The notes beneath the pieces are model-generated. The model saw nothing but the letters and a program-made list of their open reading frames with translations, was not told the DNA's origin and did no database searches. From the NCBI RefSeq assembly GCF_002087085.1, contig NZ_MWQY01000005.1, forward strand, positions 62,001-126,000: a DNA stretch of 64,000 nt, read 5' to 3'. Position numbers and translations under genes: made by a program. How positions within the stretch are numbered: the stretch's first letter is position 1; each line of letters opens with the position of its first letter. Positions 1 to 64,000 of the stretch are shown here, piece by piece.

Positions 1-1
1 G

Positions 2-829
2 GGTATAGCCTACGTACCCCATGGTCCCGTCAACGAGGTGGAGCCCCATTTTTTCGCCCTCTTTGCACGGAACATGATTCCCTCCCTGCCGGACTATGTA
101 AGCTTTATCCGTTTTGATCTCCCCTGGCAGATATCTGCTGCAGAGGAGAGAAAAGGCTACCTCAAATCCCCTTTTAAAAAAGCCCCCGTTGATGTGCAGC
201 CTCCCGACACAGTGGTCCTCTCTCTGAAGGAGAGCGAGGAGGATATTCTTGCGGGAATGAAAAAGAAGACCCGCTACAATATACGGCTGGCGGGCAAAAA
301 AGGGGTTTCCGTTCGCAGCGGCAGCATAAAGGACCTGGAAACCTGGTACGACATCTATCGGGAGACCGCCGGGCGGGACGGCATCAGCATCCACTCCCTG
401 GACTATTACCGCAGGGTTTTCCAGGAAGGACTGAAACGCAAGAACCCCTCTGTTCGTCTTCTTCTAGCGGAGCTTGAGGGGGAGGTTATCGCCGGGAACA
501 TCGTTGTTCTCCATGGAAAATCATCCACCTACCTCTACGGCGCCTCCCGGTCGGTACACAGGAACTGCATGCCCACCTATCTGCTGCAGTGGGAAGCGAT
601 CCGCCTTGCAAAACAGCACGGCTGTGAAAGCTACGATCTCTATGGAATCCCGCCCTATGAAGACGAGGACCATCCCATGAGCGGGCTCTACCGGTTTAAA
701 ACGGGATTCGGCGGCCGGATAATAAACCGTGCGGGCTGCTGGGATTTTCCCGTTCGCCCGGGCGCCTATACACTCTACCGAGCAGCGGAGAAGGCCAGAA
801 ACTTCTACTATAAACGTCTTCGCCGCTGA
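2..829 (+). CDS. FemAB/FemX-family lipid II aminoacyl (glycyl) transferase, 5'-truncated by the window edge
   Basis: Frame is open from base 2 (GIAYVPHGP, the YxPxGP motif). Also KKKTRYNIRLA, YLYGAS, YLLQWEAI, YDLYGI and GLYRFKTGFGG. Confidence 0.88.
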   Translation, partial: GIAYVPHGPVNEVEPHFFALFARNMIPSLPDYVSFIRFDLPWQISAAEERKGYLKSPFKKAPVDVQPPDTVVLSLKESEEDILAGMKKKTRYNIRLAGKKGVSVRSGSIKDLETWYDIYRETAGRDGISIHSLDYYRRVFQEGLKRKNPSVRLLLAELEGEVIAGNIVVLHGKSSTYLYGASRSVHRNCMPTYLLQWEAIRLAKQHGCESYDLYGIPPYEDEDHPMSGLYRFKTGFGGRIINRAGCWDFPVRPGAYTLYRAAEKARNFYYKRLRR

Positions 830-2248
830 TCAGAGTCCGCCCGTCCCGGCAAGACTGCGGACATAGTCCCTGAAAAGGTCTCCCCGGTGAAACTCGTTTC
901 TGAACATCCCGAAGGAAGCGCATCCCGGCGAAAGCAGTACCACATCCCCCGGACGGGCCTCTGCCCGCACCTGCATAAGGGCTTCCTCCAGGGATTCAAA
1001 GGGTCCCCGATGCCTGATACCGGCTTCTTCCGCCGCAGCTTCAAAACGGGGCGTTGCGTTTCCTTTCAATAAATAAAGCCCCGCCACCCTGCGCAGGGCA
1101 TCGGAAAAGCCGGTAAAATCCAGTTCCTTGTCCGTACCTCCGGCAATCAGCCGTACGGGAGCATCAAAGCTGGCAATTGCAGCAGCCGCAGCCTCAGGGA
1201 TTGTGGCGGCGCTGTCGTTTACATACAGTACGCCGTCGATTCGGGCCACCTCTTCCAGACGGTGGGGAATGCCGTGAAAATCCGCAAGTCCGGACTTGAT
1301 GGTTTCCACCGGAACCCCGGAGGATGCGAGCATTACCGCTGCGGCCAGCAGGTTGAGCCGGTTGTGAGCGCCGGGAACTGCAAGAGTTTCCGGCAGGATT
1401 TCCACTTCCTTGCCCTCCCTGCGCAGGAATCCCCTGGTCCCTTTAAGAAAACCACCCTCCAGCGCTGCGGGAAGTTGATTATTGGAAAAGTAGAGGACCC
1501 TGGCTCGGGACTCCCCGGCATATTTCCGTCCGTAAGGGTCGTCATAGTTGAAAACCGATACATCGTTACTGTCCTGATTGGAAAATATCAGGGCCTTGTC
1601 GGCAACATAATCCTCGAAGCTGTCATAACGGTTCTGGTGATCATGCATTATGTTGGTGATCATGCTGTACCGGGGCTTCAATACCTCCCGGGGAAGACAG
1701 TCCGCCAGCTGCCAGGAAGAGAGCTCCAGAACCACCGGTGCATCCTTCTCTTTGAGGCTGCCGTTTATCATATCCCTGAGCAGGAAATTCAGGGGACTGA
1801 TGGTGATGTTTCCTCCCAGGTCGGTTTCGCTTTTGATTGTCGACAGAACATGGTGCACCGCGCTGGCCGTAGTAGACTTACCCTTGGTCCCGGTTATGGC
1901 GAAGACTTCGCGGCCGCTGAGGCCCAGGAAAACAGCGATATCGCTGCTCACGTGGTGTGCGGCCTTCAGGTATTCCGAACCCGAGGGTACCGCCGGGTTC
2001 TTTATGACCAGATCGGCTCCGGAAAAGTCCTCCAGGCGATGTTCTCCCAGGCGATATTCGATTTCCAGGTTCTTCAGGTCGCTCAGGGAAGCGGAAAGTT
2101 CCTCGGAACTTCTCAGGTCGGTGACCAGCACCCGCGCTCCAAGGCTGGCGAAAAAACGGGCGGCTGCGGCACCGCCGCCGTGGAGTCCCAGACCCATAAC
2201 GGTTATCCTCATGCCGGGAATATCTTCAAGTTGCAGATTCAAGCACAA
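830..2248 (-). CDS. murD: UDP-N-acetylmuramoyl-L-alanine--D-glutamate ligase
   Basis: GLGLHGGG N-terminus, ITGTKGKSTT P-loop, GGNI, VLELSSWQL, HRLE, NDSAAT, LLSPGCASF. Start may be TTG at 2242. Confidence 0.93.
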   Translation of the reverse strand: MCLNLQLEDIPGMRITVMGLGLHGGGAAAARFFASLGARVLVTDLRSSEELSASLSDLKNLEIEYRLGEHRLEDFSGADLVIKNPAVPSGSEYLKAAHHVSSDIAVFLGLSGREVFAITGTKGKSTTASAVHHVLSTIKSETDLGGNITISPLNFLLRDMINGSLKEKDAPVVLELSSWQLADCLPREVLKPRYSMITNIMHDHQNRYDSFEDYVADKALIFSNQDSNDVSVFNYDDPYGRKYAGESRARVLYFSNNQLPAALEGGFLKGTRGFLRREGKEVEILPETLAVPGAHNRLNLLAAAVMLASSGVPVETIKSGLADFHGIPHRLEEVARIDGVLYVNDSAATIPEAAAAAIASFDAPVRLIAGGTDKELDFTGFSDALRRVAGLYLLKGNATPRFEAAAEEAGIRHRGPFESLEEALMQVRAEARPGDVVLLSPGCASFGMFRNEFHRGDLFRDYVRSLAGTGGL

Positions 2249-3188
2249 ACTCCTTCATGTCGTGTTCATTCAGATAGCGTTTAAAACGGATCTCCTTCCA
2301 TAGGCCGTTCCAGACAGGCGGTATCCGTTCTTTCAGGGAGGTGAAAATCGGAAGCTCCGGACTGAAGGACTCTTTTTTCAGATGATTCTGTATCTCTTCT
2401 ATCTCCGGCTCTATAAACTCGAGAGCCCTCTTCAGGCGGGGGACCCCCCGGCGTCGTCCTTCAGGATCGGGATCCAGAAGGGCATGACAGAGGGAACGGT
2501 ATTTACAGGTAAAAGGGTAGTAGGGGTAAAGGCTGGTCTCCCGGGGAATGAACAGACGGGAAAAGAACTTCGTCAATTCATGATCGATCCATATGCCCTG
2601 GACAAAATAGCCCCTGCCGGTTTCTCCTATCCAGGTCTGGGAGATAATCTGTCTGACAATAAAACCGGTGACCCTTCGTTCGTCCAGGAGTATTTCATCC
2701 AGGGGGATCAGATCACAGTCCAGATAGATATTCCGGGTACGGTAACGAGGGGTACGGTCATTGCCGCCATGATCGATCATTTCGCCGTCATGAGTCCGAA
2801 AGCTCAGGTCCAGTCGTCCAAGATACAGAAATGAGAGCTTGTTGAGGCGGAAAACCTGAAAAAAACAGGGACGAAGGACTTCTGAGGCATCAAAATAGTA
2901 GCTGGTCTCATGGAAAAACCCGGGAATAAGGGGAAGCAATGCTTCAATTACCTGCCGTACAGGCGCAAGGTACTCCTCTTTCGGGGTGCTGCGGCGAATG
3001 TCATGATGGATGGGAATTCCTGGAACCTCGATTTCTTCGGGCAATTTAAGAAAAAATTCCTCGTTCTGGTTGAAATGCTGAGGCAGCACAAGGCTTTCGG
3101 ATGATAAGGAACGGATCATTTCGTTGATCCGGGAATCAGTATACCGGACCGGTATTGTATTGACGGTGGTATCCACTGTGCACATCAT
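2226..3188 (-). CDS. Hypothetical protein overlapping the murD start
   Basis: Long ORF (track 2226..3284) with ATG at 3188 as the more likely start. No motif recognised. Confidence 0.7.
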   Translation of the reverse strand: MMCTVDTTVNTIPVRYTDSRINEMIRSLSSESLVLPQHFNQNEEFFLKLPEEIEVPGIPIHHDIRRSTPKEEYLAPVRQVIEALLPLIPGFFHETSYYFDASEVLRPCFFQVFRLNKLSFLYLGRLDLSFRTHDGEMIDHGGNDRTPRYRTRNIYLDCDLIPLDEILLDERRVTGFIVRQIISQTWIGETGRGYFVQGIWIDHELTKFFSRLFIPRETSLYPYYPFTCKYRSLCHALLDPDPEGRRRGVPRLKRALEFIEPEIEEIQNHLKKESFSPELPIFTSLKERIPPVWNGLWKEIRFKRYLNEHDMKEFVLESAT

Positions 3189-3248
3189 ACTGACATCCCG
3201 GGCGAAATTCAACAACAATAACAATTCCGGTAAAGCCTTCGGGGGGCC

Positions 3249-3278
3249 TTGACTTTGGCGTCGAATACCCTGCATACT
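3249..3278 (+). promoter_or_regulatory. Possible sigma70 promoter for the small ribosomal protein gene
   Basis: TTGACT-N18-CATACT. Confidence 0.35.
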
Positions 3279-3381
3279 CCTCATAACTTGTTTAGTATCT
3301 TAGGATTATGTATTGCATGATTCTCGAATGAGCGGGAATCCGGATACAAACCCAAACTAAAAGAGAAAGGAGCCGGTTGCT

Positions 3382-3471
3382 GTGCCTTGCGGACGAAAAA
3401 GAAAGCGACATAAGATTGCGACCCATAAGCGGAAAAAAAAGCTTCGGAAGAACCGACACAAGAAGAAATAA
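3382..3471 (+). CDS. Small ribosomal protein bS22/mS38-like (AURKAIP1/COX24, DUF1713 family), 29 aa
   Basis: Hand translation GTG..TAA gives MPCGRKRKRHKIATHKRKKKLRKNRHKKK. AAGGAG RBS at 3367-3372. Below the ORF-track size cutoff. Confidence 0.88.
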   Translation: MPCGRKRKRHKIATHKRKKKLRKNRHKKK

Positions 3472-3483
3472 CAAGGTTGACAA

Positions 3484-3514
3484 GGGATTGGCCGTCCGCA
3501 GGGATGCCAATCCC
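3484..3514 (+). terminator. GC-rich stem-loop after the bS22-like gene
   Basis: GGGATTGGC...GCCAATCCC inverted repeat with an inner GTCC/GGAT stem. No U-tract. Confidence 0.5.
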
Positions 3515-3536
3515 CGAACCTTGATGGTTCTCCCAT

Positions 3537-4316
3537 ATGAGACGTTTGACAGCCCTTCTATCAGCATTAATCCTTTGTACTGCCTTACTTGGTGCTGATA
3601 GTCTTGTACCCCCCGATTTCCCCGGCTATCTGAGCGCCGCCGGATCTCTGCAGGTTGGAGATCTGGTGGGGGTAAGAATAGATTCTGAAACTTCCATGAC
3701 CTATACCTCATCTTTCAGCACCGCCGGAAGCGTTTCTCTTACCTTTACAGGAGGCGAGGGAGATGGACTTTTCAATTTTCTTCCTTCCGGCTCCAGTCAA
3801 AACCAGTCCACCGCAGACGGCGAAGAGGAAAGCATTCTGTCTACCCGGCTGGGGGCGCGTATTGTGCAGACCGGACCTTCCGGTGCCGTTTTCCTGCGGG
3901 GCAGCAGAGAAACGCGGATAGACCGGGCAGTTCAGCGTGTGGAAATAGAGGGCTGGGCAAATATTCGTGACCTGGACGAGGATGCTACAGTCGACTTCGA
4001 TAAGCTGGCCGATTCGGTTCTGGTTTTCTCCAGTTTTATCCGCGGAGATGAACAGGTTATTACTGATACAGACCTTCAACGCCCGGAAGAGGCACAGGCT
4101 CCACCGGAAGAAGAAGCGGCGGCAGGGCAGGAGCTTCCACTGCTGCCGGAAGGCGAAGAGGTGCCGGAAGCCCTGAACGAAATACCTGCAGAAAATTTAC
4201 CTGTGGAGACGCAGCAGACAGGAAGTGCGTATACCTTGTCCGAAGATACCCGCCGGAGACTGCTTCTTGAATATATAAATAATATGATATATCTGTTGTT
4301 TTCTCCTGCAGAATAG
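3537..4316 (+). CDS. FlgH (flagellar L-ring) family-like exported protein
   Basis: Signal peptide, VGDLVGVRIDSET, and LGARIVQTGPSGAVFLRGSRETRIDRAVQRVEIEGW...KLADS resemble the FlgH core. Acidic C-terminal linker. Confidence 0.62.
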   Translation: MRRLTALLSALILCTALLGADSLVPPDFPGYLSAAGSLQVGDLVGVRIDSETSMTYTSSFSTAGSVSLTFTGGEGDGLFNFLPSGSSQNQSTADGEEESILSTRLGARIVQTGPSGAVFLRGSRETRIDRAVQRVEIEGWANIRDLDEDATVDFDKLADSVLVFSSFIRGDEQVITDTDLQRPEEAQAPPEEEAAAGQELPLLPEGEEVPEALNEIPAENLPVETQQTGSAYTLSEDTRRRLLLEYINNMIYLLFSPAE

Positions 4317-4349
4317 CAGTATCTTACAAAGTATGACTGGAGAAGCTGT

Positions 4350-6290
4350 ATGGATGATTCCCTGTTAAATACAATAAACGGTCCTGAAGATCTTCGTAAG
4401 CTGGAAAAGAACAGTCTCCCCCGGCTTGCCCAGGAGATACGGGAACGCATTATAAGCGTTGTAAGCAGAAACGGCGGACATCTGGCCAGTAACCTTGGGG
4501 CTGTTGAGTTGAGCATGGCCCTGCACCTGGTTTTTGAATCACCGAAGGACAAGCTGATCTGGGATGTGGGACACCAGTGTTATACACACAAGCTCCTGAC
4601 CGGCCGAAACAAAAGTTTTGACGGTATCCGTAAAAAAGACGGTATAAGCGGATTTCCAAAAAACAGCGAGAGTCGCCACGATATCGTGGAAACCGGGCAT
4701 GCATCGACTTCCATCTCCGAGGCCCTGGGGGTTCTGACCGGTCAGGAAGTGGCAGGAGCTGACGGGGCAGTGGTCGCGGTAATAGGCGATGGTGCAATGA
4801 CCGGAGGCATGGCCTTCGAGGCTTTGAATCATGCCGGCCATCTGAAAAAACAGCTGATAGTCGTACTGAACGACAACACCATGTCCATCAGCAAGAACGT
4901 CGGCGCCCTTACGGTCAGCGGTAAATGGCTTTTATCCAGTTATTTGAGCCGGCTCTTCGCTTCCAAGAGGTATCAGAGGCTGCGAGAAAAGTTTGACCAG
5001 GGAATAAAGGGACTTCCCCTTATCGGTATGAAGCTCTTTGATCTCAGTGTACGCATACGGAAGGGTTTCAAGGCGGTTCTCTATAAAGAGAGTATTTTTT
5101 CGGATCTCGGTTTTGAATACGTCGGACCCATCGACGGTCACAGCATAACAAAGCTGAAAGAGGTTTTTGAAGAGGTCAAAAAGATCGGCCGGCCGACGGT
5201 TGTCCATGTGGTAACCCAGAAGGGCAGAGGATACGAGCATGCCGAGGGTAACCCGACGCTTTTCCACGGGATTGCCCCCTTTACCGTCGAAGACGGAAAG
5301 CTGACCGAGAGGGCTTCCTACTCCTTCACAGCGGCTTTTTCCGACAGCATCCTGCGGAACGCCGAATCCGACAAGCGAATCACGGCTATAACTGCAGCCA
5401 TGTCCAAGGGAACAGGTCTGCATGCCTTCCAGGAGCGCTTTCCTGATCGATTCTTTGATGTGGGAATTGCAGAGGAGCACGCAGTAGCTTTCGCGGCTGG
5501 ACAGGCACGCTCCGGATGCCGTCCGGTTGTGGCCATCTATTCCACCTTTATGCAGCGCACCGTGGACCAGGTTATTCACGACATCGCCCTTCCCGGCCTT
5601 CCGGTCGTCATTGCCATGGACAGGGCAGGACTGGTCGGAGATGACGGTGAAACCCATCAGGGTATTTACGATATCGCCCTCTTCAAGGCTGTTCCCAATA
5701 TGACGATCCTCGCTCCAGGCTGCAGGCAGGAGATGGCAGCCGCCATGGATTATGCTTTCAGACTGAACAGCCCCTGCATGCTCCGCTATCCCAAGGGAAG
5801 CGCCCTGGGATGGGAGGATCTTGCCGATCCCTGGGAGACCGGCAGAGGGAAGCTCATAAGTGAAGGACCATCCAATACTCTGCTGATAAGTCCCGGCAGT
5901 CTTCTGAAGGAGGCCCGTTCCGCCACGGCAGGACTTCGGGAAGAGGGAATCTACTGTGACATATACAATCTTCGCTTTATCAAGCCCCTGGACGAGGATT
6001 ATCTTGCAGAGCTGCTTGATTCCTATTCCAACGTAATATGTATCGAAGATGCAGCCCGCATCGGCGGTATCGGTGAGACCCTGGCTTCCATCGTTCAGCA
6101 GCGCCAGCTGAACTGCGGTTTCGCATATTACGGTCTTCCGGATACCTTCTATGCCCAGGGGACCCGGGAGGAGCTGCTCGCGGAGTTCGGACTCGACGCG
6201 GCCGGGATAATCGGCCATATAAGAAAATCAGAAGAGTCAGAGCTCGCCCTCTACAGTTATAACCGCAAACAGAAAGCCGAGGGAGCCTGA
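4350..6290 (+). CDS. dxs: 1-deoxy-D-xylulose-5-phosphate synthase
   Basis: GGHLASNLGAVEL, WDVGHQCY, GHASTSIS, GDGAMTGGMAFEALN, DVGIAEEHA, DGETHQG. Confidence 0.97.
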   Translation: MDDSLLNTINGPEDLRKLEKNSLPRLAQEIRERIISVVSRNGGHLASNLGAVELSMALHLVFESPKDKLIWDVGHQCYTHKLLTGRNKSFDGIRKKDGISGFPKNSESRHDIVETGHASTSISEALGVLTGQEVAGADGAVVAVIGDGAMTGGMAFEALNHAGHLKKQLIVVLNDNTMSISKNVGALTVSGKWLLSSYLSRLFASKRYQRLREKFDQGIKGLPLIGMKLFDLSVRIRKGFKAVLYKESIFSDLGFEYVGPIDGHSITKLKEVFEEVKKIGRPTVVHVVTQKGRGYEHAEGNPTLFHGIAPFTVEDGKLTERASYSFTAAFSDSILRNAESDKRITAITAAMSKGTGLHAFQERFPDRFFDVGIAEEHAVAFAAGQARSGCRPVVAIYSTFMQRTVDQVIHDIALPGLPVVIAMDRAGLVGDDGETHQGIYDIALFKAVPNMTILAPGCRQEMAAAMDYAFRLNSPCMLRYPKGSALGWEDLADPWETGRGKLISEGPSNTLLISPGSLLKEARSATAGLREEGIYCDIYNLRFIKPLDEDYLAELLDSYSNVICIEDAARIGGIGETLASIVQQRQLNCGFAYYGLPDTFYAQGTREELLAEFGLDAAGIIGHIRKSEESELALYSYNRKQKAEGA

Positions 6291-6294
6291 AACG

Positions 6295-6323
6295 AAAAAA
6301 GGGGGCCGTAAGCGGCCCCCTTT
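6295..6323. terminator. Bidirectional rho-independent terminator between dxs and ilvC
   Basis: AAAAAA-GGGGGCCG-TAAG-CGGCCCCC-TTT. Confidence 0.85.
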
Positions 6324-6344
6324 GCACATTCCGTCCTCCAGGTA

Positions 6345-7814
6345 CTAATATCGCAGACTCTTCATGGAAGTCATGAATCCCCGCAGTCTGGCGCCCACGG
6401 TTTCGACGGGGTGGTTTCTGATTTCCCTGTTTACCCTGATCAGTTCTACATTGTCCACGTCGTTACTGCCGCCTTTAAAACTCTTTCCCGCAACATCGGT
6501 ATCGATTTTTTTCATGAAGTCCTGCAGCAAAGGAACGCAGTCGTTTGCAAAGAGGTAACAGCCGTACTCAGCGGTGTCGGAGATTACCTTGTTCATTTCA
6601 TACAGCTTCTTACGGCCGATAAGATTCGCGATCAGCGGTACCTCATGAAGGGATTCATAATAGGCCGATTCCGCCTTTATTCCGGAAGAGGTCATGGTTT
6701 CGAAGGCCAGCTCGACTCCGGCTTTTACCATGGCTACCATGAGGACTCCGTGGTCGAAATACTCCTGCTCGCTGATCTCCATGGTCCCGGTAGGGGCTTT
6801 TTCAAAACCCGTACTGTTGGTTTCTTCCCTCCAGCGTAGAAGGTCTTTGTCGTCGTTTTTCCAGTCCTCCATCATGGTGGAGCTGAACTTTCCGGACATT
6901 ATGTCGTCCATATGCTTCTGATAGAGAGGAGTCATAAGCTCCTTCAGCTCCTCGGAAAGTTCGAAGGCCCTGATCTTGGCGGGATTGGAGAGGCGGTCCA
7001 TCATGTTGGTTATGCCACCGTGCTTCATGGCTTCGGAAACAGTCTCCCATCCGAACTGTACAAGTTTACAGGCGTAATCTTCCTTGATGCCTTTTTCGAC
7101 CATCTTGTCAAATATAAGAATGGAACCGGTCTGGAGCATGCCGCAGAGAATGGTCTGTTCTCCCATGAGGTCGGATTTTACCTCCGCAATAAAGGAGGAC
7201 TTGAGTACCCCCGCCCGGTGTCCACCTGTACCGGCGGCATAGGCCTTGGCCAGTTCAAGCCCTTCGCCCTTCGGATCGTTTTCCGGATGAACCGCGATCA
7301 GGGTGGGAACGCCGAAACCTCGTTTGTACTCTTCCCTGACTTCTGAACCCGGGGATTTGGGGGCGACCATTATGACCGTGATATCCTCACGGATCTGTTT
7401 TCCCTCTTCCACGATATTAAAACCGTGGGAATAGAGGAGGGCAGCTCCCTTTTTCATGAGGGGCATGATGGTGTCTATAACGGCTGAGTGTTGTTTGTCA
7501 GGGGTAAGATTGGCCACAAGATCAGCCTGGGGAATCATTTCGTCATGGGTGCCTACGGCAAAACCGTTCTCCGTGGCATTGATAAAAGACTGACGTTTCC
7601 GGCTGATTGCCTCCGCCCTCAGGGCGTAGGAGACGTCAAGGCCGGAGTCGCGGAGATTGAGTCCCTGATTCAGCCCCTGGGCACCGCAGCCCACAATCAC
7701 GATCTTTTTTCCCTTCAGCTTTTCAACTCCGGAAAATTCCGCGGAGTCCATGAAGTCGCAGGTGCCCAGCTGTTCGAGCTGTCTGCGCAGGGGAAGTGAA
7801 TTAAAATAGTTCAT
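6345..7814 (-). CDS. ilvC: Ketol-acid reductoisomerase, long (class II) form
   Basis: [61 protein letters not shown]. 489 aa. Confidence 0.97.
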
Positions 7815-7855
7815 ATTTACTACCTTTTTCCGTTCAGAGTTTATATACGTAAACT

Positions 7856-7884
7856 AGCATAAGCGTATGCAGAGACCCTGTCAA
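7856..7884 (-). promoter_or_regulatory. sigma70 promoter of ilvC
   Basis: Minus strand TTGACA-N17-TATGCT. Confidence 0.7.
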
Positions 7885-7895
7885 TATTGAAAATA

Positions 7896-7910
7896 TTGCA
7901 AAAATAACAA
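7896..7910. promoter_or_regulatory. Candidate LysR/IlvY-type operator upstream of ilvC
   Basis: TTGCAAAAATAACAA just upstream of the -35, resembling the IlvY O1 dyad TTGCA-N5-TGCAA. Confidence 0.4.
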
Positions 7911-7978
7911 CGCAACGATGCGTAATATGCAACTAAAACTATTGCAGTATCTTGGCCACATGTGTTCTACTTTTCCCG

Positions 7979-9436
7979 ATGGAAAAGGACGATTTTCTGG
8001 TACGGGTGAGGAATGTTTCATTCATTACTCAGGAGCGGGGCGGACAGAACTTTCCCGACTGCGATATTCGCTTCGGCAGATGTACTGTGCTGTACGGACC
8101 CAACGGCAGCGGAAAAACCTGGTTCAGCAGGGTACTGGCCGGCGAGATCGAGCCGGCGGTGGGCATACGTACAGAGGCGCCGGAACTGAAGGGCAGGGTG
8201 GAGCTCGTCTCCTTTGAAACGGGCTTACGCCTCATAGAGGCTGAGAAACACCGGGATGAGAGCGATCTCAACGGCGGCGCCGCGGATCTGGGACGTCCGG
8301 TTAAGGAGTACCTTGGAACAGAAGATAGGATCCCATCCCGGTTCATGGGACTTATTCAGCGTTTTCGTATTGATACCCTGCTCAATCGGGGGCTGCGGGC
8401 CCTCTCCTCCGGGGAGCTGAGGAAGGTCCTTATTCTGCATGCTCTCATCGACGAGCCGCTGCTTCTGATTCTCGATGATCCCTTCGACGGCCTGGATATT
8501 GACGCCAGGCAGGAACTTACCGATTTTCTTGAGCACCTTCTCGACCAGTGCTCCCTTGTTATTGTAAGCGGACGGCGCCGGGAGGCTCCGGAATATACCG
8601 ACCAGTTTCTGGAACTCTCCGCACCGTCCGGGGCTGCCTGTTCCTCGTCCCCGGACTTCCGGAGGAACGAGAACAGGAAGCTCTGGGACAAGATTCGCTC
8701 CCGCAGTGGCGATAATGGGAATGAAAATAAAAACGCTACCTCCCTTCTGGAAATGAAACAGGTCAGCGTCTCCTACAGGGAAGAAGTCATACTCCGGGAT
8801 ATTAACTGGCGGGTACTCTCCGGCGAAGCTTGGAAGATCTCCGGTCCCAACGGAGCCGGTAAAACCACCCTTATGGAACTGGTCAATGGTGATAATCCCA
8901 AGGCCTACGGCCAGGAGATATACCTTTTCGGCAGGCGAAAAGGCTCCGGTGAGAGCGTCTGGGAGATCAAGAAAAGGATCGGGCATGTATCTCCCGCCCT
9001 CCATATGCGGCAGCTCATGGGGATCCCGCTTATGGACGTGGTACTCTCAGGTTTTTTCGATACCCTGGGCCTTTACGACAAAGCGAAGGATATTCAGATT
9101 GATGAGGCCCGGGAATGGTCCAGGCTGTTCGGCCTGGAGGGCTATCTGAATGCGACGATGCGGCAGGTCTCTTTCGGAATTCAGCGGGTGGCCCTGATTG
9201 TACGGGCCCTGATCAAACGACCGGAACTTCTGCTTCTGGACGAACCCTGCCACGGTCTCGACGATCATAATACCGGAATGGTACTGAATGCGGCGCAACT
9301 GATTGCCGAGCACAGGATTGCAACCCTTTTATACGTGAGCCATGATCCTGATCATCAGGTCCCCGCAATTACCCATAACCTGGTGCTGAAGACCCATGGA
9401 GAGGGCGGCTACACCGCCGAGGTCCGGGAACTCTAG
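7979..9436 (+). CDS. ModF-like ABC ATP-binding protein with two ABC domains
   Basis: Walker A motifs GPNGSGKT and GPNGAGKT, plus LFGRRKGSGESVWEIKKRIG typical of ModF. ORF is open from 7952. Confidence 0.85.
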   Translation: MEKDDFLVRVRNVSFITQERGGQNFPDCDIRFGRCTVLYGPNGSGKTWFSRVLAGEIEPAVGIRTEAPELKGRVELVSFETGLRLIEAEKHRDESDLNGGAADLGRPVKEYLGTEDRIPSRFMGLIQRFRIDTLLNRGLRALSSGELRKVLILHALIDEPLLLILDDPFDGLDIDARQELTDFLEHLLDQCSLVIVSGRRREAPEYTDQFLELSAPSGAACSSSPDFRRNENRKLWDKIRSRSGDNGNENKNATSLLEMKQVSVSYREEVILRDINWRVLSGEAWKISGPNGAGKTTLMELVNGDNPKAYGQEIYLFGRRKGSGESVWEIKKRIGHVSPALHMRQLMGIPLMDVVLSGFFDTLGLYDKAKDIQIDEAREWSRLFGLEGYLNATMRQVSFGIQRVALIVRALIKRPELLLLDEPCHGLDDHNTGMVLNAAQLIAEHRIATLLYVSHDPDHQVPAITHNLVLKTHGEGGYTAEVREL

Positions 9437-10593
9437 AAACGGAAACCGGCACCGATCATGATGCTGGTGATATCCAGATCCTCCGGTTCCGGAAAGATTT
9501 CGTCCGTGGAGAGTTCCGGGACATAGGTATAGTTCATGCGGGCGGAAAGGCACAGATCGCTGAGGTAAAAATCGAGGCCTCCTTCGAAGCTGATGCCGAA
9601 GCCCTCCTCCATCCATCCTTCACCGGGGTCCCAGTTGTCTCCCAGGGTAAAAATGACGTAGTTCAACCCGCCGCCGAAAAAGAGGGACGAAAAGCCTCCC
9701 ACAGGAAGCAGCATGCCGAAGCTCAGTCGCAGATCAAGAACAGAAAAGTCTTCCGCCTCGTAGCCGTCATCTCCCTCAAAATCCTGCCATCCGTAGCCCA
9801 TACTCGTGGCGAAATAGAAGTTGTTGGTCATGTCGAGAAGGAGATGCATGTCGAATCCGTTGGTCGGCAGATCATAGGAAAATGGATAGGAATAATTATC
9901 CTCCACCATATCGATGGCAGTACCGGCAAAGCGGGGCAGCATCCATGAGAATGTCAGGTGGGACCGCCTCGGTTTTTTTACGACTGGCTGCTGAACCGAC
10001 GGAGAAGCTTGAACCTCCTGCCGCGACTCCTGGGGCTCGGGTTGTTCCTGTCGGGGGGGGGTGGTTTCGCGCCGGGGGCTCTCTTCGGCAAAGACAGTGC
10101 CGGTAATTTCTGTCTCCGGCTGATCCCCCCGAAGACTCTGCACCAGCTGTTTGCCCACCCGGCTGGAAAGCTCGAAGATTACGGCCGTTGAGCCCTCCGC
10201 TTCGGCGGAGGTCTGGGCGATTATGCGTCCGGTTTCCACGCTGATAATTTTGGCGCTGATGACATAGAACAATTCGATGCGGGTTACCCTGGAAACACAG
10301 ACATAATCGGCACCCAGAAAATCCCCCGCTTTTTTTACGTCCGCTTCACTAACCAGCCCGGACAACTGGAACTCCTGCTCGTTGAGAATCTGCTCCACGT
10401 AGGTACGGTCGAGTATTTCGTAGAGATTCGAGGACACAAGTTCTTCCGCGATTTTGTCGGCTATCGTCACACTGAGGGCGGAATATACGCCTTCACCGGT
10501 AACGGCGTTGGGAATTGCCATGGTTTCAGACCAGCCGGCAAGACATACAAACAGAAAAAGGAATGGGGTAAAAAGAAGTTTTCTGAGACCCAT
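9433..10593 (-). CDS. Exported protein with a CsgG/HfaB-like N-terminal domain, Pro/Gln linker and probable outer-membrane beta-barrel
   Basis: Signal peptide, LDRTYVEQILNEQEFQLSG...GDFLGADYV, alternating aromatic strands and a terminal IGAGFRF. Confidence 0.65.
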   Translation of the reverse strand: MGLRKLLFTPFLFLFVCLAGWSETMAIPNAVTGEGVYSALSVTIADKIAEELVSSNLYEILDRTYVEQILNEQEFQLSGLVSEADVKKAGDFLGADYVCVSRVTRIELFYVISAKIISVETGRIIAQTSAEAEGSTAVIFELSSRVGKQLVQSLRGDQPETEITGTVFAEESPRRETTPPRQEQPEPQESRQEVQASPSVQQPVVKKPRRSHLTFSWMLPRFAGTAIDMVEDNYSYPFSYDLPTNGFDMHLLLDMTNNFYFATSMGYGWQDFEGDDGYEAEDFSVLDLRLSFGMLLPVGGFSSLFFGGGLNYVIFTLGDNWDPGEGWMEEGFGISFEGGLDFYLSDLCLSARMNYTYVPELSTDEIFPEPEDLDITSIMIGAGFRF

Positions 10594-10695
10594 CGGCCAC
10601 CTACCTTACGCCATGATCTAATATATAGAATAGGCCATGAAGGGGGCCAGCACAAGAAATTACTGAAAATAATACTGCATAACTGAGATATCTTT

Positions 10696-11688
10696 TTACG
10701 CGGTGCCCCGTTTTATGAGTTCCGGGTAGAGAAGGGTATGGGAGGGCAAATCCCGGCCAAGAAGAATGTCCGCAATGGCCCTGGCAAGCATGATGCCGGT
10801 CATCTCCTCTTTATTATCGATTACCGTCATTGGCGGGTTGGATATCCGGGAGAAGATGGTGTTGTTGAATCCGATTACCTGAACGTCCCGGGGAATTACT
10901 CTGCCCATCCGCTCGAGCTCCTGCATTGCCCCAAGGCAGGTAATGTCGTCACAGCCGATAAGGGCCGAATAGTCCACGTTGCGCCGGGAAAGTTCCCTGA
11001 TTGCAGCGATGCCGCCGTCCAGTCCGCTTTCTGTCTTTACAACCAGGTTTCTGTCATAGCTGATACCGTATTCCTTGAGCTTTTTACGGTATTCGCTGCG
11101 TTTCTGTTTTCCAACCAGGGTATCGTAGTCCTGGATATAGGCAATACGGCGGATTTCCTTATCCTGAACAAGGTAATCCATCGCAAGGTCTATGCCATGG
11201 GACTCTTCCGACGATATATTGTAGATGTTCGGCCCGGTGAGTATTGTGTTGTGCATAACTATGGGAGTGTCGGATAAATATCGCTTAATGCTTTCCGCCG
11301 TTTCATCGGAGGATAAGACAGAACCGACCATTATGACCCCGTCAACCTGCTTTTCCGCAAGAACACGAATGTAATCGAACATCTTTTTTTTGTCGTAGCC
11401 GGTGTTGCAGAGAATGGTATTATAGCCGCTGGCGCTCAGTTTCTGTTCGATTGTAAAGGCAATATTCGCATAGTGCAGATGCCGTACATCCACCGCCAGA
11501 ACAGCGATCACGTTGGTCGATTTGTTGACAAGGCTCTTTGCGACCGCACTGGGAACATAATTGTGTTTCTTTAATACCCCGAGGACCCGTTCCTTGGTGG
11601 CCTTTCGTACATTCGGATGATTGTTCAATACCCGGGAAACGGTAGAAATTGAAACTCCCGCTTCCTTTGCCATGTCGTAAATATTCAC
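10696..11688 (-). CDS. LacI-family transcriptional regulator
   Basis: NIYDMAKEAGVSISTVSRVLN HTH, YVPSAVAKSL hinge, sugar-binding domain (VIGFNN). Confidence 0.95.
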   Translation of the reverse strand: MNIYDMAKEAGVSISTVSRVLNNHPNVRKATKERVLGVLKKHNYVPSAVAKSLVNKSTNVIAVLAVDVRHLHYANIAFTIEQKLSASGYNTILCNTGYDKKKMFDYIRVLAEKQVDGVIMVGSVLSSDETAESIKRYLSDTPIVMHNTILTGPNIYNISSEESHGIDLAMDYLVQDKEIRRIAYIQDYDTLVGKQKRSEYRKKLKEYGISYDRNLVVKTESGLDGGIAAIRELSRRNVDYSALIGCDDITCLGAMQELERMGRVIPRDVQVIGFNNTIFSRISNPPMTVIDNKEEMTGIMLARAIADILLGRDLPSHTLLYPELIKRGTA

Positions 11689-11823
11689 GTTGCTCCCACA
11701 ATGATAGACTATTCCACTCTTCAGGACAGCGTACAGTTTTGTGCGACCATGATAAACCTAAGGCGTATGCTTTGACAACCAAAAGGTTCGGCGAAAGGGA
11801 ATGCCTTACCGGTGACCTTACAT

Positions 11824-11856
11824 GAATCGGGGCAGATCTTTCGTCTGCCCCGATTC
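11824..11856 (-). terminator. Stem-loop downstream of dctP
   Basis: GAATCGGGGCAGA...TCTGCCCCGATTC, 13-bp perfect inverted repeat. Confidence 0.7.
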
Positions 11857-11879
11857 CTTAGTCTCAATTACGGGAGATC

Positions 11880-12875
11880 CTATTTTGCAGCGGAAAGAAC
11901 CGCATCAATAAGACCGTTCTTGTACTTATCTTCGTACTCGTTCCACAGGGAGCTGGTGGCTTTGCGGAATGCATCAAGGTCCGCAACGTCGTTGAACTCA
12001 ACGCCTTCCGCCTTGAGGGCATCTATCGCCTTCTGAGTATTTTCCGCCCAGATGCTTCGTTCGTAGGCTACTGCTTTCTGGGCTTCTTCGGTAATGATCT
12101 TTTTCTGATCATCAGAAAGCTTTCCCCAGGTTTTTGCGGAAATGGCAAAAAGGTCGGGGGTCATGAAGTGGCGTGTCCAGGAGACGTAATCGGTAACCTC
12201 ATACAGTTTGAGGGTGTAGAGGGTGATGGGGCTGTTTTCCCATCCGTCGAGAACTCCCTGCTCGAGGGCAGAGTAAACATCAGCCTGACTCATGGGAGTT
12301 GCAATGGCTCCCATGCGATTGATTCCTTCCAGGGTGATGTTGGTGGGAATGGTCCTGATCTTGAGTCCGTTCAGGTCAGAGGGCCTGTTAATGGGGCGGA
12401 CGTTGTTCATCAGACTTCGGGACCCGCCATAGAAGTATCCGAGGGGGACAAATCCTTTTTTCAGCAGGGCCTCTGCAAGAATGTCTCCGGCTTTGCCGTT
12501 CAGGGACGCATAGAGGTGGTCTTCGCTCTGAAAGAGAAATGCCAGGGCGAGTACTTCCATTTCAGGAACATAGTTGGCAAAGGCACCGGCAAACTGATTA
12601 CACATATCGATGGTTCCAAGCTGCACACCTTCAACCATCTCTTCGTTGCCGCCGAGCTGGCTGTTGGGGAAAAGCTCTACTTTTACCTGACCGGCGGTCC
12701 GTTCGGCAACACCCTTGGCAAACTGCTGGAGAGCCATGTTCATGGGGTGATCCAGGGGAAGGGTATTTGTTACCCTGAGGGTCATAGCCTTCTGACCGGC
12801 GTCCTCTCCCTGTCCGTTGGCGAACACGAATGCTCCGATAAGAAGCACGACAAGAACAATACCTAGTTTCTTCAT
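11880..12875 (-). CDS. dctP: TRAP transporter substrate-binding protein
   Basis: Signal peptide, FPNSQLG, DLNGLKIRT, VYSALEQGVLDGWEN. Confidence 0.93.
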   Translation of the reverse strand: MKKLGIVLVVLLIGAFVFANGQGEDAGQKAMTLRVTNTLPLDHPMNMALQQFAKGVAERTAGQVKVELFPNSQLGGNEEMVEGVQLGTIDMCNQFAGAFANYVPEMEVLALAFLFQSEDHLYASLNGKAGDILAEALLKKGFVPLGYFYGGSRSLMNNVRPINRPSDLNGLKIRTIPTNITLEGINRMGAIATPMSQADVYSALEQGVLDGWENSPITLYTLKLYEVTDYVSWTRHFMTPDLFAISAKTWGKLSDDQKKIITEEAQKAVAYERSIWAENTQKAIDALKAEGVEFNDVADLDAFRKATSSLWNEYEDKYKNGLIDAVLSAAK

Positions 12876-12893
12876 ATATCCTCCGAAGAAAAT

Positions 12894-14177
12894 TTATTTA
12901 ATATACCCGGTTAATTCGGGTATCCAGAGCGAGAGTGCAGGTATGAAGGTGACAAAAAGAAGGACCAGTACCATGGCGCCCAGATAACGCAGATAGGTAC
13001 CCATCATGTCGCTTAACTTTGCCCCTGAAATACCTGAGGCTACGAACAGCGCTACTCCGACGGGGGGAGTACACTGTCCTACCGCCATGTTAACGATGGC
13101 CATTACGCCGAAATGAATGGGATGGACTCCCAGTTCCTGAACCACGGGCCAGATAATGGGAACAACAATTATGATAATCGCTGAAGGATCCAGAAAGGTT
13201 CCCAGAACAAGAAAGAGAATGTTAATCAGAATCAGCAGAATCCAGCGGTTGTCCGTCAGGGATACCAGAAAGTTTGCAATCTGGGATGGAATCTGTTCCG
13301 CTGCAAGCACCCAGCCGAAGCTGGCGGCAGCTGCAATGGTAAGAACAACGACACCGGTGGTGAGAGCCGATTTTACCAGAACATGGGGCAGATCCTTGAA
13401 GCTGAGCTCCTTGTAGACAAAAAAGCCGATGATGAAAGCATACAGCGCGGCAATTACCGAAGCTTCGGTGGCGGTAAAGATTCCCGCTGTGATTCCTCCG
13501 ACGATTATTACCACTGTAAAGAGGGCCAGGAATGAATCTGCGAAGGATCTGAGCATCTCCCTGAAACTGGCCCGGGGTTCGGGATCTATCTTGCGGATCT
13601 TGGTATAGATAATATTTACAGCCATGAGGGACACACCGATCAGTATTCCGGGAATGATTCCACCCATGAACATTCCGCCGATGGAGATACTGGCGGTTAC
13701 GCCGAGGATGATCATGGGAATACTGGGAGGAATGACTATTCCGATGGACCCGGCGGTGGCCATAACGCTGGTGGCAATATCCTTTCCGTAGCCCTTGCGC
13801 TTCATCGCGGGAATAAGGAGACTTCCAACAGCCGCGGTATCCGCCGCTGCAGCACCGGAAAGTCCTGCAAAAAACATGGCGGCCATTACGCTCGCATTGG
13901 CAAGACCTCCACGGATATGACCGATTATATTTGAGGCAAAGGTTACCAGACGTCTGGATATTCCGCCGCTGTCCATGAATCCCCCGGCAAGAATAAAGAA
14001 GGGAACGGCTATCAGGCTGAAATTACTGCTGGCTCTGAACATTTTTACCACAATGGCAAAAAGGTCGATGTCGCTGAAAAAGAACATTGATACGACCGTG
14101 GAAATGAGCAGTGAAAAGGAAACCGGGGCCTCGAGAATCAACAGAATAATGAAGGTCAGAAACAGTGTTGCAATCAT
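12894..14177 (-). CDS. dctM: TRAP transporter large permease
   Basis: AVPFFILAG, GGLA, IPPSIPMII, TATEA, TPPVGVALFVAS. Confidence 0.95.
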   Translation of the reverse strand: MIATLFLTFIILLILEAPVSFSLLISTVVSMFFFSDIDLFAIVVKMFRASSNFSLIAVPFFILAGGFMDSGGISRRLVTFASNIIGHIRGGLANASVMAAMFFAGLSGAAAADTAAVGSLLIPAMKRKGYGKDIATSVMATAGSIGIVIPPSIPMIILGVTASISIGGMFMGGIIPGILIGVSLMAVNIIYTKIRKIDPEPRASFREMLRSFADSFLALFTVVIIVGGITAGIFTATEASVIAALYAFIIGFFVYKELSFKDLPHVLVKSALTTGVVVLTIAAAASFGWVLAAEQIPSQIANFLVSLTDNRWILLILINILFLVLGTFLDPSAIIIIVVPIIWPVVQELGVHPIHFGVMAIVNMAVGQCTPPVGVALFVASGISGAKLSDMMGTYLRYLGAMVLVLLFVTFIPALSLWIPELTGYIK

Positions 14178-14701
14178 TCCAGGTCCTCCAGTGCTTCAGA
14201 TTCGATGTTCAGATACACCTCGGTGGTCTTCTCTACACCGTGAATCAGAATAAAAGCCCCGCTGATGGGCATAGACAGGTAGGCCCAGAACATCGAAATG
14301 GGAAGAATATTCATGCGCTGAATATGATTCGCGATGGCAAGACGGGTTCCCATGTACAGAAGAAAAACGGCGAACAGGCATATGAGAACCCATATTACAA
14401 GACGAACCGTTTTTAACAATTTCTGAGAAAAATGTTTTGTTACAAGATCAACGGAAAAGTGGGAATTGGTATAGATGGCCATACTCGCTCCCATAAAACT
14501 TGCCCAGGTAAAGGAGTAGGTGAGCAGTTCCTCTGACCAGCCTATGGGGGCTTTCAGAATAAAACGGGAAAATACCTGGAGAAATCCGAAAATGAGCATT
14601 CCCACCATCAGGATTATCAGGCTTGTCTTTTCAATCAGCAGAATTATATGGTTTACCCGTCCCATGATTCGTAAAACGGGGCCATTATCGCCGGATGACA
14701 T
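14174..14701 (-). CDS. dctQ: TRAP transporter small permease
   Basis: QVFSRF, WSEEL, HFSVD, four TM segments. AAGGAGG RBS before ATG at 14701. Confidence 0.9.
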   Translation of the reverse strand: MSSGDNGPVLRIMGRVNHIILLIEKTSLIILMVGMLIFGFLQVFSRFILKAPIGWSEELLTYSFTWASFMGASMAIYTNSHFSVDLVTKHFSQKLLKTVRLVIWVLICLFAVFLLYMGTRLAIANHIQRMNILPISMFWAYLSMPISGAFILIHGVEKTTEVYLNIESEALEDLE

Positions 14702-14711
14702 GGGCACCTCC

Positions 14712-15728
14712 TTATTTTTTTCCTTTAAGGTAGTTGTATATGCCTGAGGGTATGTCGATACCATCAGAGAGGCTGCGTTTCATTGCAGCGGCTTCCAGTT
14801 CGCCAGGAACCATTACCTTCTCATGACCGGGAGCTGGGGGCTGAGAATGGAGTTCGTCTATCATAGCCTGCGCTGTAGAGAAGACGGCGGGACCGGTAAA
14901 GATGGAAGGATCTATAACAAGGTGAAATCCGGAAAGGTTACGGAAGGATTCAAGGTCACTGTACATCGGCTTCACATGGGGGCCGAAAACCCCGCCGACC
15001 AGCAGGCCCGTCAAAGCTTCCACCATCATGTTGATGCCGTAACCCTTGTATCCTCCGAAGGGAAAAAGTGAATAAGCCGCATTGGCGTCGGTAGTGAACT
15101 CGCCGTCTTCGGTTACCGCCCATCCTTCCGGTATTTTTATTCCTTTTTCCCGGGCATAGAAGATCTTGCCGAAGGCCACTTCGCTGGTTGCCATGTCAAG
15201 AAGAATGGAACCGCTTTCACCCGGAAAACCAAAAGCGAAGGGGTTTGTACCAAAGAAACGTTTTTTCCCGCCGAAGGGAACGACCGCGGAATCGGTGTTC
15301 GCTGAAACCATGGAAGCCATCTTTTCTTCCAGCGCCATATTGACGTAATAGGCAAGGGCGCCGCAGTGGCTGCTGTTCTTTACGCCGATGAGGGCGATTC
15401 CCTGATCCCTGGCGATTTCAATGGCTTTTTCAGTGGCCATTTTTGCAGCGATATGGCCCATACCCCCGTCTGCATCGATGAGACCAACAACCGGCCTGAT
15501 CTCTTTCACGGATAAATCGGGTTCAAGGTTGATTCCGCCCTTGATAATTCTTTCGACGTAATGTTCGACCCGCAGAACTCCGTGGGAGTGGGTGCCCCGT
15601 AAATCTGCAAAAACAAGGATTCCGGCAACTGTTTCTGCATCGGGGACTGTCATTCCCGCCTCACATAGACGCATAACGGCAAGATTTTTCAGCTCTTCTG
15701 CCTGCACTCTGATCATTTCATCTGACAT
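14712..15728 (-). CDS. Ldh_2-family oxidoreductase (ureidoglycolate dehydrogenase AllD / YjmC-like)
   Basis: ADLRGTHSHGVLRVEHY, SSHCGALAYY, GTNPFAFGFP, LDMATS, PFGGYKGYG. Confidence 0.88.
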   Translation of the reverse strand: MSDEMIRVQAEELKNLAVMRLCEAGMTVPDAETVAGILVFADLRGTHSHGVLRVEHYVERIIKGGINLEPDLSVKEIRPVVGLIDADGGMGHIAAKMATEKAIEIARDQGIALIGVKNSSHCGALAYYVNMALEEKMASMVSANTDSAVVPFGGKKRFFGTNPFAFGFPGESGSILLDMATSEVAFGKIFYAREKGIKIPEGWAVTEDGEFTTDANAAYSLFPFGGYKGYGINMMVEALTGLLVGGVFGPHVKPMYSDLESFRNLSGFHLVIDPSIFTGPAVFSTAQAMIDELHSQPPAPGHEKVMVPGELEAAAMKRSLSDGIDIPSGIYNYLKGKK

Positions 15729-15751
15729 CCTGTACTCCGGTTGAAAATAAC

Positions 15752-15767
15752 TTGGAAGCGCTTTCAA
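15752..15767. promoter_or_regulatory. LacI-type operator upstream of the AllD-like/TRAP operon
   Basis: TTGGAAGCGCTTTCAA, a near-perfect palindrome with central CG. Confidence 0.75.
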
Positions 15768-16006
15768 TTAAAACTTCGTAGATGTATCATAATACGAGTT
15801 CTCTGGTTTTGCAAGGAAAAAGTTGAAATTCGAAAAGAAGCCTTCATAACGAGTTTCCAGGCGTACAAACCTCCGAACATCGGTGGATTATCCATAAAAA
15901 ACCCGGTTTCATCATTCGGCAGGGAAGGGAAAGCTGTATCGACAACTGTATTTTTCTCTGGTATAGTATAGATGTAAAGCACATCAAGGGCGTAAAATTT
16001 GTTACT

Positions 16007-16022
16007 GTAAAAGCGCTTTCAT
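16007..16022. promoter_or_regulatory. Second LacI-type operator upstream of the Zn-dehydrogenase
   Basis: GTAAAAGCGCTTTCAT, same AAGCGCTTTCA core as 15752-15767. Confidence 0.72.
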
Positions 16023-16037
16023 TTAAGGAGAAGGGTT

Positions 16038-17069
16038 ATGGATGCATATGTTCTTCATGGACCGGGAGATTTACGCAGAGAACAGCGGCAGGAGCGAAAA
16101 CCCGCCGCCGACGAGGTTCTAATCGATGTAAAACGGGTAGGAATCTGCGGTTCTGATATTCACTATTACCAGCATTTTAAAATAGGGCAGTTTATTCCCC
16201 GGGCACCACTGGTCCTTGGCCATGAGTTCGCAGGACTCGTGGTCGAAGTCGGACCGGACGTAAAAAACATCAAGGTCGGAGATCGGGTGACGGCGGAACC
16301 TTCCATCGAGTGTGGAAAGTGCAGGTACTGCAGAGCAGGACGATACAACCTATGTACAAATCTTCGATTTTTAGGTACCGCCGCCACTGTGCCGCATATT
16401 GATGGAGGATTTGCCGAGAAGGTCCTGGTCCCCGAAAGTCACTGCTATATTCTGGACGATTCACTGGATTATGGTGCAGGAGCAATGATCGAGCCTTTGG
16501 CGGTGGGAGCGAATGGAGTTATGCGTGCGGGCACGGTTGCCGGATATCGCGTTCTTATTGTCGGAGGCGGAACAATAGGACAGATGGTCCTGGGGGTTGC
16601 AAGTGCCCTTGGCGCCACCGACATTACCCTGGCCGATCCGGCGGAATATCCCCGGGAATTTGCCTTGTCCCATGGCGCCAGCGCGGCAATTGATCCCACC
16701 GAAAAGGGGATCGGGGAGAAACTTTTTGCCCAGGGGGGATTCGATGTGGTCTTTGAGGCCTCCGGCGCACCTGCGGGACTCAGTTTCGCATATCAGACAG
16801 CAGCCCGGGGAGGCAGGATAGTCCAGATAGGAACCCAGCCTGACAGCGTAGCCTTGCCTGTTAATCTCGTGATGTCCAGGGAGCTTACGGTTTTTGGTTC
16901 CATGCGCTACGCCCATGTGTATCCCATGGTGCTGGATCTGATCCGTTCGGGAAAAATCGCAGTTAATGATCTGATCTCCGCGGTTTATCCCTACGATAAG
17001 ATGCAGGAAGCGATGGACCGGGCGATTTCAAAGGATAAAGTCGTTAAAGTCCAGGTCGAAAGAGCATAG
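16038..17069 (+). CDS. Zn-dependent sugar/sugar-acid dehydrogenase (L-idonate 5-dehydrogenase / sorbitol dehydrogenase-like)
   Basis: GICGSDIHYY, LGHEF, CGKCRYCRAGRYNLC, GGGTIG, FEASG. Confidence 0.9.
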   Translation: MDAYVLHGPGDLRREQRQERKPAADEVLIDVKRVGICGSDIHYYQHFKIGQFIPRAPLVLGHEFAGLVVEVGPDVKNIKVGDRVTAEPSIECGKCRYCRAGRYNLCTNLRFLGTAATVPHIDGGFAEKVLVPESHCYILDDSLDYGAGAMIEPLAVGANGVMRAGTVAGYRVLIVGGGTIGQMVLGVASALGATDITLADPAEYPREFALSHGASAAIDPTEKGIGEKLFAQGGFDVVFEASGAPAGLSFAYQTAARGGRIVQIGTQPDSVALPVNLVMSRELTVFGSMRYAHVYPMVLDLIRSGKIAVNDLISAVYPYDKMQEAMDRAISKDKVVKVQVERA

Positions 17070-17076
17070 AAGCTAT

Positions 17077-17106
17077 CAGGGAGCATTATTCCAATAATGC
17101 TCCCTG
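17077..17106. terminator. Hairpin between the convergent dehydrogenase and kinase genes
   Basis: CAGGGAGCATTATT-CC-AATAATGCTCCCTG. Confidence 0.7.
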
Positions 17107-17115
17107 CATTCGAAA

Positions 17116-18507
17116 TCACACCGTAAACTCAAGCGTGTAGCGGGTACCTCCGGTGGAATCAACACGTATGGTTCCGTCGATCTGCTTCGTGAGCAGTTTG
17201 ATCAGTTCAAGACCAAACCCTGATACAAGCTCCAGGTCGTCAGGTGCAGGCAGACCGATTCCGTCATCGGCATAGACGATATTAATTGTTCCATCCTTGC
17301 GGAAAGCCTTCAGGGAGATTCTTCCGTCGGTTTTTTCTGTGAAGGCGTATTTCATGGAGTTGGTAAACATTTCACTGATCATAATTCCGATGGAAGAGAG
17401 GATTTTCGTGTCCAGTACGATATCTTCAATATCTATCTCCGTTTCAATCGCTTTTCCGGAGGAATATTGTGTTCGAAGGTCATCGATAAGGGAGGGTAGA
17501 AAAACCTTGATACTGAGCCTGGTAAAGCTGTCCGAACGGTACAGCTTATCGTAGAGAACCATCATACCCTGAATCCGGTTTGCGGCATCCTGCAGGATTT
17601 CCGGGCATGATTTGTCGCTTTTCAGTTTACTTTGAATTGATAATAAACTCCGAATAACACCCATATTGTTCTTTATACGATGATGGGCCTCTTTAAGCAG
17701 GATTTCTTTTTCATGGAGAAGAGAAGCTATCTGCTCTTCCGCCTTCTTGCGTTCCGTAATGTCCCGGGCGATACTGAGTATTGCCCGGCGTCCGCCGTAG
17801 GTTATAAGGGTGGAACAAATTTCCACCGGAATTGTGTGTCCATGTTTTGATTTATGGCTTGTCTCAAACACCTGAATTTTGTCTTCCGGGGCAGTACGAA
17901 TGAGCTCGCTTATACTATCTCTGGTCATGGATGCATCAATATCAACGGGACCCATGGCACTCAGCTCTTTGCGGCTATACCCCAATTGACGCACAGCCGT
18001 TTCGTTGAAATCAATAAAATTTTCATCAAAGCCGATTACCCATACCGATTCATTCATGGCGTTTATTATGGAACGGTAATTGATCGAATCCTTGCATTCG
18101 TCCCTGTCCGCTTTTCGCTGGCTGTGTAAACGAAGAGCAGTCTCAATTGAGACGCTTAAGAGATCTGCTGTGCTGTCTGTCCCGACATAGCCGTAGGTTT
18201 GTATATTCCTGGACATGGGAATCAGCGCTGCAGCCTCGGGAGGTACCATAAGGATCAGCGGTGCATCATAATGCCTGGTAAACCGGGATGCAGCGCGGAT
18301 TCCATCCTTTCCGCCGCCCATGTACAGGTTCAGCAGAATAATATCTATTTTCTTATGCTTTGCGAGGTAGTCTTCAGCCTGGGGCAAGGTATCGGAGGAA
18401 AGTACACTGAAGCCGGTACCAAGGAGGGCCTCTCTTGTCATTTCGGCAGAGTGTGCCAGGTCGTCAACCAGGAGAATTGTTATTTTTTCGGCGGGTATCA
18501 TTCTCAT
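17116..18507 (-). CDS. Cytoplasmic histidine kinase with degenerate receiver, PAS and HisKA_2-type/HATPase domains
   Basis: LLKEAHHRIKNNM H-box, SEMFTNSMKYAF N-box, DDGIG, GFGL. PAS/PAC ending ARDITERK. Confidence 0.9.
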   Translation of the reverse strand: MRMIPAEKITILLVDDLAHSAEMTREALLGTGFSVLSSDTLPQAEDYLAKHKKIDIILLNLYMGGGKDGIRAASRFTRHYDAPLILMVPPEAAALIPMSRNIQTYGYVGTDSTADLLSVSIETALRLHSQRKADRDECKDSINYRSIINAMNESVWVIGFDENFIDFNETAVRQLGYSRKELSAMGPVDIDASMTRDSISELIRTAPEDKIQVFETSHKSKHGHTIPVEICSTLITYGGRRAILSIARDITERKKAEEQIASLLHEKEILLKEAHHRIKNNMGVIRSLLSIQSKLKSDKSCPEILQDAANRIQGMMVLYDKLYRSDSFTRLSIKVFLPSLIDDLRTQYSSGKAIETEIDIEDIVLDTKILSSIGIMISEMFTNSMKYAFTEKTDGRISLKAFRKDGTINIVYADDGIGLPAPDDLELVSGFGLELIKLLTKQIDGTIRVDSTGGTRYTLEFTV

Positions 18508-18599
18508 TGGCCCTGTATTAGGATGAATAATGACAGCTTTATCATTATTGAAGTATTCGAAGAATTATAGCATTATTTCGGAAGAAATGTACACAAAAG

Positions 18600-19739
18600 G
18601 TGATAAACTGCACAAAGGAGATAGATGCATCTGACATGCTGCAGCCTAAACAGATTTTTCCGGATGATACTTCCTATTTTCTCCACAGACTGGAGAGTAA
18701 TGTTTTTCTCTACACCCGTATTTTGTTTATCCTCGGTATCAGCAGTTTCGGGTTTCTCCTGAGAAATGCCCTTTTTTACCTTCCATATTATTATATCGCG
18801 AGATTCTATTTTTATATTTATCTGCTCGGATGCATAACATTGCTTCCGATATGGGCTGTTGTCTCCTCTCTGTTTAAAAAACGAAAATATACGGCAGTAA
18901 ATAATTTGATTGTTATTTCCGCTTGTGCAGTTTATATACTGCTTGTGCTGCTCTCGGTATTGGATTCGGTTCGGATTGTAGTCAATGAACCGTCTAATGA
19001 TTTCAACTTTACCGGGTATCTTTTAGGTCTTTTTATTATAGGTTTTGTTCTGCGCCTGGACTGGAAGCTTTCCTTTGCCGTCTATACAGCAGGTATCGGT
19101 CTTTTTCTGACGCTCTACTATTTCTATTCTCCCCGTGTTCTTTCCATACCATCGGTGTTACCCTTTATTGCAGTGAACATTCTCGTCCTCTATTTTTCCT
19201 ATTCCCGGGAAAAGTTCTATAAAATTCTCCATGAGGACAAGACTGATTTGTTGAATCAGACATTCAGGGACAGTCTTACACAGAGTTTCAACCGCAGATA
19301 TATGAAACGGGCTGTACATCAGAGCTTTGCCCATAAGATAGGAGCAAGCGTTCCGTTCTGCTGTATTTTCACAGATATCGATTTATTCAAAGATATAAAC
19401 GATAAGTATGGACATGATACAGGTGACATGATTCTCATTGAATTCTCAAAGATATTGCAGACCGAAACCAGGAGTATGGACTCAGTGATACGATATGGGG
19501 GTGAGGAATTTCTGATTCTTCTTTCGAACACCCGGCTGGAAGAGGCCAGGGGAATTGCTGATCGCATGCGGCGCGGTATCGAGGAAACCAGTTTCTGTGA
19601 AAACAGAGTCAATGTAACCGCAAGCTTTGGTGTTACAGAGGCAGATGACAGGGATACGGAAGAAAGCATCATTCAGAGAGCGGATTCCCTGCTTTACAAG
19701 GCGAAACGGGAAGGGAGAAACAGGGTCTGTGCAGGATAA
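18600..19739 (+). CDS. Membrane-anchored diguanylate cyclase (GGDEF)
   Basis: Several N-terminal TM helices, DSLTQSFNRR, DIDLFKDINDKYGHDTGD, RSMD I-site, RYGGEEF. Confidence 0.93.
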   Translation: MINCTKEIDASDMLQPKQIFPDDTSYFLHRLESNVFLYTRILFILGISSFGFLLRNALFYLPYYYIARFYFYIYLLGCITLLPIWAVVSSLFKKRKYTAVNNLIVISACAVYILLVLLSVLDSVRIVVNEPSNDFNFTGYLLGLFIIGFVLRLDWKLSFAVYTAGIGLFLTLYYFYSPRVLSIPSVLPFIAVNILVLYFSYSREKFYKILHEDKTDLLNQTFRDSLTQSFNRRYMKRAVHQSFAHKIGASVPFCCIFTDIDLFKDINDKYGHDTGDMILIEFSKILQTETRSMDSVIRYGGEEFLILLSNTRLEEARGIADRMRRGIEETSFCENRVNVTASFGVTEADDRDTEESIIQRADSLLYKAKREGRNRVCAG

Positions 19740-19800
19740 GAAAAGAATTTCGATTATTCTGTCGAGGTGGGTCCATATCTGGGTCCACTTTTTTTCTAAT

Positions 19801-19825
19801 AAAAAAACCGGATCGAATGATCCGG
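19801..19825 (-). terminator. Terminator of tRNA-Leu(GAG)
   Basis: CCGGATC-GAAT-GATCCGG followed by a T-run on the minus strand. Confidence 0.65.
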
Positions 19826-19856
19826 ATTAATTCTTTATCCTGTAAGGATTTCTCCT

Positions 19857-19940
19857 TGCGGCGAACTGGACTTGAACCAGCACGGCATTGCTGCCACTAG
19901 CCCCTCAAGCTAGCGTGTCTACCAATTTCACCACCGCCGC
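19857..19940 (-). tRNA. tRNA-Leu(GAG)
   Basis: GCGGCGG acceptor, GGTAGAC D-loop, CTAGC-TTGAGGG-GCTAG anticodon arm, long variable arm, GGTTCAAGTCC. Confidence 0.95.
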
Positions 19941-19953
19941 AAAATGTACGCAG

Positions 19954-19982
19954 ATAGTACCGATTTTGCGGCAGGGTGTCAA
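19954..19982 (-). promoter_or_regulatory. sigma70 promoter of tRNA-Leu(GAG)
   Basis: TTGACA-N17-TACTAT. Confidence 0.75.
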
Positions 19983-20019
19983 GCATATTCAGGCAGGAAA
20001 TTTCCTTAATCTCCGGTCT

Positions 20020-21813
20020 TTACTGCAGTTCTCCCAGCTTGTCGACCAGCCCTTCAAAACGCTTCATGGCGTTTCTGACGGGATCCGGCGAGGACATATC
20101 CACACCGGCAAGCTGCAGGGATTCCAGAGGATACCGGGAACCTCCGGACTTCAGGAATGACAGGTAGTCCTCCCGTTCACGGTCGCCTCCGGACAGGACC
20201 CTGTCGGCGAGGGCGATGGCAGCGGAAAGTCCGGTGGCGTATTTATATACATAGAAAGCACGGTAAAAATGGGGAATCCTCAATCCTTCGATGTCGGAAA
20301 CCTCTTCCAGCTTCATCTCGGGACCGAAGTATTCTTCCATAAGCCTGCGATAGGTACTTCGCAGAGATTCCAGGGTAAGGGGAGTGCCCTCTTCTCCCAT
20401 TTTGTGGACCAGATGCTCGAACTCCGCAAACATGGTCTGCCGGAAGATTGTTGCGACTATCTCGTCTATCTGTTTACCCACAAGATAGGACTTCATCTCT
20501 TCGCTTTCAGCTCTGTCCATCAGGTATTTGCCCAGAAGCTGTTCGTTGAAGGTGGAGGCAACCTCGGCTTCAAAAATGGTGTAGTCGTAATGCTGAAAAG
20601 GGTTGTTCCGTACGCTGTACCAGGAGTGCATTGAGTGGCCGCCCTCATGGGCCAGGGTAAAGACGTCCCTGAATACATCATCCTTGTAATTCATGAGGAT
20701 GTATGGTTCTCCGTGGTAACTGCCTGCAGAGAAGGCGCCGGAACGTTTTCCCTTGTTTTCGTAACGGTCGACCCAGCGCCCGAGGAGTCCCTGTTTCAGG
20801 GTGTCGCAGTACTCATCTCCCAGGGGAGCAAGGGCCGGGATGATGGTATCAACAGCCTCTTCATAGCTGTGCCGGACACGTATTTTCGGCGTAAGGGGAA
20901 CGTAGACGTCCCAGTGACGCAGCGTATCGATTCCCAGTTTCTCCCTGCGAAGGGAGTAGTACCGGTGCAGTACCGGCAGGTTTTCATGAATCACCGCAAT
21001 AAGGTTATCGTAGACCTCCTCGTCAACCTTATCGGGAAACAGAGCGGCAGCCCGGGCAGAGGGATAATTCCTTACCTTCGCCCTGTAGATATCCAGATGC
21101 ACGCTGCCGGAATAAAGGGCTGCCAGGGTGTTTTTATGGGCCTGGTAATGCCCGTAGAACTGACGGTAGGCCTTTTCCCGCAGGTTGCGGTCAGGATCCA
21201 TCAGAAAAGCCGAAAAGGTGCTCTGGGTAAGAGGTTTCGGTCCCTCCTCCGTTTCAATTTCTCCAAAATCAAGATCCACGTCGGTAAGGGCCTTGAAGCT
21301 TTTGGATGCAGTCTGGTTGGCCTCGGACTGCATGGAAAGAAGGCGCTCCTCTTTTTCACCCAGGGTGTGGGGTTTGAAACGGAGCATCTTGCCCAGCATA
21401 ATGCTATATTCAGCGACCCCGGGATCTTGCAGAAAACCTTCCATGACAGTGTCGGGAAGGGCGAGAATCTCGGGACGGAAATAACTCATGGCACTGTTCG
21501 ATTCCGTTGCAGCCCGCATAAAGCGGGCAAAACGTGCCTGGTGTTCATCACTGCCTCCGTCCTCCGAAGTCCGCAGATAGGCATAGGAGCCGAGGCGTTC
21601 CCCGAGCTCCTCGTGTTGAATCAGTGTTTCCAGGACCCTGGAGAGGTGTTCCGCCGAGTTCCCGAGGCTTCCTTTGAAGGATTCAATTTTTTTTATCTGT
21701 CCGGTAAACTCTTCAAGGGATTCTTCCCAGTCCCGGGAAGACGGAAAAAGTCCGCCCAGGTCCCAGGTATATGCTTCATTGATCTCTTCGCGCTTTGGTA
21801 TGGTATGCGACAT
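20020..21813 (-). CDS. pepF: Oligoendopeptidase F (peptidase M3B)
   Basis: YTWDL, GKRSGAFS, TLAHEGGHSMH, AEVASTFNE, IPHFYRAFYVYKYATG. Confidence 0.95.
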   Translation of the reverse strand: MSHTIPKREEINEAYTWDLGGLFPSSRDWEESLEEFTGQIKKIESFKGSLGNSAEHLSRVLETLIQHEELGERLGSYAYLRTSEDGGSDEHQARFARFMRAATESNSAMSYFRPEILALPDTVMEGFLQDPGVAEYSIMLGKMLRFKPHTLGEKEERLLSMQSEANQTASKSFKALTDVDLDFGEIETEEGPKPLTQSTFSAFLMDPDRNLREKAYRQFYGHYQAHKNTLAALYSGSVHLDIYRAKVRNYPSARAAALFPDKVDEEVYDNLIAVIHENLPVLHRYYSLRREKLGIDTLRHWDVYVPLTPKIRVRHSYEEAVDTIIPALAPLGDEYCDTLKQGLLGRWVDRYENKGKRSGAFSAGSYHGEPYILMNYKDDVFRDVFTLAHEGGHSMHSWYSVRNNPFQHYDYTIFEAEVASTFNEQLLGKYLMDRAESEEMKSYLVGKQIDEIVATIFRQTMFAEFEHLVHKMGEEGTPLTLESLRSTYRRLMEEYFGPEMKLEEVSDIEGLRIPHFYRAFYVYKYATGLSAAIALADRVLSGGDREREDYLSFLKSGGSRYPLESLQLAGVDMSSPDPVRNAMKRFEGLVDKLGELQ

Positions 21814-21823
21814 ACAATTCTCC

Positions 21824-22573
21824 TTATTTTCTGGCAATGCTTATCAGCCTTTGTGCGTTATGATCATAGGGACGTCCGTCAAATCCCCCTTTAATGCAGA
21901 CACTTTCAAAACCGCAGTTCAACAGGAGTTCCTTCAGTTCCAGTGCCGAGTAGATACGGTGGGAGAACCGGAAATTGTAATTTTCCTTCGGGCCCTTCAG
22001 GCTCCATATATTATTGAGGGTGGAAAAATCATCTTCGATTGTATATTCTCCCCGCACCGTGTAGCCGTCCATTTCATACTCTTCGGCGGCTACAAAGTCC
22101 CTGGACAGGATTTCCTTCCCGTTAACATCGATTACAAAAGCTCCTCCGGGCTTTAGAGATTCCCTTATATTCTCTATATAACGAAGCTCTTCCTGCTGAT
22201 CGGAAAAGAACCCGAAGGATGTAAACAGGTTAAGGGCCAGGTCGTAGTAATCCGGTCTCCGGAAAAACCGTACATCCTGCAGCATAAACTCTATATCCAG
22301 CTCTTCTGCAGCCGCGGTTTCCCGGGCTGCTTCAATGTAGCCCCTGGTCCGGTCTATAGCGGTTACCTGGTAACCGCGGCGGGCGAATTCCAGGGAGTGG
22401 CGACCCACACCGCAGCAGGAATCGAGGACCCTGCTGCCGGCTTCTGTACAGGTCATGCTTATAATCGATGCAACCTCTCCGGGGGTTTCCGCCCAGCGCT
22501 GGGGATCAAACATGACGGGAGCAAAGCGCAGCCAGAATTGATCGTCCTCAAACCACTCCAAGATCATCTCCAT
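21824..22573 (-). CDS. Class I SAM-dependent methyltransferase
   Basis: VLDSCCGVGRHSLEF, NLFTSFGFF, LKPGG. Start is ATG 22573 or TTG 22561. Confidence 0.9.
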   Translation of the reverse strand: MEMILEWFEDDQFWLRFAPVMFDPQRWAETPGEVASIISMTCTEAGSRVLDSCCGVGRHSLEFARRGYQVTAIDRTRGYIEAARETAAAEELDIEFMLQDVRFFRRPDYYDLALNLFTSFGFFSDQQEELRYIENIRESLKPGGAFVIDVNGKEILSRDFVAAEEYEMDGYTVRGEYTIEDDFSTLNNIWSLKGPKENYNFRFSHRIYSALELKELLLNCGFESVCIKGGFDGRPYDHNAQRLISIARK

Positions 22574-23156
22574 AGGACTGCAGGAATTTTCGCAGTGCAG
22601 AACCCGCTTTTCCCCGGTGGGAGATCCTGTTCTTCTCCTCTTCAGAAAGCTCCGCCATGGTCCTTCCTGTTTCAGGTATGAAAAAAACGGGATCATAGCC
22701 AAAACCGCCGCTGCCCCGGGGAGCCTCGGCGATTATACCCCGGCAGGTTTCCTGAAAAATAAAATACCGTAAATCATCGATGTAAAAAACGAGGGAGCAG
22801 ACAAAAGCTGCATTTCGGTTTGTCTTTCCCTGAAGATTGCGCAGGAGTAATTCGTACTTTTCCTGTGAAGAGAGGCTCGTTCCCTCATCTTCTCCGTAGC
22901 GGGCGGAGCGGATGCCGGGAGCACCGTCCAGGGCTTCCACGCAGAGGCCTGAATCATCGGCAATAACCGGACGACCCTCTGCCCGGGCGTGCAGAAAAGC
23001 AGCCTTGATAAGACTGTTTTCACAGAAGCTCGCACCCGTCTCTTCACATTCAAAAGAGGTCCCCAGATCCTCGGGTATCACTATACGGTGCTCAGGCAGG
23101 ATAGCCTGGAATTCATCCCGTTTGTGCCTGTTGCCTGTTGCCAGTAATAATTCCAT
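22548..23156 (-). CDS. rdgB: Non-canonical purine NTP pyrophosphatase (HAM1 family)
   Basis: ATGNRHK, ADDSGLCVEALDGAPGIRSARY, GFGYDPVF, KNRISHRGKA. Confidence 0.95.
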   Translation of the reverse strand: MELLLATGNRHKRDEFQAILPEHRIVIPEDLGTSFECEETGASFCENSLIKAAFLHARAEGRPVIADDSGLCVEALDGAPGIRSARYGEDEGTSLSSQEKYELLLRNLQGKTNRNAAFVCSLVFYIDDLRYFIFQETCRGIIAEAPRGSGGFGYDPVFFIPETGRTMAELSEEEKNRISHRGKAGSALRKFLQSYGDDLGVV

Positions 23157-23194
23157 GGACCTACTGTACAAAAAAAACAGCGTATCGTGAAGCT

Positions 23195-24073
23195 TTATTG
23201 TGAGGATACCTCTTTATCTCCGGCTTTAATCAAGGCTGTTCGAAGATAATGGAGACCGGAATCAACTGATCCCTTCGGTATGGAAAGTACCCTGGCTATC
23301 TCGGAATGGGTCGGGGCCATGGGTACATTGTGCAGTTCCTTCGTTAAGGCTCTCATTCGTCTGCGGGCAGCATGGTAACGCCGGTGGTACTGCTGACGTT
23401 CCTCGGTGACAAAGCAGTTGTCGCCGGCATTCTGATACATATGGGCCCGGGCCATATTTTCTTTTCGTAAAAGACTGAGCCGTAAATGACGCCTGCTTCT
23501 GGCATGCATACTGTCGCGCAGATGTTCAATCTTTTCATAGAGCCAGTTGTAGCTGACCCCTGTCGCTTCCGCGGTCTTTCTGATGTGGGCTGGAGAACAG
23601 AACCAGGCGTTTTTACAGACAAGACAGAGGAGTCTTCGGCGGAGATATTCAAGCTGTATTTTCCGCTTGTCATCGACGGAAAAATACTCTCGGTACTCAG
23701 GATCTATTGCTGTATCGCTGTCCGATGGCAGCTTATCGACAGCTTCCGGTTCAAGACCATCGAAGTACATCTTTTCGCTGTAATTCCTCAAGGTCTGTTG
23801 TCGTTTACTGTTGTAAAAATAGGTACATGTGGCCCGGCGTATGGACATATGGAGATATACCTCAAAAGGACTGCCGCGGTATACGAAGGAATCGATCATT
23901 TTCGGAATGCGTCGATAGATTTCGCAGAAGATCTCGGAGGCGGTGTCCGCTTCCTCCTTGAATTTATTATGCAGAAAATTATAGGAGAAGATGGAGATTT
24001 GGTTGATTACATGGGTTCTTGAAACCCGTCCTTCCTGGTACGCGAGAATGATCGGGGTCAATTTTTCTTTCAT
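23195..24073 (-). CDS. Divergent sigma70-family-like factor
   Basis: Region-2-like ADTASEIFCEIYRRIPKMIDSFVYRGSPFEVYL and region-4-like HTH PTHSEIARVLSIPKGSVDSGLHYLR. Confidence 0.62.
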   Translation of the reverse strand: MKEKLTPIILAYQEGRVSRTHVINQISIFSYNFLHNKFKEEADTASEIFCEIYRRIPKMIDSFVYRGSPFEVYLHMSIRRATCTYFYNSKRQQTLRNYSEKMYFDGLEPEAVDKLPSDSDTAIDPEYREYFSVDDKRKIQLEYLRRRLLCLVCKNAWFCSPAHIRKTAEATGVSYNWLYEKIEHLRDSMHARSRRHLRLSLLRKENMARAHMYQNAGDNCFVTEERQQYHRRYHAARRRMRALTKELHNVPMAPTHSEIARVLSIPKGSVDSGLHYLRTALIKAGDKEVSSQ

Positions 24074-24115
24074 ACACTTTCCTCATTGGATACTGCCCTC
24101 CCGGACCAACATAAA

Positions 24116-24131
24116 AGCAAAGTGCGTGCCA
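24116..24131 (-). promoter_or_regulatory. sigma54 (RpoN) -24/-12 promoter
   Basis: Minus strand TGGCACG-CACT-TTGCT, an exact match to TGGCACG-N4-TTGCW, intergenic and 42 bp before the ATG. Confidence 0.85.
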
Positions 24132-24157
24132 AAGGTTTTAAATGTGGTGTTTAGATT

Positions 24158-24195
24158 AAAAAAAGGCAGTCTCCCCCCAGAAACGGAAACTGCCT
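24158..24195 (-). terminator. Terminator after the ior/paaK/ACT operon
   Basis: AGGCAGT...ACTGCCT stem followed by a T-run on the minus strand. Confidence 0.6.
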
Positions 24196-24261
24196 GTTAC
24201 AATCAGTTACAAAAGAGTGAAGAATTCCCCGGATGAAGCGTTTACATACAGACCGGAGAAC

Positions 24262-24678
24262 CTAAAAATTCTTTATTGCCGTTAATTTATGCTCCCTGAA
24301 AATCTTGTTTCCATGTTCAGTATCGTCAACCTTGAAAATTACCACCGCCTTGTTGTTCTTGTTTTCCAGGGATGAATACAAATATTCAATATTGACGCCG
24401 GTCTTGTGGAAGAGCTCCATAATCTCGGCAAGTCCTCCCGGCCGGTCCTCCAGTTCAATGGCAAATACGTCGGTAACCTTTGCGGTGAATCCCTTTTTAT
24501 CCAGGGCGTCCAGGGCTTTGTGGGGATTGTCTACCACTATCCGTAAAATACCGAAGTCAGCGGTATCGGCAATTGTTGCGGCCCTCATATTCACGCCGGC
24601 ATCACCCAGGGTCTTGGTTACCTCCGCGAGACGGCCGGATTTATTTTCCAGAAATACGGAAATCTGCTGTATTGTCAT
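24262..24678 (-). CDS. Tandem ACT-domain amino-acid-binding protein
   Basis: QISVFLENKSGRLAEV, ADTADFGILR, DRPGGLA, NIEYLY. Confidence 0.92.
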   Translation of the reverse strand: MTIQQISVFLENKSGRLAEVTKTLGDAGVNMRAATIADTADFGILRIVVDNPHKALDALDKKGFTAKVTDVFAIELEDRPGGLAEIMELFHKTGVNIEYLYSSLENKNNKAVVIFKVDDTEHGNKIFREHKLTAIKNF

Positions 24679-24695
24679 TTCTTCCTCCTGCAGGC

Positions 24696-25997
24696 TTATA
24701 TCTGCCGTTTATCTATTACACGGGTTGCTTTGCCGATGCTTCTCTCCAGGGATTTTGGTTCCACCAGTCTGATAATCGCACCGATTCCCAGACTTGAGCG
24801 GATCTCTTCGGAAATCTTGCTGCGGATTCTCTCGAGTCCCTTTGTTTCGTCGCTGAAGAAGCTCTCTTCCACTTCAACACGGATCTCTACCTCATCAAGA
24901 TGAGTACTCCCGCGGTCGACGACGATCTGATAATGGGGCTGGGTTTCTTCAATCCGGATGAGTACTTCCTCAATCTGGGAGGGGAATATATTGACCCCAC
25001 GGATTATCAGCATGTCGTCGGTCCGTCCCAGAAGGCGGTGCATCTTTATTGTTGTTCTGCCGCAGGAACAGGTCTCCCGGTACAGATAGGTGATATCCCG
25101 GGTGCGGTAGCGCAGTATGGGGGTACCTTCCTTGGTAAGGGTTGTAAAAACCAGCTCTCCCTTTTCTCCCGGGGGAAGGACCTCTCCGGTTTCAGGATTT
25201 ATTATCTCGGGATAGAAAAAATCTTCATTGATGTGGAGCCCGTCCTGGACTTCGCATTCCGCTGCAACCCCCGGGCCGATAATCTCGGTAAGCCCGTAGA
25301 TATCATGGGCTGTAAGGCTGAGCTTGTTTTCGATCTCCCGCCGCATGTTGTCGCTCCATGGTTCCGCCCCGAAGCAGCCGGCCTTCAGGGGCAGGGACCT
25401 GAAGTCTATGCCTTCCTCTGCCGCGGTCTCTGCAAGAAAAAGCGAATAGGAGGGGGTACAGGTCAGAAGGGTGGTGCCGAAGTCCCGCATGATCATGAGC
25501 TGACGCTTGGTATTGCCGGCGGATATGGGAATAACGTTTGCTCCCAGCATCCTGGCCCCATAGTGGACGCCCAGTCCTCCGGTGAAAAGGCCGTAGCCGT
25601 AGGCGTTCTGTATAACGTCCCCGGGGCCTGCTCCGGCCATGGCGAGGGTTCTGGCCATGGCGTGGGACCAGGTTTCTATGTCCCGCCGGGTATAGGCTCC
25701 GACTACCGGGGTTCCCGTTGTTCCCGAAGAGGTATGAACCTCGACTATTTCCGATTCGTCCACCGCAAGCAGGCCGTAGGGATAGGTTTCCCTGAGCTCC
25801 TGCTTGGTGGTAAAGGGTATTTTGCTAATATCCTCGAGACTGTTGATGTCCGAAGGCCGAATCCCCGCCTCGTCAAACTTTCGCCGGTAAAAGGGCACCC
25901 GGATATAGAGCCGGGTAACCAGTTCCTGCAGTCGCTGGAGCTGCAGTGCCCGAAGCGATTCCGGATCGCGGTATTCAGCGGATCTGTCCCAAACCAT
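24696..25997 (-). CDS. paaK: Phenylacetate--CoA ligase family protein, copy 2
   Basis: [56 protein letters not shown]. Confidence 0.93.
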
Positions 25998-26012
25998 TTT
26001 TCCTCCTCTTTG

Positions 26013-27305
26013 TTACATTCTGGGGCGTTGGTCCAGTACCCGTACTGCCTTGCCCTCGGCAACAGGCAGGAAACCGGGTTCATGAAGCTCCACCGTGGGA
26101 TTGATACTGATGGAGACCTTCAGGTTTTCTGCAATTCTGGAACTCAGGGCCTTCAGGTCTCTGGTGTCGTCGGTAAAAATGTTTTTTCCGACCTCGGTTT
26201 TTACAATCAGTTTGTCCAGAGCGCCCATCTTCTGAACAACAATCTGGTAGTTTGTGCCTATCTCGGGCATGGCCATGATTACCTCCTCGATCTGGGAGGG
26301 AAAAACATTCACGCCGTTGATGATCAGCATATCGTCGGTGCGCCCGGTAAAACGCTGAATCCTGCGATGGGTCCGTCCGCAGGGACACTTATCCGGATAT
26401 ACTGCGGTGATGTCCCGGGTGCGGTAGCGGAGGAGGGGGGTGGCCTGACGGCACAGGGTCGTAAGCACCAGTTCGCCGTATTCTCCGTCCTCGACCTGAT
26501 CGAGGCTCTCGCGGTCGATGATCTCCATGATGTAGTTGTCTTCCCACACGTGCATCCCCTGCTTGAAAACACATTCGAAGGCGACCCCGGGACCGTTCAT
26601 CTCGCTGAGGCCGTAGGAATTGTACACGTCTATGGAAAAGAGCTCTTCGATCTTCCGGCGGATATCCTCACTGTGGGGTTCCGCACCCACCAGCGCCTTT
26701 TTCAGGGCCAGATCCTCAAGCCTGATGCCTTCCGCCTCCATCCGTGAGGCAAGATGCAGCATATAACTGGGGGTTGCATGGACGACGGTTGTGCCGAAGT
26801 CCTTCATGAGTTTGAACTGTCGTTTGGTGTTGCCGGAACTGGCGGGAATTACCAGGAGACCTGCAGCCTCCGCGCCGTAATGGAGTCCCAGGCCTCCGGT
26901 AAAGAGGCCGTAGGTCATCATGTTCTGAAAAACATCCCTGCGCTGTGCACCGGTACAGAGAATGGAACGGGCCGAAAGGGCGGTCCAGGCATCGAGGTCA
27001 TGCTGATTATGATAGATGACCGTCGGCGTTCCGGTGGTTCCGGAGGATGCATGCAGACGCACAACATCGTCCAGGGGTATGGAGAGCATCCCGTAGGGAA
27101 AGGCGCTTCTGAGGTCATCCTTGCTCGTGTAAGGTATTTTCTTCAGGTCTTCCAGGGATTCGATGTCTTCGGGCCTGCTTATGCCGATTCCACCGAGACG
27201 CCGGGAGTAAAAAGGAGTCTTGAGGGCATGTCCCACGGTTTCCCGCAGTCGTGCAAGTTGAAGTTTTTCCAACTCCTCCCTGGGAACGGTTTCGACGGCC
27301 GTCAT
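26013..27305 (-). CDS. paaK: Phenylacetate--CoA ligase family protein, copy 1
   Basis: [50 protein letters not shown]. Confidence 0.92.
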   Translation of the reverse strand: MTAVETVPREELEKLQLARLRETVGHALKTPFYSRRLGGIGISRPEDIESLEDLKKIPYTSKDDLRSAFPYGMLSIPLDDVVRLHASSGTTGTPTVIYHNQHDLDAWTALSARSILCTGAQRRDVFQNMMTYGLFTGGLGLHYGAEAAGLLVIPASSGNTKRQFKLMKDFGTTVVHATPSYMLHLASRMEAEGIRLEDLALKKALVGAEPHSEDIRRKIEELFSIDVYNSYGLSEMNGPGVAFECVFKQGMHVWEDNYIMEIIDRESLDQVEDGEYGELVLTTLCRQATPLLRYRTRDITAVYPDKCPCGRTHRRIQRFTGRTDDMLIINGVNVFPSQIEEVIMAMPEIGTNYQIVVQKMGALDKLIVKTEVGKNIFTDDTRDLKALSSRIAENLKVSISINPTVELHEPGFLPVAEGKAVRVLDQRPRM

Positions 27306-27886
27306 GATCCGGCTCCGCAGGCCTCCGCCAGGCTGAGTTCAAAGGCCCTGCGGTTCGCCTCCTGCACCTTTTCTCCCTTGGATCGGAAGCGTTCGTCGAT
27401 GGCGGCAATGAAGTTCTCCCTGCTTATGGGTATTGATTCGGAAGCAGCTCCGATCATGACGATGTTAACCGCCTTGAGGCTTCCGGACTCCCGGGCAATG
27501 CTGCGGGCATCGACAATCCGTGCCCCGGGCTGGGAAAGTATTTCTTCCCGGATTTTATCCATACCGGGATAGACCGGAATATTCTCCACCCCCTCAGCGG
27601 CGCTGATGAGACTCCCCGAAGGGGAGAGGTAACTGATGTGCCGCAGGGCCTCCAGGGGTTCCATGCTCAGGAGCAGATCTCCTCCCGCAAGAGGGATAAG
27701 GTCCGAATCTATGGGTCCGTCGGACAGGCGCAGGTGCGAAACCACCGCTCCTCCGCGCTGGGACATCCCGTGAATTTCCGACTGGCGGACCGTCAGCCCC
27801 TGCTTCAGGGCGGCGGAAGCTATGATGGCGGCGACGCTCAGGGTTCCCTGTCCGCCGACGCCTGCAAGAATTATGTCGTATTTCAT
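27302..27886 (-). CDS. iorB: Indolepyruvate:ferredoxin oxidoreductase beta subunit
   Basis: AGVGGQG, SEIHGMSQRGGAVVSHLR, EPLEALR. Confidence 0.93.
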   Translation of the reverse strand: MKYDIILAGVGGQGTLSVAAIIASAALKQGLTVRQSEIHGMSQRGGAVVSHLRLSDGPIDSDLIPLAGGDLLLSMEPLEALRHISYLSPSGSLISAAEGVENIPVYPGMDKIREEILSQPGARIVDARSIARESGSLKAVNIVMIGAASESIPISRENFIAAIDERFRSKGEKVQEANRRAFELSLAEACGAGS

Positions 27887-29508
27887 TACGCCTGTCCCTC
27901 CTGGGCAGCCTTCTTTTTATCCCGCTTTGCAGTTTCGATGCATTCCCGGATGGATACAATCACCGAAAGTCCGGGGTGATCGATCTCTTCTGCAATTATG
28001 CGTCGGTTCTCTTCGGCGTTCTTCTTCAATGGGGTTATGCTGCGAATGTGTGCAGGATCGATCTCCAGTCCCTCTATCATGCGGTGTACCCGCGAGGTGG
28101 GAAGAATCGTCTCCTGGCCCCCGGTCATTCCGACGGTTCCGTTGTCAAGAATAACGACCGTCATGGGGGTATCCGCCGCTGCGGCGTCGACAAGGGAGGT
28201 TATCCCAGAATGTAAAAAGGTACTGTCTCCGATGGTAGCTACTACCCGTTGTACTCCGGCTTCAGCGGCTCCCTTGGCCATACCTATGGAGGCTCCCATA
28301 CAGACAATGGTTTCAATGGCCCGATAGGGCGGCAGGGCCCCCAGGGCATAACAGCCGATATCGGAGGTAACAACCGCATGGGAATCATCCCCGATTGCCT
28401 CGTTTATAGCCTGGTAGGTATCGATATGGGGGCAGCCCTGGCATAACTGGGGAGGCCGTCCGGGAAGCTCCATTCCGGGCTCGGAACGAAGCTGACGAGC
28501 CTCGAGGCCCAGGGCCCTGCGAACCGCATCAGGGGTAAGCTCTCCCGTCCGGGGAAGGGTTCCGTCGAGTTTACCGCTGATTGTTATATCCTGCTCCAGA
28601 ATCCCCTTGAGCTTCTCTTCTATGAGGGGGTAACCCTCTTCGATTACGATTATCCGTTCACAAGCGGCGGCAAGGGTCCTGATTTTATTCCGGGGAAGGG
28701 GGTAAGCACTTATATGCAGCCTGGGAATCTCAGAACTCAGTTCGGGGAGGTTTTCATCGTAGTAATTTCTCCCCAGACCGCTGGTTATGATTCCCAGGGG
28801 ATATTTTTTCCCTCCCCGGGCATTTTCCAGCGGATTTCTGGCGGAATCCCCGGCCCAGGCGAGCATCTCCTTCTCTTTTTCCAGCAGATCCAGGTAGTTC
28901 TGCCTGGCTGTGGCGGGAAGCAGCATCCAGCCCCGTTTTTCCTCCGGTTTGCTCAAGGAGTTTTCATCCCGTTTTGCCCCCACCTTGACAATCGCCCGGG
29001 AATGGGCGAGACGGGTAACGAGGCGCAGCATGACGGGAATGTGAAACTTCTCGGAAAGCTCGAAAGCCTCAAGGGTCATTTCGTAGGTTTCCTGCTGGTT
29101 TCTCGGCTCGAGGCATATAATCTTGGCGAATTCTGCAAAAAACCGGGAGTCCTGCTCATTCTGGGAACTGTGCATCCCGGGATCATCGGCAACGGCAAGT
29201 ACGAGACCTCCCCGTATATTCAGCAGTCCTGAATTTACAAAAGGGTCTGCGGCCACATTCAGGCCCACATGTTTCATGGTTACCAGTACACGTTTTCCCA
29301 CGAAGGAGACCCCCAGGGCGTCCTCATAGGCGGTCTTTTCGTTGGAACACCAGGCAGCATGGGGTGCTCCGTGACGTGTTTTGTAATCAATAAGGAATTC
29401 TAAAATTTCGGTGGATGGTGTGCCCGGATACCCGTAGGCGGCGCTGATGCCGGCATGAACGGCACCTAAAGCAACCGCCTCGTCCCCTAAAAGGACGATG
29501 TCGCTCAT
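27886..29508 (-). CDS. iorA: Indolepyruvate:ferredoxin oxidoreductase alpha subunit, without C-terminal ferredoxin domain
   Basis: GYPGTPSTEI, MKHVGLNVAADP, DDPGMHSSQNEQDSR, LCQGCPH, DIGCY, GDSTFLHSG. Confidence 0.93.
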   Translation of the reverse strand: MSDIVLLGDEAVALGAVHAGISAAYGYPGTPSTEILEFLIDYKTRHGAPHAAWCSNEKTAYEDALGVSFVGKRVLVTMKHVGLNVAADPFVNSGLLNIRGGLVLAVADDPGMHSSQNEQDSRFFAEFAKIICLEPRNQQETYEMTLEAFELSEKFHIPVMLRLVTRLAHSRAIVKVGAKRDENSLSKPEEKRGWMLLPATARQNYLDLLEKEKEMLAWAGDSARNPLENARGGKKYPLGIITSGLGRNYYDENLPELSSEIPRLHISAYPLPRNKIRTLAAACERIIVIEEGYPLIEEKLKGILEQDITISGKLDGTLPRTGELTPDAVRRALGLEARQLRSEPGMELPGRPPQLCQGCPHIDTYQAINEAIGDDSHAVVTSDIGCYALGALPPYRAIETIVCMGASIGMAKGAAEAGVQRVVATIGDSTFLHSGITSLVDAAAADTPMTVVILDNGTVGMTGGQETILPTSRVHRMIEGLEIDPAHIRSITPLKKNAEENRRIIAEEIDHPGLSVIVSIRECIETAKRDKKKAAQEGQA

Positions 29509-29621
29509 GGTTGACTCCTTCAAGTAAATCCTGTCTGGATAGCTGATCGCCGACCATTGTATGACACATCCTTCCGGGGGGTCAAGAATAGATTTTAACC
29601 ATGACTGAAGTTACATTACTT

Positions 29622-30803
29622 TTACTTAAACTGGCGAAGCACCTTTTTGAACCCCTCCGCCGAACCTTCTATCGTGGCATCATCGACGCAGAAGGCGATG
29701 CGGAAGAAACCTTCCCGTCCGAAACCGCGGCCCGGTACGGTAAGAATGCGTTCCTGCTGCAGTGCCTGGACAAGCCTTAGATCATCGCCTCCCGGTGCCT
29801 TGGGAAAGAGGTAAAAGGTCCCGGCGGGTCTGGTGAACTCGTAACCCGCATCTGCGAGAACATCGCAGATCATGTCGCGTTTTCGTCGGTATACCTCTAT
29901 GTCGGCACTGACCCCCTGGAGTTCTCCCACGATACGCTGCATAAAGGCCGGGGCATTGACGTAGCCCAGTATCCTGTTGCAGAGGATTGCCGCATTTACC
30001 AGGTTTTTCATATCCTCGGCTTCAGGATGTATAGCAAGCCAGCCGATACGTTCCCCGGGTATCGAAAGGTCCTTGGAGTAGGATGTCGCTATCAGGCTGT
30101 GGGGATAGGCCTTGAAAACGCTGCCGGGTTCGACCTCCCCGTAGACAATCTTGCGGTAGGGTTCATCGGATATAAGATAGATGGTCCTGTTTATCTCCCG
30201 GCTCCTGGCGGTAAGCATTTCGCCCAGGCGGTCCAGATACTCCTGGGTATAGACCGTACCGGTGGGGTTATTGGGAAAATTTATGATAAGTGCCGCAGTT
30301 CGGGGACCGATCTCTTCGGCCAGACGTTCGATGTTGGGTAGAAAATCGGGACCCGTGGGGACGGTATTGAGGATTCCCCCATGGTTGTCGCAGTAAAACT
30401 GGTACTCCATAAAGTAGGGGCTGGGGCAGAGAATGTAATCCCCATGGTTTATAAGGGATTTGAGGGCGACATTCAGGGCTCCGCCGGCTCCCACGGTCAT
30501 GATCACGTTACCTGCATCCAGGGGAATTCCGTATTCACCGCTTATATAAGCCGCAACCTTCTCCCGTACAGCAGGGTATCCCGCATTGGGCATATAGGAG
30601 TGGAGTCCTGAGGAGGTTTCCGCTGCCTGACGAGACAGGGCTTCCTGAAATTCCCGTGGCGGCTCAAGATTGGGATTGCCGAGACTGAAATCAAAGACAT
30701 TGTCATTACCATGTTCTGCTTTCAATTTTGCCCCGGCTTCGAACATGCGTCGAATCCAGGATGATTTCTCCATTGTGGACAGGATCTTGCGGGAAATCGC
30801 CAT
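29622..30803 (-). CDS. Class I/II PLP-dependent aminotransferase
   Basis: FSLGNP, NFPNNPTG, SDEPY, SYSKDLSIPGERIG. Confidence 0.93.
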   Translation of the reverse strand: MAISRKILSTMEKSSWIRRMFEAGAKLKAEHGNDNVFDFSLGNPNLEPPREFQEALSRQAAETSSGLHSYMPNAGYPAVREKVAAYISGEYGIPLDAGNVIMTVGAGGALNVALKSLINHGDYILCPSPYFMEYQFYCDNHGGILNTVPTGPDFLPNIERLAEEIGPRTAALIINFPNNPTGTVYTQEYLDRLGEMLTARSREINRTIYLISDEPYRKIVYGEVEPGSVFKAYPHSLIATSYSKDLSIPGERIGWLAIHPEAEDMKNLVNAAILCNRILGYVNAPAFMQRIVGELQGVSADIEVYRRKRDMICDVLADAGYEFTRPAGTFYLFPKAPGGDDLRLVQALQQERILTVPGRGFGREGFFRIAFCVDDATIEGSAEGFKKVLRQFK

Positions 30804-30984
30804 ATATACTCCTTCTTATCTCCGCTAAAAATACCCGGATAACAGTCATTGAATCAAGCGGGGAAGATGCCAGTTTCTGGAGAAAAAAGAGAAATATTCA
30901 TTATTTTGTTAATAAATAATCTTGCCCTCCCTGTACAGGCTGGGTAATTTTAAATCGAAATAAAAACTGCTGCAAGGAGAGGTT

Positions 30985-31437
30985 ATGGTCGAAGAAGGCA
31001 CGATAATGGAGGATTTCAGCCTGCAGGACAGCGAAGGCAAGGATGTATCCCTCTCTGATTTTTCCGGTAAAAAAGTTGTGGTTTATTTTTATCCGAAGGA
31101 CAACACCCCGGGCTGCACCAGGGAGGCCTGCAGTTTCCGGGACAACTACGACGCCATCCTTGACAGGGGGGCGGTGGTTCTGGGGATCAGCACAGATTCG
31201 GTAAAGTCCCATGGAAACTTTAAAAAGAAGTACGATCTTCCTTTCATTCTTCTCAGCGATCCTGATAAAACGGTTCTGAAGCGTTTCGGCGCCTGGGGAG
31301 AGAAAAAGATGTACGGAAAGAGCTACGAGGGTATACTCCGGTCGACCTTCATTCTCGATGAGAACCGGAAAGTCCTGAAGGTCTTTCCGAAGGTCAGTCC
31401 TGCAGATCACGGCACCGAGATTCTCGAGTACCTGTAG
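30985..31437 (+). CDS. bcp: Thioredoxin-dependent thiol peroxidase (BCP/PrxQ)
   Basis: YFYPKDNTPGCTREACSFRD. Confidence 0.95.
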   Translation: MVEEGTIMEDFSLQDSEGKDVSLSDFSGKKVVVYFYPKDNTPGCTREACSFRDNYDAILDRGAVVLGISTDSVKSHGNFKKKYDLPFILLSDPDKTVLKRFGAWGEKKMYGKSYEGILRSTFILDENRKVLKVFPKVSPADHGTEILEYL

Positions 31438-31440
31438 CTC

Positions 31441-32760
31441 CTATTCCAGGTACTCCTCGGCCATGCGTTCTCCCTCCTGCTGGTCGACCCGGGCAAAGAG
31501 GATGCCCCCGGCCAGAAAGAGAAGAATGATGGAAAGAATCCCCAGACGGTTGCTCCCGGTAAGGATGGTAACGCTTCCCATCATGAAGGGGCCCAGGACG
31601 GCGGCAAATTTTCCAAGCATGTTAAAGAAACCGTAGAACTCTCCGGCCCTTTTTTCCGGAATAATGCGGGAGTAGAAGCTTCTGCTCAGGGCCTGAATAC
31701 CGCCCTGAAAAAGTCCCACCAGAGCGGCCAGCATGAAGAAGTGGGCCTCCGTCTTCATGAAATATCCGAGCACCGCGATCATGCAGTAGGCAAAGATGGC
31801 TGTTATTATGGCCCGTTTTATTCCCACCTTGCGGGCAAAAAGATTGTAGAGCAGGGCCCCGGGAAAGGCGATAAACTGGACCATAAGGAGGGCGGTTATC
31901 AATGCCCCGCCGCTGAAGCCCAGGGAGCTCCCGTAATCCACGGACATGCGGATTATTGTGTCCACTCCGTCTATATAGAACCAGTAGGCCAGCAGGAACA
32001 GTCCCACCACCTTCAGGTGGCGTATGTGGTTGATAGTCTCCCTGATCTGCCTCCAGCCTCTGACCACAGCGGATGAAAAACCCTCCCGTTTTCCGGTACG
32101 AGGCTCGGGAACAAATAGAAAAAGCGGAAGGGAAAAGAGTGCCCACCAGAGGGCAACGGAGAGAAAGGCGAGGCGTATGGCGGTGTTCCCATCGGGAATA
32201 CCGAAGAGCTCGGGTCTCTGGAACATGATTACATTTACGAGAAAAAGCAGCCCGCCTCCGATGTAACCCAGGGCAAATCCCAGGGAGGATACGTAATCCA
32301 CCTTTTTGCGGGATGCCACGCTTACAAGGAGAGCATCGTAAAAAATATTACCCCCGGAAAATCCTACGGTACCCAGAATATAAAGAACAGCGGCAAGCTG
32401 CCAGTTGCCCTGCCTGACAAACCAGAGGGCTCCGGTGGACAGAATACCGAGATACGCAAAAGCAAAGAGCATACGTTTTTTCAGGGAACCTTTGTCAGCT
32501 ATGGCTCCGAGGATCGGAGCCGAGAGGGCCACAATAATGGATGCGATTGACACCGATGAGCCGAGATAAAAGGTGCTGGCCTGGGGATTCGCGGGGTCCG
32601 ACCAGTAAGCCTTGAAAAAGAGAGGAAAGAATCCTCCCATAACCGTGGTTGCAAAGGCGCTGTTTCCCCAATCATAGAGGGACCAGCTTATAATGCCTTT
32701 ACGGCTGTCCTGCCCGGCGGGCATACCGGAATTTTTCAATGTCGTCTCCTTCTCTGTCAT
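31441..32760 (-). CDS. MFS transporter (UMF1/Atg22 family)
   Basis: SWSLYDWGNSAF, APILGAIAD, GYIGGG, QALSRS, GKFAAVLGP. Confidence 0.9.
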   Translation of the reverse strand: MTEKETTLKNSGMPAGQDSRKGIISWSLYDWGNSAFATTVMGGFFPLFFKAYWSDPANPQASTFYLGSSVSIASIIVALSAPILGAIADKGSLKKRMLFAFAYLGILSTGALWFVRQGNWQLAAVLYILGTVGFSGGNIFYDALLVSVASRKKVDYVSSLGFALGYIGGGLLFLVNVIMFQRPELFGIPDGNTAIRLAFLSVALWWALFSLPLFLFVPEPRTGKREGFSSAVVRGWRQIRETINHIRHLKVVGLFLLAYWFYIDGVDTIIRMSVDYGSSLGFSGGALITALLMVQFIAFPGALLYNLFARKVGIKRAIITAIFAYCMIAVLGYFMKTEAHFFMLAALVGLFQGGIQALSRSFYSRIIPEKRAGEFYGFFNMLGKFAAVLGPFMMGSVTILTGSNRLGILSIILLFLAGGILFARVDQQEGERMAEEYLE

Positions 32761-32902
32761 TATTATAACAGAGAGGGCTAAATACAGGGAGATAAATAAA
32801 ATAAAGGGCGCCTCTGAAAATTTGAGGATGCCCGACAGTATTTTCCCCCTCCCTTGATTGAAAAAGAATCGCCTCTATGGTAATCAGAAAGGTGGAGGGT
32901 CT

Positions 32903-34222
32903 ATGAGCTATTATCAACGCTATCTCGAGGTACATCCCCTCGATGTGTGCCCTGAAATCCTGATTTCTTCCGATGCCGTGTTGCATCTGCAGCGGAAACT
33001 TTCCGAAAGTGCCGGGCCTTCCCTTATACTGCTGGATCCCGATACGGAAAAAGCCGTATCCGCCTATCTGAACCCGGGAGACCTGGAAACCCGGGGAGAT
33101 CCTCTTTACCGGTTGCCGGCAAATCCTCTTCCCAGCCTCGAACTGGTAAAGGAGATTGCCCGGGAAGCTGAGGAAAGAAAGGTAAAGCGTATAGTGGGTA
33201 TCGGCAGCGGCGTTATCAGCGATTGTGCGAAGCAGGCCGCCTTCGAGGCCGGAATCGACAACTGGTGCCTGATGACAGCCGCCTCCGTGGATGCCTTTAC
33301 CTCGGGTACTGCCGCCATCCGGGTGGAGGGGTATCATGAGTCCCTTCCCACCAGACCGACGGAGGCCGTATTCTGCGATCTGCGGATTCTTGCGGAGGCG
33401 CCCCGGCGTTTGACCCTCTCCGGGCTTGGAGACATGGCGGGAAAGTTCATTGCCGTCCCCGACTGGCGCATGAGTTCCATGGTTACGGGAGAGTTTTTTA
33501 ACGAAGATGCGGCGAATTTTGCCTCAGGATCCGCCAGTCTGGCCCTCAGGGATATCGACAGCATTCTCTCCGGATCAGAAAGGGGATGTACGAATGCCGC
33601 AGATGCCCTGCTGACATCCGGTCTCATAATGCAGAGTCTGAAAAGCTCACGCCCCGCTTCGTCGACGGAACATATTCTGGCACACTTCTGGGAGATGGAG
33701 CATCTGGTGAAGAACCGGGAATGGGACCTGCACGGCGTTCTGGTAGCCGCGGCCTCCCGTTTTGTTATTTCCGCCTACCGCGAAATTCTTGCCCTGATTA
33801 CCGGTTCTGATCCGAACCTGGAACGGGCTCGGCAGCTCTTTGCCGGTGCTGCAGCTCTTCCTGATGCTCCCTGGCTTTCCGAAAAAACCAGGATAAAACT
33901 GGCAAGGGAGCTGAAAGAACGGGACAACAGTCCGCAGGGGCATGCAAACAGGGTGGAGAAGCTTGTGCCCCTGAGATATGAGCTGAAGAATATATATACA
34001 TCCTTCCTCGATACCGCAGAAGAGGGTCTTGAAGGTCTGTATAAAGCCGGACTTCCCCTGGATCTGGGGTCCCTTGGAATCGACAGGGAACGCGGGCGCT
34101 TCGGACTCAATAATGTCCGCTTCCTTCGCAACCGCTATACCCTTCTGGACGTCGCCCGGGACCTGGGTTTTGACAGGGAAGCCGAAGAAATTATCAACCG
34201 GGCCTACGACTCATCCTTTTAG
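32903..34222 (+). CDS. sn-glycerol-1-phosphate dehydrogenase family (EgsA/AraM-like)
   Basis: GSGVISDCAK, TAASVD, SGLGDMAGK, SSRPASSTEHILAHFWEM, LHGVLV. Confidence 0.82.
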   Translation: MSYYQRYLEVHPLDVCPEILISSDAVLHLQRKLSESAGPSLILLDPDTEKAVSAYLNPGDLETRGDPLYRLPANPLPSLELVKEIAREAEERKVKRIVGIGSGVISDCAKQAAFEAGIDNWCLMTAASVDAFTSGTAAIRVEGYHESLPTRPTEAVFCDLRILAEAPRRLTLSGLGDMAGKFIAVPDWRMSSMVTGEFFNEDAANFASGSASLALRDIDSILSGSERGCTNAADALLTSGLIMQSLKSSRPASSTEHILAHFWEMEHLVKNREWDLHGVLVAAASRFVISAYREILALITGSDPNLERARQLFAGAAALPDAPWLSEKTRIKLARELKERDNSPQGHANRVEKLVPLRYELKNIYTSFLDTAEEGLEGLYKAGLPLDLGSLGIDRERGRFGLNNVRFLRNRYTLLDVARDLGFDREAEEIINRAYDSSF

Positions 34223-34239
34223 TCGGCTGTATCCGGATC

Positions 34240-34836
34240 CTAGGTGAAGGAGTAGTGCAGGGAGCCTTCCACCTTCTCAATCTCGTCCTTTGCCTGAAGA
34301 AGCAGCGAGGTCGAATCCCAGCTTCCGTCCAGCATCGCCCTGCGATAGGTTTCCGGCATTGAGGCTTCGACCTGATAGTCCCCTGCTCTGATTGTCATGT
34401 TTTCGAGGTCGATCTGTATTTCGATTCCCGGATCTGCGGCCACCAGTTTTTGAAGCTGAAGCGCAGCCTCTTCGGATACCGTGACTGTCGGCATTCCCAG
34501 GGCGCTGCAGTTTCCGGCAAATATCTCTGCAAAGGATTCCCCCACAAGAGCGCCGATACCGAAATCCCTCAGGGCCTGGGGGGCGTGTTCCCGGGAAGAT
34601 CCGCAGCCGAAGTTTTTGTTTACCACCATGATTGATGCACCCGTGTAGCGGGGGCTGTTCATGGGATGATCCTTCGGTTTTCCCTCTTCGTCGTAGCGTT
34701 CGTCGTAGAAGGCGTAGGCCCCCAGGCCCGAGAAGGTCACACTCTTCATGTAGCGTGCCGGAATAACACGGTCCGTATCTATATCGTTGCCCTGGATCGG
34801 CAGGGCTTTGCCGGAAATGGATGTAATCTTCTTCAT
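34240..34836 (-). CDS. leuD: 3-isopropylmalate dehydratase small subunit
   Basis: DIDTDRVIPARY, NFGCGSSREHAPQAL, SFAEIFAGN. Confidence 0.96.
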   Translation of the reverse strand: MKKITSISGKALPIQGNDIDTDRVIPARYMKSVTFSGLGAYAFYDERYDEEGKPKDHPMNSPRYTGASIMVVNKNFGCGSSREHAPQALRDFGIGALVGESFAEIFAGNCSALGMPTVTVSEEAALQLQKLVAADPGIEIQIDLENMTIRAGDYQVEASMPETYRRAMLDGSWDSTSLLLQAKDEIEKVEGSLHYSFT

Positions 34837-34853
34837 CTGTTCAGCTCCCTTGA

Positions 34854-36248
34854 TTAAAGACTCTCACGGATATCTACCACCTGCCCGGCCAGGGCTGCGG
34901 CGGCTACCATTGCCGGGCTCATCAGCAGGGTGCGCCCGCTGGGAGATCCCTGGCGGCCGATGAAATTGCGGTTCGAAGAGCTGGCGGAAATCTCCGGACC
35001 CCGGAGTTTGTCAGGATTCATGGCAAGACACATCGAACAGCCGGCTCCCCGCCACTCGAATCCAGCCTGGGTAAAAATCCTGTCCAGACCCTCGGCTTCA
35101 GCCTGTCGGGCGATGCTCATGGAACCCGGGACAACCATGCCCCGCACCTTTGATGCAATCCTCCTGCCCTTGACAATGGCCGCGGCCTCCCGCAGGTCGC
35201 TTATTCGGCCGTTGGTGCAGGAGCCGAGAAATGCCACATCTATGGGGGTACCCTTTATGGCGTTTCCGGGACGAAACCCCATATGCTCATAGGCCCGTGC
35301 GGCGACCTCCCGCTCATCCCGGCTCATCCCATCGGGATCGGGAAGGGGGCGGTCAACTTCGAGGGCCTGCCCGGGGTTTATTCCCCAGGTCACCATGGGC
35401 GCAATGCTTCCGCCGTCTATCAGGTACTCATCGTCATAGGTGGCATCGGCATCCGAGGCGTAGCTCTGCCAGCGTTGTACAGCTTCGGAGAAATCTTTGG
35501 GGGCGTAGGGACGTCCCTTTATATAATCGAAGGTAGTGGCGTCGGGATTCACGTAACCGAAGCGTGCTCCGCCTTCTATGCTCATGTTGCAGATTGTCAT
35601 CCGCTCTTCCATGCTGAGGGCTTCGATGGCCTCGCCGGCATACTCGTAGGCGTAGCCCAGACCTCCCTTGACGCCCAGGTCACGGATAATGCGGAGGATT
35701 ATATCCTTGGCATAGACTCCCGGACCGAGTTTTCCGTCGATCCTGATTCGACGGATCTTGGGCTTCGATATGGCCATGGTTCCTGAGGCAAGGATGTCCC
35801 GGATCTGGGATGTGCCGATTCCGAAGGCGATGGAACCGAAGGCCCCGTGGGTGGAGGTATGGGAATCACCGCAGGCGATGGTCATCCCCGGCTGGGTCAG
35901 TCCCATTTCGGGCCCGACAATGTGAACGATTCCCTGGCGGCCGGATTTGAGGTTGAAAAAGGTGATACCGAACTCATCTGTGTTCTTTTCCAGCTCGGCC
36001 ATCATCTTCTCGGCCAGTTCATCCTGGAAGGGGCGCTGCTGGTCCCTGGTCGGTACAATATGATCGACGGTTGCAAAGGTTCTTCCGGGAAACTTGACAC
36101 CCAGCCCCATGGTCCGAAGCATGTCGAAGGCCTGGGGAGATGTTACCTCGTGAATAAGGTGCAGCCCGATCAGCAGCTGATCCTGTCCTGAAGGCAGGGT
36201 ACGTACAAGATGATGTTCCCAGACCTTGTCCAGCAGGGTTTTTGCCAT
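34854..36248 (-). CDS. leuC: 3-isopropylmalate dehydratase large subunit
   Basis: [48 protein letters not shown]. Confidence 0.97.
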
Positions 36249-36325
36249 AGTGCCTCCTTGAATGGTGCATATGTGATGGTTAAAGATTATAAATATTATC
36301 AGAAAAGTCCAGAAGATTTTGCCCT

Positions 36326-37336
36326 TCAGCCGGAGGATTTCATCGCCTTATCCAGAAGTGGAAGAAGTCTGAGTTCAAGCTCTTCCCGTTTCCCGGTAAA
36401 GCTGAAGCCTGCTGCTTTCTGATGCCCCCCGCCGCCGAAACCGGAGGCAATTGCCCCGACATCGAGATCGTAAAGCGACCTGAGCCCCGCACTGCAGCGG
36501 CCCGGCCCTTCTTCACGTATTACAGCTGCCGCTTCGCAGCCTCTGGTGCCAAGAAGGAGCTGATACAGCATATCGGAATCCCTGGCTGCCGGACCCAGTT
36601 CCTCCAGATCCTTCAGGGATTCCCAGGTATAGATAAGCCTTCCTTCCGACAGCGGACGGGCCCGTTCAAGCATCCTTCCCAGGAGTACTCTGGATGAGAA
36701 TGGACGGTTACCGTACATTCTTGCGAAGGTCTTTTTTGGAGAAGCCCCCGCTTCAATGAGTCTTGATGCGCTCCTGAAGGCGGGTGCGCCGTTTTCGCTG
36801 AGGTGGCGGAAAAACCCGGTATCCGTTGCAAGACCGAAAAAGAGCTGTCCTGCGGCACCGGACTCGATGGGTGTTTCAAAGCTTTCTATCAGTCCCTGAA
36901 TCATCAGGGTGACGGCGGGGCACGAGGAATCCACCCATCGGAGATCGCCGAAGAGAGTCCCCGAGGCATGATGATCGATAACGCAAAGCGGCAGGCCTTC
37001 TATGTCATCTTTCAGATCCCCAAGTCTGTCCGGGGTCGAGCAGTCCAGAACAACAACTGCAGTATCTCCCCGGGGATTGTTTTTCTCAGGATCCGGTATT
37101 CGTTTCTGGAAGCGCGGAGCCAGGTCTTCAATCTCAGGCCTGGAAAAAGGTCCCGGGGAGTAGAGCTGAGCGGACCAGCCCCTGGAAATAAGAAATTCCG
37201 CCAGGGCCAGCTGAGAGCCGAGGCAGTCTCCGTCGGGTTCGGTATGTCCCAGGATCAGGAAATTCCGGTGGCTGCGGAAAAAATCGAGAATCTCTCCTGG
37301 GGGTACATAGCCTTTATTATCTGAAGGGTTGATCAT
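36326..37336 (-). CDS. nrnA: DHH-family nanoRNase / PAP phosphatase
   Basis: [31 protein letters not shown]. Confidence 0.9.
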
Positions 37337-37354
37337 AGCTGTCCTTGTGGCTTC

Positions 37355-38521
37355 TTAAAATAGAACCGTTAGGTTCTGCTGAACCGGACCGCCGGATATT
37401 ACGGGAACCCCGTTTTTTATGTATACGTTTATCTCGGTCCGCAGCCCGAACTCCTCCAGGTATAATCCAGGCTCCACGGAGAAGCAGGATCCTTCCATAA
37501 AGGGCCGTGTATCGGGGAACTCGACGCTGTCAAGGTTGACGCCGTATCCGTGGGGCTCGGTGTCTATTCCATGTCCGGTACGATGACGTATGCCCCTCTG
37601 GAAACCCGATTCTATAAGAATCTTTCGCGCGGTCTCGTCCGCCTCCGCGCCGGAAACCCTGCGGCGGGGAAGCTCATTCTTAAGAAAATCGACAACTCCG
37701 TCCCTGGCGTTTTTTATTGCGGAAAAAGCGGAAGATATTCCTTCAGGAACTTCCTTCCCGGTAAATAGTACCCAGGAGATGTCCGCGTACACGGCGCCGG
37801 GGGTCTTCTCCTTAGCCCAGAGGTCCAGCTGAACAGGCATATCCTTTTCTATTCCGGCCCCGCCGTTTTGCGGCATGTAATGGGGGTCCCTGGAGTTTTT
37901 CCCGGCGGCTACAATAGGCGGATGGTTGTATACGAGTCCCCGCTTATTGAACTCCTCCAGAATCCAGCTCTGAATATCCCCTTCGCTGCACCTGTTTCCG
38001 CCGGCGAGGGCGGTGGAAAGACGTTCCCGGCAGACGGATACAATTTTGTACAGATGAGCTGCACTCCGCTCGTGGGAGGCTATGTCAGCGTCCTTCAGGA
38101 GCCCTTTGACCTTCTGAATGAGGGTTCCCGACGAGGAGATGCTTATACCGGCCTCCTTCAGGAGCAGGGCCGTTCCATGATCAAGAAAGGAGAAAATGGA
38201 CAGCTCCGGAGAGAACTGGGCTGCCAGGTAGAGGCCATCGTACTTCTTCAGGAGACTCTTCAGTTCGGAAAGGGAAGTATAGACGTGCTCAGTGCCGGGA
38301 AGGCCTGAAAGGTAGTTTTTCTCCACGGCATGGGTGATTTTTATGCATCGCTCAGGGTCGGAAAAAAGAATATAAAACCAGCGCCGCGTGTTGACCGCAT
38401 CCTTCGGGAGTCCGAGAAGGTCCTCCGCCAGGGGGTCGCGGTGCTGGAAACCGTAAAACAGCCAGCCGTCAACATCCTCCGCGCCGACGGCTTCGCGCAT
38501 TCCTGCCAGGTTGTCAGTCAA
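37355..38521 (-). CDS. M24-family metallopeptidase (Xaa-Pro aminopeptidase-like)
   Basis: DPHY, DLWAK, YADISW, HRTGHGI, FSVEPGLY, GLRTE. Confidence 0.9.
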   Translation of the reverse strand: MTDNLAGMREAVGAEDVDGWLFYGFQHRDPLAEDLLGLPKDAVNTRRWFYILFSDPERCIKITHAVEKNYLSGLPGTEHVYTSLSELKSLLKKYDGLYLAAQFSPELSIFSFLDHGTALLLKEAGISISSSGTLIQKVKGLLKDADIASHERSAAHLYKIVSVCRERLSTALAGGNRCSEGDIQSWILEEFNKRGLVYNHPPIVAAGKNSRDPHYMPQNGGAGIEKDMPVQLDLWAKEKTPGAVYADISWVLFTGKEVPEGISSAFSAIKNARDGVVDFLKNELPRRRVSGAEADETARKILIESGFQRGIRHRTGHGIDTEPHGYGVNLDSVEFPDTRPFMEGSCFSVEPGLYLEEFGLRTEINVYIKNGVPVISGGPVQQNLTVLF

Positions 38522-38527
38522 AACGGA

Positions 38528-38947
38528 TCAGAATTGCAGGTCGTCAAGAGTCTCAACATCAAAGCGGTCGGCATAGGCTTCCGGATTCCGCATTATCCCC
38601 CAGCTCAGATGATTTTTATCTTCCCGCAGATACAGCCGGACATGGCTGAACTCGCCGTTTTTCCAGAAAATGGAAAAATAGGGAAAAGCCGGATTTTCGT
38701 CCATGACGAGTTCTCCTTTCCCTCTGTTTCCTGCTCCCGGTTCGTACTGAAACCAATCTACCGGAACATACATATCAGCAAGTTCCATGTTGGTACGCCG
38801 ATAGATAATTCTGTAACCGTCACGGTGGGCGTATACCCTGGTGATGGGAAGGGATTTAAAGAAGAATTCTGATTCATCCGCCACCGCAGAGACGGCAAAC
38901 AGCGTCAGGAGTAACACGGCGATAACAAGGACGAGTTGTTTTTTCAC
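38528..38947 (-). CDS. Hypothetical exported protein
   Basis: GGAGG RBS with GTG start at 38947 and signal peptide KKQLVLVIAVLLLTLFAVSAVA. Confidence 0.75.
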   Translation of the reverse strand: MKKQLVLVIAVLLLTLFAVSAVADESEFFFKSLPITRVYAHRDGYRIIYRRTNMELADMYVPVDWFQYEPGAGNRGKGELVMDENPAFPYFSIFWKNGEFSHVRLYLREDKNHLSWGIMRNPEAYADRFDVETLDDLQF

Positions 38948-39017
38948 AATAGAACCTCCTGTTCTCTCAGTATTATACATAGCCGATATCGTGAAAATCA
39001 AGCAATAAAACCGGCTC

Positions 39018-41387
39018 TTACTCACTGTACTCGGTAAAAAGGATACCCAGGGCCTCCCGGATGGAAGATGCGTACCTCAGTTTCAGTTTACCCGTTACTT
39101 CCCGGGGAAGATCCAGGGCATCCTTCCGGTTCCGTTCCGGCAGAAGCACCTCGTTAAGGTCGTTGCGGTAGGCGGCCAGGACTTTTTCCTTGACCCCTCC
39201 AATGGGAAGCATGAGTCCGGTAAGGGTTATCTCTCCGGTCATGGCGATCCCTTCCCGTATCAGATGGCCGGTGAAGGCACTCAGCATTGCCGAGGTAAGG
39301 GTTATACCGGCGGAAGGACCATCCTTGGGTATGGCCCCTTCGGGCACGTGGATATGAATGTCCCGTTCCTTCGCGAAAGCGGTGTCGAGACCAAGTTCTT
39401 CAGCATGGGTCCTCAGGAAGGAGAGGGCAGCACGGGCTGACTCCTTCATGACGTCTCCCAGACTGCCGGTCAGAATCAGTTCCCCCGAGCCTTCAAAAAC
39501 GCCGACCTCCACGGGAAGCAGGGTGCCGCCCATCTCAGTCCAGGCCAGGCCCAGGGCTATACCGGCCCGCCGCTCCTTGTGAAGGTCATTCCGCTGGTAC
39601 CTGGGCTGGCCAAGGTAGGAACGTACTTTTTTTGGAGTGATCTGGACGGTAAAATGCTCCTGTTCCCGTTTTTCTTCCCGGGTATAACCGCCTTTTACGG
39701 CTTCCCTGGCGGTTTTCCGTATTACCGTGGCGATTTCCCGCTCAAGGTTTCGCACCCCGGATTCCATGGTGTAGGAGTTGATAATCTCCATAAGCGCCTT
39801 GTCCTGAAACTTCACATCCGCCCAGGAGAGGCCGTTCTCTTCCAGCTGCTTGGGAACAATGAAACGCTTGGCGATTTCCGCCTTTTCGTAATCCGAATAC
39901 CCCGGAACCTCGATGATTTCCATGCGGTCAAGCAGGGGATAGGGAATCGAGTGGGTGGAGTTGGCCGTCGTTATGAACATGACCTCCGAAAGGTCATAGG
40001 GGACCTCGAGATAATGGTCGACAAAGGAGTTGTTCTGTTCCGGATCAAGAACCTCCAGCATGGCGGAAGCGGGGTCGCCCCGGAAGTCGGAATTGAGCTT
40101 GTCAATCTCATCGAGCAGGAAAACCGGGTTTATGTTCTCCGCCCGTTTCATCCCCTGGATGATTTTCCCCGGCAGTGCGCCGACATAGGTTTTGCGGTGG
40201 CCCCGGATTTCCGCCTCGTCCCGCACGCCCCCCAGGGATATGCGGATAAACTCACGGTTCAGAGCCCGGGCGACGGATTTGCCAAGAGAGGTTTTACCCG
40301 TACCCGGCGGACCGACAAAGCAGAGGATGGGCCCTTTGAGCCGGGGATTCAGCTGCCGGACGGCGATAAAGTCAAGGATACGTTCCTTGGGTTTTTTCAT
40401 GTTGAAATGATCTTCATCGAGGATTCGCGCAGCCGCTTCTATATCGCGGTTATCCTCCGAACGGGAGCTCCAGGGAAGATCGGCGATCCATTCAAGATAT
40501 GTACGGAGCACACCGGATTCCGGAGACATGGGCTGCAGCTTGCCAAGGCGGGCTGACTCTTTTTTGGCCTTGTCCAGAACCTCCTGGGGAGGTTGACGTT
40601 CTTCGATGCGGGTAAGCAGCTCATTGGTGCCGCTGGAATCCTGGTCGTCCCGCCCGAGTTCGCGGTTGATCTCCTTGAGCTGTTCATTGAGAAAGTATTC
40701 GCGCTGGTTTCGTTCAAGCTTTTTCTTGACCTTGGAGGTAATCCTGCTCTGAATCTGAAGAACCTGGTTCTCTCCCTCCAGCGCTACAGCGAGGATTTCC
40801 AGGCGCTCCTCCGGATCCGAAGATGAAAGCAGCTCGATCTTCTTTTCAACCCTGAAGGGAACATGGGCGCACACAAGATCCACCAGCTTGTCCGGATGCT
40901 CGGCCTTGCGGATGTCTTCCTGGGAGTCCTTGGGAATTTTCTTGTTTATGGTGCCGTAGGCGCCGAAGGCATCCTGAACGGTATTCATCAGGGCCGCGAT
41001 GGTGGGATTCAGCTCCACAGAGGACTCGATAAGCGAAAAAGAGGCGGTGGGGTAGCCCTTTCTGTCGAAGGTCCGGGTAAGCCGGGCCCGATGTTTGCCC
41101 TCGGCAAGGACCCTGACAGTCCCGTCGGGAAGCTTGAGCATCTGAAGGATTTTCGCCACCGTACCGGTTTCGTGATAATCAGTCTCCTCCGGCGGTTCGT
41201 TCAGGTTTTTCTGATAGGCGAAAAAGACCATCCTGTCCGAAGCCATCGCGGCCTCAAGGGCCTTGTTTTTGGGGCCCTTTTCGGCAAAGAAGGGAATGAC
41301 CATGTAGGGAAAAACAACAAGCTCCCTCATGGGTATGAGAGGGAGCTCCTGTTTCGGAGAAAAAATCGGCAGTTTGTTCAGCTTCAT
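39018..41387 (-). CDS. lon: ATP-dependent protease La
   Basis: [38 protein letters not shown]. Confidence 0.97.
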
Positions 41388-42625
41388 GCGCTTTTTCTGT
41401 TAAGCAGTATTTCCGGCTTTTCTTCGCCCCTGATTACGTCTCCGGTGATTACGACCTTCTTCTCTCCGCTTATGGAGGGAATATCGTACATGATATCCAT
41501 CATGATATTCTCGACTATGGAACGAAGTCCCCGGGCACCGGTCTTGCGGTCCAGGGCCTGCTGGGCGATAGCGTCGATTGCTTCGTCGGTAAAAATAAGG
41601 TCGACCTCGTCAAGCTTCATGAGGGACTTATACTGCTTGACGATGGAGTTCCTGGGTTCGGTTATGATACGCCGGAGGTCCTCTTTCTCAAGGTTGGTCA
41701 GGTTCACGGTTATGGGGAGCCGTCCGATAAACTCGGGGATCAGACCGAACTTTATCAGATCGTCGGGATGCAACTTGGAGTAGAGGTCCGCCAGGTCTTT
41801 ATCTTCCGATGAACGGACATTGGCACCGAAACCCATGGGATGCTCCAGGGTCCGGGATTCGATTATCTTGTCCAGACCGACGAAGGCGCCTCCGCAGATA
41901 AAGAGGATGTTGCTGGTATCGATCTTGAGCATCTCCTGGTTAGGATGCTTTCTGCCTCCCTGAGGGGGCACGGAGGCAACCGTTCCCTCGATAATCTTGA
42001 GGAGGGCCTGCTGAACCCCTTCGCCGGAGACGTCCCGGGTAATGGAGGCGTTTTCGCCCTTGCGGGAGATCTTGTCGATTTCGTCGATGTAGATAATACC
42101 CCGCTCAGCGGCGGCGATATTGTTCCCGGCGTTCTGGATCAGCTTGAGAAGAATATTTTCGACATCTTCTCCCACATAACCCGCCTCGGTAAGGGTCGTG
42201 GCGTCGGCGATGGCAAAGGGCACCTTGAGTTTCTTGGCCAGAGTCTTGGCCAGCAGGGTCTTGCCGGTACCCGTGGGTCCGGTCATGAGGACATTGGCTT
42301 TTTCCAGCTCAACCTCGTCGTCAATAATGCCCTTGTGGGTAATGCGGCGGTAGTGGTTGTAGACGGCCACGGAGAGAACCTTTTTCGCCGTTTCCTGACC
42401 GATCACATAGTTATCCAGGTAGCTTTTTATATCCTGGGGGGTAGGTACATCATCGATAAACTCGGAGGTAAGGACGTCTTCCTCTTCGTCGAGGATTTTT
42501 TTGCATACATTGACGCATTCGTCACATATAAAAACCCCCGGCCCGGCAATGAGCCGTCGGGCGATATCGGCGCTCTTACCGCAGAAGGAGCATACCTTCA
42601 GTCCGTCGTTACGTGTTTTTGCCAT
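41384..42625 (-). CDS. clpX: Clp protease ATP-binding subunit ClpX
   Basis: CSFCGK...CDEC zinc finger, [30 protein letters not shown]. Confidence 0.97.
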
Positions 42626-43223
42626 TTCCACCCCTTATAAGAACGCTGTCCACAAGACCGTAGTCAACAGCTTCCTGAGCTGAGAGAAAATAGTCCCGCT
42701 CCAGATCCTTCTCTATTACGGAAACAGGTTTTCCTGTGTGCTGACTGAAGTATTCGATGAGCATACGCTTGAGCCGTACAATCTCCCGGGCCTGAATACC
42801 GATATCGGAGGCCTGTCCCTGTACACCGCCCCAGGGCTGGTGAATAAGGATACGGGAGGAGGGCAGGGCAAAACGCTTGCCGGCGGTACCGCAGGTCAGG
42901 AGCATTGCCCCCATGGAGGCTGCCTGGCCAAGACAGATGGTCTGAACATCCGCTTTTATATGCTGAATAGTGTCATAGATCGCCAGGCCGGCGGTAACCG
43001 ATCCGCCTGGAGAGTTGATGTAGAGACTGATATCCCGTTCAGGATCCTGGGATTCGAGGAACAGAAGCTGTGCCACGACGAGGTCGGCGCTGATATCGTT
43101 AATCTCTCCATCTATAAAGACAATCCGGTCCTTTAAGAGCCGGGAGAAAATGTCGTAGGAGCGCTCCCCGACGCCCGTCTGTTCAACAACAATCGGAACC
43201 AGGGTATTCATCTGTTCATTCAT
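42609..43223 (-). CDS. clpP: Clp protease proteolytic subunit
   Basis: [30 protein letters not shown]. Confidence 0.97.
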
Positions 43224-43261
43224 ATATCTCATGTATCCTTGACGTTTCGTGTCTTATCAAT

Positions 43262-44611
43262 TTACTTATTTCTGTTCATTACGTCCACATAGGACTCTTT
43301 TTTCCCTTTCTTGACCTCAGAGATTTCCAGAAGCCGGTCGAAGAGTTTGCGGTTCAGAAGGTCGGACCTCAGATACTCTTCCATGTTGTTGTTATCAACA
43401 TACTCCCTGGTCTGTTCAAGGGTCATATCGCTCCGTTCAGCCTGTTCAGCGAGTTCCTTCTCGTAATCCTCGTCGTTTACCTTAATATCTTCGGCTTCAA
43501 TGAGTTTTCCTATAACTAGTTGTGCCTTCAAAGATTTCTCAGCATCATCCCGCCATTCGGCAAGAAGGGCAGCTTTGTCCTTCCCCTGAATCGAAAGGAG
43601 CTGCAGAAGCTGATCCTCGGACATTCGGGACTGCATCTGGAAATTTCTCCAGGAGTTTTCCAGCTCTGCGGCGACCATGGATTCGGGTACATCGATCTCC
43701 GATTTTTCAACGATCTGTTCAAGGAGGGAGTCTATTTTGATGGATCTCAGGCGCTGCTCGAGACTGCTCTCGAGTCGTTTCTTTATGTCGTCCTTCAGGT
43801 CTTTCAGGGTTTCGAACTTCTCGTTCACGTCCTGGGCCAGTTCATCGTCCAGAGCGGGGAGCTGCTTCTCCTTGACAACCTTGAGGCTGACCTTGATGGT
43901 CTTCTCGCTGCCCGCAAGCTCCTGGTACTCGAAATCTTCGGGGAAGCTCTTCTTTATCTCTTTTTCTTCCCCGGTTTTCATGCCGACAAGATCGTCGTCG
44001 ATCTTGTACATGTTGTAGCCGGAACCCACGGTAAAGACAAAATCCTCCCGCCGGGTACCTTCCACCTCCTGGCCGTTTTCATCCAGTTCGACGTAATCGA
44101 CGGTAACAATATCGTCCTTCTCGACGGGCTTTTCCTTTTCCATGACAACAGAGTTCTGGTCGCGGATCTTTTCAAGCTCCTCGTCGATCTCCTTCTTTCC
44201 GACCTTGACCTCCGGCTCTTCCACGGTCAGGCCCTTGTATTCTCCCAGTGTGATATCGGGAAAAACGTCATATTTAACGGAGAAGGTAAAGTCCTCATCC
44301 TCGTTGACGAGAGCCTCGTCCTGAAGTTCCGGGGTGGAGTAGGCAATGGGACGCTCCTCGATTTCTTCAAAAAGCTCCTTGAGGCTCTCTTCAATGACCT
44401 TCATGGAGGTTTCATAGCGTATACTTTCACCGTATTTCTGCAGAAGAATGCCTGCAGGGACCTTTCCTTTACGGAATCCCTTGACGTGGGCTGTTTTGCA
44501 GTATTTATCCACAAGCCCGTCGAACTCTTTGCGCACGTCTTCTTTGGCCACTGTAACCGTAAGTTTTACAGCGGACTTTTCCAGTTTTTCAATTTCCTTA
44601 TTCGCAACCAT
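43262..44611 (-). CDS. tig: Trigger factor
   Basis: GFRKGKVP ribosome-binding motif, FKBP-like domain, position ahead of clpP. Confidence 0.95.
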   Translation of the reverse strand: MVANKEIEKLEKSAVKLTVTVAKEDVRKEFDGLVDKYCKTAHVKGFRKGKVPAGILLQKYGESIRYETSMKVIEESLKELFEEIEERPIAYSTPELQDEALVNEDEDFTFSVKYDVFPDITLGEYKGLTVEEPEVKVGKKEIDEELEKIRDQNSVVMEKEKPVEKDDIVTVDYVELDENGQEVEGTRREDFVFTVGSGYNMYKIDDDLVGMKTGEEKEIKKSFPEDFEYQELAGSEKTIKVSLKVVKEKQLPALDDELAQDVNEKFETLKDLKDDIKKRLESSLEQRLRSIKIDSLLEQIVEKSEIDVPESMVAAELENSWRNFQMQSRMSEDQLLQLLSIQGKDKAALLAEWRDDAEKSLKAQLVIGKLIEAEDIKVNDEDYEKELAEQAERSDMTLEQTREYVDNNNMEEYLRSDLLNRKLFDRLLEISEVKKGKKESYVDVMNRNK

Positions 44612-44688
44612 CTTAACCTCACAAACAAGCAGTCATTGTATTCCCGACTTTAACGGGGAATACCCTATTGAGTATAATTAGGGAGTAC

Positions 44689-44722
44689 AAAAAAAGCGAT
44701 CTGGAGACAACCAGATCGCTTT
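44689..44722 (-). terminator. Terminator after the tRNA cluster
   Basis: AAAGCGATCTGG-AGACAA-CCAGATCGCTTT with a T-run on the minus strand. Confidence 0.8.
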
Positions 44723-44731
44723 ATCAAATAG

Positions 44732-44803
44732 AGCGAGAGACGGGACTTGAACCCGCGACATCCACCTTGGCAAGGTGGAGCTCTACCACTGAGCTACTCT
44801 CGC
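44732..44803 (-). tRNA. tRNA-Gly(GCC)
   Basis: GCGAGAG acceptor, CCACC-TTGCCAA-GGTGG anticodon arm, GGTTCAAGTCC. Confidence 0.95.
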
Positions 44804-44821
44804 GCGAATTGCAGGATCTAT

Positions 44822-44903
44822 TGCGAGAGAAGGGACTTGAACCCTTACACCTTTCGGCACTAGATCCTAAGTCTAGCGTGTCTGCCAATTCCACCACTCT
44901 CGC
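44822..44903 (-). tRNA. tRNA-Leu(TAG)
   Basis: CTAGA-CTTAGGA-TCTAG anticodon arm, long variable arm. Confidence 0.95.
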
Positions 44904-44914
44904 GATGGAGCCCC

Positions 44915-44942
44915 ATTATACACACTAAACTGTTTTCGTCAA
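44915..44942 (-). promoter_or_regulatory. sigma70 promoter for tRNA-Leu/tRNA-Gly
   Basis: TTGACG-N16-TATAAT. Confidence 0.7.
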
Positions 44943-44981
44943 CCCGGGCTATTTTTGTTTTTTACCCCGGGTTTCCGATAT

Positions 44982-45054
44982 TGAGCCGTGAAGGGATCGA
45001 ACCTTCGACCCGCAGATTAAGAGTCTGCTGCTCTGCCAGCTGAGCTAACGGCCC
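44982..45054 (-). tRNA. tRNA-Lys(CTT)
   Basis: GCAGA-CTCTTAA-TCTGC anticodon arm, GGTTCGATCCC. Confidence 0.95.
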
Positions 45055-45061
45055 AATTGAT

Positions 45062-45135
<74 letters not shown>

Positions 45136-45183
45136 ATTCAAAGGCTCCTTCCGGTGCAAAATTCCAACAGGAATAAAGCAAAG

Positions 45184-45256
45184 GGTGGGCAACGGGATTT
45201 GAACCCGCGACACCCAGAACCACAATCTGGTGCTCTACCACTGAACTATGCCCACC
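45184..45256 (-). tRNA. tRNA-His(GTG)
   Basis: CCAGA-TTGTGGT-TCTGG anticodon arm, encoded G-1 opposite discriminator C. Confidence 0.95.
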
Positions 45257-45270
45257 GTGAACGTGGTGCA

Positions 45271-45299
45271 AAGATGCCTAAAAAAGGAAAAAATGTCAA
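45271..45299 (-). promoter_or_regulatory. sigma70 promoter for tRNA-His/Arg/Lys
   Basis: TTGACA-N17-CATCTT. Confidence 0.6.
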
Positions 45300-45310
45300 T
45301 AGAGGCGCTT

Positions 45311-47542
45311 TCAAAAATCCTCTATTTTTATCTTGCCCGTACCTGCCGGCATGCGGCAGGCAAGCAGCAGGTAGGTCCTCTTCCACGGGACCTTTTTCTC
45401 CGCCAGTTGTCTCGATGCAGTCTCCTTGAGGGTTCTCAGTTCCCCGGGAAGGAGGAACTCCCCCAGCCGGGCGCCGAATCCCCCGGATCCCGGATCGAAC
45501 CAGGAGTGTATCAGCTTTTCCGTCAGGGTCTGTTCGAAGCGGTGTTCCCGTTTTTCCAGAAGATCTGGAACGAATCCGTATTTTTTCAGCTGCTTCCCGA
45601 TGTCCTCACTGCTCCAGTTGACCAGAGGATTGTCAGGATCCGCGTATATGGCCTCTTCCGCCTGACGGAATTTCGCAAGGATCTCCGGATCCGCCACCCC
45701 GCCGGATAGAAGTTCCGAAAGCCTGGATCCTTCCCGGGGCATAATCTCTGCAAGAATCAATCGTCCCCCGGGCTGCAGGCAGGAGGCGCTGTGCCGGAAG
45801 AGAAGCTCCCGGTCAGGACTCCTTATGAGGCTGTCCCGTCCCATCAGAACCTCAAAGCGTCTTTCCCCTGGCTTCAGCATGTCCAGGGCATCAGGGAAGG
45901 GGGCAGCAAGAAAAAGAGGACGCTCCGGGGCCGGCAGTTCCGACGCCAGGTGTTCAAGGACTTCGCGCCTGGATGTATCCGCGGCGCATACAACGATGCC
46001 CCCCTCGGGACATCTGCGCAGGGCTTCGGTCATGAAAAGTCCGTTTCCAGGGGCGATGTCCAGGACCCGCCAGTGGCGCTGCCACTCAAAGAGATCGAAG
46101 AGGCCGTCCCTCAAGGCTTTCTGCATGGCCGCGGCTCCGCTTACCGTACGGTTTGCCCAGCGCTCGCGCCGCCGGTCCCCGGGACTGTAGGTAAGAACCT
46201 CCGGAGAGTCCTCCAGGGAGGCGGCAATCTGCTCCTCCCTGCGCTGCTGCAGGAGAGGCTTCAGGGCCCCTTCATGGCCCAGGTCTCCCGGCATGTAAAA
46301 GACCCTCCCTGTCAGGGCCGCGGGCAGATACTGCTGGGCCACCCAGTGGTCCCGGTAGGCGTGGGGATACTGATAGCCCTGGCCATGACCGAAGGCTTTG
46401 GCATCCCGGCCGGGGTCTTTCAGGTGTCTGGGGATATCCCCGATATTCTCCTCTTCCAGGGAATTCAGGGCATCAAAGTAGCCCAGGCAGGAGTTGGATT
46501 TCGGCGCGGTCGCCAGGTAGAGTACCGCCTGGGCCAGGTGGTACTGTCCTTCCGGAAGCCCGACCCGGTCAAAGGCCGCTGCGGCGGACTGAACGAAAAC
46601 AAGGGCCCGGGGATCCGCCAGGCCGATATCCTCTGATGCGGAGATGAGCATTCGCCGGAATATGAATCGGGGATCCTCCCCGGCCTTGACCATTCTGGCC
46701 AGCCAGTAGAGGGCCGCATCGGGGTCCGATCCCCGGACCGATTTGATAAAGGCGGATATGGTATCAAAGTGATAATCCCCCTCCTTATCGTAGAGCACCG
46801 CCTTGCGCTGGATGCTCTCCTCGGCAACCTCGAGATTTACACGGATTTCCGTCCCTTCCGGGGGAGGAAAGGATTCCGGTGTGGTCTCCACCGCCAGCTC
46901 CAGGGCGTTCAGCAGGGTGCGGGCATCGCCGTTGGCCACCTGCACCAGATGATCCAGGGCATCCCGGTCAATGCTGACGCGGAAGCGGCCGTATCCCCGT
47001 TCCGGATCCTCAAGAGCCATCTCCGCCACCCGATAGAGGTCCTGATCGCTCAGGGGTTTAAGCTGGAAAATCCGGCTCCGGCTGACCAGGGCGGAATTGA
47101 CTTCAAAGTAGGGATTCTCCGTGGTCGCACCGATCAGAATCACTGTTCCGTTCTCCACCCAGGGAAGCAGGGCATCCTGCTGGGCCTTGTTCCAGCGGTG
47201 GACTTCATCGATAAAGAGGGTTGTCCGGCGACCGTAGTATTCCCGCTTTTCCCTGGCCTCGTCTATGGACTCCCGCAGCTGTTTGACCCCGGAGAGTACG
47301 GCGTTCAGGGTAATAAAGTGGCTTTTTGTGGAACCCGCGATCACTCTGGCCAGGGTTGTCTTTCCGGTTCCCGGGGGGCCGTAGAATATGAGGGAGGAGA
47401 GCTGGTCCGCCTGGATTACCCTTCGCAGCAGACGCCCGGGGCCGACAATGTGGTCCTGGCCGGCAAACTCGTCCAGGGTCCTCGGGCGCATGCGATCAGC
47501 CAGGGGGGCGCTTGATGTATTATCTGAAGAAAAGAGCTCCAC
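45311..47542 (-). CDS. rarA: Replication-associated recombination protein A (RarA/MgsA) fused to a C-terminal SAM-methyltransferase-like domain
   Basis: [53 protein letters not shown], plus extra VLDIAPGNG...LQPGGRL. Confidence 0.92.
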
Positions 47543-47558
47543 AGCCTGAGCCCCCGTA

Positions 47559-48824
47559 TCAGGATACCAGGGACGGGACGGTAACCCCGCCTTCGGGCAT
47601 TATCCGTATCGCGGCATTCTTCCCGTGACGGCGGAGGGCCCTTTCCAGGGCTTCCCGGGGGCTTTCCGCCTTTTCCGCGAAGAGGCTGGAGGTGACCTGC
47701 TCCGATGCCGACGATACCAGGATAACCTGTTTTTCCGCCGCCACCTTGGCGAAACAGTAGGCCTTGTGCCCCCCCATGACAAAGTTCTCTCTGACCTCCT
47801 GCATGATGCCTTCGGGGGAGAGTCCCTTCTTCATGAAGTTCTCGAAAACCTCATCCCCGTAGGCTCCGCTGCATTCGGCAAGAAGAATGATGGTTCCCCC
47901 CCGCCGGGTGGCCTTGTCTGCATGATCCAGAGCCTTCTGGGCCTGGTAGATATTGATGTCCCGGGGAAAACCGCTTGCCGAAACGACAGTGATGTCCGCA
48001 AGTTCCGGGATCTTCGTAATGTAGAGCTCCTCGGATTTTTCCACCGCAGCATACCAGGCTTCCTCCAGGTCACCTGCGTAGACATTGATGACTTCGCCGT
48101 CATCGTTGCTTACAGCGTTGAGGATAAAATCAACCTTTGCCATACGGGCGGCCTGAATCATCTCCAGACTGATGGGATTCTCGCGTATGGGGGGAAGGTC
48201 GTCCATAAGTTCAACCATCCGGGCATGGTTCAGCTGCACCGTGGATTTGCCTGAAACCCCCGGGAGGATCGATTTTCGTCCCCCGGAATAGCCGGCAAAA
48301 AAGTGGGGCATAACCACCCCGATGGTAATAAGAAAGTCCGCCTCGTCGACCGTGCGGTTCAAAAGGAAATCGTATCCCGAGGGGAGCCGTCCTTTGTGCA
48401 CCAGGTTTGCCTCGTCCTCGGCGTCATGGCAGATTATCCGGTAATTCTCCACCAGATCCTTTCCGTAGGCCTGAAGGTTCTCTTCCGGCGTGTGGGGGCT
48501 GTGGATGCCCGTGGCGGTAATCAGGGTAATATTTTCCCGGGGCGTACCGGCATCCTCGATAGTCCGCAGGAGGGGCGGCATAAGAACGGAGTAGGGGGTC
48601 GGGCGGGTTATATCGTTGACGACAATAACCAGCCGTTCCGGACTTCTTTTCCGGATCAGGGTTTCCAGGGCTGCGGTACCCAGAGGGTTTCTCAGCACTC
48701 TTTCCACCGCTGACGAGGTATCTTCCAGGGGCGGCTGATTTCCAGGATGGATAACATCGAGTATCTGCGTGTCATCTATCTCCAGGGGCAGGGTGCTTTT
48801 ACCGTATTTGAGGTCAAAGTGCAC
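47559..48824 (-). CDS. larA: Nickel-pincer-dependent lactate racemase family protein
   Basis: NDITRPTP, ATGIH, PHFFAGYSGGRKSILPG, NH, YQAQK. AAGGAGG RBS before GTG at 48824. Confidence 0.9.
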   Translation of the reverse strand: MHFDLKYGKSTLPLEIDDTQILDVIHPGNQPPLEDTSSAVERVLRNPLGTAALETLIRKRSPERLVIVVNDITRPTPYSVLMPPLLRTIEDAGTPRENITLITATGIHSPHTPEENLQAYGKDLVENYRIICHDAEDEANLVHKGRLPSGYDFLLNRTVDEADFLITIGVVMPHFFAGYSGGRKSILPGVSGKSTVQLNHARMVELMDDLPPIRENPISLEMIQAARMAKVDFILNAVSNDDGEVINVYAGDLEEAWYAAVEKSEELYITKIPELADITVVSASGFPRDINIYQAQKALDHADKATRRGGTIILLAECSGAYGDEVFENFMKKGLSPEGIMQEVRENFVMGGHKAYCFAKVAAEKQVILVSSASEQVTSSLFAEKAESPREALERALRRHGKNAAIRIMPEGGVTVPSLVS

Positions 48825-48897
48825 AGGTTCCTCCTTACTCTCCTCCTGTGTATCTGATCTGATACTAAACGATTCTGCGCCGCCTTTCCATACTATC

Positions 48898-49488
48898 ATG
48901 GCAATGCATCGGTCTGCCGATAATCGAAGGGTGATAAGCGCCATCCTCAAGAAAGCTGTGGTCCCCGTTCTTCTTCTCCTGGCATGCATGCAGCTCAGTG
49001 CCCAGGAGGATTCGGCTCCGGAGCCTCTTCCCCGGGGATTCGATACCCTTGAACTTGGAATGTCCATGGCGGACATAAAGAATGAACTTCTTTCCAGCGA
49101 TGATTTTCTCTACCGGGGTGATCCGGATGTGTCCCTGCTGGAGCGGGAAAACCTCAGTCTCATGGAGGTGGAGGGTTTCGGTTTCTTCGCCTCGGCCCAG
49201 TTTCAGTTCAGCCAGGATGACCGCCTCTATGCGATGCTGCTGGTTATGGATCCTGAGAATATCGATTATTACTCCGTTTATTCGACCCTGACGGAGAAAT
49301 ACGGAAATCCCGCTGATCTTTCTCCCCAGAGGGCCTACTGGGAAAACGAGAATGTAAGAATCTCCCTTGAGCGGCCGGTAATGCTGCGCTATATTGACAG
49401 GGCACTTTTTGACGCCATCAGGCAGGAGGGAGAGACCCTTGAGTCATACGAAAGAATCAGCCGGGAAGAGTTCCTTTCCCGGTTTTAG
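48898..49488 (+). CDS. Hypothetical exported protein
   Basis: Signal peptide KKAVVPVLLLLACMQLSA. Exact start uncertain. Confidence 0.7.
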   Translation: MAMHRSADNRRVISAILKKAVVPVLLLLACMQLSAQEDSAPEPLPRGFDTLELGMSMADIKNELLSSDDFLYRGDPDVSLLERENLSLMEVEGFGFFASAQFQFSQDDRLYAMLLVMDPENIDYYSVYSTLTEKYGNPADLSPQRAYWENENVRISLERPVMLRYIDRALFDAIRQEGETLESYERISREEFLSRF

Positions 49489-49513
49489 AAGCCGGGCTGC
49501 TCAGGGCTTCACC

Positions 49514-49921
49514 ATGATCATATTTCTGCTGTTTGCCGCCATGGGCAGTTCCTGCGCTGCAGGAGAAGAGACCCTGGAAATCCGAATAAAGGGAAAGACC
49601 TTTTACGTCGAAGTGGCTGACTCACGGGAGGAACGAAGCCGGGGTCTGATGTTCCGGGAAACCCTGCCGGATGACAGGGGTATGCTGTTTGTCTTTCCCC
49701 ATGACCAGACCTTGAGTTTCTGGATGAAAAATACGGAAATCCCCCTCTCCCTGGCCTATATCTCCAAGGACGGCACCATAAAGGAGATCCACAATCTGGT
49801 TCCCCACAACGAACAGCCGGTCCAGTCAAGCCACTCCGTACGCTACGCCCTGGAGCTTAAGCGCGGGGCCTTTTCGGAAGCGGGAATAGTTGTGGGCGAC
49901 AGGATTGAAGGGCTTCCCTGA
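49514..49921 (+). CDS. DUF192-family protein
   Basis: VEVADSREERSRGLMFR, GMLFVF, FWMKNTEIPL, YALEL, GDRI. Confidence 0.9.
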   Translation: MIIFLLFAAMGSSCAAGEETLEIRIKGKTFYVEVADSREERSRGLMFRETLPDDRGMLFVFPHDQTLSFWMKNTEIPLSLAYISKDGTIKEIHNLVPHNEQPVQSSHSVRYALELKRGAFSEAGIVVGDRIEGLP

Positions 49922-49936
49922 CGAAGGGTCAGGCTT

Positions 49937-50185
49937 TTATTCCTGATCCTTTCCTGAATTCAGTTCGGGAAACAGCTCCAGTACGGGTTTTTCTTCCTCG
50001 GAATCCGCCTGGTTTACAAGGATTTCGATCTTCCTTTCGACCTTTGCCAGGTCAGTCTCCAGAGCCCGGGCCAGTTTTATTCCCTCTTCAAAAAAGGCCA
50101 TGGCCTCGTCAAGATCGACCTCTTCGTCGTGGATTTTTTCGCTCAGCTCTTCAAGCCTTTTCAGTCGTTCTTCAAATCCCTTCAT
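49937..50185 (-). CDS. xseB: Exodeoxyribonuclease VII small subunit
   Basis: FEERLKRLEEL...LDEAMAFFEEGIKL, downstream of xseA. Confidence 0.93.
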   Translation of the reverse strand: MKGFEERLKRLEELSEKIHDEEVDLDEAMAFFEEGIKLARALETDLAKVERKIEILVNQADSEEEKPVLELFPELNSGKDQE

Positions 50186-51413
50186 TCTTTTCCTCTTTGT
50201 CCGGGGAAATAAGTGTATCTATGGTTGCCTCCAGACTGCCTCTGAAAAGGCGAACCGAAATTCCGTCTCCCGGTGCCGCCTCTGTACTGTCTGTCAAAAT
50301 TCTGCCCCCGTGTTTTACCATGGCGTAGCCCTTTTGCATTATGAGTCCGGGAGAGCCTGAACGGAGACGTTCGCTGCTCAGGGCAATCCGATGGGAGTAA
50401 TCCTTCAGACGCTGCCGCAGGGCGTCGATGATCTCCTCTTTGTCGTCATCCAGGCGCTGAAGTATGGGTTGAATCTTCTGCCTCAGGGTTCTTTCCATGT
50501 ACTCCGGCGAGAAGCGCTGAACAAGCATGCCGGCCCGGCCTGTCCTTGCCCTGATGCCGCTGAGAAGATGACGCAGGGATGATCGTGCCCGGTTCAGAAG
50601 TTCATCCCTGGAGGCTGAGACAATTTCCGCAGCCGCCGAGGGCGTCGGGGCCCGCAGGTCCGCGGCGAAATCGCTCAGGGCCCAGTCAATCTCGTGCCCC
50701 ACCGCGGAGATTACCGGTATTCCTGACTCGGCGACGGCTCTGACGACGCTCTCCTCGGAAAAGGGCAGCAGGTCTTCCAGGGAACCGCCGCCCCGGCCGA
50801 TGATCAGCACATCTCCCAGTTCGTGAATATTCGCCGTCCTGATCCCCCTGACAATCTGCTCAGCAGCCCCTTCGCCCTGGACGGCGGCGGGCAGAATGGT
50901 AACGGATACCCCGGAATGTCTCCGGCGGAGGACCTGCAGGATGTCCCGGACAGCCGCCCCCGTGGGGGATGTAACCACGGCGATGCGGGCGGGAAAGAGG
51001 GGCAGGGGACGTTTTCGCTCCTGGTCGAACAATCCCTCCACGGCAAGGCGTCGCTTGCGTTCCTCCAGCATTGCAAGGATCTCGCCCTCGCCGGCCAGGA
51101 CCATGCGGCTCACAACGATCTGGTAATTTCCCCGTCTGGCATAGACGGATAGGTCGCCGTTGATCCGTACTTTCTGGCCGTCTCTGGGAGAAAAGGAGAG
51201 CCGGGCAGCGGCATTGCGGAACAGAACGCAGGCTATCATGGCATCCTGATCCTTCAGGTTGAAATACACGTGACCGCTGGAGGCGGGCCGATAGTTCGAT
51301 ACCTCACCTTCCACCGAGAGGCCCCGGAAGCCCCCCTCCAGGGTCTCCTTGATGAGTCCGGTAATCTGGCTGACCGAGAGTACCGGAAGCTCCCGGGTGT
51401 TCATATCCATCAT
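50172..51413 (-). CDS. xseA: Exodeoxyribonuclease VII large subunit
   Basis: SGHVYFNLKD, TSPTGAAVRD, RGGGSLEDL, SAVGHEID, APTPSAAAE. Confidence 0.96.
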   Translation of the reverse strand: MMDMNTRELPVLSVSQITGLIKETLEGGFRGLSVEGEVSNYRPASSGHVYFNLKDQDAMIACVLFRNAAARLSFSPRDGQKVRINGDLSVYARRGNYQIVVSRMVLAGEGEILAMLEERKRRLAVEGLFDQERKRPLPLFPARIAVVTSPTGAAVRDILQVLRRRHSGVSVTILPAAVQGEGAAEQIVRGIRTANIHELGDVLIIGRGGGSLEDLLPFSEESVVRAVAESGIPVISAVGHEIDWALSDFAADLRAPTPSAAAEIVSASRDELLNRARSSLRHLLSGIRARTGRAGMLVQRFSPEYMERTLRQKIQPILQRLDDDKEEIIDALRQRLKDYSHRIALSSERLRSGSPGLIMQKGYAMVKHGGRILTDSTEAAPGDGISVRLFRGSLEATIDTLISPDKEEKNEGI

Positions 51414-51433
51414 GCTGTTCCCCTGTTCATCTT

Positions 51434-51988
51434 TCAGCGTCCCTTTACGGCAGGTTTTCTGACCCGCAGTTCCCAGTGAATCCGCTCCTCAATACTGTCC
51501 CACCAGCCGTCCCGGGGCCGGGAACAGCGATACTCCACCAGGACGGCGGAAAATGAGGCCGACCGCAGCTGCCCGTCGGGGGGATAAATATCCGAAAGAA
51601 GGGTATCGGATAAAGGAAAAGCCGCACCTCCCCGGCAGAGAAAGAGCCCCGGGAAAAGCGGAAAAAGCAGTTTTTCGTCATCCCGGTACTGAGCATACCC
51701 GAGGGGAAGTTTCTCTGTCAAAGTGTTCAGGGCCCTCCTGTTCCCCAGGGGGAGATACCAGTTTTCCCGATACTCCAGGGGGTGCAGAAAGCTCAGAGCC
51801 TCATCCAGGCGCAGTTCTTCAGGCGGATCCACAGGCTCGCTGCAGCTGCAGAGGGGAAGAATGGGCAGAACTCCGGAGGCCGAGGGGTTTCCGGTTTCTC
51901 TGAAGATACGATCCTGATACTTCTGAACAGAGGCGAGCATGCTTCCCGGCGGGAGGAGCCCCAGTACAATACTTCTGAGCTGCTTCAT
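51434..51988 (-). CDS. Hypothetical protein
   Basis: 184-aa ORF filling the gap, co-oriented with xseA. No motif recognised. Confidence 0.6.
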   Translation of the reverse strand: MKQLRSIVLGLLPPGSMLASVQKYQDRIFRETGNPSASGVLPILPLCSCSEPVDPPEELRLDEALSFLHPLEYRENWYLPLGNRRALNTLTEKLPLGYAQYRDDEKLLFPLFPGLFLCRGGAAFPLSDTLLSDIYPPDGQLRSASFSAVLVEYRCSRPRDGWWDSIEERIHWELRVRKPAVKGR

Positions 51989-52047
51989 TACAGGGATTGT
52001 GCCACAGCATCTTTCAAGGGTAAAGCCAGTTGTGATACTATACCCCC

Positions 52048-52824
52048 ATGAAAAGACGAGTAGAAAAAATTGCCCGGGACCTGAGCGACCGGCTTGCAGC
52101 CTGGGAAGGGGTGGATACCATTACCCTTGCCGAGTTTGCCGAAATGGATCCGACGGACCCTTATTTCTTCATGAGTTTTGACGTTTTTTATCGCGGGTCC
52201 CTGCCGGATCTTAACCAGAGAATTCAGACCTTTTCCGATGCCGGGGCCTTTGAATCATCCAATGTTTCGAGCAAGGACAGGTTCATTATCGATTCTGTTC
52301 CCGTCAGGGTGGAATACAAGGATATCGACCGTATCGATTCAGACCTTCGGCATGCCGACGAACGGCTCTGGATCTTCCGTCAGTCGGGAACCTACATTTT
52401 CTACCGTCTGTCCACCTACCGGGTACTCCATGCAAAAAGCGACTGGATTGAAAAAACCCGGGAAAAACTCAAAAACCTGCCGAAGGAGTTCTGGAAGGCT
52501 CTGGAGGAGAGCAGTTTCGCCGCCGCTGAGCATTACCTGTCGGATCTGCAGGCGGCGGTAATCCGGGATGACTGGCTCTTCTATAGTATTTCCATGGCAG
52601 GGTACCTGAAAAACCTTTCCTCCGTCATGTTCGTCCTGAACAGACGCTTTGAACCTTCCGGAAGAGATCTTTACCGGCGGGTCCTGGAACTCCCTGATTT
52701 ACCTGAAAACTTCCGCGGACGTTTTTACAGTATCGTTCACGAAAGTGATGAGTTTCCGCCGTCCCGAAAACAGGAGTTGGCGGAACTCCTTCTGAAGAGT
52801 ATCTTACCCATGATGTCGGAATGA
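52048..52824 (+). CDS. Nucleotidyltransferase-like / DUF4037-like protein
   Basis: N-terminal beta-rich part (DPYFFMSFDVFY) and helical C-terminus (AVIRDD...FVLNRRFEP). Confidence 0.5.
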   Translation: MKRRVEKIARDLSDRLAAWEGVDTITLAEFAEMDPTDPYFFMSFDVFYRGSLPDLNQRIQTFSDAGAFESSNVSSKDRFIIDSVPVRVEYKDIDRIDSDLRHADERLWIFRQSGTYIFYRLSTYRVLHAKSDWIEKTREKLKNLPKEFWKALEESSFAAAEHYLSDLQAAVIRDDWLFYSISMAGYLKNLSSVMFVLNRRFEPSGRDLYRRVLELPDLPENFRGRFYSIVHESDEFPPSRKQELAELLLKSILPMMSE

Positions 52825-54485
52825 GTACGAAAGCGAACACCGGTTTCATTATATTTTCCTCTCTCCTGGGCATACTTTTTTTAAGCCTGGTTTTCCCCGG
52901 TTGTGTTCACAACAGGGTGGAAGGCTTTTACTTTATCGAGTATTCGGGTCTGAAGCGGGAGCTCGTGGCCGATTCCAAAGCCCCGGATCAGAACGGCAAC
53001 GATCTGATTTCAGTGAACGGCAGGCTCTCGACCCCGTTTTACAGTCTCAGGCAGGGGCTGGAGATCCGTGAACCCGGTCGTTCCTTTTTTATTGTCTACT
53101 GGGCCGATTGTCCCCTGGACCTCCGTTTGAAGATCGACGGAGAGTACGTGCTGGTGGATCTGCCGAATCTCGACGCCCGGGAGGTGGAGTTCCGCTATCC
53201 CCTGGACAGGAATGCCCTTTTTGAAGGCTTTCAGCTGGAAACCGATGCACCCCGGGGCTCCCTGAAAATTATCGGAAGCGGCGTCGAGGACAGCTTTACC
53301 GGTGCCGATTTTACCGGCAACCCTGCACTCATAGGTCACGGAATCAAGGTCCTCTCCCATACCGGTACCGATCGTGCTGAAGTTCTGGTTTCCACTGAAC
53401 TTGCGGGTCCCTCCGGGGCGGATATCCTGCAGATTGGAATGAGAACGGATTCTACCGGTCCCCTGCTGCTGGAGCTGAAGGACGGGGATGGAATGACCCG
53501 GGAAATGGAGCTTCGCCGGCCTGAAAACTACAGGCAGCTGAGTCTGTATATTCCTGCCCTCGGCTTCATGCCCGGCAGCATTACCCTTCACGGACAAAAT
53601 ACCCGCATCGAGACCTTCGGTCTGCATAAGACACCCTCTGTACCGGATCCCGTTTCCATGGATTTCGCTTCGATTCTGCGTTATCCCCGGGAAAAATGGC
53701 GCCGAAGCGAGTTCGAACTTTTCAGGTGGACCGTGGAGCCGAAGGTCCTGGTATTTGATTTTTCCGACTACAGTACCCAGGCTGCTTTTCTCAAGCGGCT
53801 GGCCTTTTTCGTGGAAAAAGACGGCTTCCAGGGAAGGCTGCTGACGGACTCCGAGCTTCATGAACTCCACGGATGGAATGCCCACGACTATCGGGCAGAG
53901 GACCTGGCACGCTTCTTTACCGCGGCGGAGGAGTCAGGCTTTGTCCTCAACGCCGAGGAACTCGAACTGAGGGAGATACTCCTCTCCGAAGGCATCCTTT
54001 CAGGGGATGGCGGCGGAGGGTATCGCTTTCATACAGGTGCCGTAATATCCATAAGCAGGGAATCCGTGGATTACCTGCGGCGCCTTTTTCTGACCCATGA
54101 GGGGTTTCACGGCCTCTTTTTTACCGACCCCGGCTACAGGGAACATACCGCCCGACTGTGGGAAGGTTTTTCCCCGGTGGAGAAGGAGTTCTGGCGGGTT
54201 TTCCTTCGCTGGCGGGGTTACGATCCGGAAGACAGCTACCTGGTTCAGAACGAGCTGCAGGCATATCTTCTTCAACAGCCGGTCTTCCGGGCAAACACCT
54301 ATTTTATCGATCACACCCTGCCGCGTATGGCCAGGCTGTACCCTCAGTCTGCCGGGCTGATTGATGAACTGACTGCGAATTTTCCAAATCACTTTGAGAA
54401 TTCCGCAGCCTTCCTGGAGGAATATGTTTACTCCTCTCTGGGTTTGCGGGGCGGCGATCTGGAAAACCTGAAATATCTCTATTAA
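52821..54485 (+). CDS. Hypothetical probable lipoprotein with HExxH motif
   Basis: Hydrophobic N-terminus ending LVFPGC, THEGFH motif, downstream NELQAY. Confidence 0.65.
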   Translation: MSTKANTGFIIFSSLLGILFLSLVFPGCVHNRVEGFYFIEYSGLKRELVADSKAPDQNGNDLISVNGRLSTPFYSLRQGLEIREPGRSFFIVYWADCPLDLRLKIDGEYVLVDLPNLDAREVEFRYPLDRNALFEGFQLETDAPRGSLKIIGSGVEDSFTGADFTGNPALIGHGIKVLSHTGTDRAEVLVSTELAGPSGADILQIGMRTDSTGPLLLELKDGDGMTREMELRRPENYRQLSLYIPALGFMPGSITLHGQNTRIETFGLHKTPSVPDPVSMDFASILRYPREKWRRSEFELFRWTVEPKVLVFDFSDYSTQAAFLKRLAFFVEKDGFQGRLLTDSELHELHGWNAHDYRAEDLARFFTAAEESGFVLNAEELELREILLSEGILSGDGGGGYRFHTGAVISISRESVDYLRRLFLTHEGFHGLFFTDPGYREHTARLWEGFSPVEKEFWRVFLRWRGYDPEDSYLVQNELQAYLLQQPVFRANTYFIDHTLPRMARLYPQSAGLIDELTANFPNHFENSAAFLEEYVYSSLGLRGGDLENLKYLY

Positions 54486-54486
54486 T

Positions 54487-54534
54487 ACACCCTATATAGC
54501 GTCATCTTGTAAAAAAATGCGCCACATATAGCGC
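54487..54534. promoter_or_regulatory. Tandem NrdR boxes
   Basis: ACACCCTATATAGCGT (54487-54502) and GCGCCACATATAGCGC (54519-54534), 32 bp apart and directly upstream of the RNR gene. Confidence 0.85.
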
Positions 54535-54601
54535 ATTAACCCTTGCCAGGGGAATGTTTTTTTCGTATCTTGTGAGTTCGCGAGAAAAAAGCGGAGGGGA
54601 T

Positions 54602-57600
54602 ATGAAGATTACACGACTGTTTACCGGCACGTCCGGTGATCCCTACGAGGGAATAGAATGGAGCTCCCGGGAATCTGAAATCAGGAATCCCGACGGCGGT
54701 CTGATTTTTCAGCAGAAGGATGTGGTAGTTCCTTCCGGCTGGTCCCAGATAGCCACGGACATCATGGCCCAGAAATACTTTCGCAGGGCCGGAGTTCCCG
54801 ATGGCCGGGGCGCAACGGGAGGAGAGAACGACGCCCGGCAGGTCTTCCATCGCCTGGCCGAAGCCTGGCGTAACTGGGGAGAGAAGGCCGGGTATTTCGA
54901 CACCCCGGAGGACGGTAAAGCCTTCTACGACGAGGTCCGCTACATGCTCGCCCGTCAGATGGGAGCCCCCAATTCACCCCAGTGGTTCAATACAGGGCTT
55001 TACGACGCCTACGGAATCGAAGGTCCTCCCCAGGGGCACTACTACGTTGATCCCGATTCGGGTAAGCTGAAAAAATCCTCCAGTGCATATAAACGCCCTC
55101 AGCCCCATGCCTGTTTTATTATGGATGTGGAGGACAACCTTGTAAGCGACGAAGGCATTCTTGACCTGGTCACCAGGGAAGCCCGGCTCTTCAAGTACGG
55201 ATCCGGGACCGGTTCGAACTTTTCGAAAATCCGCGCCGAAGGAGAACCCTTAAGCGGCGGCGGGGTATCCTCCGGACTGCTCTCCTTTCTCAAGATAGCC
55301 GATCGTTCCGCCGCGGCAATAAAAAGCGGCGGTACGACCCGCCGGGCGGCAAAAATGGTCATCCTTGATTCGGACCATCCGGATATCGAAAAATTCATCG
55401 ACTGGAAGATGAAGGAGGAGTACAAGGTCGCCTGCATGACCGCCGGCAGCAGAAAGATTTCCTCCCATGCCGCAGCTCTTTTGAGTGCTGTACGGGACTA
55501 CAGGGGAAACGAAGCCGACCGGACCGATCCGGACCTCAACCCTGCCCTGAAAACGGCGATAAAGGCCGCCCTTGAAGACGAGATCCCCCAGCCCTTCATC
55601 TACCCCCTGGTCAGGATGGCCGATGAAGAGGGGGAACTCCCGGAGTTTGAGCTCTTCGATACCGACTGGCAGGGTGAGGCATATACGACCGTCAGCGGAC
55701 AGGCATCGAATAATTCGGTCAGAATTACCCAGGAGTTCATGGAGGCGGTTCTTGAGGACCGGGATTATGCCCTTACTGCCCGTACCGGCGGGGAGGCGGT
55801 TAAAAACGTTCGGGCACGGATCCTCTGGGACCAGATCGCCAGGGCTGCCTGGAAATGCGCCGATCCGGGACTGCAGTTTCATTCCACCATAAACGAGTGG
55901 CACACCTGTCCGGCGGGAGGAGAAATACGGGGCTCCAATCCCTGCAGCGAGTACATGTTTCTGGATAACACCGCCTGCAATCTTGCATCCCTGAACCTGA
56001 TGCGCTTTTATGATCCCGATTTCGGAACCTTCATGGTGGATGAGTTCCGGCATGCCGTTCGCCTCTGGACCCTGATCCTGGAAATTTCCGTCTACATGGC
56101 CCAGTTTCCATCGGAAGAGGTGGCACGCCTGAGCTACGAGTACCGTACCCTCGGTCTGGGCTTTGCCAATCTGGGAACCCTCCTGATGGTAATGGGAAAG
56201 GCCTACGACAGCGACGAGGGACGCGCCATCGGCGCCGCCATATCCGCGATCCTCTCCGGCGAGGCCTACGCCTTTTCCGCGGAACTCGCCGCCCAGGCGG
56301 GGCCCTTTCCCCGTTTCAAGGATAACCGGGAGGCCATGCTCAGGGTAATCCGCAACCACAGAAGGGCGGCCCTTGACAGTGAGGAAGGGGAATACGAAGG
56401 GCTGTCGGTCTATCCCGCGGGAATCGATGAAGAAAAATGCCCGAGCTATCTGCGGGATGCCGCAGTATCCGCCTGGGACCGGGCGCTGGAGCTCGGAGAG
56501 GCCCACGGATACCGAAACGCCCAGGTCTCAGCCATTGCTCCCACGGGTACAATCGGACTTCTGATGGACTGCGACACAACCGGTATTGAGCCGGATTTTG
56601 CCCTGGTCAAGTTCAAGAAGCTGGCCGGAGGGGGCTATTTCAAGATCATAAACCAGTCCATACGGCCGGCCCTGGCCGCTCTGGGCTACGAGGATGACCG
56701 GCAGGAGGATATCATAGACTATTGCCTGGGTCACGGAACGCTTACGGGAGCTCCGGTGATCAACCGGGAGAGTCTGGCGGAAAAGGGCTTCGGCCCGGAC
56801 GAGCTGGATACGATTGACGGGGCGCTGAAATCCGCGGTCTCTTTAGGCGGCTGTTTTCAGCCCTATCTTCTGGGGGAGGATTTTTACCGGAATGTTCTGA
56901 AGATCCCCGCCGCCACCTACAATCTGCCGGGATTTGACCTGCTGGCCCATCTTGGTTTCTCACCCCTTGAGATAGAGGCCGCCGAGGATTATGCCTGCGG
57001 AACCATGACCCTCGAGGGAGCCCCCCATCTCCGGGAAGAAGACCTTTCCGTTTTCGATACCGCCTCGCCGGGAGGACGCAGGGGCCGAAGAAGTATTCCC
57101 TGGCAGGCTCATGTGGAGATGATGGCGGCAGTTCAGCCCTTTATCTCCGGCGCCATATCCAAAACCATTAATATGCCTGCAGGGGCGACCATCGAGGATG
57201 TAAAGGGTGCTCATTTTATGGCCTGGAAGCGGATGCTGAAATCCATCGCCCTGTATCGGGACGGGTCGAAACTCAGTCAGCCCCTCTCATCCCTGAGCCC
57301 CGGTGCCGACAAGGTGGCGGATGCAATCCTGAGGATAAGCCGTGAGAAGGGATCGGAACAATCCCGGCATGCCGAGGCACCCGTCAACAGCCAGATCGCA
57401 CGAGGTCGGAAACTGCTTCCAAATCGAAGGGACGGCTATACCCAGAAGGCCAAGATCGGCGGTCACAGCCTGTTTTTACGCACCGGCAATTACAGTGACG
57501 GAAGCCTGGGGGAGATTTTTCTCGACATGCACAAGGAGGGGGCAGCCTTCCGCTCCCTGCTGAACAGCTTTGCCATTGCCGTCTCTCTGGGGCTTCAGTA

Positions 57601-57991
57601 CGGGGTTCCCCTGAAGGAGTATGTGGATGCCTTTACCTTTACCCGCTTCGAGCCCAACGGTATTGTCCAGGGACATGACAACATTAAAATGGCCACCTCG
57701 GTTCTGGATTTCATTTTCAGGGACCTGGCCCTGACCTATCTTCATCGGACGGACCTGGCCCAGGTAAAACCTGCGGACCTTGATTCCACCGAAACCACCG
57801 ACAGCCACATCAGCAATAACGGGGGACACAGCTCGGCGGAAGTTGTTTCTGATTCCGGAAGATTTGCCCGGGAGGCGCGTTTCCGCGGTTACGAGGGGGA
57901 TCCCTGTCCGTCCTGCGGGCATTTTACCCTGGTACGGAACGGAACCTGCCTGAAATGTGAAACCTGCGGAGGAACAACCGGCTGCAGCTGA
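54602..57991 (+). CDS. nrdJ: Vitamin B12-dependent (class II) ribonucleotide reductase
   Basis: PNSPQWFNTGL, QPHACFI, SGGTTRRAAKM, SNPCSE, CNLASLNL, IAPTGTI, C-terminal TSCPD-like domain and CxxC...CxxC..GCS. Confidence 0.96.
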   Translation: MKITRLFTGTSGDPYEGIEWSSRESEIRNPDGGLIFQQKDVVVPSGWSQIATDIMAQKYFRRAGVPDGRGATGGENDARQVFHRLAEAWRNWGEKAGYFDTPEDGKAFYDEVRYMLARQMGAPNSPQWFNTGLYDAYGIEGPPQGHYYVDPDSGKLKKSSSAYKRPQPHACFIMDVEDNLVSDEGILDLVTREARLFKYGSGTGSNFSKIRAEGEPLSGGGVSSGLLSFLKIADRSAAAIKSGGTTRRAAKMVILDSDHPDIEKFIDWKMKEEYKVACMTAGSRKISSHAAALLSAVRDYRGNEADRTDPDLNPALKTAIKAALEDEIPQPFIYPLVRMADEEGELPEFELFDTDWQGEAYTTVSGQASNNSVRITQEFMEAVLEDRDYALTARTGGEAVKNVRARILWDQIARAAWKCADPGLQFHSTINEWHTCPAGGEIRGSNPCSEYMFLDNTACNLASLNLMRFYDPDFGTFMVDEFRHAVRLWTLILEISVYMAQFPSEEVARLSYEYRTLGLGFANLGTLLMVMGKAYDSDEGRAIGAAISAILSGEAYAFSAELAAQAGPFPRFKDNREAMLRVIRNHRRAALDSEEGEYEGLSVYPAGIDEEKCPSYLRDAAVSAWDRALELGEAHGYRNAQVSAIAPTGTIGLLMDCDTTGIEPDFALVKFKKLAGGGYFKIINQSIRPALAALGYEDDRQEDIIDYCLGHGTLTGAPVINRESLAEKGFGPDELDTIDGALKSAVSLGGCFQPYLLGEDFYRNVLKIPAATYNLPGFDLLAHLGFSPLEIEAAEDYACGTMTLEGAPHLREEDLSVFDTASPGGRRGRRSIPWQAHVEMMAAVQPFISGAISKTINMPAGATIEDVKGAHFMAWKRMLKSIALYRDGSKLSQPLSSLSPGADKVADAILRISREKGSEQSRHAEAPVNSQIARGRKLLPNRRDGYTQKAKIGGHSLFLRTGNYSDGSLGEIFLDMHKEGAAFRSLLNSFAIAVSLGLQYGVPLKEYVDAFTFTRFEPNGIVQGHDNIKMATSVLDFIFRDLALTYLHRTDLAQVKPADLDSTETTDSHISNNGGHSSAEVVSDSGRFAREARFRGYEGDPCPSCGHFTLVRNGTCLKCETCGGTTGCS

Positions 57992-58061
57992 GTACTTTAC
58001 AAAAAAATGCCAATCTGATAGATTGCATTGCACTATTTTTAACTGAATCGAGGTGGAGACA

Positions 58062-58250
58062 ATGGCCCGAAGATGTGATATCTGCGGAAAAGGAACTGTT
58101 GCGGGCAACAACGTGAGCCATGCGCACAACAAAACCCGCCGCGTATGGAAGCCGAATATCGTCAAGGTAAAGGCCCTTGTCGGAACAGGTAAGAAGACCC
58201 TGCGGGTTTGCACCAGCTGCCTGCGTTCCGGTAAGGTCGTTAAGGCTTAA
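58062..58250 (+). CDS. rpmB: 50S ribosomal protein L28, zinc-binding form
   Basis: [10 protein letters not shown]...[18 protein letters not shown]...CTSCLRSG. Confidence 0.97.
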
Positions 58251-58327
58251 TCGGCAGGCGTCGCCCTGGGACCGTTTCCGGTGCGGGGCGGCTCGCCGCG
58301 GGTTTCCTTACTGAACCGCACGACAAG

Positions 58328-59089
58328 CTAAAACGAGATAGAGAGTCCGTCCCAGGCGGGCTCTATTTTTTTGGGCAGCATTTCAAGAAGTTCCATGTGA
58401 CTGTGATCATGGCACAAATGAGTCAGCCAGGTCTGTTCAGCGCCGATTTTTTCGGCCTCCGCCACAGCTTCGTCTATCGAGAAATGGGTCGGGTGGGGAC
58501 GTTTGCGGAGCGCTCCGATAATCAGTTTCCTGAGTCCCTTCAACAGAGGATACGACTCCTCCGGTATTCGTGAACAGTCGGTAATATACGCAAGCTCCCC
58601 GATCCTGAAACCATAGATCAGCAGCTCTCCGTGAAAAACCGGCACAGGTACAATCCTGATACCTTTGATTGTGATGCCGTCGGCTGGAAGGGGGTGCAGT
58701 TCGATTTTCGGACGTCCTCCGCCTTTCTGTCCCGGCGAGGTGGAGAATATATAATCAAAGCGCTTTTCAATATCCCTTTGTGTGGATTCTCCCGCATATA
58801 CCGGCATGGGCCTGTCCTTCGTCAAGGGCCGGATATCATCAAGTCCGTGAAGATGGTCCGCATGGGAGTGAGTGTACAGGATCGCATCAAGACATGTGAT
58901 TCCTTCGCGTATCGCCTGTATCCGGAATTCCGTACTTGTGTCTATCAGTATGTTGACTTCCTTGTCTCGTATAAAAAGAGAGGCCCTGCTGCGTTTGTCC
59001 CGGGAGTCATCGGATCGGCAGACCCGACAGGAACATCCAACGACAGGAATCCCGTGGGATGTCCCGGATCCCATAATAATCGCTTCCAT
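58328..59089 (-). CDS. MBL-fold metallo-hydrolase (PhnP-like)
   Basis: GSGTSHGIPVVGCSCRVC, THSHADHLHGLDD, YITD, THLCH. Confidence 0.92.
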   Translation of the reverse strand: MEAIIMGSGTSHGIPVVGCSCRVCRSDDSRDKRSRASLFIRDKEVNILIDTSTEFRIQAIREGITCLDAILYTHSHADHLHGLDDIRPLTKDRPMPVYAGESTQRDIEKRFDYIFSTSPGQKGGGRPKIELHPLPADGITIKGIRIVPVPVFHGELLIYGFRIGELAYITDCSRIPEESYPLLKGLRKLIIGALRKRPHPTHFSIDEAVAEAEKIGAEQTWLTHLCHDHSHMELLEMLPKKIEPAWDGLSISF

Positions 59090-59123
59090 GGATCAGGATA
59101 GTACCAGAGAAAAGCTTCAAGGC

Positions 59124-60665
59124 TCAACTCATCTCTTTCAGAATGTTCTTTCGTGACGGTCCCGCGGATAAACGACGGGACAAGCGTTTTCTGTACAGCG
59201 CTCCGCAGGACAAAAGACTGCCGACAGCCTCCTGACACCAGTTGTAGTCCCAGGTTCCGAGGATTCCGAAGGAGCTGCTCCTTCCGGCGGCTCCGCCAAG
59301 ATGTTCCGGCCTGTAGCCTTTGACGATATCCGAAACCTCCTTGCAGCTGAGCATGGAACTGTATTCCCTTACGAGTCCGACTATCTCATCAGATCCCCTG
59401 GGGATGAACTCTATCGAACCGGTACAGACATCGCAGATGCCGCAGGCTGCATGCTCTTCATGGGGTGAAAAGAGACTCATCAGGGATTTCCGTCTGCAGC
59501 GCTTGTTTGAGAGAAAAGCCTTGACGAGGGTTCCGTACCGCGTATCCCTGGATGATTCAAACTTCATGGCCAGATCGGAGGGTTCGAAAAGGACAACGGC
59601 CCGGCAGGGTTTTCCATCCCGCCCGGCACGTCCGGATTCCTGTACATAGGCTTCCACCGAGGGGGGCAGCCCCCTGTGAACGACACTGCGGATCCCCGCG
59701 CAGTCAACGCCGAGCCCAAAGGCGCAGGTGGCGCAGAGGATCAGATCTCCCCCCTGCATGAACCAGTTTTCTACCTGCTGTTTCTCCTCCTTCGAAAGTC
59801 CGGCATGATAAAATTTAACCCTTTCTGCCGCATCTGAGGAACGGCTTGCCAGGAGCCGTGCGGTATCTTCCGCATCCCTGCGCCGGCGGCAGAAGATTAT
59901 CATGGGAGTCTTCAGGCAGGATTCTGCAAGATATACAAGGTCGGCCTCCGGGCTGATGCTCGGTATGGCGCTGAAGGCTATGTTCTCCTTCGCCGGAGAT
60001 CTGGAGTACAGGCTGTAACCCTGGTTTCCAAAAATGAGTCCGGCCATCTGGGGGAGCAGTTCGGGAGAAGCCGTGGCGGTAAAGGCGCTGACCCGCCGGG
60101 GATCAAGCTCCCTGACGAAGCTGCAGACCTCAACATAGGCGGGACGGAAGCTCAGGCCCCATTCAGCGCTGGTGTGGGCCTCATCAAAGACAAGGTGCCG
60201 GGGAGGACTTTTCCGTAAGGCCTTTTGGATATCCAGGTCCAGAATACTTTCCGGGTTTGCCAGAAGTACCCGGACCTCCCCGTCGGCAGCCTCTGATATG
60301 GCGGCCAGCTTCTCCCGTTTTGACGTCCCCCCGACAAGGGGAAAAACGCGGACGCCGGCCTTCCTGAAACGCTGCAGCTGGTCGCTGATAAGGGCGTTCA
60401 GCGGATAAATGATAAGGCTGTAGCCGGGTATGACAAGGGCCGGAAGCATGTAACATATACTCTTTCCGGCACCGGTTGGAAGCAGAATAAGACCTCTGGA
60501 CGGTGCTTCGGAGCCCGCCCCCGTGACGGGTACACCGCAGGCAACACAGATCTCCTCGATTATGGCCCGCTGATAGGAAAAAAGACTCGTAAGGCCGAAA
60601 TTCTGCAGATAATCTTCAGGATTCGTCGTTTCCGAAAGGCTGTCTTGTTTTATTGAGTCGATCAT
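59124..60665 (-). CDS. RecQ-family ATP-dependent DNA helicase (no HRDC domain evident)
   Basis: PTGAGKSICY, DEAH, TATA, YHAGL, QESGRAGRDG, CRR...CGICDVC. Confidence 0.9.
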   Translation of the reverse strand: MIDSIKQDSLSETTNPEDYLQNFGLTSLFSYQRAIIEEICVACGVPVTGAGSEAPSRGLILLPTGAGKSICYMLPALVIPGYSLIIYPLNALISDQLQRFRKAGVRVFPLVGGTSKREKLAAISEAADGEVRVLLANPESILDLDIQKALRKSPPRHLVFDEAHTSAEWGLSFRPAYVEVCSFVRELDPRRVSAFTATASPELLPQMAGLIFGNQGYSLYSRSPAKENIAFSAIPSISPEADLVYLAESCLKTPMIIFCRRRRDAEDTARLLASRSSDAAERVKFYHAGLSKEEKQQVENWFMQGGDLILCATCAFGLGVDCAGIRSVVHRGLPPSVEAYVQESGRAGRDGKPCRAVVLFEPSDLAMKFESSRDTRYGTLVKAFLSNKRCRRKSLMSLFSPHEEHAACGICDVCTGSIEFIPRGSDEIVGLVREYSSMLSCKEVSDIVKGYRPEHLGGAAGRSSSFGILGTWDYNWCQEAVGSLLSCGALYRKRLSRRLSAGPSRKNILKEMS

Positions 60666-60851
60666 GCTGTATAAAACTGCAGTAACCGTCGTCTGATTTT
60701 TGAACAGGGTAAGGGATAAAATGCTGATACAGGTGAGTATCTTACAAATAATTCAAGAAATCGATGTATGATTAAAAATAATCTTCCTGCTTACTTGAAA
60801 AAATTATAATATTTACCTAATCTGAGGCAGAAACTTCTACAAGGAGGGCGC

Positions 60852-61340
60852 ATGGCGGCGGGCCACGAAATTGATGAACTGGACCTGAATATTATTCGCA
60901 TTCTGCAGCAGGACGCGCGTCGTCCATTTCAGGAGATTGCCAGGGACCTTTCGGTTTCCGGAGGAACAGTCCATGTGCGATACAACAAGTTACGGGAACT
61001 TGGCATTATAAAGGGTTCCCGGATTATCGTGGACATGCAGATGCTCGGTTTCGAGGTATGCGCCTTCGTCGGTATCAACCTCCACAACGCCCGGGACTAC
61101 AATATCGTTGTTCAGAAACTCAAGGACTTTGATGAAATAATCGAGGTTCATTCCACCACCGGGGCGTATAACTTTTTTATTAAAGTCGTTGCCAAGAACA
61201 CCCGGGGACTTCACAATTTTCTTACCGACCGGCTTCAGGAAATGCCGGAAATCCAGTCCACCGAAACCTTTATCTCCCTCGACCTGCCGGTTGACCGCGA
61301 GATACCTATAGACAAGAATCAAATAATAGGGTACGCCTAG
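60852..61340 (+). CDS. Lrp/AsnC-family transcriptional regulator
   Basis: IDELDLNIIRILQQDARRPFQEIARDLSVSGGTVHVR, TTGAYNFFIKV, STETFISL. Confidence 0.94.
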   Translation: MAAGHEIDELDLNIIRILQQDARRPFQEIARDLSVSGGTVHVRYNKLRELGIIKGSRIIVDMQMLGFEVCAFVGINLHNARDYNIVVQKLKDFDEIIEVHSTTGAYNFFIKVVAKNTRGLHNFLTDRLQEMPEIQSTETFISLDLPVDREIPIDKNQIIGYA

Positions 61341-61382
61341 AACGGACAGGTTATCCCGAAATCTATCTGACAGGTATCTTAT

Positions 61383-62681
61383 ATGAATAATCCGAAGATG
61401 TACGAAGCTGCCCGAAATGCACGAAAAGCAGCTGTTGATATGGCTGTTCTGACGGGCGAGCAGAAGAACAGGGCCCTTGCCGGCATCATAGCGGTTCTGC
61501 AGGAAAATGCACAGACAATCTTTGACGCCAATACCAGGGATATCGCTCAGGCTCAAAAGGACGGCGTTCCCGCGCCTCTACTGAAACGCCTGGTCTTCGA
61601 TGCGAAAAAGCTGGATGGGGCGATCCATGGCATCAGGGCACTCATCGGCCTCGATGAACCCGTAGGCCGGCTGCAGCTGGCAACCGAGCTCGATGAAGGG
61701 CTCGAGTTGCACCGGATAAGCTGCCCCATCGGTGTCATCGGAATGATTTTTGAGTCCCGCCCCGACGCCCTGGTACAGATTTCCACTCTCTGTCTCAAGA
61801 GCGGAAACTCCGTGCTCCTGAAGGGAGGCAGGGAAGCCCTTGAAACCAACCGTGTTCTTGCCTCATGTATTGCCGAAGGGGCCGCCAGGGAAGGACTGCC
61901 TGAAGGGTGGATTTACAATATTGAATCCAGGGAGGAGGTTGCCCAGATGCTTTCCATGGACAACGAGATTGACCTCCTTGTCCCCCGGGGATCCAACGAG
62001 TTCGTCCGTTATATAATGGATAACAGCCGAATACCCGTCATGGGCCACGCCGACGGAATCTGTCATACCTATATTCATGCCTCTGCGGATCCGGGAATCG
62101 CGGTACGGGTTGCGGTGGATGGAAAGGCCCAGTACGTTGCTGTCTGCAATGCCACGGAAACCATCCTAATCGACAGATCCGTTGTAAAAATCATTCTGCC
62201 TCTGCTTGTTAACGCCCTGGAGGCGGCGGGCGTCAGGATAAAGGCCTGTGCAGTATGCAGAGAGCTTATACCCGGCCTTGAAGAAGCGGTGGAGGAAGAC
62301 TGGAGCACCGAGTATCTTGATCTGATCGTATCCGTAAAGGCGGTGGAGGGTCTGGAAGAGGCGGTTGATCATATCAACCGCTACGGTTCCGGGCATACCG
62401 ATGCAATTGTGGCCAGCGATACGACGGCATCGGATTTTTTTACCTCCCGGGTGGATTCGGCCAATGTCTTTGTAAACTGCAGCACCAGGTTCTCCGACGG
62501 TTTTCGCTACGGTTTCGGCGCCGAGGTGGGAATCAGCACCGGAAAGCTCCATGCCCGGGGCCCGGTGGGACTGGAAGGCCTGTTGACCTACAAGTACAAG
62601 CTGACAGGCACGGGCCAGATTGTTGCAGATTACGCTTCGGGTAAAAAGCATTTTACCCATCGAAAGCTGGATATTAACTGA
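61383..62681 (+). CDS. proA: Gamma-glutamyl phosphate reductase
   Basis: PIGVIGMIFESRP, KSGNSVLLKGG, CNATET, GSGHTD, STRFSDGFRYGFGAEVGIST. Confidence 0.97.
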   Translation: MNNPKMYEAARNARKAAVDMAVLTGEQKNRALAGIIAVLQENAQTIFDANTRDIAQAQKDGVPAPLLKRLVFDAKKLDGAIHGIRALIGLDEPVGRLQLATELDEGLELHRISCPIGVIGMIFESRPDALVQISTLCLKSGNSVLLKGGREALETNRVLASCIAEGAAREGLPEGWIYNIESREEVAQMLSMDNEIDLLVPRGSNEFVRYIMDNSRIPVMGHADGICHTYIHASADPGIAVRVAVDGKAQYVAVCNATETILIDRSVVKIILPLLVNALEAAGVRIKACAVCRELIPGLEEAVEEDWSTEYLDLIVSVKAVEGLEEAVDHINRYGSGHTDAIVASDTTASDFFTSRVDSANVFVNCSTRFSDGFRYGFGAEVGISTGKLHARGPVGLEGLLTYKYKLTGTGQIVADYASGKKHFTHRKLDIN

Positions 62682-63790
62682 TGCGTGATTTTTCTTACTG
62701 TAAACGGGTTGTCGTCAAGATAGGGACCAATCTGCTCTCATCCCCTGAGGGAGTACGGGAAGACTTTCTCGAAAGAGTTGCCAGGGATATCTGCGTCCTC
62801 CGGGAAAAAGGGCTGCAGGTGGTCGTTGTAACCTCCGGAGCCGTAGGAATGGGGGCCAGGGAACTCGGATTAAGCGGCAAGGTCACCAGGATAAATATGC
62901 GCCAGGCCTGTGCAGCCATCGGTCAACCCCTTCTGATGCAGTCATACCGCTCGGTATTCGGCAGGCTCGGGGTCAATATCGCCCAGTTGCTTCTTACTCC
63001 GGAGGTCCTCAATAACAGGAAAAGCTATCTTACCCTGCGGGATTCCCTGGAAACCCTGTTTTCCCTTCGGGTGCTTCCTGTTGTGAATGAGAACGACAGT
63101 GTCTCCACCAGTGAAATAGGCAATGCCTTTGGAGAGAACGATCGCCTGAGTGCTCTTGTGGCCAGTAAGATCGACGCCGATCTTCTGATTCTTATGACCG
63201 ATATCGACGCTTTATACGATGCCGACCCTCGAAGCAACAGCGAGGCAAAGCCGCTGAGTATAGTGGAGGAGCTTACTCCGGAAATTCTGGCAGCCGCCGG
63301 CAGTGCCGGCAGCGCACATTCCACCGGGGGCATGCGCACAAAACTTGATGCTGTCAAGATCGCCCGCCGGGCCGGCTGCAGGGTTGTGCTTGCCCACGGA
63401 AACACCGAAAACATGCTGGAAAGAATCATCGCGGGAGAGGCAATCGGAACGCTGTTTCTCGCCCGGCCCAGAATAAAGAACCGCAAACGCTGGATCCTCT
63501 ACAGCTGGCCGGAAGGTTTCCTGCGGATCGACGAAGGTGCAGCCAGTGCTCTTCGGGAGCACAAGAGCCTGCTGCCCAGGGGACTTACCGCCGTTGAGGG
63601 TAATTTTCCAGCCGGCGCCGTGGTCCAGATAAATGATATTGCCAAAATCATTTCAAATTTCTCGTCCACTGAACTGCAGAAGCTTATTGGGCTTCACTCC
63701 TCCAGGATCACCGAAATCCTCGGTAAAGAAGCGCCGGTGGTAATAGCCCGCCCGGAGGAGACGGTATTCCTGGATGAAAAGGATGACTGA
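62681..63790 (+). CDS. proB: Glutamate 5-kinase with PUA domain
   Basis: VVKIGT, TSGAV, AAIGQ, VNENDSV, ENDRLSA, TGGMRTK. TGATG overlap with proA. Confidence 0.96.
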   Translation: MRDFSYCKRVVVKIGTNLLSSPEGVREDFLERVARDICVLREKGLQVVVVTSGAVGMGARELGLSGKVTRINMRQACAAIGQPLLMQSYRSVFGRLGVNIAQLLLTPEVLNNRKSYLTLRDSLETLFSLRVLPVVNENDSVSTSEIGNAFGENDRLSALVASKIDADLLILMTDIDALYDADPRSNSEAKPLSIVEELTPEILAAAGSAGSAHSTGGMRTKLDAVKIARRAGCRVVLAHGNTENMLERIIAGEAIGTLFLARPRIKNRKRWILYSWPEGFLRIDEGAASALREHKSLLPRGLTAVEGNFPAGAVVQINDIAKIISNFSSTELQKLIGLHSSRITEILGKEAPVVIARPEETVFLDEKDD

Positions 63791-64000
63791 AGGAGACCCG
63801 CAGGTGCCTTGAGGAAGGTCGCCTTTAATAACTACTCTTTTTTCCATATCCTGAGTCGTCAGGATTTTCCGCGATCCTCAACTCTTGTTACGACAAGCGT
63901 ATGCGGGCACTATAAAAATTTTCCTTCCTGACTATGGAAAAAATACCACGCTTTTAGAGGTGCCCGGATGTTATCCGAGGGAGAGAAGGGCGAGGCTTTC

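Follow-up and report, generated by a model that had tools for sequence, protein, structure and literature searches.

Cascades in which sigma-54 (RpoN) controls the gene of another sigma factor are already known. In the flagellar sigma-54-to-FliA hierarchies of Vibrio and Campylobacter, sigma-54 controls a second sigma gene, and the Rrp2-RpoN-RpoS pathway of Borrelia, central to virulence, is often regarded as a speciality of that genus. In Borrelia burgdorferi, sigma-54 and the NtrC-type activator Rrp2 directly transcribe rpoS from a -24/-12 promoter (PMC3037356, PMC12655853, PMC3162934). In Pseudomonas syringae, a sigma-54 promoter and the bEBPs HrpR and HrpS drive hrpL, an ECF-type sigma gene (PMC5263251). 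ECF41, ECF42 and other groups combine an ECF core with a fused C-terminal domain, without an adjacent anti-sigma gene (PMC3426412, PMC8999054, PMC7826278), and the Spirochaetes groups ECF208, ECF229 and ECF242 lie in different gene neighborhoods and have putative anti-sigma factors (PMC7826278). Here, we report a computational analysis of a spirochaete locus that a first-pass annotation had proposed as a candidate RpoN-to-sigma cascade. Positions (Table 1) refer to the window, the whole stretch of DNA analyzed (64,000 nucleotides).

Table 1. Features of the locus and their positions in the window
Feature	Position	Strand	Basis or remark
Methyltransferase ORF and pepF (oligoendopeptidase F)	20020..22702	-	Orthologues at locus L010 match Methyltransf_25 and Peptidase_M3
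rdgB (Ham1-family NTP pyrophosphatase)	22548..23156	-	38 nt downstream of the sigma-like ORF
292-aa sigma-like ORF	23195..24073	-	Putatively ECF-derived, Spirochaetota-specific family; publicly "hypothetical protein"
C-terminal sigma4.2-like HTH, residues 254-287	23213..23314	-	Most conserved part of the family
Long basic helical hairpin, residues ~190-252	23318..23506	-	AF2 helices H190-218 and H223-248
Central three-helix HTH, residues ~140-195	23489..23656	-	Aligns to the ECF sigma4 position
Sigma2-like domain, residues ~9-100	23774..24049	-	hhalign, VIA, Pfam of family members
RBS-like GAGGA	24080..24084	-	6 nt 5' of the ATG
Predicted sigma-54 (-24/-12) promoter, TGGCACGCACTTTGCT	24116..24131	-	Exact consensus match; conservation in homologue loci
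Predicted intrinsic terminator of the upstream ACT-domain gene	24158..24195	-	11-bp stem, then U7
TGTAA-N5-TGTAA direct repeat, TGTAACTGATTGTAA	24197..24211	-	10-bp period; starts 80 nt upstream of the -24 element
CCGGGGAATTC motif	24222..24232	-	Common to a few other sigma-54-type promoters of the genome

The sigma-54-type promoter and its conservation

The exact -24/-12 consensus that the first-pass annotation had read on the minus strand was borne out. All 11 specified positions of TGGCAC-N5-TTGCW match (11/11), with the GG and GC dinucleotides 10 nt apart, and this is the sole occurrence of the pattern on either strand of the 64-kb window (0.02 expected from shuffled windows; 2/100 shuffles with at least one match). 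As had also been claimed, the promoter is intergenic and points at the 292-aa ORF, whose ATG at 24073 starts 42 nt past the end of the motif. Taking the C of GC as -12, arithmetic on the sequence predicts a transcription start at about 24105, in agreement with the first-pass annotation. Between 22900 and 24500, the strand of the gene showed no match to a sigma-70-type -35/-10 promoter.

The terminator-like hairpin described earlier between the promoter and the upstream gene held up as well: 24195-24164 folds at -22.1 kcal/mol (z = -4.41; 0/200 shuffles fold equally well), its U7 run extends to 24158, and it comes after the stop of an ACT-domain gene (24262-24678) whose orthologue at locus L010 has ACT_8. 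The hairpin is absent from the list of a simple terminator scan, and an Rfam search of 22400-24700 returned a CrcZ match alone, at chance level (E 0.19). Four metatranscriptome runs had small shares, and over 22500-24400 they gave only four short contigs (22516-22777 and 24185-24330), none of them over the ORF or the promoter, which makes them uninformative in either direction.

Upstream of homologues, where the first-pass annotation had suggested looking for it, the motif is conserved far above background. Within 150 nt upstream, 23/34 loci (window included) match at 9 or more of the 11 positions (0.29 expected) and 16/34 (window included) at 10 or more (0.01 expected). A second set of 40 further loci had the motif in 8 (7/12 of the same class and 1/28 of other classes). 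The alignment of 31 promoter-bearing loci reads TTGGCA[CT]-N5-(T)TGC[AT], followed by 20-45 nt, GGAGG and ATG. The motif is weak or absent in 11/34 loci, one entire clade among them; its absence from 5/12 same-class and 27/28 other-class loci of the 40-locus set means that not all of the family is under sigma-54 control. The promoter is concentrated in the same class, with few occurrences elsewhere in the phylum.

It is very unlikely, close to negligible, that the -24/-12 match arose by chance or is non-functional. Two in 100 window shuffles do hold a match; against this stand its retention at 23/34 loci, its fixed position 37-95 nt 5' of the start codon, and the genome-wide specificity of the repeat-plus-promoter composite described below, for which the reversed pattern gave no match.

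The genome holds both rpoN and bEBPs, whose presence had been left to confirm: one intact rpoN (499-aa frame, 196.9 bits), and bEBP AAA+ (Sigma54_activat) domains, 15 strong (205-253 bits) and 3 weak. Co-occurrence with rpoN was rejected as a discriminator because rpoN is present in 293/301 genomes of the phylum sample. Genome-wide, TGGCAY-N5-TTGCW occurs at only 22 sites, the promoter of this locus among them; genes 3' of these sites include amtB, gltB, a glutamine-synthetase-like gene and dctP, which are typical sigma-54 targets. Two RpoS/RpoD-like sigma genes elsewhere in the genome each lie behind a sigma-54 motif of their own, and the gene at this locus would therefore form an additional branch rather than correspond to RpoS.

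A divergent sigma-like protein

All segments that the first-pass annotation had described in the 292-aa ORF (an N-terminus resembling region 2, an HTH in the center, a long helical stretch and, at the C-terminus, a region-4-like HTH) are present, and the sigma-domain similarity that it proposed to look for was found, for sigma2 and sigma4, by profile-profile and fold comparison. The ORF is single-copy in the genome. Its family has 874 representatives (clusters) at E <= 1e-3, with matches in 208/301 Spirochaetota genomes sampled and a nearly invariant signature in the C-terminal HTH (PTHxEIAxxLxIPKGSVDSGLHYL).

Curated models respond weakly. No Pfam family matches the window protein, PHROGs and PADLOC gave 0 families, and NCBIfam TIGR02937 aligned to residues 24-283 (E 2e-4) with 21.1 bits versus a cut-off of 42.9; all curated sigma models in Pfam and NCBIfam were below threshold for this protein. 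Over 127 family members, Pfam (E <= 0.01) found Sigma70_r4_2 in 18/127 and Sigma70_r2 in 10/127, with any other family in at most 2. Profile-profile comparison used hhalign with a main profile of 23 ECF sigmas, which replaced a profile of the three ECFs of this genome (90.5% and 57.9%, superseded). Scores against the 23 ECFs were 93.8% for residues 9-195, comprising sigma2 and the sigma4-like HTH (P 1.7e-7), 94.6% for residues 254-287 (P 7e-8), 81.4% for the sigma2-like domain alone (P 1.2e-5) and 33.8% for the central HTH alone, with 10.3% for the reversed control. For the C-terminal HTH, a PDB profile search gave SigH (E 0.013) and SigR (E 0.016).

Structure comparison gave a similar picture. 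The best 12 Foldseek rows included 11 sigma factors, with no row at E 1e-3 or better. The whole-model VIA list was filled with helical hairpins, and the matches from Foldseek were re-examined by VIA instead. The N-terminal domain matched sigma2 of SigC (Z 9.3, 84 aa), sigmaE (Z 9.0, 88 aa) and ShbA (Z 9.5, 106 aa), as well as SigK, BldN and SigW, at an overall Z of 8-9.5, which lies within the range that helical domains may reach through a common arrangement; the sigmaE chain of the holoenzyme aligned over 167/186 residues with model residues 3..289. The central HTH (model pLDDT 91) drew generic HTH/homeodomain matches only (VIA best Z 5.6, homeodomains; Foldseek best E 1.1), with no sigma3 or sigma4 chain among the matches listed. 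The helical hairpin matches any helical hairpin, so its matches carry no functional information.

Of the features that define sigma-70 group 4 (ECF), the protein has a sigma2 domain, by remote homology, and a sigma4 domain with a 4.2 HTH, in addition to a second, weaker sigma4-like HTH at its center. NCBIfam gave no RpoS/RpoD match that would place it in group 2 (hhalign to the RpoS-like group, 1.9%), and there was no match to the FliA_WhiG model of sigma-28 (hhalign to the FliA group, 7.4%). This genome encodes FliA separately, as a 262-aa protein that scores 438.7 bits with the WhiG/FliA model, and its own ECFs measure 175-198 aa. Model searches, hhalign and these separate sigma genes agree with the earlier view in placing the protein outside RpoS, FliA and the standard ECFs. 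In place of a compact two-domain protein of ~170-200 aa, the ORF encodes 292 aa that include an additional HTH and a helical hairpin of 60 residues, an architecture unlike that of any sigma group described to our knowledge. No anti-sigma gene or autoregulated ECF-type promoter was evident in the compared loci. A literature search turned up no paper that describes the family or the promoter; the ECF classification could list the family in its supplements.

Remote homology and the modeled fold suggest that the protein is a very divergent, ECF-derived sigma-like protein. Members of the family have kept a conserved sigma2-like domain, for which we know of no role besides binding core polymerase and the -10 element. 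This, together with the whole-chain alignment to sigmaE of the holoenzyme over 167/186 residues, speaks against a somewhat unlikely but substantial alternative, in which the promoter is real and the protein has lost sigma function, having become a DNA-binding regulator of ECF descent. With two HTHs and a coiled-coil dimerization hairpin, such a protein would repress or activate transcription in the conventional way, with its own operon or the TGTAA repeat as a possible target. It would suit the two HTH modules and the long hairpin, the departure of region 2.4-like positions from the ECF consensus in the alignment, and the failure of every curated sigma model to reach threshold; the tight operon with rdgB and pepF and the near-exclusive association of the composite with this gene (12/15 genome-wide, below), which would fit autoregulation, also count in its favor.

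Downstream genes and the upstream repeat

In 34/35 loci, the next gene downstream, on the same strand, is Ham1 (in 6 it overlaps the stop codon), and PepF follows Ham1 in 24/35. A terminator scan placed no terminator-like site between the sigma-like ORF and rdgB. Because rdgB is found 3' of the gene on the same strand in 34/35 loci, the promoter probably drives an operon; from this gene order, rdgB is probably cotranscribed with the sigma-like gene, and the methyltransferase ORF and pepF may be later genes of the same unit. The invariant pairing with a housekeeping gene, rdgB, is unusual for a stress-type sigma cascade.

There is a slim chance that the main role of the promoter is expression of rdgB and pepF under a particular condition, with the first ORF a passenger of minor function. 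The constancy of Ham1 and PepF at these loci would agree with this, as would a gene order that is kept in the clade without the sigma-54 motif, but the promoter and repeat track the 5' end of the sigma-like gene, and the ORF itself is strongly conserved (874 representatives at E <= 1e-3, C-terminal HTH nearly invariant). Expression of rdgB and pepF from this promoter is compatible with the explanation that we prefer, a sigma cascade.

The TGTAACTGATTGTAA direct repeat is, from its sequence and position, a candidate enhancer or regulator site. It is invariant in 4/4 loci of the genus and exact in 13/31 promoter-bearing loci versus 1 exact match in 188,808 nt of background. When whole genomes were scanned for repeat and promoter together, 15 matches emerged, 12 of them directly 5' of this gene family; scans of 41 relatives gave 8 matches (7 before this gene family), those within the genus 7 matches in 6 genomes (5 before this gene family), and reversed-pattern controls 0. 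As part of the module, the repeat probably binds its regulator. The only other composite site in this genome adjoins a PrpR-type bEBP gene; a PrpR-type bEBP was rejected as the conserved activator because PrpR_N is present in 1/5 other composite-bearing genomes.

The second upstream motif, CCGGGGAATTC, is of uncertain significance. Comparing 9-mers across the regions upstream of 22 promoters showed it at hyp164, hsp20 and a threonate kinase gene as well, and it also precedes tctC. As a signal, the 9-mers common to the 22 regions were set aside, their count being near chance by our estimate.

A more speculative extension, which we consider unlikely, takes the central and C-terminal HTHs as two -35-type readers: a sigma-70-family protein would bind both TGTAA(C) half-sites upstream of its own sigma-54 promoter and feed back as part of the enhancer or as a competitor. 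The half-sites are one helical turn apart, and we take them to resemble ECF -35 elements of the TGTAAC/AAC type. This arrangement would explain why the composite occurs almost exclusively before this gene; if it is true, a sigma-70-type protein feeds back on a sigma-54 promoter.

Proposed cascade and comparison with known systems

We consider it fairly likely overall that a sigma-54 promoter with a regulator-binding repeat expresses an ECF-derived sigma-like protein in an operon with rdgB, forming a sigma cascade. Sigma-54 RNA polymerase and an enhancer-binding ATPase would start transcription at the predicted site, and the transcript would open with the 292-aa protein, most likely run into rdgB and possibly reach the methyltransferase gene and pepF. 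The protein would consist of an ECF-like unit (residues 9-195) and a C-terminal extension formed by the helical hairpin and a second, conserved sigma4.2-type HTH; it would most likely bind core RNA polymerase and redirect it to a regulon of its own. With a conserved sigma-54 promoter and repeat before a sigma-like gene, one sigma switching on another is the most likely arrangement. The cascade put forward by the first-pass annotation is thus supported, at the level of sequence and model, by rpoN and the bEBPs, the conserved motif and the sigma2/sigma4 likeness. The rdgB operon, the conserved upstream repeat and the RpoS-like genes with their own sigma-54 motifs are additions to that earlier reading.

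The family differs from those in known cascades in being unannotated and absent from Pfam, and it lies behind a conserved sigma-54 promoter with an upstream element of its own. This promoter association extends over many spirochaetes of one class, both free-living and host-associated, and suggests that RpoN stands atop a multi-branch sigma hierarchy in spirochaetes. An ECF core with a second sigma4-like HTH is a candidate new sigma architecture, and the composite cis-signature provides a handle for tracing the signal, the activator and the regulon.

As in B. burgdorferi, a spirochaete sigma-type gene lies behind a -24/-12 promoter, recognized here from sequence. Unlike in B. burgdorferi, the output is not RpoS (hhalign to the RpoS-like sigmas of this genome, 1.9%), and two separate RpoS/RpoD-like genes have sigma-54 motifs of their own. 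A group of six small genomes, which we guess to be Borrelia-like, gave no match to the family (0/6). The flagellar hierarchies likewise place a second sigma-type gene under a sigma-54 promoter; here, however, FliA is a separate gene, and the family scores 7.4% against the FliA group. The HrpL system shares a sigma-54 promoter before an ECF-type gene (here a putatively ECF-derived one), but HrpL has the canonical two-domain ECF form and a known T3SS regulon, whereas the protein here has 292 aa, carries an extra HTH and hairpin, and falls below curated thresholds. ECF208, ECF229 and ECF242, the Spirochaetes groups named in the passages of PMC7826278 considered here, are set apart from this family by their putative anti-sigma factors and their gene contexts. 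Like ECF41 and ECF42, the protein joins an ECF core to a C-terminal extension with no adjacent anti-sigma gene evident, but unlike in those groups, the extension consists of a helical hairpin bearing a sigma4.2-like HTH, the best-conserved part of the protein.

Predicted promoter of the sigma-like gene and its conservation

The -24/-12 element reported in the first-pass annotation ahead of the 292-amino-acid (aa) open reading frame (the sigma-like gene) was confirmed on the minus strand at 24131-24116 (TGGCACGCACTTTGCT). TGGCAC-N5-TTGCW has this single match within the 64-kb window (shuffle expectation, 0.02; at least one match in 2 of 100 shuffles), and a simple consensus scan of 22900-24500 returned no sigma-70-type promoter on the gene's strand. 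The hairpin previously described between the upstream operon and the promoter also stood; it is the predicted terminator of the preceding ACT-domain gene and was absent from the output of a simple consensus terminator scan. A GGGAGG block (24091-24100, minus strand), distinct from the ribosome-binding site adjoining the start codon, lies ~10 nt past the predicted transcription start site and is invariant in the four genus-level loci (the window and L010-L012).

Features in the window, its genome (contigs G000:C##), and the predicted protein (AF2 model)
Feature	Position	Strand	Details
Sigma-like ORF	23195-24073	-	292 aa; ATG at 24073, 42 nt past motif end
Ribosome-binding site GAGGA	24084-24080	-	
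Hairpin	24195-24158	-	11-bp stem then U7; -22.1 kcal/mol; z, -4.41; 0/200 shuffles as stable
Sigma-54-type motif before group-2-like sigma gene	G000:C24:26401	-	ORF 25491-26363
Sigma-54-type motif before group-2-like sigma gene	G000:C11:67340	-	ORF 66460-67317
Sigma-54-type motif before groES	G000:C56:181250	-	72 nt before gene
Sigma-54-type motif before Hsp20-family gene	G000:C75:35936	+	44 nt before gene
Four-helix N-domain	N-terminal, before linker		AF2 model
Disordered linker	residues 103-119		AF2 model
Three-helix HTH	residues 142-188		AF2 model
Helical hairpin	residues 190-248		AF2 model
Terminal HTH	residues 256-291		AF2 model

Homologous loci (n = 35) were collected from spirochete genomes and MAGs; two that were cut at the 5' end (L026 and L040) were dropped, giving 34 with the window. 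The motif was scored on 11 specified positions up to 150 nt upstream of the start, with the remainder of the same loci, both strands, as background (30 matches of at least 9/11 in 506,640 positions). Conservation of the promoter among homologues, which had been put forward as a check, was evident: the motif reached at least 8/11 in 27 of the 34 loci (1.94 expected from background), at least 9/11 in 23 (0.29 expected), and at least 10/11 in 16 (0.01 expected). No motif at 8/11 or better was found in L022, L023, L028-L031, and L039 (in L030 the available upstream sequence is 35 nt), which form one clade with L024 (8/11); L013, L027, and L032 each stop at 8/11. The motif-poor clade retains the gene order sigma-like gene-rdgB-pepF, and its five Pfam-scanned loci (L023, L028, L029, L031, and L039) carry a divergent, lysine-aminomutase-like radical-SAM gene upstream, not DHH. 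The consensus of 31 aligned promoter-bearing loci was TTGGCA[CT]-N5-(T)TGC[AT], followed after 20 to 45 nt by a GGAGG-type ribosome-binding site and the start codon.

Gene neighborhood and distribution in the phylum

The sigma-like gene is present in one copy in the window's genome. In 34 of 35 loci (sole exception, L013), the next gene downstream, on the same strand, is a Ham1-family rdgB (Pfam confirmed); its start lies no more than 400 nt away in 28 loci. In 6 it overlaps the stop codon of the sigma-like gene, and pepF follows rdgB in 24/35 loci. Because the gap to rdgB in the window is 38 nt and contains no terminator-like site, the sigma-54 promoter probably drives an operon. The neighbor on the upstream side encodes a DHH/DHHA1 phosphoesterase in 20/35 loci; in the window's genus, ACT and phenylacetate-CoA-ligase-like genes take its place. 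In one MAG, the upstream gene (L032:282-1583) encodes a fusion of an HATPase_c_2 domain, of the anti-sigma serine-kinase type, with a cyclic-nucleotide-binding domain, a single case. Upstream of the ACT gene, window positions 24696-29523 (minus strand) hold two paralogous phenylacetate-CoA-ligase-like ORFs (433 and 430 aa) and ORFs resembling indolepyruvate ferredoxin oxidoreductase subunits; translations and an AMP-binding match of the L010 orthologue suggest a cluster for the fermentation of aromatic amino acids.

A second sample comprised 40 further loci from genomes across the phylum. The motif reached at least 9/11 in 7/12 same-class loci versus 1/28 other-class loci (L107-L134), and synteny with DHH/Ham1 genes was kept in 10/12 versus 0/28. 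The family profile (E ≤ 1e-8) matched in 208 of 301 genomes of a phylum sample; the distant other-class matches, lacking synteny and nearly lacking the promoter, may be paralogous relatives. Distant members (E of 1e-9 to 1e-30) occurred in all sampled genomes of two large genome families from other classes (45/45 and 38/38). The presence of rpoN was rejected as a discriminator because 293/301 genomes carry it.

Sigma-54-type sites and the TGTAA repeat

The window's genome assembly (4.2 Mb, 79 contigs) contains both components whose presence was to be confirmed, with one copy of rpoN and 15 strong plus 3 weak matches to sigma-54 activator (bEBP) AAA+ domains. Behind its 22 TGGCAY-N5-TTGCW sites stand, among others, amtB, gltB, a glutamine-synthetase-like gene, TRAP dctP, sugar-binding proteins, and a chemoreceptor; since these are typical sigma-54 targets, the pattern selects genuine promoters. 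Each of two canonical group-2-like sigma-70 genes outside the window (290 and 285 aa) has such a motif in front of it, and the top NCBIfam matches of both are RpoD C-terminal and RpoS models, under equivalog cut-offs. Given the motifs before these two further genes, three sigma or sigma-like genes may be under RpoN control in this organism. The motifs before groES and an Hsp20-family gene hint at RpoN control over some of the heat-shock genes.

When the four genus-level loci were aligned, three blocks (TGTAA-N5-TGTAA, -24/-12, and GGGAGG) stood out as conserved in an otherwise variable spacer. In 13/31 promoter-bearing loci, an exact copy of the repeat occurred no more than 200 nt ahead of the -24 element, compared with one match in 188,808 nt of background from the same loci. 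Distances from repeat start to promoter were 42 to 45, 52 to 56, 62, 80 to 81, or 92 nt (one case, 167 nt), roughly steps of one helical turn, given without a statistic as the loci are related. An unbiased whole-genome scan of 41 relatives for the composite of repeat and promoter (N20-50) turned up 8 matches, distributed over 7 genomes; 7 of the matches directly precede members of the sigma-like gene family (HMM E of 1e-70 to 1e-102). With N50-80, six genomes of the genus gave 7 matches, 5 before the sigma-like gene and 2 before tctC orthologues. The reversed pattern had no match in either scan.

The arrangement of TGTAAC-N4-TGTAAC at a distance of exactly 80 nt from a downstream sigma-54-type motif recurs at just one other site in the window's genome (G000:C79:130293-130388, minus strand, equivalent to L155:3794-3889), where the motif is TGGCACGATTCCTGCT and the gene behind it encodes a TctC-family receptor. 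This site is kept in one sister genome, and a further sigma-54 motif lies downstream, before tctB. It adjoins a divergent PrpR_N-AAA+-HTH_8 bEBP gene, which was rejected as a conserved partner, PrpR_N being present in just one of five other composite-bearing genomes.

Protein family and comparison with known cascades

The 292-aa protein had no Pfam match. NCBIfam TIGR02937 (general sigma-70/ECF) aligned with residues 24-283 (model positions 8-163 of 165; E, 2e-4) at 21.1 bits, below the cut-off of 42.9. A word-indexed search found 12 relatives. When 1.84 billion representatives were searched with a profile, 874 passed at E ≤ 1e-3; 522 of these reached ≤ 1e-10 and 127 reached ≤ 1e-30. Public names were "hypothetical protein" or, from one source, "sigma24 family"; 29 of the nearest 30 Atlas clusters were unnamed and spirochetal. 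Scanned singly with Pfam, the 127 members gave Sigma70_r4_2 in 18, Sigma70_r2 in 10, and every other family in at most 2.

Sigma-domain similarity emerged from profile-profile comparison with 23 ECF sigmas from the window's genome and relatives: residues 9-195 matched ECF profile positions 5-173 of 190 (93.8%; P, 1.7e-7; 164 columns), and residues 254-287 matched the sigma4.2 HTH (94.6%; P, 7e-8), against 10.3% for a reversed-profile control. The N-domain alone scored 81.4% and the central domain alone 33.8%, falling on the sigma4.2 region. As first annotated, the protein could not be assigned to RpoS (1.9% for the RpoS-like group), FliA (7.4%), or, with TIGR02937 below cut-off, a standard ECF group.

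The AF2 model (pLDDT, 81.6; pTM, 0.49) gave no Foldseek row at E ≤ 1e-3; 11 of the best 12 rows were sigma factors. By VIA, residues 1-100 matched sigma2 of ShbA (Z, 9.5; 106 aa), SigC (9.3; 84 aa; rmsd, 3.0), sigmaE (9.0; 88 aa), SigK (8.8), BldN (8.4; 20% identity), and SigW (8.2), and the whole chain matched sigmaE in the holoenzyme (Z, 7.9; 167/186 residues; model residues 3 to 289); these values are supportive and not proof, because helical domains can reach that range without homology. A separate model of the central domain (pLDDT, 91) matched generic HTH folds only. We read the protein as an ECF-derived core (sigma2 plus a degenerate sigma4) with a C-terminal extension, the best-conserved part of the family protein, which in our reading consists of the hairpin and a second sigma4.2-type HTH.

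The family is not described in the literature searched or in the passages covered of the ECF re-classification paper (PMC7826278). The proposed regulatory logic, sigma-54 acting on a second sigma gene, is that of Rrp2-RpoN-RpoS in Borrelia (PMC3037356, PMC12655853, PMC3162934) and HrpRS-sigma54-HrpL in Pseudomonas (PMC5263251). Unlike in the Borrelia cascade, the output protein is not RpoS; unlike canonical ECF sigmas, it scores below the curated cut-offs and lacks a compact two-domain architecture, and for these reasons it is, on its sequence, a predicted ECF-derived, sigma-like protein that we do not file as an ECF member.
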